Assembly (NCBI GenBank): GCA_013154305.1
Contig: JAADCT010000005.1
Span: forward strand, 1 to 48,234
Direction: 5' to 3'
Source: Aquificota bacterium
GTDB lineage: Bacteria > Aquificota > Aquificia > Aquificales > QOAS01
DNA: 48,234 nt
Shown: positions 1-48,234 of the stretch, one piece after another
Layout of the letters: every line of letters begins with the position of its first letter
How positions within the stretch are numbered: the first letter of the stretch is position 1
Notes under the pieces: model-generated
Databases searched by the model: none
Seen by the model: the letters and a program-made list of their open reading frames with translations, nothing else
What the model was told of the DNA's origin: nothing
Program-made: the position numbers and the translations under genes

Positions 1-1171
1 CTTTTTTGATGCGTTCGACGCCCTCGACGATTTCGTCGTCGCTGTTGCAGTAAGAGAGCCGCAGAAAACCCTCGTAGCCGAAGGCGCTTCCCGGAACGAC
101 GGCTACTTTTGCCTCTTCGAGGAGGTATTCGGTAAAGGCCAGGTCGTTTTCGAACTTCGCGACCCAATTTCGGAAGTTGGGAAAGACGTAAAAGGCCCCT
201 TTGGGTTTGTTTACCTTAACCTCGGGAATTTCGTTCAGCTTGGCCAGCATCAGGTCGCGGCGGCGCTCAAAGGTGGTCCTCATCCTTTCGACGAACTTTT
301 TACCTTCGGGATTTTTAAGGGCCTCGAGGGCGCCGTATTGGGCGAAGGTCGTTACGTTGGAAATGGATTGACTGTTTAGGTTGGCCAAAACCTTGGCGTA
401 ATCCTCGTTCGGACAACCGACGAAGCCGACCCTCCAACCGGTCATGGAGTAGGTTTTGGAAAAGGCGTTAACCGTAAAGGTGATTTTCTTGACCTCCTCC
501 CCGAAGGAGGCTATCGAGGTGTGCCTTACCCCGTCGTAGGTAAAGGCCTCGTAACACTCGTCGGAAATTATCAAAATCCCCCTTTCGAGGCAAAATTCGG
601 CAATCTCTTTGAGGTTCTTTTCGTCGACGACCGCACCGGTCGGGTTGTTGGGAGAGTTCAGGACCAAAACCTTCGTCCGGTCGCTTACGAAGGGCCTTAG
701 GTCGTCGACGGTTAAAACGAAGTTTCTTTCCTCCTCGGTCGGAACCTCGACCGGAACGCCCCCGAAGAGTTTTATCTGCTCGGTGTAGGAGACCCAATAG
801 GGGGCGGGGACGAGAACCTCGTCGCCCTCGTCGAGGAGGGCCATAAAGAGCAAAAAGAGGACGTTTTTGGCACCGGCGGACACGACCACCTCGGAAGGTT
901 TGTATTCGACGCCGTTTTCGACTTTAAACTTTTCGGCGAGCGCCTCGCGAAGCTCGGGAATGCCGGCGGCGGGAGCGTACTTGGTCTTTCCCTCCCGGAG
1001 GGCCTTTATTGCCGCCTCCTTAATAAACTCGGGGGTGTCGAAGTCGGGTTCGCCGGCCCCGAAGCCTATTACGGGAACTCCTTTTGCCTTTAACTCTTTT
1101 GCTTTGGCGCTTATGGCCAGCGTGGGAGAGGGTTTTAGGGTTTTAACGCGTTTGGAGAGCTTCGGTTCCAT
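1..1171 (-). CDS. aspC: Aspartate aminotransferase, class I PLP-dependent (C-terminus lies off-window)
   Basis: The reverse frame is open from the window edge to the ATG at 1169-1171. It is absent from the ORF track because no stop lies in the window. My translation reads MEPKLSKRVKTLKPSPTLAISAKAKELKAKGVPVIGFGAGEPDFDTP...KTKYAPAAGIPELREALAEKF...LNSPNNPTGAV...NAFSKTYSMTGWRVGF. This is typical of Thermus/Bacillus-type AspAT, including the PLP-lysine motif. Confidence 0.9.
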   Translation of the reverse strand, partial: MEPKLSKRVKTLKPSPTLAISAKAKELKAKGVPVIGFGAGEPDFDTPEFIKEAAIKALREGKTKYAPAAGIPELREALAEKFKVENGVEYKPSEVVVSAGAKNVLFLLFMALLDEGDEVLVPAPYWVSYTEQIKLFGGVPVEVPTEEERNFVLTVDDLRPFVSDRTKVLVLNSPNNPTGAVVDEKNLKEIAEFCLERGILIISDECYEAFTYDGVRHTSIASFGEEVKKITFTVNAFSKTYSMTGWRVGFVGCPNEDYAKVLANLNSQSISNVTTFAQYGALEALKNPEGKKFVERMRTTFERRRDLMLAKLNEIPEVKVNKPKGAFYVFPNFRNWVAKFENDLAFTEYLLEEAKVAVVPGSAFGYEGFLRLSYCNSDDEIVEGVERIKK

Positions 1172-1198
1172 CCTAAGTTCTACAAGTTTATAACTTCG

Positions 1199-1774
1199 AT
1201 GGGGTACCCGAGCGAGAGGGAAAGGTTTCTAAAACGGCTGAAGGAACTTCTTACTTTTACCCACCGAACGGGAAGGGTGTTTTTCGGCCTTGACACGGCC
1301 AAGGAACTCGTTTCGAGACGCTACAGGGGGTTTTTAATAGTGGCGGCCGACGCCTCCCCCCGGGTGGACCGCGAGGTTTCCTTTTTCCGGAAAAAGGGCT
1401 ACAATTTTTACAAGCTTCCGGTCGGTAAAGAGGAACTCGGCTCTTGGTTCGGAAAGCGGACAGTCGGCGTCCTGTTTCTGCCCAACGCAAATCTTACCTA
1501 TAAAATAGAACAATTGCTTCGGGACGGCCGCCGTTGGCTCTTAAAACCAGGGGAGGTAGAAAAACTTGAAGCTGAAAGAGTACGCCGAACAGCTGGGCGT
1601 GGACTACAAAAAGTTAAGGCAAATTTTAATAGAAACTTTGGGGCTCGACCCGAAAAAAATAAAGGCCTCGACGAAGGTAACCGAGGACCTGAAGCAGACG
1701 ATAGACCTCCTCGTCGAGGCCCTGAAGGCGGCGCCTCCTCCCGCACCCGCCGAAGAGAAGAAGGAGGCGGTTGA
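1199..1774 (+). CDS. ylxQ: L7Ae/YlxQ-family RNA-binding protein. The conserved part is about the first 107 aa; the ORF has no stop until 1774, inside infB.
   Basis: RTGRVFFGLDTAKELVSRRYRGFLIVAADASPRVDREVSFFRKKGYNFYKLPVGKEELGSWFGKRTVGVLFL fits the L7Ae/YlxQ pattern, and the gene holds the classical position just upstream of infB. The last roughly 70 codons are an alternative frame of infB. Confidence 0.65.
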   Translation: MGYPSERERFLKRLKELLTFTHRTGRVFFGLDTAKELVSRRYRGFLIVAADASPRVDREVSFFRKKGYNFYKLPVGKEELGSWFGKRTVGVLFLPNANLTYKIEQLLRDGRRWLLKPGEVEKLEAERVRRTAGRGLQKVKANFNRNFGARPEKNKGLDEGNRGPEADDRPPRRGPEGGASSRTRRREEGGG

Positions 1775-4109
1775 GGAAAAACCCCAACCGGTTGAGGTTA
1801 AGGAGGAAAAACCCGCCGAGGAGAAAAAGGAAGAGGAGGAAAAAACCCTTACGGAGGAAGAAAGGCGCCGTCGCGAGCTGATGGAGCTCCTCGAAAAGTC
1901 GAGGGAGGCGCTTTTGGAAAAGTTGCGCTTTGAGGAGGAGGAGGAAGAGGAGGAGGAGCGGCGCTACCTGCTGGCAGAGCCCTACGAGGTCGTCGACGAG
2001 AAAAAGCGCGAGGAGATTAAGAAAAAGGCGGAGGAGCTCAAAAAGCTGGACGAGTTTTCGCTGCTAAAAAAGCTCCAGGCCTTGACCAAGGACCTCCTTC
2101 CCGAGGAGGAGAGGGCCGGGGAGGCGAAACCCTCCGAGGAAATGAAGGACAAAAAACAGAAAAAGAAAAAGGAAAAAGAGAAGAAGAAACCTATGCCGGG
2201 CGAAAAGAGGAAGGAATTTATGGAACGGCAAAAGATGGAGCAAAAGGTTCAGCAAAAGCAGCAACCCAAAAAGCCGGCGCGCCCTCCCAAGCGTAAGAAG
2301 GAGGAAGAGGACCTCAAAATCGTTCAAATTCCCGAGGTCATTACCGTCAGGGAATTGGCCGAGCTTCTCGACGTGTCGCCCAACGAGATTATCGCCGAAC
2401 TGATGAAAAGGGGCATTTTGGCAACCATAAACCACACGATAGACCCCCAGGTTGCGGTCGAGATTGCCGAGCAGTTCGGCTATCTGGCCGAGGTTAAGAC
2501 GGCCGAGGAGGAAGTCGAGGAGCTGGTGGAGGCCGAGCAGGAGGAGAGCCCGGAGGAGCTGGAGGAGCGCCCGCCGGTGGTGGTCGTTATGGGCCACGTC
2601 GACCACGGAAAGACCTCGCTTCTGGACCGCATCAGGAAGACCGACGTGGCCCGCCGCGAAAAGGGCGGAATTACCCAGCACATCGGAGCCTCACAGGTGG
2701 AACTTCCCAGCGGTAAGAAGATTACCTTCCTCGACACGCCGGGCCACGAGGCCTTTACCACTTTGAGGGCCCGCGGCGCCAAGGTGGCCGACATAGCGGT
2801 TTTGGTGGTGGCGGCCGACGACGGCGTTATGCCGCAAACGGTTGAGGCCATAAACCACGCCAAGGACGCCGGAATTCCGATAATCGTCGCCGTTAACAAG
2901 ATAGACCTGCCGCAGGCCAATCCGGAAAAGGTCCTGAGGGAGCTGTCCGAGCACGGTCTCATTCCCGAGGATTGGGGGGGCGACACTCCGGTGGTCCGCG
3001 TTTCGGCCAAAACGGGCGAGGGCATCGACGAGCTGTTGGAAATGATTACGCTGGTGGCCGAGCTGGAAGAGCTCCGCGCCAACCCCAAGGGCAAGACCAA
3101 GGCGGTCATCATCGAAACGAAGCTCGACCCCAAAAGGGGACCGGTGGCCACCGCGATAGTTCAAAACGGAACGCTGCGCGTGGGCGACATCTTCGTGGCC
3201 GGCGCAACCCACGGGCGCGTCAGGGCGATGATAGACGACAAGGGGCGCCGCCTCAGGGAGGCCCCGCCCGGAACGCCGGTGGAAATTTTGGGTTTTGAGG
3301 AGCTTCCCGAACCGGGTGATACGCTCATCGTCGTCCCCGACGAGCGGACGGCCAAACAGCTGGCCGAGCAGCGCAAGCGTCAAAAGGAGCAGGAAAAGCT
3401 CAAGGGAACGGCCCTCCGCCTGGAGGAAATTTACGAGAAAATCCAAAGCGGGGAGCTCAAGGAGCTCAAGATAGTCCTCAAGGCGGACGCCATAGGTTCG
3501 ATAGAGGCCCTCAAGAAGGCGCTGGAGGAACTTTCGACCGACAAGGTGAAGGTTTCGATAATCCACTCGGGGGTGGGCGCCATTTCCGAGAGCGACATCA
3601 TGCTGGCCAAGGCCTCGGGCGCCATCGTCATAGGCTTTAACACCCGCCCCAACCCGGCGGCGCGGCGCCTGCTGGAGGAGGAAAAGGTCGACGTCAGGAC
3701 CTACGGCGTCATCTACGACGCGGTCGAGGACGTCAAGAAGGCCCTCGAGGGTCTGCTCGAGCCCGAAAAGGTGGAAGAGGTCATCGGCCAGGCCGAGGTC
3801 CGCGCCACCTTCAAAATCAAAAAGGTCGGAACGGTCGCCGGTTGCTACGTCATCGACGGTAAGCTGGTTCGGGGCGCCAAGGCCCGCCTCATTCGCGAGG
3901 GCGTCGTCGTCTACGACGGGGAAATCGAAAGCCTCAAGCGCTTCAAAGAGGACGTTAAGGAGGTTCCCAAGGGCTACGAGTGCGGCGTCAAGCTCAAGGA
4001 CTTTAACGACGTTAAGGTGGGCGACATTATAGAGTGCTACGAAATTCGCTTCGTCAAACCGAAGTTGGAGTTTGACAAGAAGGAGCCCCAAAAGGGGTCC
4101 TCTCAATAA
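1566..4109 (+). CDS. infB: Translation initiation factor IF-2
   Basis: TTG start. It has an IF2_N-like N-terminus ([17 protein letters not shown]), an E/K-rich linker, the G-domain motifs [17 protein letters not shown] and NKID, and a C-terminal IF2 domain. Confidence 0.97.
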
Positions 4110-4154
4110 GTCCCCCTTTCGGTCCCGTTTCCCTAAATTTCCTTTCTTCGGTCT

Positions 4155-5117
4155 ATGGAGGGGAAACCTTTAATCGTCATCGGCGGTCCGACCGGCGTGG
4201 GTAAGACCGACCTTTCGCTCCGTCTGGCGGAGAAGGTCGGCGGCGAAATTGTCAGCGCCGACTCGATGGCCGTTTACAAGTTTATGGACGTCGGAACGGC
4301 CAAACCCTCCCCCGCGGAGCGGGCTAAGGTCAAACACTACCTGATAGACGTGGTCGAGCCGACCGAGACTTTTTCGATAAAGCGCTTTATCGACGAGGCG
4401 GACGCCGCCGTCAAGGAGATTTGGAGAAGGGGAAAAGTTCCGATAGTGGTCGGCGGAACCTACATGTACCTGCACCCGTTTCTCTACGGTTTGGCCGACA
4501 CCCCTCCGGGGGACTGGAAGGTCAGGGAGGAGCTCTACCGCCTGGCGGAGGAAAGGGGTAAGGACCACCTTTGGAGGACGCTCCTGGAGGTCGACCCCGC
4601 CTACGCGGCCAAAATCCACAAAAACGACCTGCGGAGGATAGTGAGGGCGCTGGAGGTATACCGACTGACGGGAAGGCCCTACTCCTCCTTCCACACCAAT
4701 TGGGAAAACGCAAAACCCCGCTATCCCTACCTGGGGGTCTTTTTGGTCCGCCCGTGGGAAAGTCAATACCGCCGGATTCGAAACCGCGTTTGGGACATGA
4801 TTAGGAGCGGCCTCCTGGGGGAGATTTTAAACCTTCTGAAGATGGGCTTTCGGGAGGCGATAACCTCACCCCAGGCGATAGACTACAAGGAGTTTCTGCC
4901 CTACTTCGAGGGTAAAAAAAGTTTGGTCGAGTGCGTCGAGGAGGCCGTCCGCCGCACCAAGGAGCAGGCCAAGCGCCAGCTCCGCTGGTTCAAGCGTTAC
5001 AAAGACTGGCTGAAGGTCGACCTCGACGAGGTTCCGCCCGAAAGGGCGGTCGACCTGATAATAAGGGAATACGAACGCCGCTTCAGCGACCGAAAAGCTC
5101 CCTCTTTAGGGCCCTGA
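4155..5117 (+). CDS. miaA: tRNA dimethylallyltransferase
   Basis: P-loop GPTGVGKTDLSLRLA, then EIVSADSMAVYKFMDVGTAKPS and VGGTYMY. These are typical MiaA motifs. Confidence 0.94.
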   Translation: MEGKPLIVIGGPTGVGKTDLSLRLAEKVGGEIVSADSMAVYKFMDVGTAKPSPAERAKVKHYLIDVVEPTETFSIKRFIDEADAAVKEIWRRGKVPIVVGGTYMYLHPFLYGLADTPPGDWKVREELYRLAEERGKDHLWRTLLEVDPAYAAKIHKNDLRRIVRALEVYRLTGRPYSSFHTNWENAKPRYPYLGVFLVRPWESQYRRIRNRVWDMIRSGLLGEILNLLKMGFREAITSPQAIDYKEFLPYFEGKKSLVECVEEAVRRTKEQAKRQLRWFKRYKDWLKVDLDEVPPERAVDLIIREYERRFSDRKAPSLGP

Positions 5118-5343
5118 GGAGGGAGGCAAAGTCCTCGACGGTCCTCTCGTAGGCCCTTTTGAGGTTTCCCTCCTCCCTGTAGTGGTTCAAAATTCCGCTC
5201 AAAAAGAGGGTCAGGAAGGTAATCGCCGCAACCAGCAGGAGGAAAAGGAGGAGCTTGAAGGCCAGCCGCAGGAGAAGGAGGAGCAAAAGGACCCCTCCCA
5301 AGGCGGCCAGGAAAACCTTCGCCTCCCTCGGAAGGTTTCTCAA
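5083..5343 (-). CDS. Small hypothetical membrane protein (two predicted TM helices)
   Basis: 86-aa ORF with an L-rich hydrophobic core (VFLAALGGVLLLLLLLRLAFKLLLFLLLVAAITFLTLFL). Its TTG start overlaps the purM stop codon, implying coupling. I recognise no homology. Confidence 0.4.
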   Translation of the reverse strand: MRNLPREAKVFLAALGGVLLLLLLLRLAFKLLLFLLLVAAITFLTLFLSGILNHYREEGNLKRAYERTVEDFASLLRALKRELFGR

Positions 5344-6353
5344 ACTATCCTCACCTCCTTGGGTCCTTTTTCAATTCTTCCGATTATGCGGGCCCCGTCG
5401 AGGAGACCGAGGACCCTTTGGGCCGTTTGGGGGTCGAAGACGAAAATCATCCCCACCCCCATGTTGAAGGTTTTAAACATCTCCTCCTCGGGCACCCTTC
5501 CCTCGCGCCGAATCCACTCGAAAATCCCGAGTTTGGGAAGTTTTTCCTTTTCCACTATTGCGGTAAGCCCTTCGGGGAGAATTCGCACGAGGTTGCCGGG
5601 AATGCCGCCTCCCGTTACGTGAGCTATGCCCTTTGGTTTTAGACCGGCCTCTTTTAACCTTTTAACCTCCTCGGCGTAAATTCGTGTCGGCGTCAGCAAA
5701 ACCTCGCCGAGAACGCCGCCGAGTTCCTCCACAAATTGGTCGTAGCGATAGCCGCGGTCTTCTACTATCTTCCTGACGAGGGAAAAGCCGTTGGAGTGTA
5801 TTCCGCTGGAGGGAAGGCCCACCAAGAGGTCGCCCTCGGCTATCTCCTTTCCGGTTATGAGCTCGTCCCGGTCGACGGCGCCGACGCAAAAGCCCGCCAG
5901 GTCGTACTCGCCCGGTGCGTAAAAGCCGGGCATTTCGGCCGTCTCTCCCCCTACCAGGTAGCAACCGGCCCGCTTGCAACCTTCGACTATACCGTCGATA
6001 ATCTGCTCGAGGACTCTCAGCTCCAGTTTTCCGGTGGCGATGTAGTCGAGGAAAAAGAGGGGGTCGGCCCAGGTGGTCAGGAGGTCGTTGACGTTCATGG
6101 CAACCAGGTCTATGCCAACCGTATCGTGCTTGTCCATCGCCTGGGCGATTTTGAGTTTCGTTCCGACGCCGTCGGTGGTCGACACCAAAACGGGACTTTT
6201 GTACTTTTTGAGGTCGAGCAGGTATCCGGCCGCAAAGCCGCCGAAGGGCGTTATCACCTCGGGCCCTTGGACCTCCCCCACGCGGCGTTTGACGTATTCG
6301 ACGAAGCGGTCGGCCTTTTCGAGGTCGACGCCCGCGTCCCTGTAGGTGGTCAT
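5340..6353 (-). CDS. purM: Phosphoribosylformylglycinamidine cyclo-ligase (AIR synthetase)
   Basis: MTTYRDAGVDLEKADRFV..., DGVGTKLKIA and GGETAEMPG are canonical PurM motifs. Confidence 0.96.
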   Translation of the reverse strand: MTTYRDAGVDLEKADRFVEYVKRRVGEVQGPEVITPFGGFAAGYLLDLKKYKSPVLVSTTDGVGTKLKIAQAMDKHDTVGIDLVAMNVNDLLTTWADPLFFLDYIATGKLELRVLEQIIDGIVEGCKRAGCYLVGGETAEMPGFYAPGEYDLAGFCVGAVDRDELITGKEIAEGDLLVGLPSSGIHSNGFSLVRKIVEDRGYRYDQFVEELGGVLGEVLLTPTRIYAEEVKRLKEAGLKPKGIAHVTGGGIPGNLVRILPEGLTAIVEKEKLPKLGIFEWIRREGRVPEEEMFKTFNMGVGMIFVFDPQTAQRVLGLLDGARIIGRIEKGPKEVRIV

Positions 6354-6401
6354 AAGGAAAAACTTTAAGCGGCGGCCGGCGATAAATTCCTCTTAAAGGA
6401 A

Positions 6402-7553
6402 ATGTTCAAAATAAAGAGCCGCCCGGAGGACTTTTTCGTAAAGGAGCTCGTAAACCTCCCGCTGGAAAAGGAGGGCGAATACGCCTACTACAGGCTGAGG
6501 AAGGTGGACCGAAACACCGTCGACGTCGTCCGCGAACTGGCCAAAAGGTGGAAGGTTCCGGTAAAGGACGTTACCTTCGCCGGACTCAAGGACAAAAACG
6601 CCGTAACGGAGCAATACCTGGCCGTCCGCGGGCTGAAAAATCCCCCCGAAAAGCTGGAGGGTGAAAACTACGAGCTGACGCTGGTGGGCTTCGGAAACGA
6701 GCCGCTGGAGCTGGGAAAGTTTGAGGGGAACTACTTTGAGATAGTGGTCCGCGAGGTTTCCCGCGCCGAGAGGGAACGGGCCGAGAGGAACCTGCCCTTC
6801 GTAAGCCGCTACGGCTTTGCCAACTACTTTGGCGAGCAGCGCTTCGGCTCGGTAAAAAACGCCAAAGAGTTTTTGGTCCGCCACCTTCTGAAGCACCGCT
6901 ACGAGGATGCTCTGCGCGAGTACTTGCTCTCTTACAGCGACTGGCGGATGAAGCGAACGCTCAAAAAGCTTTGGGGAAACTGGAGGGCCTTTTTGAGGGC
7001 GATGCCAAAGGCCGCAACCTACGAGCGGAAGGTGGTCGAGGAGCTGGCAAAGGGCGTTCCCTTCCGCCAGGCCTTTATGGCCCTTCCCAAAAACGTTCGG
7101 TTGATGTTCTCCTTTACCTTTCAAAGTTACCTGTGGAACCGATACCTCTATCGGTTCGTCGTTAGGTACTTTCCCTACTGCGAGGTGCCCTCCGGAGTCA
7201 AAGATTGGACCTACGCCTTTTACAAGAAGATGAACGACCGGATTTTCGAACAAATCAAGGACCTCGAAATTCCCTACCTCGGCGTCGAGTACAAACCCAA
7301 AGACCCCAAGGTGGCCAAAATAATCGAGGAGGTCCTGCGGGAGGAGGGCATCACCCCCGACCTGCTCGGGGAGGAAAGGATAGGGATAAAACTCTTTTCC
7401 GACGGCGTCAGGAAGGCCGTGGCCGTTCCCAAGGACCTAAAAATGGAAAGGCTCGGCCGCTCGACGGTAAAACTCTCCTTCGTCCTCCCGCCGGGCAGTT
7501 ACGCGACCGTCCTTTTGAGGAAACTCTTTCTCTGTGAGCGCGACGATACTTAA
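6402..7553 (+). CDS. truD: tRNA pseudouridine(13) synthase TruD
   Basis: FAGLKDKNAVTEQ carries the catalytic Asp in the GxKD motif, and FANYFGEQRFG is also present. The length of about 380 aa fits the family. Confidence 0.88.
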   Translation: MFKIKSRPEDFFVKELVNLPLEKEGEYAYYRLRKVDRNTVDVVRELAKRWKVPVKDVTFAGLKDKNAVTEQYLAVRGLKNPPEKLEGENYELTLVGFGNEPLELGKFEGNYFEIVVREVSRAERERAERNLPFVSRYGFANYFGEQRFGSVKNAKEFLVRHLLKHRYEDALREYLLSYSDWRMKRTLKKLWGNWRAFLRAMPKAATYERKVVEELAKGVPFRQAFMALPKNVRLMFSFTFQSYLWNRYLYRFVVRYFPYCEVPSGVKDWTYAFYKKMNDRIFEQIKDLEIPYLGVEYKPKDPKVAKIIEEVLREEGITPDLLGEERIGIKLFSDGVRKAVAVPKDLKMERLGRSTVKLSFVLPPGSYATVLLRKLFLCERDDT

Positions 7554-8508
7554 CCCCTACCTGTGGGCCCTGAGGGTGAGGGAACTGCTCTACCGAAAGG
7601 GGGTCCTGAGGCGCTGCCGTCCCCCCTTTCGGACCGTATCGGTGGGAAACCTCTCGCTGGGCGGAAGCGGAAAGACCTCCACCGTTTTGGAGCTGGCGCG
7701 CTTTCTCCTCTCAAAGGGCTTTAAGGTCGCCGTCCTCCTGAGGGGTTACGGAAGGAGGACCAAAGGACCCCTGCTGGTTTCCCGCGGAGGGGGACCCCTG
7801 GTCGGGGTAAAGGAGGCCGGAGACGAGGCCTACCTTTACGCCTCCCGCCTTCGGGGCGTTTGGGTTGCCGTCGCCGAGAGGCGCTGCGAAGGCGTCGAGC
7901 TTTTGAAACCCTTCAAACCCGACTATCTTCTCCTCGACGACGCCTTTCAGCACCTGGCCGTTGAGCGCGACCTCGACGCCCTAATTCTGACGCCCGCCGA
8001 CCTTACCGACCGCCTCCTTCCCTTCGGGCGTCTGCGCGAGCCCCTTTCGGCCGTGCGGCGGGCCCACTACTGCCTCCTTTCCAAAACCCGAAAGGACGAA
8101 AGGCTCGAAAACCTCTGCAGGGAACTGAAAAAGCCCTTCGGCTACCTCCGGGTGGTCGGTTTCGAACTCTACGACGGCGAAAGGAACCTCCCCTTCGAAA
8201 CCCTAAAAGGGAAAAGGGTCGGGATAATTTCCGCCCTGGGGGACAACGAGGGCTTTCAAAAACAGGTTTTGGAGCTCGCCGACCGCCACCGCTTCGAGGT
8301 GGTGAAGGTCCTCTCCTTCCGCGACCACAGCTTTTACGAAGGCGTCGAGCTCGACCCGTCGCTGGTTTGGATTACCACCTTTAAGGACTACTACAAACTG
8401 CCGCGCGGCCCCGCCCGCCTGCTCGTTTTGGAAAGGACCTTTCGGCTACCGCCCGACTTTTTAAAAAAGGTTTTGGACGCGGAGCCGGCCTTCGGCCGGG
8501 AGGTTTAA
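7534..8508 (+). CDS. lpxK: Tetraacyldisaccharide 4'-kinase
   Basis: VGNLSLGGSGKTSTVLELARFL...LLRGYGR is the LpxK P-loop signature. The GTG start overlaps the truD 3' end by 20 nt. Confidence 0.9.
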   Translation: MSATILNPYLWALRVRELLYRKGVLRRCRPPFRTVSVGNLSLGGSGKTSTVLELARFLLSKGFKVAVLLRGYGRRTKGPLLVSRGGGPLVGVKEAGDEAYLYASRLRGVWVAVAERRCEGVELLKPFKPDYLLLDDAFQHLAVERDLDALILTPADLTDRLLPFGRLREPLSAVRRAHYCLLSKTRKDERLENLCRELKKPFGYLRVVGFELYDGERNLPFETLKGKRVGIISALGDNEGFQKQVLELADRHRFEVVKVLSFRDHSFYEGVELDPSLVWITTFKDYYKLPRGPARLLVLERTFRLPPDFLKKVLDAEPAFGREV

Positions 8509-8510
8509 AA

Positions 8511-9950
8511 ATGGCCGCCTTCGCCGCCAAGTTCTTCAGGGCCTCCTCGGCCGTCCTCTTAAGCCGCCTGCTCGGATTTTTGAGGGAGGTGCTGACGGCC
8601 GCGCTCTTTGGCGCCGGCGCCCTGACCGACGCCTTTTTCCTCGCGTGGAAAGTTCCCAACCTCTTTCGCCGCGTGCTCGGCGAGGGGGCCGTCGAAAAGG
8701 TCCTCCTTCCCTCCCTCGGAAGGAAGGCCGACCCGAACTACCTTTCGGCGGTCCTCTTTTGGTTGCTGTTCCTTTCGCTGGTAGTTGCCGCCGCTTTGGC
8801 CCTCCTTTCGGAAGAGGTGATTTCGGTCCTGGCGCCCTTCGCCCCGCCCGAAACGGTTGAGGCCGCCGCCCTAATGCTGAAGCCCCTGGCCTTTTACCTG
8901 CCGCTGATTTCGGTCGCCGCCTTTTTCGGCGCCCTCCTCCAGCACGGCGAACACTTCTTCAAGGCCTACTTCCATCAGGCGGTCTTCAACGCGGCGGCCG
9001 TTGCCCTCCTCCTGCTCCTTTCCCCCCACCTCGGCGTTTACGCCCTCGTTTGGGCCGTCCTTTTGGCCGGCGTTCTCCAAACGCTCTACGCCGCGGCGGC
9101 GGCCAAAAGGGCCGGCCTCTTCGTTTGGCCGCGGCCCTCCCTCGGGACGAGGGTCAAAAGATTTTTTAAAAACCTCGTTCCCTCCTTCTTCTCGGCCGGG
9201 GTGGGGCAGGTGGCGGTCTTGGCCGAGGCCTTTTTCGCCACCGCGGCCGGAAGCGGCGTCCTTTCGGCCCTCTACTACGCCCAAAGGCTCTACTTTTTGC
9301 CCGTTAGCCTCGTCGGAATAGCCGCCGGCCGCGTGAACCTCTCGGAACTGGCCAAGGCCGAGCCCGAACGCTTCTTCGAAAAGTTGGCCGAAGCCTCGGC
9401 GGCCGCCACCAAGCTGGTCGTTCCGCTGACGATTGCCTCGCTGGTGGCGGCCGAAAGCGCCGTTAAACTGGTCTACGAGAGGGGAAACTTCGGACCCTCC
9501 GACGCCGCCGAGGTGGCCCTTTACCTCAAGCTCTACTCCCTGGGCCTGCCGGCGGCCGTTTTGCTGCCGCTGGTTTCAAACCTCTACTACGCAAAGGGGG
9601 CCTTTTACCGCCTCTTTTTCCTGACGCTGGTTTGGCCCGCGGTTGAGGTTCTCCTTTCGGCCGTCGGCGTCTTTTACCTGCGGCTGGGAGGGGCGGCCGT
9701 GGCGGCGGCCCACTCGCTGGGGGCCTGGAGCGCCCTCCTTCTCCTCCTTTGGGACCGAAGGCTCTTTGACCTCCCCAAGGAGGTTTGGAGGCGAACGCGC
9801 CGACTTTTACCCCTTTGGGGGGCGGAGGCTCTGACCCTCCTTTGGGCGGCGGAGAACTTCGGTCAGGGAACGGAAACCTTTCTGACGGCGACCGCCTGGG
9901 GTCTCTACTTTCTGTGGGACCTGAGGAGGGAGAGAAAAAAGGGGGCTTAG
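8511..9950 (+). CDS. murJ: Lipid II flippase MurJ/MviN
   Basis: The N-terminus SRLLGFLREVLTAALFGAGALTDAFFLAWKVPNLFRRVLGEGA is typical of MurJ. The protein is polytopic and hydrophobic. Confidence 0.9.
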   Translation: MAAFAAKFFRASSAVLLSRLLGFLREVLTAALFGAGALTDAFFLAWKVPNLFRRVLGEGAVEKVLLPSLGRKADPNYLSAVLFWLLFLSLVVAAALALLSEEVISVLAPFAPPETVEAAALMLKPLAFYLPLISVAAFFGALLQHGEHFFKAYFHQAVFNAAAVALLLLLSPHLGVYALVWAVLLAGVLQTLYAAAAAKRAGLFVWPRPSLGTRVKRFFKNLVPSFFSAGVGQVAVLAEAFFATAAGSGVLSALYYAQRLYFLPVSLVGIAAGRVNLSELAKAEPERFFEKLAEASAAATKLVVPLTIASLVAAESAVKLVYERGNFGPSDAAEVALYLKLYSLGLPAAVLLPLVSNLYYAKGAFYRLFFLTLVWPAVEVLLSAVGVFYLRLGGAAVAAAHSLGAWSALLLLLWDRRLFDLPKEVWRRTRRLLPLWGAEALTLLWAAENFGQGTETFLTATAWGLYFLWDLRRERKKGA

Positions 9951-10225
9951 AGGGCGTTGACGTCGGGCTCTTGGCCCTCCTGGGTTTGCTGCTGCTCCTG
10001 ACCCTCGCCGAGGAACCTCAACTCAATCCTCTCGGAGGGAATGATGGTGGTTATCGCGTGTTTGAAAACGAGCGTTTGATTGCGACCGTCGTCGAGGAGA
10101 ATGGTGTAGGTGTCGAAGGAGCGAATGCGACCCTGGAGGCGGATGCCGTTTACCAGGTAAACCGACACCCGGATTTTTTGCTTCCTCGCGGTGTTCAGAA
10201 AGGTCTCCTGCAGCTTGTAGGGCAT
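9947..10225 (-). CDS. hfq: RNA chaperone Hfq (92 aa)
   Basis: MPYKLQETFLNTARKQKIRVSVYLVNGIRLQGRIRSFDTYTILLDDGRNQTLVFKHAITTIIP contains the Sm1 and Sm2 motifs. I chose the ATG at 10223-10225 because a GGAGG sequence lies about 9 nt upstream. The 145-aa form in the ORF track adds a non-homologous extension. Confidence 0.93.
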   Translation of the reverse strand: MPYKLQETFLNTARKQKIRVSVYLVNGIRLQGRIRSFDTYTILLDDGRNQTLVFKHAITTIIPSERIELRFLGEGQEQQQTQEGQEPDVNAL

Positions 10226-10342
10226 TGTCTTTAACCTCCGCTTTTTCTCTTTTTTTACTTCTTTTCTTATTATCCAAAAAGCGGACCGCCCCGGCCTTAA
10301 ACCGAAAGGTTTTCTCGGGAGGCAAAATGGCCTAAACTTAAG

Positions 10343-11170
10343 TTGGTCATGAACCTCGAGGCGTTCCTCCGGACGGTGTCCCAACAGGTGGACCGCAAAA
10401 TCGACGAACTCCTAAAGCCCTTCGAACCGAAGGTCCTCTACGAGGCGATGCTCTACTACCTGAAGGGGGGAGGGAAGAGAATTCGGCCCGCTTTGACGGC
10501 GATGGGGGCCTTCATTACCGGCGGCCATCCCGAGGACGCCTTTACGGTGGGAACGGCGATAGAGTTCATCCACAACTATTCGCTCATTCACGACGACCTG
10601 CCGGCCATGGACGACGACGACTTTAGACGGGGAAAACCCAGCTGCCACAAGGCCTTCGGCGAGGACCTGGCCATCTTGGCCGGCGACGCCCTTTTGACCT
10701 ACGCCTTTCAGGTTTTGTCGGACGCCTCCCTCTTTAAGAAGGTCTCCGCGGAGCGGCTCCTAAGAGTTTCCAACCTGATAGCCCGAAAGGCGGGAATAGA
10801 GGGTATGGTCAAGGGCCAGGTCATGGACGTCAGGAAGCTCGGCGACCCGGAGGAGGTGGCCCGCTACAAGACGGCGGCGCTGATAGAGGCCTCCCTCGTT
10901 TCGGGCGCCCTCTTGGGCAGTCCCACCGAAAGGGAGCTCGAGCTCCTTTCCAAAATCGGGGAGAAGGTGGGAATCCTCTTTCAGGTCGTCGACGACTACC
11001 TCGACAAGGAGGGCTTTTACGAGGTTTTCGGACCGGAGGGTACCAAGGAGGTGGCCCAAACCTTTGCCTCCATGGCCCTCCAGCTGATAAGGGAGCTCAA
11101 CAAACCGGAAAAGACCAAACTGCTGGAGGAGTTCGTCTACTTCCTCCTAAAGAGGATGGAAGAAGGATAG
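10343..11170 (+). CDS. ispA: Polyprenyl (farnesyl/geranylgeranyl) diphosphate synthase
   Basis: First Asp-rich motif LIHDDLPAMDDDDFRRGKPSCH and second motif FQVVDDYLD. An alternative ATG lies at 10349. Confidence 0.9.
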   Translation: MVMNLEAFLRTVSQQVDRKIDELLKPFEPKVLYEAMLYYLKGGGKRIRPALTAMGAFITGGHPEDAFTVGTAIEFIHNYSLIHDDLPAMDDDDFRRGKPSCHKAFGEDLAILAGDALLTYAFQVLSDASLFKKVSAERLLRVSNLIARKAGIEGMVKGQVMDVRKLGDPEEVARYKTAALIEASLVSGALLGSPTERELELLSKIGEKVGILFQVVDDYLDKEGFYEVFGPEGTKEVAQTFASMALQLIRELNKPEKTKLLEEFVYFLLKRMEEG

Positions 11171-11225
11171 GGGCTTTTTCCCCTCGGGGTATTTTCCCCG
11201 AGGAAACCCCCGGGGGAAGGGACGC

Positions 11226-12509
11226 CTACGCGCCGAACCGGTAAACGACCCTTCCCTCCTTAATCGTGTAGACGACCTTTCCGACCAGTTTGCGGCCGAA
11301 AAAGGGGGAATTTCTGCTCTTTGAGGGGTTGGTTCTTTCGTCGAAGACCCACTCCTTTTTCAGGTCAAAGACCACGACGTCGGCGACCGTTCCCTCCCTG
11401 AGGGTTCCCAGCTCCGGATGGAGGCCCAAAATTTTTGCCGGAACCGTGGAAAGAACCTCGACGAGCCTCCTTAAGGAGATGAGACCCTCGTTGTAGAGCG
11501 CCACCAGCGCCGGCAGGGCCACCTGAAAGCCGAGCATGCCCGGCGGAGCCTCGTCCAGCGGCCTTTCCTTTTCGTGGGGCGCGTGGGGGGCGTGGTCGGT
11601 TCCCACGCAGTCTATCGTTCCGTCGGCGAGGGCCTCTATCAGCGCGCGGCGGTCCTCCTCGGTCCTGAGGGGAGGATTTACCTTGGCCAGCGAACCGTAC
11701 TTTAAAACGGCCTCCTCCGTAAGGAGGAGGTGGTTGGGATTCACCTCCGCCGTTATCGAGACGCCCTTTTCCTTGAAGAGTTTGAGGAGTTCGACGGTCT
11801 CCTTTGCCGTAACGTGCTGAACGTGGAGCCGCGCGCCGGTAATTTGGGCCAAGTATCCGTCGCGGGCGACCGCCACCGCCTCGGCGGCCCGACTCCGGCC
11901 CTCGAGGCCCAAAAGGGCCGAAACCTTTCCCTCGTTTAAGTGCCCGCGCGAAAGCGCGGGAATTTCCGCGTGGTCCATTATCAAAAGCCCGCAGTCGGCC
12001 GCCCACTCGAAGGCGGTTCTAAGGAGGGCCTCGTCGGTCGGGGTCGTTCCGTCGTCGGTCAGGGCGACGGCACCGGCCTCCTTGAGGGCGCAAAATTCGG
12101 TCAGCTCCCGCCCCTTGCGGCCCTTGGTCAGGGCGGCCGCCGGAAGGAGCCTAACGAGACCGACTTCTGCGGCCCTCATTATCTGATAGCGGACGACGGC
12201 CGGGTCGTCGGTCTCCGGCTCGGTGTTCGGCATCGAAACGACCGTCGTAAAGCCGCCGAAGACGGCCGCCCTCGAGCCGCTTTCTATGTCCTCCTTGTAG
12301 GTGTAGCCGGGGTCGCGCAGGTGGGCGTGGAGGTCGACGAAGGCGGGCGCAACGACGCAGCCGCGGGCGTCCAAAATCTCCGCCCCCGGCGGGGGTTTGA
12401 GGTTCCTGCCCACCTTGGAGACTTTTCCGTTTTCCACCAGCAGGTCGAAAAGGCCTTCCAAATTCCGGGAGGGGTCGACCAGGTATCCGCCCTTTATCAG
12501 GAGCGCCAT
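11226..12509 (-). CDS. pyrC: Dihydroorotase
   Basis: APAFVDLHAHLRDPG, the metal-binding HxH motif, TDHAPH and an amidohydrolase fold pattern. Confidence 0.93.
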   Translation of the reverse strand: MALLIKGGYLVDPSRNLEGLFDLLVENGKVSKVGRNLKPPPGAEILDARGCVVAPAFVDLHAHLRDPGYTYKEDIESGSRAAVFGGFTTVVSMPNTEPETDDPAVVRYQIMRAAEVGLVRLLPAAALTKGRKGRELTEFCALKEAGAVALTDDGTTPTDEALLRTAFEWAADCGLLIMDHAEIPALSRGHLNEGKVSALLGLEGRSRAAEAVAVARDGYLAQITGARLHVQHVTAKETVELLKLFKEKGVSITAEVNPNHLLLTEEAVLKYGSLAKVNPPLRTEEDRRALIEALADGTIDCVGTDHAPHAPHEKERPLDEAPPGMLGFQVALPALVALYNEGLISLRRLVEVLSTVPAKILGLHPELGTLREGTVADVVVFDLKKEWVFDERTNPSKSRNSPFFGRKLVGKVVYTIKEGRVVYRFGA

Positions 12510-12533
12510 CTAAGGGGAATTTTCGCCCGTTTG

Positions 12534-12542
12534 TGGAATAAT
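12534..12542 (+). promoter_or_regulatory. Extended -10-like element TGgAATAAT, 11 nt upstream of the yjbQ ATG
   Basis: The sequence tgTGgAATAATttgctcttgcgATG lies in the 44-nt pyrC/yjbQ divergent gap and has no SD. The same TGnAATAAT element occurs twice at the dksA/argS gap. Confidence 0.35.
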
Positions 12543-12553
12543 TTGCTCTTGCG

Positions 12554-12961
12554 ATGCCGCTGAGGGTCTTTGAGGTCAAAACGCCGTCCCACACCGCCTT
12601 CGTCGACGTGACCGAAAAGGTGCGTTCGTTCGTCCGCGAGGTGGGCCCTAAGGAGGGCCTTTGCGTCGTTTACGTTCCCCACACCACGGCGGCGGTCTTT
12701 ATAAACGAGGGGGCCGACCCTTCGGTGGTGCGCGACATAGCCTACAAGCTCGACCAACTGGTGGAGTGGAACGACCCCAACTACCGCCACCTGGAGGGAA
12801 ATTCGGCCGCCCACATTAAGAGCGCGATTATCGGAAACTCGAGGGTAATACCGGTTGCCGACGGCGAACTTCTCCTGGGAACCTGGGAGGCGATATTCCT
12901 GGCCGAATTCGACGGTCCAAGAACGCGGAGGTTAATCGTTCAAGTTATACCTGTAATATAA
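12554..12961 (+). CDS. yjbQ: YjbQ/UPF0047 family protein (secondary thiamine-phosphate synthase-like)
   Basis: GLCVVYVPHTTAAVFINEGADPSV...HLEGNSAAHIKSAIIGNS...LGTWEAIFLAEFDGPR matches the UPF0047 signature. Confidence 0.85.
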   Translation: MPLRVFEVKTPSHTAFVDVTEKVRSFVREVGPKEGLCVVYVPHTTAAVFINEGADPSVVRDIAYKLDQLVEWNDPNYRHLEGNSAAHIKSAIIGNSRVIPVADGELLLGTWEAIFLAEFDGPRTRRLIVQVIPVI

Positions 12962-12962
12962 A

Positions 12963-13694
12963 ATGGCAAACAACAAAGCGACTTATAATGAGCGGCTTTT
13001 TCAAAAAAGTAGGATTCGGCGCTTTTTACACCTCCAACGATACTTTTGGCTCAAAAAAGTTTACGAAAGTTTTGTCGGTAATAAACCGGCTAAAGTTTTG
13101 GAGCTGGGATGTTACGACGCAAAAACCTTAGAATTTATACCTAAACCGGAAAAGTATGTTTGTTTTGATGCCAATTGGGAGGGTGGTTTGGACCTGGCGA
13201 AGAAAAATTACGGAAGTCTAACCTATTGTTCTTTTTTTGAAAGCAACCATCCGGCGGACCTATCGTTAATCGAAGAAACCTTTGACGTCTTTATAAGTAT
13301 GGAAACTTTCGAGCACATAAAAACCTCCCTGGTAGAGGAATATTTAAAGCAAGTAACTTTGAAGTTAAAAAAAGGGGCTTGGATATTTATAACGGTTCCT
13401 AACGAAATCGGTTTGCCCTTATTAATTAAGTACGCGGCCAAGGCAGCGTTTAAGAAGTTCGGTAAAAGTTCCGATTTTGGTGCAGAAACCTATTCTTTTA
13501 AAGAATTGTATTACGGATTTTTGGGGAAAACCGAAAAGGTTAAAAGGGTTGAAGGAGGCCACAAAGGTTTTAACTGGAAAAACTTTCAAAACTTGCTAAC
13601 GAAGTACTTCGACTTAGTTAAGGTAGAGGGAATACCTTTTAGCCGATTTCCGTCTTTGTCTTTCCAAGTTGGTCTGGTTTTGAAAAATCGGTAG
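12963..13694 (+). CDS. Class I SAM-dependent methyltransferase (small-molecule/glycan type, not a DNA methyltransferase) with low-GC foreign composition
   Basis: Degenerate motif I VLELGCYDAKT, post-I acidic residue YVCFDAN, motif II FDVFISMETFEHI and motif III KKGAWIFITVPN. It has no (D/N)PP(Y/F) or PCQ motif. Hand-counted GC is about 37-38% over 12961-13080, against about 53-60% in the flanks. Confidence 0.75.
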   Translation: MANNKATYNERLFQKSRIRRFLHLQRYFWLKKVYESFVGNKPAKVLELGCYDAKTLEFIPKPEKYVCFDANWEGGLDLAKKNYGSLTYCSFFESNHPADLSLIEETFDVFISMETFEHIKTSLVEEYLKQVTLKLKKGAWIFITVPNEIGLPLLIKYAAKAAFKKFGKSSDFGAETYSFKELYYGFLGKTEKVKRVEGGHKGFNWKNFQNLLTKYFDLVKVEGIPFSRFPSLSFQVGLVLKNR

Positions 13695-13703
13695 GTGAAG
13701 TCT

Positions 13704-16442
13704 ATGAAAGGTTTAAACCTGATAAACAAGTGCGGTCTCGCCTTCGAGGTCGGTTTTAAGGAAAACTTCCTGAGGAGGGACCTCGGATACGAACCCGAAC
13801 GCGGTCTGGAGGAGTTTTTTTACCAAAAGGGGTTGGCCCTCGGCTACTACTTTCGCCTCTTTCGGCCGGGAGAACTTTCGGCCGGGGAAGTGGCCGACGA
13901 CCCGCGGACGGCGGTCGTCTGCTGCAACGACGAACGAAGGGTTCGCTTCGAGTTTGAGAGGGCCGACGTCCTTCTCTACCATCCCGCGGAAACCTATTTG
14001 GTCGAACTGACCACAACGCAGGACTTTTATCCGACGGCCAATCTTTTGGGACGAAAGCGCTTGGACAAAGGGCCGCGGGGCGTGGGTCTCGACCTTCCGG
14101 CCAAGGAGGAGGCCCTCTTTCAGATTTTGGACAAGATTTTGGAGCACGCGGCCCGCCTCCGCCTGAGCACCTACAAAACGAGGGCCGAATACCACAAGGT
14201 GGTCCAACTCTTTAAGTACTTCTTTTCCTTCGTGGACCACCTTTTGCGGGAGGAAAAACCCTTCCCCGAGTGGTTTAACCTCCTCGTCGTTTATCCCCTC
14301 AGCGGTCCCTACTTTTTGCGCTTCAGGGGGGAATTGATTAAAAACTACGCCCTCGGCAGGCGCGAGCGGTTGAGGGAGGCCGCCGGCGAGCTGGCGGAGA
14401 ACCTTTACGAGCTTCGGACGCGCGACGACTTTCTCTACGAGGTTTCCCCCCAAGAGGTCAGGGTTTTCGAACCGGAAACCTTCGAAAGCGGCCTCTCCGT
14501 AGAGGAACTCCGAAAGGTGGTAAGGGAGAAGGTTCTCTCCGCACCGCGGGGGGTCCTGAACTTTTTGGGTTACTCCATAGGGGCGGGAAAGACGACCGCC
14601 ATCGTCGAGAGGATAAAGAGGGAAGTTTCCTCCGGAAGGAGGGTTTTGGTCTTTTACTTTTCGCCGCTGAAGTTTTTGAACGAGAGCGTTCGAAAGAAGT
14701 TCGAATCGATAGACGGCGCGCTGGTGGTCGACGACTCGGCGGTCGAGAGTTTGCGGACGAAGCGGAGGCCGGGGCTCTTTTACGAGCGAAAGGACCACAC
14801 CGAAGTTCGAAAAACGGGAAAGCTGAAGGCCCTCCGACGCCTTCTCGAGGGGAAGGAGTGGAAAAATGCGCCGCTGACGGCCGTTTTGACGACGACCCAC
14901 TCGCTGCTGCCGACAAAGGGAAACACCTCTACCGCCCGCTGGCTTCGCGGCATTTTGGCCGAATTTTTCCGCGAGGGGGACTCGGTTTACTTCGTCTTCG
15001 ACGAGGTAGGCGGGAGCGAGAACTTCCTCGGCGCCCTCCACGAGGTTTTAGAACTTCCCGAAGTTTATCGAAACAGGGAAAGGATTTCCTTCTTTTTGCT
15101 GGACGCCAACATGCCGGTAAACGGTTTCCCCTACTGGTTTGAAAAGGGCAAGGAGGGCCGCTTCAACGTCGAAGGCTTTTTAACCGTAAAAGAGCACGAC
15201 GGAAGGGCCCTCTTTGAGGAGGGCTTTGAGGTCGAAACCCTGTCGGGAAAAAAGTACGGGGGCACCTTTTACGGGGGAACCGCCTTTCCCGCCCGCCGTT
15301 TGGTCGTGAAGGGGAGAATTTACCCGCCGGCGCGGGAGCGGGAGGACCTCCTTCACCGGGTGGTCGAATACCTCGAAGGGGAACTGAGGAGGTTCGAGGA
15401 CGGTCTGGCGGTCTACATTCAGGACAAGAGGCTCATTCCCCTTTTGGCGGAGCACTTTGAAAAACGGGGCGTAAAGGTGGCGATGGTTACAAGGGAGGTC
15501 CGAAAGACCAACCCCTCGGCCCGGTTGGTGTTTTTCACTTCGGCGGGGGCCCGCGGCGTCGACGTTCCCAAGCGAAAGATTGCGGTCTTTTTGAACACCC
15601 TGAACCCGAGCCTCGAGCTTTTAAACGCCGTTCAGGCCGTCGGACGCATCCGCGGCCTTGAAAACGAAGGCAACCTCGACAAGGAGGTCGAACTAATCTT
15701 TGCCGGAACCGACCCGGGGGAGGAACCCTTCGTCTACTACGCCCTGGCCGAAAACCTCCTGAACCTGACGAAGAAACTCGTCTCCTACCAGGTTTCCCTA
15801 AAGGACCGCCGGGAGGTATACCTACTCTTTCCTCCCCAAAGTTGGAAAGAGTACGGGGGCTTTACCCTTTACGAGCTTCTCGCGCGGCTGCGCTCCCTGG
15901 TGGGTTTGAAAATTCCCGAGCTGCGACCTTTGGAGGAGGTTTTGGTCCCGCTTCTGGAGGACCTGCGACCGAGGGTCGTCTCGGTCCGAAGGACGAAGGA
16001 GGAACTCTTCCTCTTTCCCTACTACTGTTTTAAGGCGCGGCTGACCGTTTTGGTAAAGGTTCCGCGGAAACGGCTTTCGGTCTTTTTGGAGGAGGTGGAC
16101 CGGCTTTTGGAAACGCCCGAACTTTCGGCCTCCTTCAAGGCCGAGCTGGCCGAGCTGGCCGAACACCTGACGGAGCTAAAGGGCGGGGAGAACGAGTTCG
16201 TCGGTTATTCGGCCCTCTGGCTGGGCGAAACTCCCCCGCTCTTAGAAAAACCCTTTAAGGATTACCGGCTCCTTTTGAAGGGGGAAAGGGTTCGCGTCGA
16301 GCGCTTTTTCGAAGAGCGGCTGGGAATGAGGGGCCTCGAGTGCACCGTGGCGGTCGAAAACGCCCTCCTTTTGCCCCTGGCGGAGGTCTCGCTGGTTTCC
16401 AAACTTCCCCTGCCGAAGGTACCCTTATACTTGGTGGGCTGA
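13704..16442 (+). CDS. SF2 (DExH-like) helicase/translocase-family ATPase with uncharacterised N-terminal (about 280 aa) and C-terminal (about 250 aa) domains
   Basis: The full SF2 motif set is in the expected order:
- motif I GYSIGAGKTT (GAGKTT at nt 14580-14597);
- motif Ic-like AVLTTTHSLL;
- motif II FVFDEVGG (DEVGG at nt 15000-15014);
- motif III-like FFLLDANMP;
- motif V LVFFTSAGARGVDVP;
- motif VI QAVGRIRG (nt 15633-15656).
I prefer the ATG at 13704, which has AGGTGA 5 nt upstream. The ORF track starts at the GTG at 13695. Confidence 0.7.
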   Translation: MKGLNLINKCGLAFEVGFKENFLRRDLGYEPERGLEEFFYQKGLALGYYFRLFRPGELSAGEVADDPRTAVVCCNDERRVRFEFERADVLLYHPAETYLVELTTTQDFYPTANLLGRKRLDKGPRGVGLDLPAKEEALFQILDKILEHAARLRLSTYKTRAEYHKVVQLFKYFFSFVDHLLREEKPFPEWFNLLVVYPLSGPYFLRFRGELIKNYALGRRERLREAAGELAENLYELRTRDDFLYEVSPQEVRVFEPETFESGLSVEELRKVVREKVLSAPRGVLNFLGYSIGAGKTTAIVERIKREVSSGRRVLVFYFSPLKFLNESVRKKFESIDGALVVDDSAVESLRTKRRPGLFYERKDHTEVRKTGKLKALRRLLEGKEWKNAPLTAVLTTTHSLLPTKGNTSTARWLRGILAEFFREGDSVYFVFDEVGGSENFLGALHEVLELPEVYRNRERISFFLLDANMPVNGFPYWFEKGKEGRFNVEGFLTVKEHDGRALFEEGFEVETLSGKKYGGTFYGGTAFPARRLVVKGRIYPPAREREDLLHRVVEYLEGELRRFEDGLAVYIQDKRLIPLLAEHFEKRGVKVAMVTREVRKTNPSARLVFFTSAGARGVDVPKRKIAVFLNTLNPSLELLNAVQAVGRIRGLENEGNLDKEVELIFAGTDPGEEPFVYYALAENLLNLTKKLVSYQVSLKDRREVYLLFPPQSWKEYGGFTLYELLARLRSLVGLKIPELRPLEEVLVPLLEDLRPRVVSVRRTKEELFLFPYYCFKARLTVLVKVPRKRLSVFLEEVDRLLETPELSASFKAELAELAEHLTELKGGENEFVGYSALWLGETPPLLEKPFKDYRLLLKGERVRVERFFEERLGMRGLECTVAVENALLLPLAEVSLVSKLPLPKVPLYLVG

Positions 16443-16446
16443 GGCA

Positions 16447-18819
16447 ATGCTCGAGCTTCTGGGACGGCTGTTTGAGGGCCCGGCTCCGAAGCTGGCCTCC
16501 AAAAGTTGCGAGGAGTTCCGAGTCGAAACCTCCGAGAGGCTCGACCTTTTTTTCAACCTTCCCGGACTCGGGGAGGAGTTCGCCTGTCCGAAACTGGGAC
16601 AAATTTTAAAGACCTTCGCCGAGAGGAAGGCCACCCTTTTGAGACTGGCGCAGCTGGCGGTGGTCCGAAACGACCAGAGGCTCTGGAATTTCGTCGGAAA
16701 GGCCGTTGACCGCTTCGTCGAGGGGCTCGAAGGGTTGGAGGTTCCGCCCTTGGAAAAGCTTCCGCCCCCGGAGCGGGTAAAAAAACCCGAAACGGGCCTG
16801 AGCGAGCTTCCGGTGGACAAAAGGCCCTTTAGGTTGGTTTCGCTCAAGAGGGGGCGGGGCAAGGAGCTCGAACTGGCAAAGGTTTGCTTCGAAAGAAAGG
16901 GCGGGGGTCCCGACGTCTCGGCCGAGGACCGCCGGCGCCTTCTCGACCTTTTGGAGGAGCTGGTGGATTTGCTCCCCCTTTCGGAAAAGGAAATGGGTCT
17001 CCTCAAAAGGGTTTTGGAGGTTTTCAAACGCTACTCGGAAGGTCCGGCCGACTCGACCCTGCCGCGGGGGGCCTTCAGGTCCTACCTTCTGCAGCACTTT
17101 TTTCCCTTTAAGCTGGAGGCGGCAATCCGCGCCGACGGGCGGCTGGTTTGCTTTCGCTTTGCCCGCCGCCTCGGGGAAAAACCGCCCTCCGACCGAAAGG
17201 TTCTGAAAGAGTGGGCGACCGAACTTCTGGCCTCCTGGAGGGAGGGAAAGGACGACTGCCACGACGAGCGGGGGGCCGCGGGCGGCTCCATCGAAAAGAG
17301 GCTTCCGCTTAAGGTCGTCTTTTTCCGGGCCCTCAAGCGCTACCTTCTGGCGCGGCTGGAGGCGGACTATTACGGCATCCGCTGCCTAAAGAATAAAGAC
17401 CTGCTGAAGGCGTTGGCCGGGGAGCTGGAGCGGCTTTTGGAGTCGCCGCTTTTTGCCGAGCTGGCCGAGGAGTTTTTCAGGCTGGCGGCGGCCAACGTCG
17501 TCTTTTACCGCTTTTACGAGGTTCTAAGGAGGGAGGTTCCCGAAAGGGGCGGCGAGGTCGGCTTTGAGGCGGGCGTTTACTCCTACGACGAGAGGCGGCC
17601 GCCGACTTTTATAAAAGACCTCCGGGTGGTGGGGGAGGTTTCCTCCTTTGCGGTGGTTTTGAGCGTCGGCGGCGGGGCCAACGAGCTGCGGCCGCTGATT
17701 TCAAAGCTGCAGGACGAGCTTCGGCGGCGGTTGGGGAAAAAGGTGACCTTTACCAATTGGAATCTGGACTTGGTTTTGGGCAAGGGTCCGCCGGCGGCCA
17801 AGATTTTAAGGCTCTTTCTCTTCGGCGAGGCTTTGGGCCGCTTGGGCGTTCCCGTCTTCGTGGCCTATCCCGAAAGGAGGAGGGCAAACAGGTACTACGA
17901 CCTAACGGAGGTTTTGAAGTTTTTTACCCACAAGCAGTTTTTAACGCTTTCGGCCCTGGAGAGGTTTGAGGGGGGCGCCGGCCGCCTGGTGGTGGAAAAC
18001 GCCCTCTCTTCTCTCCTCAAGGGGGTAAGGAGCGTTTCGGCCACCGTCGGCGTTCCCTATCCCTTCGCCAAACCGCTGGAGGTGGGCCTGCTTTTGACCG
18101 AGCAGTTTAACTCCGCCTTTTCCCCGGAGGAGCTGCGCGAGCTGGGTCTGCAGGGACAGGGACACTTTTTCGGCGGCGGGAGGCTTTTTAAGGTTTCCTT
18201 TTCTCCCGCCGAAGGCGGGCTTTTGAACCTGAGGATAGAACTTTTGGGCCGATACTTCTTCCTTCCGCTGATTTTCGGCGGCGGGCTGAAGGTGGTGGCA
18301 GGCCCGGACGCCGCCATCGGGGCCGACCACCTGCTCCACGTGACGCAGTTTTCGGACGAGGAGGTCAACGCGGCGGTCGAAAACGGCGTTACCCAATTTT
18401 TGGACTGGAGGCCCGTTTACCGCTCGAGGGGTTTCTTTGCAGCCGAGGTTCCCCTTTGGGTTCTGAAGAGGAGAAACAACCGCGTGAAGTTTGCCGAGGG
18501 TTTCGAACTGGGATTGGTGGAGGGGGAGGGAAACGAGTACGCCTTCGTCACCCTGCCGGCCTCGAGGGAGCAAACGGGTGCCAACGCCTTCGTCGTCCGC
18601 TTTAGGGACCTTTCCGAAACCGACCGCCTCGTTTTGAAGTATTCGATGCTGGCCTTGGGCCTCTTTAGCTCCGACGCGGTTGCCGGCTACGAGTACACGC
18701 GGCCGAAGTCGGAAAGGGAACACCTTTATTCGAAAAAGTTTTGGCTGAAGGTGGGAAAGAGGGAGTTTCTGTTTTACTACCTGAACGCGGTTTGCGACTA
18801 CATGGTTGCGGCCTACTAA
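16447..18819 (+). CDS. Hypothetical 790-aa protein with no recognisable domain, coupled to the upstream SF2 ATPase
   Basis: The ORF is long, uninterrupted and has host-like codon usage. Its ATG lies 4 nt after the upstream stop (tga ggca ATG). I find no P-loop, TM segment, Cys cluster or nuclease motif by eye. Confidence 0.6.
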   Translation: MLELLGRLFEGPAPKLASKSCEEFRVETSERLDLFFNLPGLGEEFACPKLGQILKTFAERKATLLRLAQLAVVRNDQRLWNFVGKAVDRFVEGLEGLEVPPLEKLPPPERVKKPETGLSELPVDKRPFRLVSLKRGRGKELELAKVCFERKGGGPDVSAEDRRRLLDLLEELVDLLPLSEKEMGLLKRVLEVFKRYSEGPADSTLPRGAFRSYLLQHFFPFKLEAAIRADGRLVCFRFARRLGEKPPSDRKVLKEWATELLASWREGKDDCHDERGAAGGSIEKRLPLKVVFFRALKRYLLARLEADYYGIRCLKNKDLLKALAGELERLLESPLFAELAEEFFRLAAANVVFYRFYEVLRREVPERGGEVGFEAGVYSYDERRPPTFIKDLRVVGEVSSFAVVLSVGGGANELRPLISKLQDELRRRLGKKVTFTNWNLDLVLGKGPPAAKILRLFLFGEALGRLGVPVFVAYPERRRANRYYDLTEVLKFFTHKQFLTLSALERFEGGAGRLVVENALSSLLKGVRSVSATVGVPYPFAKPLEVGLLLTEQFNSAFSPEELRELGLQGQGHFFGGGRLFKVSFSPAEGGLLNLRIELLGRYFFLPLIFGGGLKVVAGPDAAIGADHLLHVTQFSDEEVNAAVENGVTQFLDWRPVYRSRGFFAAEVPLWVLKRRNNRVKFAEGFELGLVEGEGNEYAFVTLPASREQTGANAFVVRFRDLSETDRLVLKYSMLALGLFSSDAVAGYEYTRPKSEREHLYSKKFWLKVGKREFLFYYLNAVCDYMVAAY

Positions 18820-18830
18820 TTGGTAGAGGG

Positions 18831-19667
18831 ATGGACAAACTGGTGCAAACGGCCGACGGAAGCCCCACCCTTTGGAGCGGCGAGTTCGGGGAGAGCTACC
18901 ACAGCGTCAGCGCCGGGGCCTTGGAGGAGGCCCTGAAAAAGTTTTTGCTGCCGTCGCACCTGCCCTTTTTGGTTCGGGAAAGGGACGGCGTTTCCCTCCT
19001 CGAGGTGGGTTTCGGGCTGGGCTACAACCTGACGGTGACGGCCGTCGAACTTTTAAAGGTCAATCCATCGGTTCGCGTCCGGTATTGGGGTCTGGAGCGG
19101 TCGCTGAGTCCCCTCCTTTGGGAGCTGCGCCTTCCTCCCCCTTACGGGGAGTTTTACGAACTTCTCAAGGAAAACCTGAAAAGGGGAAAAGAGCGCTTTC
19201 GAATCGGACCGGTGGAGGTGAACCTCCTTTTCGGCGACGCCCGCAGGGAGGTCGTAAGGGTGGAGGAGACCGTCGACGCGGTCTACCACGACGCCTTTTC
19301 CCCCAAGAGGAACGCCGAGCTTTGGACGCTCCAGTTTTTGGAAAAGCTTAAGGAGCGGTTGAGGCCCGAGGGATTTTGGGTCAGCTACTCGGCCGCCCTG
19401 CCCGTAAGGAGGGCGCTGGCCGTTTTGGGGTTTGAGGTCTTTAGCACCGAACCGGTGGGTCGGCGCTCGCCGGGAACGGCGGCAACCCTGCGGGGGCGGG
19501 CGGTTTGCGAAAGGGTTCGCCCCCTCTCGGAAAAAGAGAGGAGGAAACTGGAAACCTCCCCGAGGGCGGTTCCGCTGGAGGACCCCTGTCTGTGCCTGCC
19601 GAGGGAGGTAATTTGGGAAAACTACCTCAGGAGGGTTTCGGAGCGGGAAGGGAAACCCCTAGGGTAA
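18831..19667 (+). CDS. mnmC: Stand-alone MnmC2-type (DUF752) SAM-dependent tRNA methyltransferase
   Basis: MDKLVQTADGSPTLWSGEFGESYHSVSGALEE...LLEVGFGLGYN...VDAVYHDAFSPKRNAELWT matches the methyltransferase half of MnmC. There is no FAD oxidoreductase half. I chose the ATG at 18831, which has GAGG upstream. Confidence 0.8.
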   Translation: MDKLVQTADGSPTLWSGEFGESYHSVSAGALEEALKKFLLPSHLPFLVRERDGVSLLEVGFGLGYNLTVTAVELLKVNPSVRVRYWGLERSLSPLLWELRLPPPYGEFYELLKENLKRGKERFRIGPVEVNLLFGDARREVVRVEETVDAVYHDAFSPKRNAELWTLQFLEKLKERLRPEGFWVSYSAALPVRRALAVLGFEVFSTEPVGRRSPGTAATLRGRAVCERVRPLSEKERRKLETSPRAVPLEDPCLCLPREVIWENYLRRVSEREGKPLG

Positions 19668-19692
19668 GCTTAAATCTTTTTAGCGAGGAGCG

Positions 19693-20934
19693 ATGGAAAA
19701 GGAGCGGTTCGAGTTTCCCCGCATAAGGAGGCTTCCCGAATACGTATTCGAACACGTGAATAAGATAAAGTACCAGCTCCGCCGCGAGGGAAAGGACATA
19801 GTCGACTTCGGAATGGGAAATCCCGACATTCCGCCGCCGCCCCACGTAATCGAAAAGCTTTGCGAGGTGGCGCGGAAGAAAAACGTTCACGGCTATTCCT
19901 CCTCCCGGGGTATTCCCCGCCTGCGGCGGGCCATCGCCAACTTCTACGAGAGGCGCTTCGGCGTTTCCCTCGACCCGGAAAACGAGGTGATTTTGACCAT
20001 CGGCGCAAAGGAGGGTTACTCGCACCTGATGCTGGCGATGCTGACGCCGGGCGACGTCGCCATCGTTCCCACCCCCACCTATCCGATACACTACTACGCG
20101 CCCATTATCGTCGGCGCCGACGTTAGGGCCCTGCCGCTGCCGATGGAGCTCGAAGGGGAGGAGTTTTTTGAGGAGTTTATGAGGCGCCTCTACGACACCT
20201 ACAACTCCTCGCTTCCGGCGCCGAAGGTGTTGGTTTTGAGCTTTCCCCACAATCCGACGACGCTGACGGTTACCAAGGAGTTTTTCGAGGAGGTCGTAAA
20301 GTTTGCCAAAAAGAACGAGCTTTGGGTGGTCCACGACAACGCTTACGCCGACATCTACTTCGACGACTACGTTCCGCCCTCCATTTTGGAGGTCGACGGG
20401 GCCAAGGACGTGGCGGTAGAGCTCTATTCGCTCTCAAAGAGCTTTTCGATGGCCGGCTGGAGGGTCGCCTTCGCCCTCGGCAACCCGGTTTTGATTAAAA
20501 ACCTGCAGAGGTTAAAGAGCTACCTCGACTACGGCGTCTTTACGCCCATACAGGTGGCGGCCATAGTGGCCCTCGAAAGCGACTACTCGGTCGTTCGGAA
20601 CATCGCCAAGGTCTACGAAAAGAGGAGAAACCACCTGGTCGACGGTCTCAACCGCCTCGGCTGGAGCGTTAAAAAGCCGAAGGCCACCATGTTCGTGTGG
20701 GCCAAAATTCCCGACTTCTTTACCGAAAGGATGAAGATGAACTCGCTGGAGTTTTCCAAGTTCCTGCTCTACGAGGCGGGGGTGGCGGTGGCCCCGGGCG
20801 TCGGTTTCGGAAAGCACGGCGAGGGATGGGTGCGCTTTGCGCTGGTGGAAAACGAGATGAGGATTAAGCAGGCGGTCAGGGGCATCCGCCGCGCCTTCAG
20901 AAAGGTCGGCTTTTACGACGGCGGGGGCTCTTAG
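19693..20934 (+). CDS. alaC: Class I PLP aminotransferase, AlaC-like (glutamate-pyruvate aminotransferase)
   Basis: It is collinear with E. coli AlaC/YfdZ: [51 protein letters not shown] and VRFALVENE. Confidence 0.88.
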
Positions 20935-20937
20935 GAA

Positions 20938-21669
20938 ATGCTCGAGGCCAGAAATCTGGTCAAGTTTTACGGGGAGACGCAGGTCCTCAAAGGGGTTTCC
21001 CTTTTCGTCCGAAAGGGGGAAATAGTCGGTCTTTTGGGCGGCAACGGCGCCGGGAAGACGACCACCTTCCGCTGTCTGATAGGTTTCGAAAGGCCCGACG
21101 CGGGGAAGGTTCTCCTCGACGGGCGCGACATTACCGACCTCAAGCCCTACGAGCGGGCCCGGCTGGGGCTTTCCTTCCTTCCCCAGGAGCCCTCGGTCTT
21201 TCCCGACCTGACCGTTTTTGAAAACGTCTTTATGTTCGCCGAGCTGATACATCCCGACCGCGAGAGGGCCCGCGTGCGGACGCTGGACCTCCTTAAGGAC
21301 TTCGGCCTTTACCACCTGAAGGACCGAAAGGCCAAGTACCTTTCGGGGGGAGAGAGGAGGCGTTTGGAAATTGCCCGCCTCTTTTTGGGAAAGCCCAAGT
21401 ACCTGCTCCTGGACGAACCCTTTGCGGGGGTGGACCCCAAACACGTTCAGGAGCTCCGGCGGCTCATTGCGGGTCTCGGCCGCCAGGCCGAGCTCTTTCA
21501 CAACATAGGGATTTTGATAACCGACCACAACGTGGGGGAAACGCTCAAGCTCGTTCACCGCGTTTACATCATCGACGAGGGGACGATAATTTTCGAGGGC
21601 CTGCCGGAGGAGGCGGTCCGCCACCCGGAGGTCCGCAGAAAGTTCCTAGGCGAGGAATTCACCCTCTGA
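20938..21669 (+). CDS. lptB: LPS export ABC transporter ATP-binding protein
   Basis: Walker A GGNGAGKTTTF, LptB-type signature LSGGERRRLEIARLF and Walker B LLLDEPFAGVDP. Confidence 0.9.
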   Translation: MLEARNLVKFYGETQVLKGVSLFVRKGEIVGLLGGNGAGKTTTFRCLIGFERPDAGKVLLDGRDITDLKPYERARLGLSFLPQEPSVFPDLTVFENVFMFAELIHPDRERARVRTLDLLKDFGLYHLKDRKAKYLSGGERRRLEIARLFLGKPKYLLLDEPFAGVDPKHVQELRRLIAGLGRQAELFHNIGILITDHNVGETLKLVHRVYIIDEGTIIFEGLPEEAVRHPEVRRKFLGEEFTL

Positions 21670-21727
21670 GGAAATCCCGATTTCGGACTCCCTTCGGGGA
21701 GAAAGCGTTTTAAGGTTTATACCCTTA

Positions 21728-22390
21728 ATGATACCGATTAGGGACCTAAACCCGTCGAGGCGGTTTGCGTTCGTCAACCTGGCCATTATTTTGACGTGCA
21801 TCGCCGTTTGGATTTACGAAATTACGCTGCCGCCGCCGCTTTTGGACGCCTTTATTTACACCTACGGTTTCGTGCCGGCCGAGTTTTGGGAAAGACCCTG
21901 GACGCTCGTTACCCACATGTTCCTCCACGGTTCGTGGGCCCACATCATCGGAAACATGCTCTACCTTTGGGTCTTCGGCGACAACGTCGAGGACCGCCTC
22001 GGCCACCTGAGGTACTTGGTCTTTTACGTTCTCAGCGGCATAGGGGCGGCCTTTATGCAGGCGGCGGTGGCCTTCGCCTTCGGAAATCCCTACATTCCCC
22101 TAATCGGAGCCTCGGGCGCAATTTCGGGCGTTTTGGGAGCCTACATGTACTACTTTCCCAACGCCCGCGTTTTGGGACTGGTTCCCGTCTTTATCTTTTT
22201 GATTCCGGTAGAGTGGCCGGCGGCCGTCTTTATAGGTCTTTGGTTCCTCTACCAGATAATCAACGGTATTCTCTTTTTGCCCTTCGTCCACATGGGAGGT
22301 GTGGCGTGGTTTGCCCACATCGGCGGTTTCATAATCGGATACTTCCTGGCCCAGCTGTGGGACGACCGCCGCGGCGGTAAAATTGATTAG
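21728..22390 (+). CDS. Rhomboid-family intramembrane serine protease
   Basis: HMFLHGSWAHIIGNMLYLWVFGDNVEDRLG, the catalytic GASGAISGVLGAY, and AHIGGF near the C-terminus. Confidence 0.9.
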   Translation: MIPIRDLNPSRRFAFVNLAIILTCIAVWIYEITLPPPLLDAFIYTYGFVPAEFWERPWTLVTHMFLHGSWAHIIGNMLYLWVFGDNVEDRLGHLRYLVFYVLSGIGAAFMQAAVAFAFGNPYIPLIGASGAISGVLGAYMYYFPNARVLGLVPVFIFLIPVEWPAAVFIGLWFLYQIINGILFLPFVHMGGVAWFAHIGGFIIGYFLAQLWDDRRGGKID

Positions 22391-22395
22391 CCGAG

Positions 22396-22986
22396 GTGAG
22401 CGCCCTGGTAAAGAACCTCAAGCCCCTTTGGGAGCAGCTTACCCTCCCCTTCGTAAACCTTTTGGGGCGGCTCAGGGTCCATCCCAACGCCGTTTCGGCC
22501 GCGGGGCTTCTCTTTTCCCTCCTTTCGGCCCCCGTTTTGGCGCAGGGACAGTTTTTTTGGGGCGGACTGCTGGTTTTACTGGGGGGCATTTGCGACGCCC
22601 TCGACGGGCACCTGGCGCGGCAAACGGGCCGAACGAGCCCCTTCGGCGCCCTGCTCGACTCGACCCTCGACCGCCTGGCCGACTTTTTCCCGCTGATGGG
22701 TCTGGCCCTCCACTTTGCCCCCGACCGCTTTTGGCTTTCGGTGGTTTTGCTCAACGTAGCCTTTTGGTTTTTGGTCAGCTACGTAAAGGCCCGGCTCGAG
22801 GGCCTCGGCGTAAAGGAGAGGGTTGGCGGTCTGTTTGAGAGGCCCGAAAGGGTTGCCGTTTTGACCCTCTTTTTGCTCCTCGGCCTGCCGGAGGCCGGGC
22901 TGGTTTTAACGCTGCTGGGTTCGGCCTTCACCTTCGCCCAGAGGCTTTACCTGGGCTACAGGCTCCTTCAGCGGCCCAAAAGGTAG
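22396..22986 (+). CDS. CDP-alcohol phosphatidyltransferase family protein
   Basis: The D(x2)DG(x2)AR...G(x3)D(x3)D motif is present as CDALDGHLARQTGRTSPFGALLDSTLDRLAD. GTG start; multi-TM protein. Confidence 0.85.
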   Translation: MSALVKNLKPLWEQLTLPFVNLLGRLRVHPNAVSAAGLLFSLLSAPVLAQGQFFWGGLLVLLGGICDALDGHLARQTGRTSPFGALLDSTLDRLADFFPLMGLALHFAPDRFWLSVVLLNVAFWFLVSYVKARLEGLGVKERVGGLFERPERVAVLTLFLLLGLPEAGLVLTLLGSAFTFAQRLYLGYRLLQRPKR

Positions 22987-24212
22987 TCCAGCGCCGCTTT
23001 AAGCTTGGCCCACTCGTAGAGGGCCTCTTCCCGCTCGGCCAGGGCGTCGAAGTATAGGGCCTGGGCCTTCAGGAGGTCGTAGACGCTGCCCTTTCCGGCC
23101 TCGTAGCGGGTCTTTTCGACCTCGTAGGCCCTTTCCGCGTGGCGGAGCTTTTCCGCCGCCGCTTTTATAATCTCCAGCTGCGCGTTCAGACCGGCGACGA
23201 GGGAGTAAAAGGATTCCAAAACGGCGTTTTTCGTTTCGGCCTCCGTCAGGCGCACCTTTTTCTCCTCGTGGAGGGCGCGGCGGTAGGTAAAGTAGCGCCG
23301 GCCGAAGTCAAAGAGCGGCATCGAGGCCGTTATCGCGTAGCTCCAGTCGCGCGTTTTCGTTCCGTCGTAGGAGTACGTCAGGTTTTGATAGACGAAGTCC
23401 ACTTTGGGAAGGAAGTCGGTAAAGGCCGCGCGGCGGTATTCCCGCGCCGCCCTTTCCCTCCCCCTGACGAGCCGAAGTTCGGGGTTGGCCCTTAAAAGGT
23501 CGGGAAGGAGCCTTTGCGCCTCCACGGGGGCGGGTTTTACCTCCACCTTTTGGGGTAGGGAGGGCAATTTTTCCACGCCGAGGAGCCTTTTAAGCCTTTC
23601 GAGGGTCGCCCTTAGCCGCGCCGAAAGGGCGGCCTCCTGCCCCCTTACCGCCTCCAGTTCCGCCCTAACCTGAAGGAGGTCGACCAGCGGAAACTTTCCC
23701 GTTTCGTAGCCCGTTTTTACCACCTCCAGGAGTTTTTCGGTCGCCTCCAGCCGTTTTTGGAGGGCCAAAAGGCGCGCCCGCGCCTTCAGATAGTCGAAGT
23801 AGGCCTCCTTTACGAGGCGGGCCAGCTCGCGGGCGGCCCGTTCGTAGTCGAGGCGGGCCAGCTCGGCCTCGGCCGCCTTGGCGCGGATTAAAAAAAGCTG
23901 GCCGCAACCGTCAAAGAGGCGAACGCGGTATTGAAAACCGTAAATGCGAACCTGGTCGTCCCTTAGGAGGGGAAAGGAGCTTATGGGGGCCACCACCCGG
24001 GCGAACTTGTATTGGTTGTAGTTCCAAAGGAGGGAGAGTTCGCCAAAGCGCGCCGCCACCTGGGCCCGCAGGGCGTTTTCGGCGGCACCGATACCCTCGC
24101 GGTAGGCCGCCAGGGACGGATTGTTTTTGAGCGCCAGCTCGACGGCCTCCTTCGGCGTCAGCGAAAGGGCCAGCGTCGGAAGCAGGAGACCCGCCCACAG
24201 TTTAAACCTCAT
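22968..24212 (-). CDS. TolC-family outer membrane efflux protein
   Basis: Signal peptide MRFKLWAGLLLPTLALS followed by two long coiled-coil/beta repeat halves rich in A, L, E and R. It lies immediately downstream of an RND pump, overlapping it by 11 nt. Confidence 0.82.
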   Translation of the reverse strand: MRFKLWAGLLLPTLALSLTPKEAVELALKNNPSLAAYREGIGAAENALRAQVAARFGELSLLWNYNQYKFARVVAPISSFPLLRDDQVRIYGFQYRVRLFDGCGQLFLIRAKAAEAELARLDYERAARELARLVKEAYFDYLKARARLLALQKRLEATEKLLEVVKTGYETGKFPLVDLLQVRAELEAVRGQEAALSARLRATLERLKRLLGVEKLPSLPQKVEVKPAPVEAQRLLPDLLRANPELRLVRGRERAAREYRRAAFTDFLPKVDFVYQNLTYSYDGTKTRDWSYAITASMPLFDFGRRYFTYRRALHEEKKVRLTEAETKNAVLESFYSLVAGLNAQLEIIKAAAEKLRHAERAYEVEKTRYEAGKGSVYDLLKAQALYFDALAEREEALYEWAKLKAALDYLLGR

Positions 24213-27200
24213 TGGGATTACCTCCGAAGCGCTCCCTCAGTCGGTGAAAGAGGTAGTAAAACATCGGAACGTAAACGAGCGTCAAAAAGGTTCCCACCAA
24301 AAGGCCGCCGATGGCGACCCACGCCAGCGGGGCCAACCTCTCGAGGCCTATGGCCTTTTGCATCGCTATCGGTATCAATCCGGCGACGGTCGCAAAGGCC
24401 GTCATCAAAACCGGCCGGGTTCTTACGCGGACGGCCTCCACCACCGCCTTCTTGAGGTCGCCGAAGCGCCTTAGGTACTCCTCGGCAAAGTCTATGAGCA
24501 GTATGGCGTTGCGGATGATAATTCCCGAAACGAGGATAAGACCCATCATCGCGGGGGCGCAGCGGTGCTGGTTGCCAAAGAGCAAAAACCACATGCTTCC
24601 GACGGCCGCCAGTGGAATTGAAAGGATTATCGCAACGGGCGTCAGGAGCGATTCAAAGGCCACGACCAGAACGAAGTAGGCGAAAACGGCGCCCACCAAA
24701 AAGGCCACCGCCATTTTGGTCAGAGCCTCGTTCATCGTTCCGAATTCCCCCTTGTCGACCAGCTCGACGTGGGGCGGCAGGGTTTTGGCAAACTCGGCGT
24801 TAATTTTGTGGGCCTGGGCTATTACCAGCGACGACGGGGCCGTGTCCTTTTGGACCAAAACCTCCAGCGAGTACTTAAGGTCCTCGCGGGTAATCATCGG
24901 CGGCTTCGGTGCCACCTCCAACCTTCCGAGGGCCGAGAGGGGAACCGTTCCCCTTCGGGTCGATACGGGAAGCGACCGCAGGTCCTCGAGCGTTGCGCGG
25001 TCGGCGGGCGACAGCCTTACCACCACCGGCAGGGGCGTTTCGTTGGGAACGACGAAGGTGGAGGAAACCTTACCGCCGACGGCGGTGGCGATTTGGGCGG
25101 CCACCTCCGCCAGGCCCACACCGTAGTAGTTCATGCTCCTGAAGTCGGGAATGAATCGAACCTCCAAACTGTCGGGAACCCAAGAGAGCATCACCGAGGA
25201 GGCACCCTTAATGTCGAGGTAAAGGTAGTAGAGCTTTTCCCCGTAGGGGAAGAGTTCCCGATAGTCGTCCGAAAGGAGGACCGCGTCGACGGTGGCCTTA
25301 ATCGAGGAAAGGGGAGTCGAACCTTGGGCCACCAAAGAAATTTGCTTTACGCCCTCTATCGAACCGATTTTCCTCATCAGGCGGTGTTCGATTTGCCAAA
25401 TCGTTTCGTTCCTCTCAAAGCGGTTGGCGTAGGTCAAAACCAGCTTGGCCGTCTGGAGGCCGCCGCCTCCCCCCACGGTAATCACGCCCGGCTCGGTTCC
25501 GAAGGCCAGGTAGTACCTTTCGAGCTTCCTCTCCCTTTCCTCCTCCAAAATGCGGACAATTCGGTCGGCCACCTCCCTGACGCGGTGGTGGGGCAGGTCG
25601 GAGTCGAGCTGGACCGTTCCCAGCAGCACGCCGGTGTCCATCGGCGGCATCGTGTCCTTACCGAGGACGGGAACGACCACCTTCACCGACAGAAGGAGCA
25701 TCAAAACGACCGCCGCCAGGTAGAGGGGAAAAACCTTGGGCCTCTCGACGAAGTTTTGAACGAGGGCCACGTAGAGGTTCCTAATCGGGTCGACCAAAAC
25801 GGGGATGACGAAGCGCTCGACCAGGCGGTCGACGAAGGTCGGCTTAACCTCCCCCTTTCGGAACATAAAGGCCGCAAAGAGGGGCAAAAAGGTAACCGAA
25901 ACGAACCAGGAAACCCAAATGGCGATAATCAGCGTCGAAATGAGGTATTCGAAAACCTTTCCGGCGTAACCGCCGACGAAAAAGAGGGGAACCAAAACGG
26001 CCGTAATGGCCAAGGAACCGCCGGCCACCGCAAACATGACCTCCTTGGTTCCGTTTATCACCGCCTCCTTAACGCTCTCGACGCCGGCGGCTATGTGCCT
26101 TTCGATGTTTTCCAAAATGACGACGGCGTCGTCGGCCAGCATGGCCAGCGCCAAAATCAGACCCGTTTCGGAAACGATGTTAAATTCGATGTTCAAAAGC
26201 TTCATAATGCCGATGGAACCGACGTAGACGAGGGGTATGGAGAATATCACGCCCAGCGTCAGGCGGCTGTTGGCCAAAAAGAGGAACATCACCAAAAGGG
26301 TGAAAATCACCGCGTCGCGGAGGACCTCCAGCATGTTGTAGAAGGAGGTTTGGGTGATACCCTTAAGGCTGTCGGCAATCGTAATCTCCAGTTGGGGGTA
26401 ATCCCTTTGGAGCTCCGGAAGAAGTTTTTCAACCTCCTCTATCGTCTTCAGGTAGTCGCCGTTTTCGAGCCTTTGGACGGCCAGCGCTATCGCCTCCCGG
26501 CCGTTGGCGAAAAAAAAGCTCCTCGGCTCGGCGTAGGCAAACCTTACCTCCGCAACGTCCTTGAGCCGCAGCGAGGGCGTCAGCGGCAGGTTTTCAAGCT
26601 CTTTCAAACTTTCTGCCCTTCCCAAAAGCTTGACGGTAAGCTCGTCCTCCTCGCCTATCAGCAGGCCGACGGGAACGTTCCTGTTGGAGGCCAAAATTAC
26701 GCGTAGAACGAAGTCGGGCGTAAGACCGTATTCCTTAAGCTTTTGAAGGTCGAGTTCGATTCGGACCTCCTTTTGGTAGCCGCCGAAAACGTCGACGTTC
26801 CTAACGTGGGGCAGTCTCAGGAGGCGGTCCTTAATTTGGTTTTCGGCAATTTCCCTCGCGTCGGCCAGGGAAAGGGGCGAGCCCCGCTTCGGCGCCACCG
26901 CCAAAACTATCACCGGGGGCGTTGAGCTGTCCTTTTTAAAAACTATCGGAGGTAAGGCCCCTTCGGGGAGGGAAACCTTCTTTATCTCGTTTATAACGTC
27001 GAGGGCCGCAACGTTTATGTCCTTTCCGTATTCGAATTCGACGTCTATCGTCGAAACCCCGTCGAGGGAGGTGGAGGTAATCCTCCTCACGAGGGAAATC
27101 GTCTGAAGGCGCCTCTCGAGCGGAATGGTCACGTAGGTGGCCACCGTGTCGGCGTCGGCGCCGGGAAACTTGGTAACGACCACCACGTGGGGCCTCTCTA

Positions 27201-27318
27201 TGTCGGGAAAGAGTTTTTTCGGCAGCGTAAAGTAGCCGATTACGCCCAAAACCGTTAATATCGCAAAGACGGCGAAAAAGAGGTACTTTCGTCGAAAGAC
27301 GAACTCGACAAAAGACAT
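24202..27318 (-). CDS. RND-superfamily efflux transporter permease (AcrB/CzcA-like)
   Basis: 1038 aa with a 12-TM, two-large-periplasmic-loop layout. The N-terminus FVFRRKYLFFAVFAILTVLGVIGYFTLP, plus ADDAVVILENIERH and IDFAEE near the C-terminus, are typical of the family. Confidence 0.93.
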   Translation of the reverse strand: MSFVEFVFRRKYLFFAVFAILTVLGVIGYFTLPKKLFPDIERPHVVVVTKFPGADADTVATYVTIPLERRLQTISLVRRITSTSLDGVSTIDVEFEYGKDINVAALDVINEIKKVSLPEGALPPIVFKKDSSTPPVIVLAVAPKRGSPLSLADAREIAENQIKDRLLRLPHVRNVDVFGGYQKEVRIELDLQKLKEYGLTPDFVLRVILASNRNVPVGLLIGEEDELTVKLLGRAESLKELENLPLTPSLRLKDVAEVRFAYAEPRSFFFANGREAIALAVQRLENGDYLKTIEEVEKLLPELQRDYPQLEITIADSLKGITQTSFYNMLEVLRDAVIFTLLVMFLFLANSRLTLGVIFSIPLVYVGSIGIMKLLNIEFNIVSETGLILALAMLADDAVVILENIERHIAAGVESVKEAVINGTKEVMFAVAGGSLAITAVLVPLFFVGGYAGKVFEYLISTLIIAIWVSWFVSVTFLPLFAAFMFRKGEVKPTFVDRLVERFVIPVLVDPIRNLYVALVQNFVERPKVFPLYLAAVVLMLLLSVKVVVPVLGKDTMPPMDTGVLLGTVQLDSDLPHHRVREVADRIVRILEEERERKLERYYLAFGTEPGVITVGGGGGLQTAKLVLTYANRFERNETIWQIEHRLMRKIGSIEGVKQISLVAQGSTPLSSIKATVDAVLLSDDYRELFPYGEKLYYLYLDIKGASSVMLSWVPDSLEVRFIPDFRSMNYYGVGLAEVAAQIATAVGGKVSSTFVVPNETPLPVVVRLSPADRATLEDLRSLPVSTRRGTVPLSALGRLEVAPKPPMITREDLKYSLEVLVQKDTAPSSLVIAQAHKINAEFAKTLPPHVELVDKGEFGTMNEALTKMAVAFLVGAVFAYFVLVVAFESLLTPVAIILSIPLAAVGSMWFLLFGNQHRCAPAMMGLILVSGIIIRNAILLIDFAEEYLRRFGDLKKAVVEAVRVRTRPVLMTAFATVAGLIPIAMQKAIGLERLAPLAWVAIGGLLVGTFLTLVYVPMFYYLFHRLRERFGGNPNEV

Positions 27319-27394
27319 AGGTCGCTATTTTAAGGCCGCCCAAATTTCCTTTTTTGACCGCGTTATTGAAAAGGCGGGGTCCCGCAACGACAAT

Positions 27395-28521
27395 TTGCCC
27401 TTTATGAAGCGATACCTTTTGGTCGTAATCCTCGTTTTGGTCGCCTTTTTCGGCTACGGCCTTTACAAGGTAAAGGAGCGAAAGGAGGAGCTGAAAAAGT
27501 TGGGTAAACCCGTCGTGGTGCCCTACACCGTTTCGGCCGCTCCCGTTTTGAAGGGGAAGCTGGAGGTTTTTGAGCCCTTCAGGGCCTATTACGAGGCCGC
27601 CGACAAGGGCGTTTTGGCCTCCAAGGGCGGCGGACTGGTGGAAAAACTCTTGGTGAAAGAGGGCGACTCCTTTAGAGCCGGCGACCTGCTGGCGGTCGTC
27701 GACCCTACCGAGCTAAAAAGCAGGCTCGAGGCCGCCGAGGCAAAGCTCGAAGCCCTCAAGGCCGCCGCGCAAGCGGCCTTCGTCTACTACCAAATTCAGA
27801 AAAAGACTTACGAGCGCAATCTGAGGCTCTACGAGAGCGGCGGCCTCTCGCGGGAGGCCCTCGAAAACTCCGAGGCGGCCCTCGAGCAGGCCCGCGCCCA
27901 ATACGAAAACGCCGTGGCGCAGGTAAAGGCGACCGAGGCCGAAATTCAAAGCCTCCGGGAGACCGTCGAGAGGTATTCGAAAATCGTCGCCCCCTACGAC
28001 GGGAGGGTGGTGAAGCTCTACGCCCGCGAGGGGTCCTTCGTCGGACCGGGTCAACCCGTTTTGGGAATAGAGAAGGAGGGCGAATACCGCCTCCTGGTCC
28101 GCGTTCCCAAGGAAACCCCCGTCGGTGAAAAGGCCGTCTTGACCCTCGGCGGCAGGAAACTGGAGCTGACCGTCTCGAAGGTCCTTCCGGCGGCCGAAAA
28201 CGACCTCAAGTTGGTCGAGGTAAAGGTTCCCGAACTGCCCCTTCCCACCGAAAGCTTTTTAACCGTCGAGCTGCAAACGGGCGAGTGCGAGGGCTACCTG
28301 GTTCCCTTCGGCGCCGTTCTCTACCTCGAGGGGGGGACCTTCGTCGTCGACCCGACGCCGAAGGCCCATCCGGTCGAGGTTTTGGCCGTTTCTGGCCAAA
28401 GGGCCTGCGTCAGGGGAAACCTCGAGGGCGTTGAAAGGGTTTTGGTCGCCGGCCAATACCGCCTTCGGGAAATCGTCCTCCACAACTATCCGGTGAGGAT
28501 AAAACCCGCGGGGGAGGAAAA

Positions 28522-28525
<4 letters not shown>
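27395..28525 (+). CDS. Efflux RND periplasmic adaptor (membrane fusion protein, HlyD family)
   Basis: N-terminal anchor, lipoyl-like GDSFRAGDLLAVVDP, a coiled-coil hairpin (LEAAEAKLEALKAAAQ...) and APYDGRVVKLYAREGSFV. The real start may be the ATG at 27404. Confidence 0.85.
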
Positions 28526-29760
<1,235 letters not shown>

Positions 29761-29917
29761 TTCCAGCGGTCTCCTTTTTCGGTCGGGGAAGACTTTTTCC
29801 GCCTCGCGACGAGGAAGTTTCGGAAGAAACCTTCCCCGAAAAAGTCGAAACTAACAATCTACCACCGCGGCGGTTTCAAAAGGTGAGAAAGAGCACAAAA
29901 AGGGGCAAAAAGTTTTC

Positions 29918-30352
29918 CTACTCCTCCGTAATGTCCTCCCGCTCTATCCTTATGTCGGAGTAGTTTTCAAACCCGGAAGGTTCCATGTAGGTTCCGTAGA
30001 GCTGCTCGTATTCCTCGGCGCACTTGGCGCAGTAGCGCGTCCAGGGAATGGCGCAAAGGCGCTCTTCGGGAATTTCGACTCCGCAACCCTCACAGATGCC
30101 GTAGGTTCCGTTTTTAATCTTCTCCAGCGCGTAGTCGATTTCGCGCAGGATAAACATGTCGCGCTGCGACAGCTTGTCCAAGAGCTCTTCGGTGTAAGTC
30201 ATCTGGCCGAGGTCCTCCACGTCGGAGGGCTCCTTGTAGTCCTCGCTTATTCGCTCCTGGGTTTCCTGCTTGTGGATGTAGGCCTTGACGATTTTTTCGC
30301 GCTCCTCCTGGAGTTTCTTCTCGCACTCTTTGTAAAGCTGCTCTCTGTCCAT
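29918..30352 (-). CDS. DksA/TraR-family C4 zinc-finger protein
   Basis: CEGCGVEIPEERLCAIPWTRYCAKC is a CxxC-x17-CxxC finger that follows a coiled-coil region. I chose the ATG at 30350-30352, which has GGGAGG about 8 nt upstream. Confidence 0.82.
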   Translation of the reverse strand: MDREQLYKECEKKLQEEREKIVKAYIHKQETQERISEDYKEPSDVEDLGQMTYTEELLDKLSQRDMFILREIDYALEKIKNGTYGICEGCGVEIPEERLCAIPWTRYCAKCAEEYEQLYGTYMEPSGFENYSDIRIEREDITEE

Positions 30353-30385
30353 CCGCAACGCCTCCCGCCGTAAGAAGTCTAAGGA

Positions 30386-30394
30386 ATTATTGCA
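30386..30394 (-). promoter_or_regulatory. Extended -10-like element TGcAATAAT (read on the minus strand) for the dksA-like gene
   Basis: It is the left arm of a perfect 12-nt inverted repeat GAATTATTGCAC/GTGCAATAATTC. It lies about 34 nt upstream of the ATG, with an SD in between. Confidence 0.35.
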
Positions 30395-30449
30395 CAGCCG
30401 CCTTTTCCGAAACAAGGGCCACCGCCGAAAGTTTTTTAAAGCCCCGCGG

Positions 30450-30458
30450 TGCAATAAT
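30450..30458 (+). promoter_or_regulatory. Extended -10-like element TGcAATAAT for argS
   Basis: It is the right arm of the same inverted repeat, 13 nt upstream of the argS ATG, with no SD. It is followed by the recurrent 8-mer ATAACTTC. Confidence 0.35.
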
Positions 30459-30471
30459 TCATAACTTCCTG

Positions 30472-32229
30472 ATGCAGGAATTCCTGAGGGAGGAACTGAA
30501 AAAGGTCCTCAAGGAGAAGTTCAACCTCGAGGGGGTCGACTTCAAGGTCGAAAAACCCCGCCGGAAGGAATTCGGCGACCTGGCGACCAACGTGGCCTTT
30601 TTGCTCGCCAAAACCCTCAAAAAGAGCCCGCCCCAAGTAGCGGAGGAGATTGCCGCCGAGCTTAGAAAAAGTCCCGCCTTTGAGAGCGTCGAGGTCGCAA
30701 AACCCGCCTTCATCAACGTCCGCTTTTCCAAGGACTTTTATTACGGAGCCCTTCGGGACATTTTGGAAAAGGGCTTTGACTACTATCGCCAAAACCTCGG
30801 CCTCGGGAGGAAGGTTCAGGTCGAATACGTCAGCGCAAATCCCACCGGGCCCCTCCACCTGGGCCACGGGCGCGGCGCGGTCGTCGGCGACGTTATCGCC
30901 AACCTCCTCGAGTTTTACGGCTACGAGGTGGTCCGCGAGTACTACGTCAACGACGCCGGCAACCAGATAAGACTTTTGGGCCTTTCGATACTCTACCGCT
31001 ATCTGGAGCTGATGCTTTCGAAGGTCTACGAGGGGGCCTACAGCTCCGCCTCCTACCTGATGGCACCGCCCGGAGAGGCCACCAAAAAGGACCAACTCTA
31101 CGCCAAAATTTCGACCCTCTTTAGGGAGATAGGCGAGGAGTTTGAAAAAGGCGGCTACCGCGGCGAGTACGTAAAGGAGCTGGCCGAGGAGGTTTACGAC
31201 CTCTACAGGGAACAAATCTTGGAACTCTCCAAGGAGGAGGCCGTTTCCTTCCTTTCGGAGTTCGGCCTGAGGAAGATGCTCGAGGAGATAAAGACCGACC
31301 TGGAGGACTTCGGCGTTCGCTTCGACGTGTGGTTTTCCGAAAGGAGCCTCTACCAAACCAAGTACGTGGAAAAGACGCTCAACTACTTGCGGGAAAAGGG
31401 TCTGCTTTACGAAAAGGACGGGGCCGTTTGGTTCAAAACCACCGCCTTCGGCGACGACAAGGACCGGGTCGTAATAAAGAGCGACGGCTCCTACACCTAC
31501 TTCGCCAGCGACATCGCCTACCACTACAACAAGTACCTGAGGGGCTTTCACAAGGTCGTAAACGTTTGGGGTGCCGACCACCACGGTTACGTTCCCCGCG
31601 TGAAGGCGGCCGTTCAGGCCTTCGGCGTAAACCCCGACTGGCTGGAGGTCGAACTCATCCAACTGGTAAAGCTCTTTAGGGGCGGCAAAGAGGTAAAGAT
31701 GTCTAAGAGGGCCGGTTCGTTCGTGACCCTCCGCGAGCTTCTGGACGAGGTCGGAAAGGACGTCGTCCGCTTTTGGTTTATCACCAAAAGGGCCGACACC
31801 CCGCTCGAGTTTGACGTGGAAAAGGCAAAGGAGGAAAGCTCCGAAAACCCCGTCTTTTACGTCCAATACGCGCACGCCCGCATCAGCGGAATCTTCCGCG
31901 AGGTAAAGGCCCGAAAGGGTTTCGACGCCGAGGAACCCTTCGAGTTTAACCCCGAGCTACTCGGCAGCGAAACGGAGCTGGAGCTGATAAAACACCTGGC
32001 AACGCTAAAGGACGAGCTGGTTTCGATAGCCAAAAGCAGGGAGGTGCACCTGCTGCCGCAGTTGGCGGTGGACCTCGTCAAGGACTTTCACTACTACTAC
32101 AACCACTACCGGGTCATGGTCGACGACGAGGAGCTGATGAAGGCCCGCCTGGCGCTGCTCAAGGCCGTCCGCACCGCCCTGCGACTCCTGTTTCACTTCA
32201 TCGGCATTTCGGCCCCCGAAAGGATGTAG
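30472..32229 (+). CDS. argS: Arginine--tRNA ligase
   Basis: The class I HIGH region VEYVSANPTGPLHLGHGRGAVVGD, the KMSKR-type loop (VKMSKRAGSF) and a C-terminal DALR anticodon-binding region. Confidence 0.96.
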   Translation: MQEFLREELKKVLKEKFNLEGVDFKVEKPRRKEFGDLATNVAFLLAKTLKKSPPQVAEEIAAELRKSPAFESVEVAKPAFINVRFSKDFYYGALRDILEKGFDYYRQNLGLGRKVQVEYVSANPTGPLHLGHGRGAVVGDVIANLLEFYGYEVVREYYVNDAGNQIRLLGLSILYRYLELMLSKVYEGAYSSASYLMAPPGEATKKDQLYAKISTLFREIGEEFEKGGYRGEYVKELAEEVYDLYREQILELSKEEAVSFLSEFGLRKMLEEIKTDLEDFGVRFDVWFSERSLYQTKYVEKTLNYLREKGLLYEKDGAVWFKTTAFGDDKDRVVIKSDGSYTYFASDIAYHYNKYLRGFHKVVNVWGADHHGYVPRVKAAVQAFGVNPDWLEVELIQLVKLFRGGKEVKMSKRAGSFVTLRELLDEVGKDVVRFWFITKRADTPLEFDVEKAKEESSENPVFYVQYAHARISGIFREVKARKGFDAEEPFEFNPELLGSETELELIKHLATLKDELVSIAKSREVHLLPQLAVDLVKDFHYYYNHYRVMVDDEELMKARLALLKAVRTALRLLFHFIGISAPERM

Positions 32230-32328
32230 GCCCTCGTCTTTCCCCTCGGGGTCGTTTTTTCGAAACCCCTTTTGCCAAAAAGGGGAGGGAGGCGACGGCC
32301 CCCGCCGGTGGTACTATAAAAGAAGCTT

Positions 32329-33939
32329 ATGACCTACAAGGTTATAATCACCGACCCGATTGCCGAAGAGGGTCTGAAAATCCTCCGAAGCGACCCCGAG
32401 GTGGAGGTCGACTACCGACCGGAAATCCCCTTTGAGGAACTTCTCGAAATTATCGAAAACTACCACGCGATAATAACCCGAAGCCGCACGCCGGTAAACA
32501 AGGAGCTCCTCGAGCGGGCGAAAAACCTTAAGGTCGTGGGCCGCGCCGGCGTTGGCGTCGACAACGTCGACCTGGAGGAGTGCTCAAAGAGGGGAATACT
32601 GGTCGTAAACACGCCCGGCGCCAACACCATAGGGGCGACCGAGCTGACCCTGATGCACATGCTGACCATTATGAGAAACGGCCACAGGGCCCACCAGTCG
32701 GTCGCCGAAGGGAAGTGGGAGCGCAAAAAGTTTATGGGCGAAGAGCTCTTCGGCAAAAAGCTCGGAATAATAGGTTTGGGAAACATAGGTTCCCAGGTGG
32801 CGATAAGGGCCAAGGCCTTCGGGATGGAGGTCTACGCCTACGACCCCTACATTCCGCCCGAAAAGGCCGAGCGCCTCGGCGTTAAGCTGGTCGACAACCT
32901 CGACGACATGCTTAAAGAGGTCGACGTTCTTACCATCCACGCGCCCCTGACCGAGGAAACGCTGAACATGATTTCCAAACGCGAGCTCGAGCTGATGAAA
33001 GACGGCGTCTACCTGGTAAACTGCGCGCGGGGCGGAATAATCAACCAGGAGGACCTGGTCGAGGTCGCCAAGACGGGCAAGATAAAGGGAATAGCCCTGG
33101 ACGTGTTCAGGCCCGAACCGCCGCCCAAGGAATTCATCGACGCCCTCGTAAAGCTTTGGGACGAGGGGAGGATAAACCTGTCGCTCTCGCCCCACATAGG
33201 TGCCAACACCAAGGAGTCGCAGGCCAACGTTGCGATAATGGTCGCCCAGCAGGTTCTCAAGGCCCTAAAGGGTGAAACGCCCGAGCACGTGGTCAACGCC
33301 CCCTTCCCCGACCTGGAGGCCCTCGGCCTCATCAAACCCGTCCTCGACCTGGCCGAAAAGATGGGCCGCTTCATCGTCCAATGGGCGGGCGTCCACCCCA
33401 GGGAGGTCAAGGTCGAGGTCTACGGCGACATCGCCGAGCACGTCAAACCCATAACCGCCGCCGTCCTCAGCGGCATCCTTAAGGAGACCGTCGACTATCC
33501 GGTAAACATTCTGAACGCCCCCTTCCTGGCCAGGGAAAAGGGCATTAAGGTTGAGGAGGTGGCCAGCGAGGAGAGCCCCGACTTCAAACACCTCGTTAAG
33601 GTTACCGTCTACACCGACCGCGGCAAAAGGAGCGTCGCCGGAAGCGTCCTCGAAGGGTACCTTCCCCGCTTCGTTCAAATAGACAACTTTAAGGTCTACG
33701 TCGAGCCCGAGGGAATCCTCCTGGTGTTCGAAAACAAGGACATTCCCGGGGTGATAGGAAAGATAGGAAACGTCCTCGGCAGGTTTAAGGTGAACATAGC
33801 CGGTTTCAAACTCGGAAGGGAGAAAAAGGGCGGCAGGGCCATAGGCATTTTGAACCTCGACGAGCCGGCCCCCGAGGAGGCCCTCGAACTTCTCAAACAA
33901 ATTCCCGAAATTCTTTCGATAAAACAGATAAAACTCTGA
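32329..33939 (+). CDS. serA: D-3-phosphoglycerate dehydrogenase (long form with ASB and ACT domains)
   Basis: NAD-binding GIIGLGNIGSQVA, the catalytic region NCARGG...D, HIGANT and a C-terminal ACT-like domain. Confidence 0.95.
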   Translation: MTYKVIITDPIAEEGLKILRSDPEVEVDYRPEIPFEELLEIIENYHAIITRSRTPVNKELLERAKNLKVVGRAGVGVDNVDLEECSKRGILVVNTPGANTIGATELTLMHMLTIMRNGHRAHQSVAEGKWERKKFMGEELFGKKLGIIGLGNIGSQVAIRAKAFGMEVYAYDPYIPPEKAERLGVKLVDNLDDMLKEVDVLTIHAPLTEETLNMISKRELELMKDGVYLVNCARGGIINQEDLVEVAKTGKIKGIALDVFRPEPPPKEFIDALVKLWDEGRINLSLSPHIGANTKESQANVAIMVAQQVLKALKGETPEHVVNAPFPDLEALGLIKPVLDLAEKMGRFIVQWAGVHPREVKVEVYGDIAEHVKPITAAVLSGILKETVDYPVNILNAPFLAREKGIKVEEVASEESPDFKHLVKVTVYTDRGKRSVAGSVLEGYLPRFVQIDNFKVYVEPEGILLVFENKDIPGVIGKIGNVLGRFKVNIAGFKLGREKKGGRAIGILNLDEPAPEEALELLKQIPEILSIKQIKL

Positions 33940-33998
33940 ACTTTTGCGGTCTAAAGCTTTGAAGTTTCTCCTTTACCTTTTTAAATTTTGCTCTGGAT

Positions 33999-35027
33999 AT
34001 GGTGGTGAGGCAAAGAAAGGTTTGGGACGCGGCGACGCTTTACAGCCGCCACAAGGAGGGGCAGGTGGTCAGCCCCGACTTTCAGAGGGGAAGCGTTTGG
34101 AACCGAACTAAAAAGTCGGAGGCGATATACTCGCTTTTAACTATAGGTTTGCCCGAAATAACCCTTTTGGAGGCCGAGGACGGAACCTACCGCATCCTCG
34201 ACGGTCTCCAGCGGGTAAGTTCGATTATCCAATTTCTCGACAACGAGTACGCGATTAAGCTCGACCCCACCCTGACGCACCTCGACGGGCAATTGGCCGA
34301 AGAACTGGAGGGAAAACGCTTTAGGGACCTTCCCGAACACCTGCAAAACCGGATAAGGAACGCCGAACTCGGCGTCGTCGTTTACTCGGGCGTTTCCGAC
34401 TTCGACGTGGCGAGGGAAATCTTCACCCGGCTTAACTACAAGCCGACGCCCCTGAACGAGGCCGAACTCCTCTACGCGCTAACCTTCTCGGGCGAAAAGT
34501 CGAAGCTCCTGGCCGAGGTCGGAAGGGAGGTCTCCAAAAGGAGGATGTTGGGCTTTGCCCTCCTTTCGAGGGGTCTGGCCGCCCTTTCGGTCGCCCGCGA
34601 TTGGACCGAGGGGGACCTCAACCCCGAGGAGGAATTCAAGTTTTCCAAGTTTTACGACTGGCTCTTTAAAAGGACCAAGAAGTTTCTCTCCGAGTGGGAC
34701 GAGGAAACGCTGGCGCGCCGCGCCGCCGACCTCAAGGTGCTCCACCAAAGCCTGAAGACCGAGGTCGGGATAGACGCCGTTAAAAGTTCCTATTGGTGGG
34801 ACTTTTTGGGCTACGCCCTCTACGAGGCCGAGAAAAAGGCCGTTCCCGCCGAGGAGTACGGCGTCGAGCTTCTCCCGCAAAGGGTGAAGGAGCTCTCTTC
34901 CCTCCCCGCCTGGAGGGAAAACGTTTCCCAAAGGAACCGCCAAAAGCCCAAGGTTCTCGCGGAGCGCTTTCGAATACTGACCGACTTTTTTAAAAGGTTC
35001 CTGGTCCCCGCGGAGCGGGGCTCCTAA
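33999..35027 (+). CDS. DUF262 (ParB/Srx-fold, DGQQR-type) domain protein without a recognisable nuclease partner domain
   Basis: SPDFQRGSVWNRTKKSEAIYSLLTIGLPEITLLEAEDGTYRILDGLQRVSSIIQFL matches the DUF262 N-terminal pattern (FQR..VW ... DGqQR). I cannot assign the C-terminal roughly 200 aa. Confidence 0.72.
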   Translation: MVVRQRKVWDAATLYSRHKEGQVVSPDFQRGSVWNRTKKSEAIYSLLTIGLPEITLLEAEDGTYRILDGLQRVSSIIQFLDNEYAIKLDPTLTHLDGQLAEELEGKRFRDLPEHLQNRIRNAELGVVVYSGVSDFDVAREIFTRLNYKPTPLNEAELLYALTFSGEKSKLLAEVGREVSKRRMLGFALLSRGLAALSVARDWTEGDLNPEEEFKFSKFYDWLFKRTKKFLSEWDEETLARRAADLKVLHQSLKTEVGIDAVKSSYWWDFLGYALYEAEKKAVPAEEYGVELLPQRVKELSSLPAWRENVSQRNRQKPKVLAERFRILTDFFKRFLVPAERGS

Positions 35028-35039
35028 CCTTTCCTTTCT

Positions 35040-35780
35040 TTGATGAAGACTTTCTACTCGGTCCGAATGAGGGCGGCCTCGGGCGGGCGCCACGTCTCGG
35101 GTCAGGAGCGCATCGTTACCGAGGACCTCTTGGAGGAAACGATTTTGGAACTCCACCGCCGCCCGAAGGGCGAGTGGGACTTTCAATCCATTAAGGTGGA
35201 AAAACTTTCCTCTCCTCCCGAGGTGGTCGAAAGGTCGCTTCCCCTAAAGGACCACCGCTTTTCCTGCGTCCCCCTGGCGCACTCTTTCGTTTCCGCCCTC
35301 TTTGAGGAAAAGCTCGGAATAGACCGCTCCTTGGTCAGGAGGTGGCTGGCCAAACTCACCTCGGGGGTGGGACCGGGGGGTCAAAACCTTCCGGGGGCCC
35401 TGCTGGTCGACCCGCAAACGGGTGAGGTCTTAAACGGCGGAAACCCCGTCAGGACCATCCTCTTCGACTGGCTCGACCGACCGAGGGTCAAACGCCTCCT
35501 CCTTCAAAGGGGTTTTACCGAAAGGACGCTCGACGCCCTCGCGCTGGCGACCAAAAACGCCCTCTGCGGCGTCGAGGCCGAACTCTGCGTCAGCGACGAC
35601 CCCGACTACACCACCGGCTACGCCGCATCGCCCGAGCTGGGCTACCTTCGCGTCGCTCCGATGAAGGAGAAAAAAAGCCCCTTCGGCGGTCGCGTTTACT
35701 TCGTCCGCAAAGAGAACGCCCGAAGGGTCGTCGAGTGCCTCCGAAAAAGGGCCGTCTTGATTGGGGAACCCAACCTTTAA
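35040..35780 (+). CDS. bioW: 6-carboxyhexanoate--CoA ligase (pimeloyl-CoA synthetase)
   Basis: FYSVRMRAASGGRHVSGQERI and the C-terminal SDDPDYTTGYAASPELGYLRVAPMKE...GGRVYFV are collinear with B. subtilis BioW. Confidence 0.85.
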   Translation: MMKTFYSVRMRAASGGRHVSGQERIVTEDLLEETILELHRRPKGEWDFQSIKVEKLSSPPEVVERSLPLKDHRFSCVPLAHSFVSALFEEKLGIDRSLVRRWLAKLTSGVGPGGQNLPGALLVDPQTGEVLNGGNPVRTILFDWLDRPRVKRLLLQRGFTERTLDALALATKNALCGVEAELCVSDDPDYTTGYAASPELGYLRVAPMKEKKSPFGGRVYFVRKENARRVVECLRKRAVLIGEPNL

Positions 35781-35794
35781 GAGGTTTTTATCCG

Positions 35795-36718
35795 ATGGAC
35801 CAACTAAGGGAGGTCGAAGAATTTCTGGACCGCGTTAGGTCCTTTTTCAAAGGGAGGGGCTACGCCGAGGTGATTACCCCTTACCTCCTCCCCTATCCCA
35901 ACCTCGACGACAACGTTTATCCGATAGTCTGCGAAGCTTCCGTTCCCGGTTTGGGGCGGCGTCGCCTCTTTCTCCACACCTCGCCCGAGTACCCGATGAA
36001 AAAGCTTTTGGCGCGCTTCGGAAGGAGCATCTTCCAAATCTGCCACGCCTTCAGGGACCGCGAGGGCGGCCGCCTCCACGACCTGGAATTTCTGATGCTC
36101 GAATACTACAAGGTGGGAGAGGACTACCGATACCTGATGGAGGAGCTTTCCCTTCTCCTCAAAGAGCTCTTTGGACCCTTCGTCCGCTACGGCGGAAGGG
36201 AGGTTCCCGCCGAGCCGCTGATGCTGAGGTTGGAGGAGGCCTTTAAGAGGTATCTCGGTTTCGTTCCCGACCTCTCCTCGGAAAAAGCCCTTAAAAAAGG
36301 GCTGGAGGCGGCGGGGATTCATTTCGAACCCGAAGAGGACCTCGAGACCCTCTTTTGGCGCGCCTACGTCGAGCTGGAAAAGCACCTCGGCTTTGAGGGT
36401 CCCACCTTCGTCTACGACTTTCCCGAGCCCTTCGGGGCGCTGGCGCGCTGCCGCGGGGGCGTTTGCGAGCGCTTTGAACTTTACCTCTTTGGCCTCGAGC
36501 TGGCCAACGGCTACACCGAAGTAAACGACCCGTTTGAGGTTCGCCGCCGCCTCGAAAGGGTTTCCCGAAAGCTGAACCTCCCCCTCGACGAGGAATTCGT
36601 CCGAATTCACGAAAAGCTGCCGCCTCTTTACGCCGGCGTTTCGGTGGGCCTCGACCGCCTCCTGCTGCTAAAGCTGGGCCTAAAAAGCATTCACGAACTC
36701 TACTACCGAAGGCTTTGA
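35795..36718 (+). CDS. epmA: EF-P--(R)-beta-lysine ligase (PoxA/GenX, LysRS class II paralogue)
   Basis: The class II aaRS core lacks an anticodon-binding domain: FLHTSPEYPMKKLL, ICHAFRDRE, EFLMLEYY, FELYLFGLELANGYTE and GVSVGLDRL. I chose the ATG at 35795. Confidence 0.85.
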   Translation: MDQLREVEEFLDRVRSFFKGRGYAEVITPYLLPYPNLDDNVYPIVCEASVPGLGRRRLFLHTSPEYPMKKLLARFGRSIFQICHAFRDREGGRLHDLEFLMLEYYKVGEDYRYLMEELSLLLKELFGPFVRYGGREVPAEPLMLRLEEAFKRYLGFVPDLSSEKALKKGLEAAGIHFEPEEDLETLFWRAYVELEKHLGFEGPTFVYDFPEPFGALARCRGGVCERFELYLFGLELANGYTEVNDPFEVRRRLERVSRKLNLPLDEEFVRIHEKLPPLYAGVSVGLDRLLLLKLGLKSIHELYYRRL

Positions 36719-37764
36719 GACCTCCCCGAAACCTCCTTAGAGGGCCGCGAAAAATAGTTTCTCCGATGGAGTGGCTTTTTCTCCTTCTCCTCCTTTGGGT
36801 CCTCTTTTTCGAGGTCGTTTACCCTTGGGGGGTTTTCGAGGTCGAGGACTGCCCGAAGGAGGAAAGAGAGCCCCGAACCGAAAACCAAAGGAGTTTCGTC
36901 CTCCACGTCCACACCCAGTTTTCCTACGACAGTCTGGGAAAGCCGGAGGAGCTGGAGGAGGCCGCCCGGCGGCTGGGCATTTCTAGAGTCTTTATAACCG
37001 ACCACGAAAACGACCTTTTTAAAGAGGTCGTAAAGCCCGCTTCGCGGGACCTCTTTTCCGTAGGCGTCGAGTTTCAGGACCCCCGCTACGGTCGCCTGCT
37101 TGCGCTCGGAAACGGCCTTTTCGTCGTCGCCCACCCCAACCACGGAAAAAAGGACGAATACCGCTGGAGGGGAAACTATCCCGAAAACTTCCTCTACGAG
37201 CTGGTCGACCTCAAGGACGCCCTCGTAAGGGCCAATCCCCTCGTCAAACTCCACTTGGCGGTCCGCTTTCTCCTCCTTTATCCCCTTTTGGGACTGAGGG
37301 CCCTCGACTACTTTCCGCGGTTGGTCCCCGTTAAGGATTGGGTCCTCCTCTACTTGGAAAGAACCGGCGGAAGGATGCCGGTAGCGGGAGGCCTCGACCA
37401 CCACGTTAAGTTCTCCTTTTGGGAAAAACCGAAAAAGAGCCTTTCCTTCCCCCCCTACCTGTGGAGTTTTTACCTCCTTCAAAACCGCACCTTCGGCGAC
37501 GAACCGGAGGAGGCCCTCAAAAGGGGAAGGCTCTACCTCTCCTTTTGCGGTGAAAGGATTTCCCTCGAAAACGGCCGCGTTCCGGTAAAGGGAAAAGTCT
37601 TAACCGTCAACTTTTTCAGAAACGGAGGAATTAGGGCAAACCTCTGCGGGAGGGTTGAAAGGGGGGCGGCGGTTTCGGTCCTATACCGATACCTCTTTCG
37701 GGTAAAGGGCCTCTTTTTCGGCCTCCGGCCGGCGGTCCTCCTTCAATTCCCAAAAGGGAGGTAG
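36715..37764 (+). CDS. PHP-domain (metal-dependent phosphoesterase) protein with an N-terminal membrane anchor
   Basis: FVLHVHTQFSYDSLG is the PHP H-x-H...S-x-D motif, and ITDHE and a later HH are present. The N-terminal hydrophobic segment is WLFLLLLLWVLFF. An alternative start is the ATG at 36766. Confidence 0.55.
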   Translation: MRPPRNLLRGPRKIVSPMEWLFLLLLLWVLFFEVVYPWGVFEVEDCPKEEREPRTENQRSFVLHVHTQFSYDSLGKPEELEEAARRLGISRVFITDHENDLFKEVVKPASRDLFSVGVEFQDPRYGRLLALGNGLFVVAHPNHGKKDEYRWRGNYPENFLYELVDLKDALVRANPLVKLHLAVRFLLLYPLLGLRALDYFPRLVPVKDWVLLYLERTGGRMPVAGGLDHHVKFSFWEKPKKSLSFPPYLWSFYLLQNRTFGDEPEEALKRGRLYLSFCGERISLENGRVPVKGKVLTVNFFRNGGIRANLCGRVERGAAVSVLYRYLFRVKGLFFGLRPAVLLQFPKGR

Positions 37765-37778
37765 AGGGGAAGGGAAAC

Positions 37779-40418
37779 CTACTCGAGGTCGAGAACAAAC
37801 GGGTCTATAACGAAAAGTTTTTTGCCGGTGAAAACGAGAGCGTCGGTTCCCGGCAGCTTAAAGACTTCGCCGTAAGTAAAAACGGGCCTGAACCTTCCCA
37901 ATTCCTTCGGATTTTTCGGGTCCGACAGGTCCCAAAGCTCCCAAAAGTAACCCGCATAGGGGTGGTAGTCGGCCAGAACCATTTTCCCGTTGGCGGTCAG
38001 AAAAACGTCCGGCCCATCATGGGTAACGAAAGTGCTCAAAAACCTCGGCCTGAGGGGGTCGGAAACGTCCAAAATAATTCCTTCGTTGTAAGATACGGCC
38101 GCCAAAAGGCCGCCGGGGCCGACGTCGAAGGAGTCCACCGAAAAGCTTTCGACGTTGAAGGGAACGCTTTCGGCGGCTTCGCACCCGCAAAGGCAACCGT
38201 CCCCGGTTTTTAAAACTTTCTCCCCTTTTTGGACCGACAGCTTCCTTTTAAGAAGCTCCAAGAGGTCGCCCGCAACCTTTACCGACGAAGGGTCGGCGGT
38301 CTCCAGCACCAACAGCTTTTCGTCCACCGCTAAAAACGCGTGGGCGCCGTCGGGGGTAAACTTCGGTCCTTCGACCTCGGTTGCGTTTTCAAAGCGCAAA
38401 GTTTTAAACTCGGCGGGGAGACCCCTTTCGTTTAAACCGATTGAGCGGACGAAAACGGCACCTTCCGTCTCGACCAGAACCAGGGCAAAGTTTTTTTCGT
38501 AGTTTGCCCGGAGGGCGACCACTTTTCCTTCGGAAAACCGGAGGATGCCCAGCGGCCGGAGGGCCTTCGGGTCGGCGGCGTCGTAAACGGCCACCGCGTT
38601 CCCGTTTTTAACGAAAAGCAAGCCCTTGGAAGCCGCCAGCTCAAAGAACTTCCTACCGCCGAAGGCGGTAATCGGCGCTCTTGCGACCGGCTGGAGGGAA
38701 AAGTCGGGTCCGACCTCGTAGACCTTTAAGAGGAGGTTTCCTTCTTCCTCCTCAACTGCGAAAAAGAGATTTCTGCGAGCGTCCAAAGTGTCGCCGTAGT
38801 CGTAGAGGTAAACCGCCCTGACCGCGTGAGGCGTAGAAACGCCCGTAAAGGCCGCCTCCACGGAACCCGGGAAGCTCACCAAAAAGGCCAAGTTTCCTTC
38901 GTGTGAGAATTCGGCCCCGTAGTAATCCCACAAAAGGTCGACGAAAAGTTCCGTTTCCTCCCCGACGCGGAGCAAATTACCGGAGGAGTAAATCAGGTCG
39001 GGGGAACTTTCTATCGGTTTTAAGGGAACGCCGGCAAAGGCGCGTTTGAGGAGCTTCGGCCGGAGCGGGTCGGAGGCGTCGAAAATTCCCAACGCCCCGG
39101 CGTCGGTGCCGGCGTAAAGTCGCCTCCCGTCCGGAGAAAAGACGAGGGAAATGACGGCCCCCTCCAGCGGCAACTTCAACCGTTTTACCGGTTTGAGCGT
39201 TTGGGCGTCGACCGCCAAAAGTTCCTCGCTGCCGTTAATCAGGTAAGCGTATCGGCCGTCCTTGGATAGGACCACCTCGTCGGCCCGTATTGCCTTAACG
39301 AACTTAAACTCCTTATTCTTAAATTCGTAAACGAGGACGCCCGATTCGTCGGCCTCAAGGTAAAGCCTTCCCCTGACGGGGTCGAAGGTTCCGCCCAGTT
39401 GGTAGAGCACGCCCTCGTCGTAAGTGAAGTTAAAGCGAAGAGCGCCGAGCGGCTTCGGATTGGTCGGGTCGGAAACGTCGAGCGCGTAAACCAGGTCCTC
39501 GCGCAATTTTTTATCCCATTCCCAGGTGCAGGAATTTCTCAAAAAGACGAGCCTGCCGTCGGGTGAAGAAACGATAAAGCTGGCGGAGTTGTAATGGCAT
39601 TCGCCCGTTTCGGGGTCCAGCGCCGGCGGTTGCCACGAGGACAAAAGGGACAGACTTCCGTTGCGGCTGTATTCGTAGACGAGAAACTCGTAGCCGAAGG
39701 CAAAAAGTAAGGGTTTTCCGGGCACCTTTTTAATGGTGCCGAAAACGCCACCGGCCCGGCCCACCTCTCCGAGTTTAAAGGGACCGCGGTCGAGAATTTC
39801 GCCCTCCAAAACCTTTTCCAAAACCCTCTCGTAAGCGGGCGGAACGCCGCTTTTGAGCTTTTCCCGGTCGCGACGCGCGTCGAAAGTGAGGGCGTCCTTC
39901 AGGTCCACTTTACCGTCGCCGTCGACGTCGTCGAGCCACCGGCCGAGGAGCCAATTACTTTCTTTTTCAAACCTCTCGGGGTCAAAACCGTACTTTACCA
40001 ACTTGGCGGTGCCCTCGAAGAGAAGCTCCGTCAGGGGCGACACCCTTACTTCCCCCTTCAGGTCCCTAACCGTTTTTCCCCACGCGAAGGCGTGGAAGGT
40101 GCCTTTTATCCTCCTGCAGTAGTTTTCGCCGGAGGGATTGCGATAACAACCGCCCTCGACCGCGTAAAGGTAAAGTTTTGAGGGCCGAAGTTCCTCCGCG
40201 TGGGGGTCAAAGCGGCCGAGGAACCCGGGAAGGTCCCCCGTTTTTTCGACCCACCGCAGGAGCAAGCCGCCGTTTTCCGAAACCTCGTAAATCTTTACCG
40301 TGGCGTTGGCAACGCCGGGAACCTCGGCCGGCGGAAGGGCGGACGGAAGCCGAACCCCCAGCGAGAAGACGCCCAATCCCAAAAGGGCGAAAAACGCCCC
40401 GATTGCCCAACCGGTCAT
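37779..40418 (-). CDS. Large secreted or anchored LVIVD-repeat beta-propeller protein
   Basis: N-terminal hydrophobic signal or anchor, followed by six spaced D(V/A/L)SDP..(N/R)PK..G-type motifs: ALDVSDPTNPKPLG, IFDASDPLRPKLL, VYDAADPKALRPLG, LETADPSSVKVAG, ILDVSDPLRPRFLS and LWDLSDPKNPKELG. It also has a D-x-D-x-DG loop (DDVDGDGKVDLKD). Confidence 0.72.
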   Translation of the reverse strand: MTGWAIGAFFALLGLGVFSLGVRLPSALPPAEVPGVANATVKIYEVSENGGLLLRWVEKTGDLPGFLGRFDPHAEELRPSKLYLYAVEGGCYRNPSGENYCRRIKGTFHAFAWGKTVRDLKGEVRVSPLTELLFEGTAKLVKYGFDPERFEKESNWLLGRWLDDVDGDGKVDLKDALTFDARRDREKLKSGVPPAYERVLEKVLEGEILDRGPFKLGEVGRAGGVFGTIKKVPGKPLLFAFGYEFLVYEYSRNGSLSLLSSWQPPALDPETGECHYNSASFIVSSPDGRLVFLRNSCTWEWDKKLREDLVYALDVSDPTNPKPLGALRFNFTYDEGVLYQLGGTFDPVRGRLYLEADESGVLVYEFKNKEFKFVKAIRADEVVLSKDGRYAYLINGSEELLAVDAQTLKPVKRLKLPLEGAVISLVFSPDGRRLYAGTDAGALGIFDASDPLRPKLLKRAFAGVPLKPIESSPDLIYSSGNLLRVGEETELFVDLLWDYYGAEFSHEGNLAFLVSFPGSVEAAFTGVSTPHAVRAVYLYDYGDTLDARRNLFFAVEEEEGNLLLKVYEVGPDFSLQPVARAPITAFGGRKFFELAASKGLLFVKNGNAVAVYDAADPKALRPLGILRFSEGKVVALRANYEKNFALVLVETEGAVFVRSIGLNERGLPAEFKTLRFENATEVEGPKFTPDGAHAFLAVDEKLLVLETADPSSVKVAGDLLELLKRKLSVQKGEKVLKTGDGCLCGCEAAESVPFNVESFSVDSFDVGPGGLLAAVSYNEGIILDVSDPLRPRFLSTFVTHDGPDVFLTANGKMVLADYHPYAGYFWELWDLSDPKNPKELGRFRPVFTYGEVFKLPGTDALVFTGKKLFVIDPFVLDLE

Positions 40419-40426
40419 GTCCTCCG

Positions 40427-41599
40427 TTAAAAGTTTTTAACGAATTCCAGGTACTTTTTGAACCGCTCCTTAACCTCCTCCATGAAGTCGCCGCCGAGCT
40501 TTTCCAAAAGGGCGTCGGCCAAAACTATCGCCAGCATCGCCTCGGCCACCACCGAGGCGGCGGGGACCGCCGTCACGTCGGAGCGCTCCTTCATGGCCTT
40601 AACCTCTTCCTTGGTCTCAACATCCACGCTTCTCAGCGGCGACATCAGCGTCGGAATAGGCTTCATCGCGATGCGGACGACTATCGGTTCGCCGTTCGTT
40701 ATGCCGCCCTCGAGACCCCCCATGTTGTTCGAATACCTGAAAAATCCCCTGTCGGGACTGTAGCCAATTTCGTCCATAACCCGGCTTCCCGGCAGGTAGG
40801 CGGTTCCGAAACCGGCGCCGATTTCCACGCCCTTTATGGCCTGTATCGACATCATCGCCTGCGCTATGCGGCCGTCGAGACGCCGGTCCCACTGAACGTG
40901 GCTCCCCAGCCCCGGCGGGACGCCGAGGGCAAAAACCTCGATAACCCCGCCGAGGGTCTCCCCCTTTTCCTTCGTCTCGTCGATTAGCCTCTTTACCAGA
41001 GGGTCCTCGAGGGGGTTGGGAATTCGAACCTCCGATTGTTCGGCCTTGAGGTGCCGACTCCAAAGGTCGACGGGCATCTCCCTGACCTTGTAGCCGCCCA
41101 AAACCTTTACGTAGCTTCCGACTTTTATGCCGAATTCGGACAAAAACTTCTTGCAGAGGGCGCCTACGGCGACGCGGGCGGCCGTCTCCCGCGCCGAGCT
41201 CCTCTCCAAAACGTTTCTCAGGTCGCGCTGGTTGTACTTAATGCCGCCGGCGAGGTCGGCGTGGCCCGGCCGCGGCCGCGTAAAGGGTTTGTAGCCCTCC
41301 GGGGGTTGGCCCTCGGCCTTCATCCTCTCCTTCCAGTTTTCGAAGTCGCGGTTCCAAATAACCATCGCAATCGGCGAACCTATCGTCCGACCGAAGCGGA
41401 CTCCCGAAATAAACTCGACGCGGTCCCTTTCTATCTTCATCCGTCCGCCGCGGCCGTAGCCCTTTTGGCGGCGCGCCAGCTCTCGGTTTACGTCGTCGGC
41501 CGAAACCTCAAGGTTGGCCGGAAGGCCCTCCAAAATCGCCACCAAACCCTTGCCGTGGCTCTCGCCGGCGGTTAAAAAGCGCAAAACCCGCAGGGACAT
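40427..41599 (-). CDS. aroC: Chorismate synthase
   Basis: [37 protein letters not shown] and the family-typical C-terminus. Confidence 0.96.
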
Positions 41600-41627
41600 C
41601 GAGACCTTTAAATTTTAAGGTGTTAAA

Positions 41628-42230
41628 ATGCACGCCTACCTGCTGGCCGGCGGCCGCTCGCGCCGAATGGGCTTCGACAAGGCCCTCCTCCCTTTTGGAG
41701 GAAAACCGCTGATTTTGCACCTTTACCGGTTTCTTTCAAACTTTCTGCCCACCTTCGTCGTTACCAAGGAGGAGAAGGCGGACTCCTACCGGTCGCTCGG
41801 AATAGAAAACCTGATAACGGACGGGTTTGAGGTTCAAAGTCCGTTGGCGGGAATCGTTACGGGTTTGAGGCACTCGCCCTTTGAGAAAAACCTCTTTTTC
41901 GCCGTCGACCTTCCCCTCCTTTGTCCCCGCCTGGTGGAGTTTTTGAAAGGCAGACCGCCGAAGGGGAAGGTCTTCGGAATCGTTCCCGAGGTGGGGGGAA
42001 AGCTCCACTTTACCGCGGCGGTCTACCTTAAGTCCTTTTTACCCGCCGCCGAGAAGGCCCTTTCGGAAAACCGCCTCTCCTTGAAGCAGTTTCTCGACCG
42101 ATTTGAGGTCGTAAGGGAAGGGGAGCTCCTGAGGGAGGGGATAAAACCGGAGTGTCTTCTTAACCTCAACCGGCCCGAGGACCTGCGACGGCTGGAGGAG
42201 TTTCAGAGGGCGCGGTGGGCCTCCTCGTAA
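41628..42230 (+). CDS. mobA: Molybdenum cofactor guanylyltransferase (MobA-like NTP transferase)
   Basis: LLAGGRSRRMGFDKALLPFGGKPLI is the N-terminal signature. The length is about 200 aa. Confidence 0.8.
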   Translation: MHAYLLAGGRSRRMGFDKALLPFGGKPLILHLYRFLSNFLPTFVVTKEEKADSYRSLGIENLITDGFEVQSPLAGIVTGLRHSPFEKNLFFAVDLPLLCPRLVEFLKGRPPKGKVFGIVPEVGGKLHFTAAVYLKSFLPAAEKALSENRLSLKQFLDRFEVVREGELLREGIKPECLLNLNRPEDLRRLEEFQRARWASS

Positions 42231-42847
42231 AGGCCGGCCCTCTCCAGGTGGCAGGTCACGTTCAGCTTGTGGAGGGTGGTTCGGTCCTCTTCGAACTTCA
42301 CTATCGAATAGGAGGCGTTGTCGCAGCCGAAACTCCAAAAGTATTCTATCGGCAGGCCGAGGGCGGCGCAGTAAAGGGCCCGTATGGGAACCGTGTGGGA
42401 GACGACGGCGACGGTTTGTCCCTCGTGCTTTTTCTTCACCTCCTCGAGGAATTCTTTCACCCTCTCGTAGACCTTTTGGAGGTTTTCGCCGCCGGGAAAG
42501 TCGACCTTCCAAGGTTCCCTAATCCAGGTTTCAAACATTTGGGGGTATTCCCTTTTTACCTCCTCGACCAGTTTTCCGCTCCAAACCCCGTGGTCGATTT
42601 CCACCACCCTCTCGTCCTCGACGAGCGGAACGCCCAAAACGCGGGCCAAAACCTCCGCCGTTCTTTTGGTCCTGAGAAGAGGCGAGGTGTATATCAGCTC
42701 GATACCTTTGTCCTTCAGCTCCTCGGCCAGCAGGAGGGCCTGCTTTTTTCCCCTCTCCGAGAGGTCGGGATTCAAAAGTCCCTGATAGCGGCCTATCGGG
42801 TTCCACTCGCTTTCGGCGTGGCGGATAACAAAGAGCGTACAACCCAT
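42203..42847 (-). CDS. Histidine phosphatase family protein (phosphoglycerate mutase/alpha-ribazole phosphatase-like)
   Basis: The RHG motif FVIRHAESEWN, SERGKKQA and a downstream VSH catalytic histidine. Confidence 0.85.
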   Translation of the reverse strand: MGCTLFVIRHAESEWNPIGRYQGLLNPDLSERGKKQALLLAEELKDKGIELIYTSPLLRTKRTAEVLARVLGVPLVEDERVVEIDHGVWSGKLVEEVKREYPQMFETWIREPWKVDFPGGENLQKVYERVKEFLEEVKKKHEGQTVAVVSHTVPIRALYCAALGLPIEYFWSFGCDNASYSIVKFEEDRTTLHKLNVTCHLERAGLYEEAHRAL

Positions 42848-42948
42848 TAAGGGATTTAAGAATATTTAACCGCCCGCGGTAGGTCGGTCCTTTCTCCCCG
42901 TTTGCGCTAAGACCTCCGACCCTCCGATGGGACGAAAATAACTTCACT

Positions 42949-44301
42949 ATGAAAAAGGCGTACGAAAAACCGGTCATCAATCGAATAAACGTCGGGGTGG
43001 CCAACAAGCTGAGCGGCAAGGCTTACTTCTCCCGGAGGGTTCGGACCGAAATCGACGGCGTTCCCGTGGAGGAGCTGGTCGCGCGCTTCGGCTCTCCCCT
43101 TTTCGTCTTTTCCGAGCGGAAGCTCCGCCAGCAGTTCAGACGCTTTCGGCAGGCCTTCGAAACCCGCTATCCCAACGTCGAATTTACCTGGTCTTACAAA
43201 ACCAACTATCTAAAGGCCATATGCGCCGTATTGCACCAAGAGGGTGAAACGGCCGAGGTGGTTTCCGAATTCGAGTACGAAAAGGCCCGCCGGCTCGGCA
43301 TTCCCGGAAGTCAAATAGTCTTTAACGGTCCCTACAAACCCAAGGAGGCCCTGAGGACCGCAATTTTGGAGGGCGCCCGAATTAACGCCGACACCTTCGA
43401 GGAGCTCGCCGACATCGAGGAGGTTGCAAAGGAGCTGGGCCAAAAGGTCAAAATCGGCATCCGCATAAACATGGACACCGGCATTCAACCCCAGTGGAGC
43501 CGATTCGGATTTAACCTCGAAAGCGGGCAGGCCGAGGACGCCGTCAAACGCATAGCCGCCAGCGAGTGGCTGGAGCTAAACGGCCTCCACTGCCACATGG
43601 GCACCTTCATCCTCGAACCGAAGGCCTACGAAAACGAGGTCCGAAAAATGGTCTCCTTCGCCTACCTGGTTGAGGACAAGTACGGCTTTAAGATTGAATA
43701 CCTCGACATAGGGGGCGGTTTCCCCTCCAAAAATCGGTTAAAGGGCGTGTACCTTCCGCCGGAGGTGGCCGTTCCCGACATTGAAGAATACGCCGAGCGA
43801 ATCACCACCGCCCTTCTCGAAAGCCTTAGGCCCGGCGACTTTCCCAAGCTGATAATAGAGGCCGGACGGGCCATAGTCGACGAGGCCGGCTACTGCATTA
43901 CGACCGTTTACGCCACCAAGCGTTTGCCCAACGGCCTCAAGGGCTACATATTGGACGCCGGCGTCAACATCCTCTTTACCGCCTTCTGGTACAACTTCAA
44001 GGTGGAGGTCGACCGGCCCGTCAGCGGGGCCCCCGAACCGAGCGTTCTCTACGGCCCCCTTTGCATGAACATCGACGTTATCAACGACCTCGAATACCTG
44101 CCTCCGCTGCCGCGGGGAACGCGCCTGATTCTGTCGCCCGTCGGCGCCTACAACGTCACCCAGTGGATGCAGTTTATCCGCTACCGCCCCAACGTGGTTT
44201 TGATAGACACCGAGGGGAAGGTGCACCTGATAAGGGAGGCGGAAAACATAGAGGACGTCGAAAGGAGGGAGCGCCTTCCCGAACACCTAAGACTGGTCTG
44301 A
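42949..44301 (+). CDS. Type III PLP-dependent decarboxylase (Orn/DAP/Arg decarboxylase family 2)
   Basis: FGSPLFVFSE, the PLP-lysine context WSYKTNY, HCHMGT, the Gly-rich YLDIGGGFP and the C-terminal beta-domain motif PLCMNID...GAY. I cannot assign the substrate by eye. Confidence 0.82.
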   Translation: MKKAYEKPVINRINVGVANKLSGKAYFSRRVRTEIDGVPVEELVARFGSPLFVFSERKLRQQFRRFRQAFETRYPNVEFTWSYKTNYLKAICAVLHQEGETAEVVSEFEYEKARRLGIPGSQIVFNGPYKPKEALRTAILEGARINADTFEELADIEEVAKELGQKVKIGIRINMDTGIQPQWSRFGFNLESGQAEDAVKRIAASEWLELNGLHCHMGTFILEPKAYENEVRKMVSFAYLVEDKYGFKIEYLDIGGGFPSKNRLKGVYLPPEVAVPDIEEYAERITTALLESLRPGDFPKLIIEAGRAIVDEAGYCITTVYATKRLPNGLKGYILDAGVNILFTAFWYNFKVEVDRPVSGAPEPSVLYGPLCMNIDVINDLEYLPPLPRGTRLILSPVGAYNVTQWMQFIRYRPNVVLIDTEGKVHLIREAENIEDVERRERLPEHLRLV

Positions 44302-44961
44302 AGGTTCCCCTTTCGAACCCTCTTCGGTTTCCTTTTCCCCTTCTTCCTCCAGCAGTCGGAGGTACTTTTTGGCCGTCACGTTTTCCGGGTCCAAAATCAA
44401 AACGTCCCTAAAAAGGTTTTCGGCCTCCTCCTTTTTCCCCGTCAGGTAGTAGCCCTCGGCCAGGTAGACCAAAAAGGGAACCGAGGTAGGATAGAGGGCC
44501 AACATCTTTTTGGCCACCGCCATCATCAGGTCGTACTTCTTTTGTTCCCTCAGCGCCTGGCACAGCCTCAGGTTTCCGTAGTAGTTGTAGTAATCGACGG
44601 CCAAAACTCGGTACATTAAACTCTCGACCTCGTTCCACTTCTGCTGGGCCGAAAGGGGAAGCGAAAGCCCCAGCTTAGCCTCCGCCGAGGAAGGTACGGC
44701 CTTTACCGCCTTCCGGTAGTGAAATTCCGAATTCTTGTACTTTCCCCAAAGGTAGTAGAGCCAGCCCAACCTCAGGTTTACGGTGTAGCCCTCCGGATAG
44801 GCTTCGTATACCGGCATTAAAACCCTTATGGCGTTCTTGTAGTCGCCGAGCCTCTCGTAAAGGTAAGACTTTTCGTAGGCCCTCTTAATCTCCTCGTAAG
44901 AGAGGGAGAAGGAAACCAGGGCCAGGACTAAAACCGCAATTGTGGAAACTATCTTTCCCAT
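44287..44961 (-). CDS. TPR-repeat protein, exported
   Basis: Signal or anchor MGKIVSTIAVLVLALVSFS followed by several 34-aa TPR-like units (Y..A..Y..A...P pattern). Confidence 0.72.
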   Translation of the reverse strand: MGKIVSTIAVLVLALVSFSLSYEEIKRAYEKSYLYERLGDYKNAIRVLMPVYEAYPEGYTVNLRLGWLYYLWGKYKNSEFHYRKAVKAVPSSAEAKLGLSLPLSAQQKWNEVESLMYRVLAVDYYNYYGNLRLCQALREQKKYDLMMAVAKKMLALYPTSVPFLVYLAEGYYLTGKKEEAENLFRDVLILDPENVTAKKYLRLLEEEGEKETEEGSKGEPSDQS

Positions 44962-44966
44962 TAGTT

Positions 44967-45830
44967 TTAGAAACTGTAGCCAATCGAGGCGGTGATGGAG
45001 AAAACTCCAACGTCGTTTTTAGTCGAAATTTCCTTGTACAGTTGGTAACCGGCCGAAAGACCGAAGGTCAGGTTCTTTTTGTAAAAGAGCTTACCTTCGA
45101 GGGCCACCCCTCCCTTGTACTTTTCCTCCAGGTTGTAGACTACAAAGCCGCCCTTGTCCACCATCAGGGTCCTTTCGCCGACCCAACCGGAGGCGGTAAT
45201 CGAATAGTATCCGGTGAAGTAGGTCACCGAAGCACCGGCCGAATAGTAGTTTTTCTTCGTTATTCCGATGTTTTGCGGATTTTTTACGTTGATGTAGGTA
45301 AGGTCGGCGCCAAAGTAAAAGCCGCTGTAAAAGTCCTTCCAGCGGTAAAAGCCGGCGTGGGGTCTAAGTTGCAGGGCGGCCACGCCCCTGCGGTAGTCGC
45401 TGTAGGAAACGAAGGTTCCAAAGTCGTACTTAAACTTTTGAACCAAACCCACGTCGCCGAAAAAGACCTTTCCCCCGTCGGAATAGTGGTCGTTGTCGGT
45501 CGCAATGTAGTAGGCGCCAAGCCTGAAGTAAAGCGGATAGAGCCCGTAGCCGGTGTAGGCGACGGCGTAGTCGTTCTCGTTCCAGTTGGAGGCGTTTCCC
45601 TTAAACTTTATCCGCGTGTAGCCGTAAAGGCCCTCGACCACGTGCTCGCCGTAGTTTATCGACGCCGAACCGTACAGGGCGAAGTTGGCACCCGTATCCT
45701 TTACGTCGCTGCCCGAATAAAAGATGCCGGTAAAGTAGGGTGCGACGAAAAACTTTACGGGTGCGGCGGTTGCCGGCAGCGCCAATGCCAAAACCGGTAA
45801 AGCCCTTCTGAAAGCCATTACAGTTTTCAT
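44967..45830 (-). CDS. Outer-membrane beta-barrel protein
   Basis: Signal peptide (ALPVLALALPATAAP), alternating aromatic/Gly-rich beta-strand pattern and a C-terminal aromatic residue (..SIGYSF). It lies 5 nt upstream of the TPR gene. Confidence 0.62.
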   Translation of the reverse strand: MKTVMAFRRALPVLALALPATAAPVKFFVAPYFTGIFYSGSDVKDTGANFALYGSASINYGEHVVEGLYGYTRIKFKGNASNWNENDYAVAYTGYGLYPLYFRLGAYYIATDNDHYSDGGKVFFGDVGLVQKFKYDFGTFVSYSDYRRGVAALQLRPHAGFYRWKDFYSGFYFGADLTYINVKNPQNIGITKKNYYSAGASVTYFTGYYSITASGWVGERTLMVDKGGFVVYNLEEKYKGGVALEGKLFYKKNLTFGLSAGYQLYKEISTKNDVGVFSITASIGYSF

Positions 45831-45836
45831 TATTTA

Positions 45837-47942
45837 ATGTTGGGGCTGCTGCGGCGTTTTGACCACCGGCGGCTTTTGACCGAGGTGGTGGAACCGATAG
45901 CCAAGGCCTATTCCGGCATTTTGTTTTTACCCTCGCTGAGGTTGGGTTTGGCCCTTTTACTTTTAACCTTTTTGGACCTAAACGTGGGCCTTTCGGGGGC
46001 CGTTGCCATAATTTCGGCCTACCTGTTTGCCAAGTTTTTGGGCCTTTCCAAAACCTTTACCAGTTTGGACTACTACATTTACAACCCCCTTTTGGTCGGA
46101 TTGGGAATAGGTTTCCTCTTCAAGCTTTCGCCCCTGACGCTTTCCCTCATAGTGGTCCTTTCAATCCTCACCTTTTTGGTGACCTACACCCTATCCAACG
46201 TAATGGGTTACTACCTCGGTTTGCCCGTTTTGTCGATACCCTTCGTTTTGGTCAGCATCGTCGCCTACCTGGCGGCCTACAAGTATTCCAACCTCTTCGT
46301 TTACTACCTCTATCCCCACCGGCCGGGGTGGGAGTGGCTTTGGGACCTCCCGCAGTGGCTCCAGGGCTTTTTTTCCTCCCTCGGGGCCGTATTCTTTTAT
46401 CCGCAACCCTTGGTCGGTCTGCTCGTCTTTTTGCTCCTTTTGAGGTTCTCCCCCATAGCGGCCTTCTTGGCGGCTACCGGCTACGCCGCCGGAACCCTCT
46501 TTCTCCTCCAAATGGGCCTGACGCCGGAGGAGGTCTTCGGCGACCCTTCCGCCTTTAACTTCGTGCTGACGGCCGTGGCGCTCGGCGGCGTCTTCTTGGT
46601 TCCCCACCCCAAAAGCTACCTGCTGGCGCTGGCGGGAGTGCTGACGGCCGTTCCGGTCGTCGAGGCGGCCAAGGTCTTTTTCCAATACTACGGTCTGCCG
46701 ATTTTCGCCCTGCCCTTCAACGCGGTGGTTTTGCTCTTCGTCTACACCCTTTCGGTTTTGGGATTTAGGTACCGAAATTGGCTTTACCTCGGTTCGCCCG
46801 AAAGAAGCCTGGACCACTTTTTGGCCTACAGCCGCCGCTTTCCTCTGGTGGGAAGGGAGGTGGGCCTTCCCTTCAGCGGAAGGTGGACCGTTTGGCAGGG
46901 CTTCGACGGCGAGTGGACCCACAAGGGGCCGTGGCGCCACGCCCTCGACTTCGTAATTACCGACGAGGAGGGGAAAACCTACCGCGGCAGCGGCTACTAC
47001 CTTACCGACTACTACGCCTACCGGAAACCGGTTCTTTCGCCCGTCTCGGGAACGGTGGTGGAGGTGGTGGACGGCTTTCCCGACAACCCGCCCGGCCAGG
47101 CCGACAAGGAAAACAATTGGGGCAACTACGTCCTCATCTACGACTGGAGGGGTTTTTACGTCCTCCTGGCCCACTTTGCCCAAAACTCGATAAAGGTCAA
47201 AAAGGGCGACCGCGTCGAGAGGGGAACGCTTCTGGGCCTTTGCGGAAACAGCGGCTATTCGCCCCAACCCCACATTCACATGCACGTCCAGCTGACGCCG
47301 AAAGTCGGAGCTCCCACCGTTCCGTTCGTAATAGACGCCTACGTCAGGGAGGGACTGGAGCTCCGCGACTACTCCGTTCCGAAAAAGGGCGAGAGGGTCG
47401 AGGCCTTTTACCCGGACAAGGTTTTGAGGGAAAAGTTCAACCTCCTCATAGAGGACCGCTTCGACTTCGTCCTCGAAAAGGAGGGCGAGCGAAAAAGGGT
47501 TTCCCTTCGGGTGGAAATGGCCCCCGACGGCTCCTTTTACCTGACCGACGGGAAGGGGAAACTCTACTTCGGTCAAAAGTTCGGAATTTTTTACTGCTAC
47601 CGCCTCGAGGGCGAGGGCGAGGTCCTAAGCCTCCTCTTTAGGGCCCTGTCGAAGGTTCCGCTGAACTTCTCCAAACCGCTGGAGTGGGAGGACCACCTGC
47701 CGCTGGAGGTCGCCGTTTCGCCCGCCGCCAAAACCTTGGCCCTCTTTCTGACCTCCTTTTACCACGACCTTTTCCGCGTAAAGGTCAGGGCCCGCGCGAC
47801 CGGACCCCTCTCTTTTAAGTTCGAGGGAAGGGGTTGGAAGGCCGCCTTCGGCGGCGGGGTTAAAATTTCCCCGAAGGGACGGTTCGTTGAGGAGGTCCTC
47901 GTAGAGGAGGGCGAAAGGAAGGTCGTCCTCAAAAGGGCTTGA
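45837..47942 (+). CDS. Fusion protein: urea-transporter-like polytopic membrane domain, M23 (LytM) metallopeptidase domain and a roughly 200-aa C-terminal extension
   Basis: The first roughly 330 aa are multi-TM with UT-like stretches (AYSGILFLPSLRLGLALLLL, NFVLTAVALGGVF, LPIFALPFNAVVL). The M23 motifs are HALDFV (HxxxD) and GNSGYSPQPHIHMHV (HxH). Confidence 0.72.
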   Translation: MLGLLRRFDHRRLLTEVVEPIAKAYSGILFLPSLRLGLALLLLTFLDLNVGLSGAVAIISAYLFAKFLGLSKTFTSLDYYIYNPLLVGLGIGFLFKLSPLTLSLIVVLSILTFLVTYTLSNVMGYYLGLPVLSIPFVLVSIVAYLAAYKYSNLFVYYLYPHRPGWEWLWDLPQWLQGFFSSLGAVFFYPQPLVGLLVFLLLLRFSPIAAFLAATGYAAGTLFLLQMGLTPEEVFGDPSAFNFVLTAVALGGVFLVPHPKSYLLALAGVLTAVPVVEAAKVFFQYYGLPIFALPFNAVVLLFVYTLSVLGFRYRNWLYLGSPERSLDHFLAYSRRFPLVGREVGLPFSGRWTVWQGFDGEWTHKGPWRHALDFVITDEEGKTYRGSGYYLTDYYAYRKPVLSPVSGTVVEVVDGFPDNPPGQADKENNWGNYVLIYDWRGFYVLLAHFAQNSIKVKKGDRVERGTLLGLCGNSGYSPQPHIHMHVQLTPKVGAPTVPFVIDAYVREGLELRDYSVPKKGERVEAFYPDKVLREKFNLLIEDRFDFVLEKEGERKRVSLRVEMAPDGSFYLTDGKGKLYFGQKFGIFYCYRLEGEGEVLSLLFRALSKVPLNFSKPLEWEDHLPLEVAVSPAAKTLALFLTSFYHDLFRVKVRARATGPLSFKFEGRGWKAAFGGGVKISPKGRFVEEVLVEEGERKVVLKRA

Positions 47943-47967
47943 CTGCATCCGCCCTTTGGGGTATATT
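47939..47967 (+). promoter_or_regulatory. Sigma70-type promoter upstream of tRNA-Phe
   Basis: TTGACT (47939-47944), an exact 17-nt spacer, then TATATT (47962-47967), about 40 nt upstream of the tRNA 5' end. Confidence 0.5.
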
Positions 47968-48006
47968 TTTTACTCTCGGGTAAGGGTTCCTTGGGGGTTC
48001 GGAAAA

Positions 48007-48082
48007 GGCCCGGTAGCTCAGGTGGTAGAGCACCCGGCTGAAAACCGGGGTGTCGGCGGTTCGACTCCGCCCTGGGCCACCA
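48007..48082 (+). tRNA. tRNA-Phe (anticodon GAA), CCA encoded
   Basis: Hand-folded cloverleaf: acceptor GGCCCGG/CTGGGCC (one G-T pair), D arm GCTC..GAGC, anticodon stem CCCGG/CCGGG with loop CTGAAAA, T arm GGCGG TTCGACT CCGCC, then ACCA. Confidence 0.95.
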
Positions 48083-48160
48083 CTTAAGCAACCCCTCGGA
48101 GGGTTGCAAAGCTGTCTAGTGCGCCGGGTGGAACCCCCAGAACTCGGCACCATCCCCCCA

Positions 48161-48234
48161 GCCGGAGTGGCGGAACTGGCAGACGCGCCGTCTTGAGGGG
48201 ACGGTGCCCTTCGGGGCGTGCGGGTTCGACTCCC
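48161..48234 (+). tRNA. tRNA-Leu (anticodon GAG), truncated by the window end
   Basis: Acceptor GCCGGAG, anticodon stem CCGTC/GACGG with loop TTGAGGG, a long variable arm (GCCCTTCGGGGC) and the start of the T arm GCGGGTTCGACTCCC. Confidence 0.85.

Follow-up and report, generated by a model that had tools for sequence, protein, structure and literature searches.

A divergent SF2-type helicase gene coupled to an orphan partner gene in an uncultured Aquificota bacterium: a candidate nucleic-acid surveillance module

Several bacterial defence systems of patchy distribution, namely Hachiman (HamA nuclease and HamB SF2 helicase), DISARM (DrmA/B/C), Druantia (DruE), Mokosh (MkoA) and Zorya (ZorD), combine a large SF2 motor with a dedicated partner. 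The succession of an N-terminal accessory domain, RecA1, RecA2 and a C-terminal domain is seen in HsdR of type I restriction-modification (R-M) systems, in Res of type III systems and in Cas3. DinG helicases, in turn, are defined by a Cys-rich Fe-S insert. In the pPIWI-RE triad, which has a patchy distribution, the order REase, DinG helicase, pPIWI-RE is strictly conserved (Burroughs et al. 2013, PMC3702460).

The pair of genes described here originates from an uncultured hot-spring Aquificota bacterium and is a candidate, not a demonstrated, nucleic-acid surveillance module, known from two organisms only. Its features within the window (the whole stretch of DNA analysed, 48,234 nt) are given in Table 1. 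Both ORFs, as well as all of the motifs quoted in the earlier note, were recovered when the sequence was translated at each position. If begun at GTG 13695, gene 1 would span 13695–16442 and encode 915 aa; ATG 13704 is the likelier start, because AGGTGA is located upstream of it (13692–13697), the gene call of the source contig is placed at 13704, and the alignment of the homologues begins nearby. As had been reported, gene 2 begins 4 nt after the stop codon of gene 1. An RBS-like purine-rich sequence for gene 2 lies within the 3' end of gene 1, which suggests that the two genes are translationally coupled, and a sequence scan found no terminator-like site between them. In GC content, GC3 and codon usage, the two genes fall within the values of the housekeeping genes that flank them, in agreement with the host-like composition described before.

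Table 1. Positions of the gene pair, its predicted domains and motifs, and a further helicase gene in the window.
Feature	Position	Strand	Description or basis
Gene 1	13704..16442	+	912-aa divergent SF2-type ATPase/helicase, predicted; ORF and homologues at 52–53% identity
Gene 1, N-terminal domain	13704..14516	+	~270 aa, no family assigned; conserved blocks FERAD-x12-VELTxTQDF and HKVVQLFKYFFS
Gene 1, SF2 core	14517..15710	+	two RecA-like domains; motif coordinates, Foldseek, hhalign
Walker A GAGKTT	14580-14597	+	translation
TTTHSLL	14889-14909	+	translation
Walker B DEVGG	15000-15014	+	translation
LLDAN	15096-15110	+	translation
VYIQDK	15411-15428	+	motif coordinates
FTSAGARGVDVP	15534-15569	+	translation
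QAVGRIRG (motif VI)	15633-15656	+	translation
Gene 1, C-terminal domain	15711..16442	+	~245 aa, mixed alpha/beta, no family assigned; 46–47% identity to second lineage
Gene junction GGTGGGCTGAGGCAATG	16433..16449	+	stop TGA 16440-16442, 4-nt spacer, ATG 16447
Gene 2	16447..18819	+	790-aa orphan partner protein; ORF, sole homologue P0003 (39–42%, full length)
Canonical DEAD-box helicase	28522-29760		in window

Similar to the Hachiman-type helicase defence systems, the pair contains a large SF2 motor with accessory domains beside a dedicated partner; unlike in those systems, the partner has no recognisable nuclease. With HsdR, Res and Cas3, gene 1 has in common the domain order, a DExx-type Walker B and a QxxGRxxR motif VI. 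The PADLOC models of Hachiman, DISARM, Druantia, Mokosh and Zorya match neither protein at E ≤ 1, and the same holds for Pfam in the case of Hachiman (HamB and HamA/DUF1837). PADLOC and Pfam searches likewise gave no DUF1998, PLD, DNA methyltransferase or MkoA/DruE-type match that would point to DISARM, Druantia or Mokosh, and gene 2 has no Cys cluster. [quoted passage not shown] An HD domain, cas3_core, other cas genes, a repeat array, and tandem or spaced repeats were all absent from the window, in which Rfam detected only a tRNA. Thus, the named helicase defence systems are unmatched by PADLOC or Pfam models, as the earlier note had expected, and Pfam, PADLOC and structure searches place neither protein in a characterised complex or named defence system. 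Neither gene 1 nor gene 2 yielded an identifiable nuclease or other effector domain, or a sensor domain.

Among ~15 billion proteins, each of the two proteins has one other lineage, represented by two metagenome contigs (L001 and L002) that are 98.6% identical. Compared with this second lineage, the amino acid identity amounts to 52–53% for gene 1 and 39–42% for gene 2, essentially over the full length, and the adjacency and order of the genes are kept in different surroundings: in L001 the neighbouring genes are QueF and a ThiD-like one, in the window they are YjbQ/methyltransferase and MnmC2. The spacer of 4 nt in the window compares with 12 nt in L002. The coupling of the two genes proposed in the earlier note is thereby upheld, as the gene 2 homologue adjoins the helicase on both contigs of the only other lineage and its reading frame is conserved. 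Between the two strains of the second lineage, the differing codons comprise 11 synonymous and 4 non-synonymous ones in gene 1, and 14 and 8, respectively, in gene 2. The two genes are coding sequences subject to constraint, and as a pair they are coupled and conserved. In one strain, gene 1 carries an 8-nt frameshifting deletion, which suggests that the module is dispensable. The possibility that L001 and the window represent one genome with paralogous pairs was rejected, since their tetranucleotide correlation is 0.73–0.80, compared with at least 0.87 within the window. The ThiD-like gene of L001 has a best genome match of just 41–42% identity, which does not place the taxon of this contig.

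The pair is extremely rare. It was not found in pattern scans of 185,579 GTDB species genomes, and no copy was found in IMG/VR, plasmids or phages. A word-index search with the gene 1 profile returned no new members, and pattern scans of JGI metagenome contigs returned nothing, which is a weak negative, as even the known contigs were not recovered. In the nearest genomes, where a shared neighbour gene is 85% identical, no copy is present in the 7–10 kb examined upstream of that gene; no synteny with the window that would define an insertion site is seen upstream of the aminotransferase. Given that no copy was found in the 7–10 kb examined or in the species-genome scans, the long residence of the pair proposed before is not established. 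The known lineages number two and come from a single metagenome sample, and the apparent patchiness may therefore partly reflect under-sampling of a high-GC Aquificota clade. Such a narrow distribution, together with the frameshift in one strain, would also be expected of what is left of a mobile element, decaying or without function and kept by chance. This explanation appears very improbable, as the window has both long frames uninterrupted and L002 has an intact gene 1, the identity of 39–53% extends over the full length with invariant catalytic motifs, synonymous changes between the strains outnumber non-synonymous ones, and the composition has fully converged on that of the host.

Analysis of the gene 1 product revealed the SF2 motifs I, Ia, II, III, IV, V and VI in order, all of them invariant among the homologues, and no Cys-rich insert in the core. 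A beta-rich insert of ~70 aa separates the two RecA-like domains, and the secondary structure of the AlphaFold2 model follows a beta-alpha-beta pattern in both core halves. This model, built from a 2-sequence alignment (pLDDT 41.9), serves only for a coarse SF2 call. With it, Foldseek produced 201 PDB matches at E ≤ 1e-3, and all 50 of the 50 listed are SF2 helicases or remodellers, the TM-scores being just 0.1–0.26 owing to the poor model. Searches of the PDB by sequence and by profile yielded no match, and nothing significant was obtained from Pfam, NCBIfam, PADLOC and PHROGs (best match, Helicase_C, E = 0.18). The link to solved SF2 proteins is transitive, via an uncharacterised helicase-related family of cyanobacteria, Ktedonobacteria and proteobacterial plasmids, of which the gene 1 core is a remote relative. 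hhalign aligned gene 1 (aa 275–666) with the plasmid helicase family at 98.6% probability (E 7e-16), and with a version of the family containing 31 sequences at 98.9% (E 1.6e-17), and the gene 1 profile matches nearly all family helicases in the locus set (31 ORFs, E 2e-14 to 2e-6). The RecA2 domain of this family matches SrmB at 2.4e-5 and, more generally, DEAD-box C-domains. Throughout the wider family, no variation is seen in Walker A, Walker B or the arginine-rich motif VI. These results, together with Foldseek, demonstrate at the level of sequence and fold comparison that the gene 1 core has the SF2 fold predicted in the earlier note and is homologous to the plasmid and cyanobacterial helicase-related family, and motor activity is predicted. 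Of the orphan status assigned to both proteins before, that of gene 1 is thus not upheld in full, as its core is a remote member of this family, and that of gene 2 stands (see below).

By way of gene 1, a conserved cassette of two genes came to light: in 30 of the 33 loci of the related family the helicase lies directly 3' of a ~1000-aa orphan partner on the same strand. Examples are WP_011316674/WP_011316675 of Trichormus variabilis ATCC 29413 plasmid C and WP_180047513/WP_180047514 of Acinetobacter piscicola pYH12207-1. No third gene is kept with the cassette, it is absent from PADLOC 2.0, and its Pfam domains are limited to P-loop and Helicase_C; no paper containing its accession numbers was found in the literature. 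Some loci are found beside integrase, HNH, WYL, Tiamat-like, Hma or PD-T4-6 genes, others beside plain housekeeping genes, and six plasmid copies reside on conjugative plasmids. The cassette helicase and gene 1 have in common GxGKT, YxSP, DExxG, DA(S/N), YPA, (I/A)QDK, TSxxARGxxxP and QxxxRxRG, and each is tightly paired with one large protein without known domain. The differences are as follows: the partner comes first in the cassette and the helicase first in the window pair, gene 1 is 90–400 aa shorter than the cassette helicases, and the cassette is often plasmid-borne, whereas the window pair is chromosomal and located among housekeeping genes. Between gene 2 and the cassette partner, no similarity was detected (hhalign 0.06–0.2%; hmmsearch, nothing).

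Outside the core, no significant similarity was found between the C-terminal domain of gene 1 and the C-region of the related helicases. The N-terminal domain, 57% identical to the second lineage over residues 93–285, has a pLDDT below 40 in the AlphaFold2 model; compared with the N-domain of the family, it gives four colinear weak matches (shuffle p ~0.03 and 0.009) that are not statistically secure. The AD...(D/E)L(S/T) block of the family resembles the D-x12-E-L-T block of gene 1, which might be read as PD-(D/E)xK-like. A clade-specific DNA repair or recombination helicase-nuclease would follow from such a reading, with a degenerate PD-(D/E)xK-type N-domain in gene 1 and gene 2 as a RecC/AddB-like non-catalytic subunit. 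The layout of N-domain, RecA1, RecA2 and C-domain, which resembles nuclease-helicase fusions, the conserved block with its counterpart in the related family, and a large partner without recognisable motifs are consistent with this explanation. We regard it as quite unlikely, since the canonical PD-(D/E)xK lysine is missing, nuclease families give no match at E ≤ 1, the similarity of the N-domains is insecure, and the rarity of the pair argues against it as it does against any housekeeping role.

The gene 2 product is a true orphan: when 1.84 billion representatives were searched in full with a HMMER profile, gene 2 itself and one homologue were the only sequences recovered, and no match was found in Pfam, NCBIfam, PADLOC, PHROGs, the PDB (sequence and profile), plasmids or phages. 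Gene 2 also shares no similarity with gene 1, with the flanks of the related helicases, with the partner of the related family, or with the other orphan of the window (879 aa). Its N-half is predicted to be alpha-helical and its C-half alpha/beta, and the strongest conservation is observed in YPxRRxxNRxYDxTxVLKFFTHKQFLT, in FFGGGRLFKV..PAEGG..RYFFLP and in the final 90 residues. In line with the earlier description, a sequence check showed that P-loop, CxxC and HxH motifs are absent, that the Cys (n = 7) and His (n = 7) residues are scattered, and that there is no TM-like segment (maximum KD19 1.46). The AlphaFold2 model from a 2-sequence alignment (pLDDT 38.6) is useless for fold assignment, and no Foldseek match reached E ≤ 1e-3.

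In the C-half of this model, a Rossmann-like segment precedes a three-strand meander, after which come a helix and more strands, and 8 of the top 30 Foldseek PDB matches are Argonaute/PIWI proteins of A. fulgidus and T. thermophilus (E 0.2–0.5, probability up to 0.69). Thus, a guide-dependent system might be considered, in which gene 2 would be a cryptic MID-PIWI (Argonaute-like) protein acting with the helicase. The succession of a possible nuclease-like module, a helicase and a large C-terminal partner, the termini lying close together, would be comparable to the REase, helicase, pPIWI-RE order of the triad (PMC3702460). There is little to recommend this explanation, as unrelated alpha/beta folds score as high against the low-confidence model, hhalign of gene 2 against TtAgo gave 0.2% probability, and no Pfam family matches gene 2 at E ≤ 1, which leaves out Piwi and pPIWI_RE if the library has them. 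Moreover, gene 1 is not DinG-like, being without the Fe-S Cys cluster. The assignment of gene 2 to Argonaute or pPIWI-RE is therefore unsupported.

In the window, the pair is part of a co-directional run of housekeeping genes, and no integrase, toxin-antitoxin or other defence genes were found beside it. MnmC2 begins 11 nt downstream of gene 2, QueF ends 18 nt upstream of gene 1 in L001, and TruD and MiaA are located a few kb upstream of the pair in the window. The packing of the pair co-directionally against a tRNA-modification gene in both lineages points to the main rival explanation, a lineage-specific housekeeping complex for RNA remodelling or processing, e.g., in high-temperature tRNA/rRNA maturation, in which the SF2 motor would act on RNA by unwinding or remodelling it, and gene 2 would serve as an RNA-binding or scaffold subunit. 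TruD and MiaA, the host-like composition with no mobility genes nearby, and the DEAD-box RNA helicases that are the nearest PDB sequence relatives of the RecA2 domain of the wider family argue in the same direction. However, the tRNA-gene neighbourhood is a post-hoc observation on two loci, and related Aquificota should also carry a housekeeping factor, yet the scans of 185,579 species genomes revealed no copy. The frameshift of gene 1 in one strain, the conjugative plasmids that carry its relatives and the canonical DEAD-box helicase already present in the window also speak against such a complex, which on balance is unlikely. If the pair were a lineage-specific RNA-processing factor, it would be of local interest only.

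Tentatively, and with slightly less than even confidence, we favour the reading that the pair is an accessory module of helicase and partner, self-contained and of a defence or surveillance type. The two genes would be co-translated, gene 1 acting as an ATP-driven SF2-type translocase or helicase with lineage-specific N- and C-terminal domains, and gene 2 as a dedicated partner for target sensing, effector activity, or both. The module may be a compact, very divergent offshoot of the widespread two-gene cassette of orphan partner and helicase-related protein, for which movement between chromosomes and plasmids in cyanobacteria, Ktedonobacteria and proteobacteria is probable. Mobility of this kind typifies systems of defence or nucleic-acid surveillance. 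A physical complex of the two proteins, a nucleic-acid substrate and a role in defence or surveillance would all be implied. Counted in favour were a unit conserved amid different neighbours, the 4-nt gap, the mostly synonymous strain differences, the SF2 assignment with its invariant motifs, the large orphan partner beside the related helicases, the copies of the cassette on conjugative plasmids, the frameshift in one strain and the rarity. Counted against were the small number of lineages from one sample, the weak metagenome-contig negative, the absence of an effector domain, the blank PADLOC result, the housekeeping surroundings, the host-like composition, a partner unlike that of the cassette, the reversed gene order, and the mixed neighbours of the related family, some of them plain housekeeping.

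If functional as proposed, the pair would be a new module for helicase-based immunity or surveillance, contributed by Aquificota, and a source of heat-stable proteins. To our knowledge, the phage-host biology of Aquificota is almost unexplored, and nothing relevant was found in the literature on their defence systems. Gene 2 and the partner family of the cassette are large conserved proteins without detectable homology, a kind of protein in which new folds or activities tend to be discovered. A more far-reaching proposal, which we consider somewhat unlikely, is that the pair is a mechanistically new, thermophile-restricted surveillance system, that together with the cassette it forms a new two-gene class of helicase defence missing from the catalogues, and that the family of gene 2, possibly also its fold or effector type, is undescribed.

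Upstream of gene 1, the window contains YjbQ and a methyltransferase gene that had been overlooked by the earlier note. This AT-rich gene (GC 38.5%) abuts gene 1 and encodes a class I methyltransferase with only generic model matches (Methyltransf_23/25/11). It was rejected as a part of the module on account of its foreign composition and its absence beside the pair in L001. Its resemblance to the methyltransferase of the Acinetobacter locus is generic (E 0.012), and the plasmid homologue nearest to it occurs in a non-defence context, which also argues against membership in the module.

Two adjoining open reading frames, gene 1 and gene 2, had been described in an earlier note as a coupled orphan pair and a candidate nucleic-acid surveillance or processing module. 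Both were recovered on the forward strand and are real genes. The start of gene 1 is most likely the ATG at 13704, giving a protein of 912 aa, since AGGTGA lies 6 nt upstream, the gene call of the source contig begins there, and the alignment with homologues begins at residue 8. As described before, only 4 nt separate the gene 1 stop from the start of gene 2; a purine-rich, RBS-like stretch for gene 2 sits within the 3′ end of gene 1, and no terminator-like site was found between the two genes. All of the motifs quoted for gene 1 translate at the positions assigned to them, and gene 2 is indeed free of a P-loop and TM-like segments, with CxxC and HxH likewise not found. The composition of the pair is host-like, as had been claimed: in GC content, GC3 and codon usage, neither gene lies outside the range seen in the housekeeping genes around it.

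Table. Coordinates of the gene pair and of other features mentioned in the text
Feature	Coordinates	Strand	Remarks
Gene 1 ORF	13695-16442	+	915 aa counted from GTG
Gene 2 ORF	16447-18819	+	790 aa
Class I SAM-dependent methyltransferase, 243 aa	12963-13694	+	between YjbQ and gene 1, gaps 0-9 nt
MnmC2	18831-19667	+	starts 11 nt after gene 2 in the window
QueF	L001:1909-2337		ends 18 nt before the gene 1 homologue, co-directional
Second large orphan, 879 aa	37779-40418	-	between chorismate synthase and PHP-domain gene; no Pfam family recorded
~340-aa protein	33999-35027	+	sole recorded Pfam match GmrSD_N (DUF262)
Related cassette, examples	L083:2752-9458; L145:4100-12713		among loci L083, L143-L176

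In the window, the pair is embedded in a series of ordinary genes, all in the same orientation (IF-2, MiaA, TruD, LpxK, MurJ, Hfq, pyrC and YjbQ before it; MnmC2, an aminotransferase, LptB and a rhomboid protease after it), and no integrase, CRISPR array or repeat structure was found there. The methyltransferase gene upstream of gene 1, for which the source contig has a shorter call (168 aa, from 13188), differs from its surroundings in GC content (38.5% vs. ~58%) and GC3 (42% vs. ~75%). Its product shares 40% identity with a Caballeronia plasmid methyltransferase encoded next to a YdcF gene, and this closest plasmid homologue lies in a non-defence context; the similarity to the methyltransferase of an Acinetobacter locus is generic only. 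Based on its foreign composition, its absence beside the pair on metagenome contig L001 and the context of its homologue, the methyltransferase was rejected as a part of the module, and, given that absence, it probably reflects a recent and independent insertion of foreign origin.

Homologues of both proteins are encoded by metagenome contigs L001 and L002; as the DNA of these two contigs is 98.6% identical, they count as one second lineage. The gene 1 homologues (P0001 and P0004) share 52–53% identity with gene 1 over essentially the full length; the gene 2 homologue (P0003) shares 39–42% with gene 2, likewise over essentially the full length, and the reading frame of gene 2 is thus conserved. 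In both contigs, the gene 1 homologue is directly followed by the gene 2 homologue, so the association of gene 2 with the helicase, on which the earlier claim depended, recurs outside the window. The pair has other neighbours in each lineage: in L001, QueF, an ABC-3 permease and HupH upstream and a ThiD-like gene downstream; in the window, YjbQ and the methyltransferase upstream and MnmC2, the aminotransferase and LptB downstream. What is conserved is therefore the pair itself. Between L001 and L002, 11 synonymous and 4 non-synonymous codon differences were counted in gene 1 (771 codons), and 14 and 8, respectively, in gene 2 (first 219 codons only); that the pair is a functionless remnant is considered highly improbable.

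An 8-nt deletion at L001:4917 relative to L002 causes a frameshift in the gene 1 homologue, with a loss of its last ~60 residues, leaving 187 nt between it and the gene 2 homologue; this is due either to inactivation in that strain or to an error of assembly. The first 219 codons of gene 2 are about five times denser in L001/L002 differences than gene 1, with nine substitutions within 26 nt (L001:5504-5529), a pattern that recombination, local hypervariability or mixed-strain assembly could explain.

A tRNA-modification gene adjoins the pair in both lineages, and TruD and MiaA are located a few kb upstream of it in the window; this may be fortuitous or may point to a role connected with RNA. 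The main rival explanation, a lineage-specific RNA or tRNA-processing complex, draws on the packing of MnmC2 (window) and QueF (L001) against the pair, but this adjacency was recognized post hoc at two loci, and such a role is considered unlikely.

The pair is extremely rare. A word-index search of 5.8 billion clusters yielded one other cluster per protein, a profile search with gene 1 added no further members, and the gene 2 profile, run exhaustively with HMMER against 1.84 billion representatives, recovered nothing beyond gene 2 itself and P0003. Pattern scans with tblastn confirmation did not detect the pair in GTDB (185,579 species genomes) or IMG/VR, and tblastn revealed no gene 2 relatives in plasmids or phages. 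Pattern scans of metagenome contigs were also negative, which carries little weight because L001 itself was missed. The window corresponds to positions 1-48234 of JGI contig Ga0072504_120620 (63,229 bp) and L001 to Ga0072504_120493, both from sample 3300005095, which places the only two lineages known to carry the pair in a single community. The tetranucleotide correlation of the L001 flanks with the window (0.73–0.80), compared with 0.87–0.98 within the window and 0.2–0.56 against other Aquificota MAGs, shows a similar yet distinguishable composition and indicates that L001 derives from another, related organism and is not a paralogous locus in the window's own genome. Among species genomes, those nearest to the window belong to Aquificota MAGs (aminotransferase identity, 85%), which retain the aminotransferase-LptB pair and have no copy of gene 1 or gene 2 in the 7–10 kb examined upstream of the aminotransferase.

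Comparison of gene 1 with family model libraries gave nothing significant (best, Helicase_C; E = 0.18), and no match to PDB sequences was obtained, profile search included. The AlphaFold2 model of gene 1 is poor (mean pLDDT, 41.9) because just two sequences could be aligned. Its 3Di string matched 201 PDB chains at E <= 1e-3 with low TM-scores, and all of the 50 matches listed are SF2 helicases or remodellers; the matches, including Mtr4, SNF2h, Hel308, RecQ, Ski2, NS3 and DEAD-box proteins, support the predicted fold class and nothing further. A tblastn search of plasmids with gene 1 produced weak matches to a cyanobacterial "helicase-related protein", and profile-profile analysis revealed that residues 275–666 of gene 1 are homologous to this family (4 sequences: 98.6%, E 7e-16; 31 sequences: 98.9%, E 1.6e-17). 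Invariant columns common to both are GxGKT, YxSP, DExxG, DA, PA, QD, T..RG..P and Q...RxRG, and the RecA2 domain of the family matches DEAD-box C-domains (SrmB, 2.4e-5; Mss116). Thus, based on fold, homology and motifs, gene 1 is predicted to be a motor of SF2 type whose catalytic motif set is intact and which belongs to a distinct uncharacterised clade, in agreement with the earlier assignment; it is a new, remote relative among SF2 helicases with a dedicated partner. The N-domain of gene 1 has four colinear matches to that of the family, each weak (FEVGF, QKG..G..F, (R)AD...(D/E)L(S/T), K..Q..xY; p about 0.03 and 0.009 in shuffle tests), and the C-domain shows no similarity to the family. 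The N-domain might be a putative nuclease, with the canonical PD-(D/E)xK lysine missing from it; a repair helicase-nuclease appears quite improbable.

The helicase-related ATPases (1000–1330 aa) belong to a cassette of their own: at 30 of 33 loci, a ~1000-aa orphan is encoded immediately before the helicase on the same strand, the two genes overlapping or lying <=300 nt apart in most of these loci. The orphan partner has no Pfam, PADLOC or PDB match, the cassette has no PADLOC or Pfam assignment, and a literature search found no paper citing its accession numbers. Its hosts are Nostocales and other cyanobacteria and Ktedonobacteria, and it also occurs on plasmids of Acinetobacter, Acetobacter and Cupriavidus. 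A census of 148 flanking ORFs revealed no conserved third gene; the neighbours are housekeeping genes mixed with mobile or defence-type genes (Uma2, nSTAND1, integrase, HNH, WYL, Tiamat-like ATPases, HmaB/C, PD-T4-6, REase), and in Acinetobacter an HNH nuclease and a WYL regulator come after the cassette. In its behaviour the cassette resembles an autonomous accessory module, and it looks like an uncatalogued candidate defence system; this widespread cassette is a more tractable by-product than the pair.

Gene 2 represents an orphan family seen in two lineages only. It matched no family models, no Pfam family of any kind, and no PDB, plasmid or phage sequences, and showed no similarity to gene 1, to the 879-aa orphan of the window, or to the partner family of the cassette and the flanks of its helicases. 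The gene 2 model (pLDDT, 38.6) gave nothing at E <= 1e-3 in Foldseek searches of PDB and BFVD. Among its 30 best PDB matches, eight are Argonaute/PIWI structures from A. fulgidus (AfAgo) and T. thermophilus (TtAgo), all non-significant (E 0.2–0.5; probability up to 0.69). The order of the pPIWI-RE triad, REase - helicase - pPIWI-RE (PMC3702460), resembles the gene 1-gene 2 arrangement, but the helicase there is DinG and gene 1 is not DinG-like; together with the absence of a Pfam match and a negative hhalign comparison with TtAgo, this makes an Argonaute-like system including gene 2 a very faint lead.

Profile and structure searches placed the pair in no characterised complex or named defence system, and by these comparisons it falls outside every named system tested. 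The reading tentatively preferred here is an autonomous, co-translated accessory module of defence or surveillance type, possibly a divergent relative of the cassette, because the pair is conserved as a unit in different contexts, is extremely rare with no copy found in the nearest genomes, has mobile relatives and shows a strain-level frameshift. Gene 1 would then act as an ATP-driven SF2 translocase and gene 2 as its dedicated partner, a sensor or effector, the two forming a compact and very divergent version of the partner-plus-helicase arrangement. Against this module stand the lack of a detectable effector domain in either protein, the negative PADLOC result, the host-like context and composition, and the absence of a link between gene 2 and the cassette partner. 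The pair is a real finding, with a candidate function and weak structural evidence, and none of the three outcomes that the earlier note had named as refuting its claim was seen.

Besides the second large orphan, the window encodes a ~340-aa GmrSD_N protein, found without a recognised DUF1524 nuclease half; in GmrSD-type modification-dependent restriction enzymes, GmrSD_N makes up the N-terminal half.
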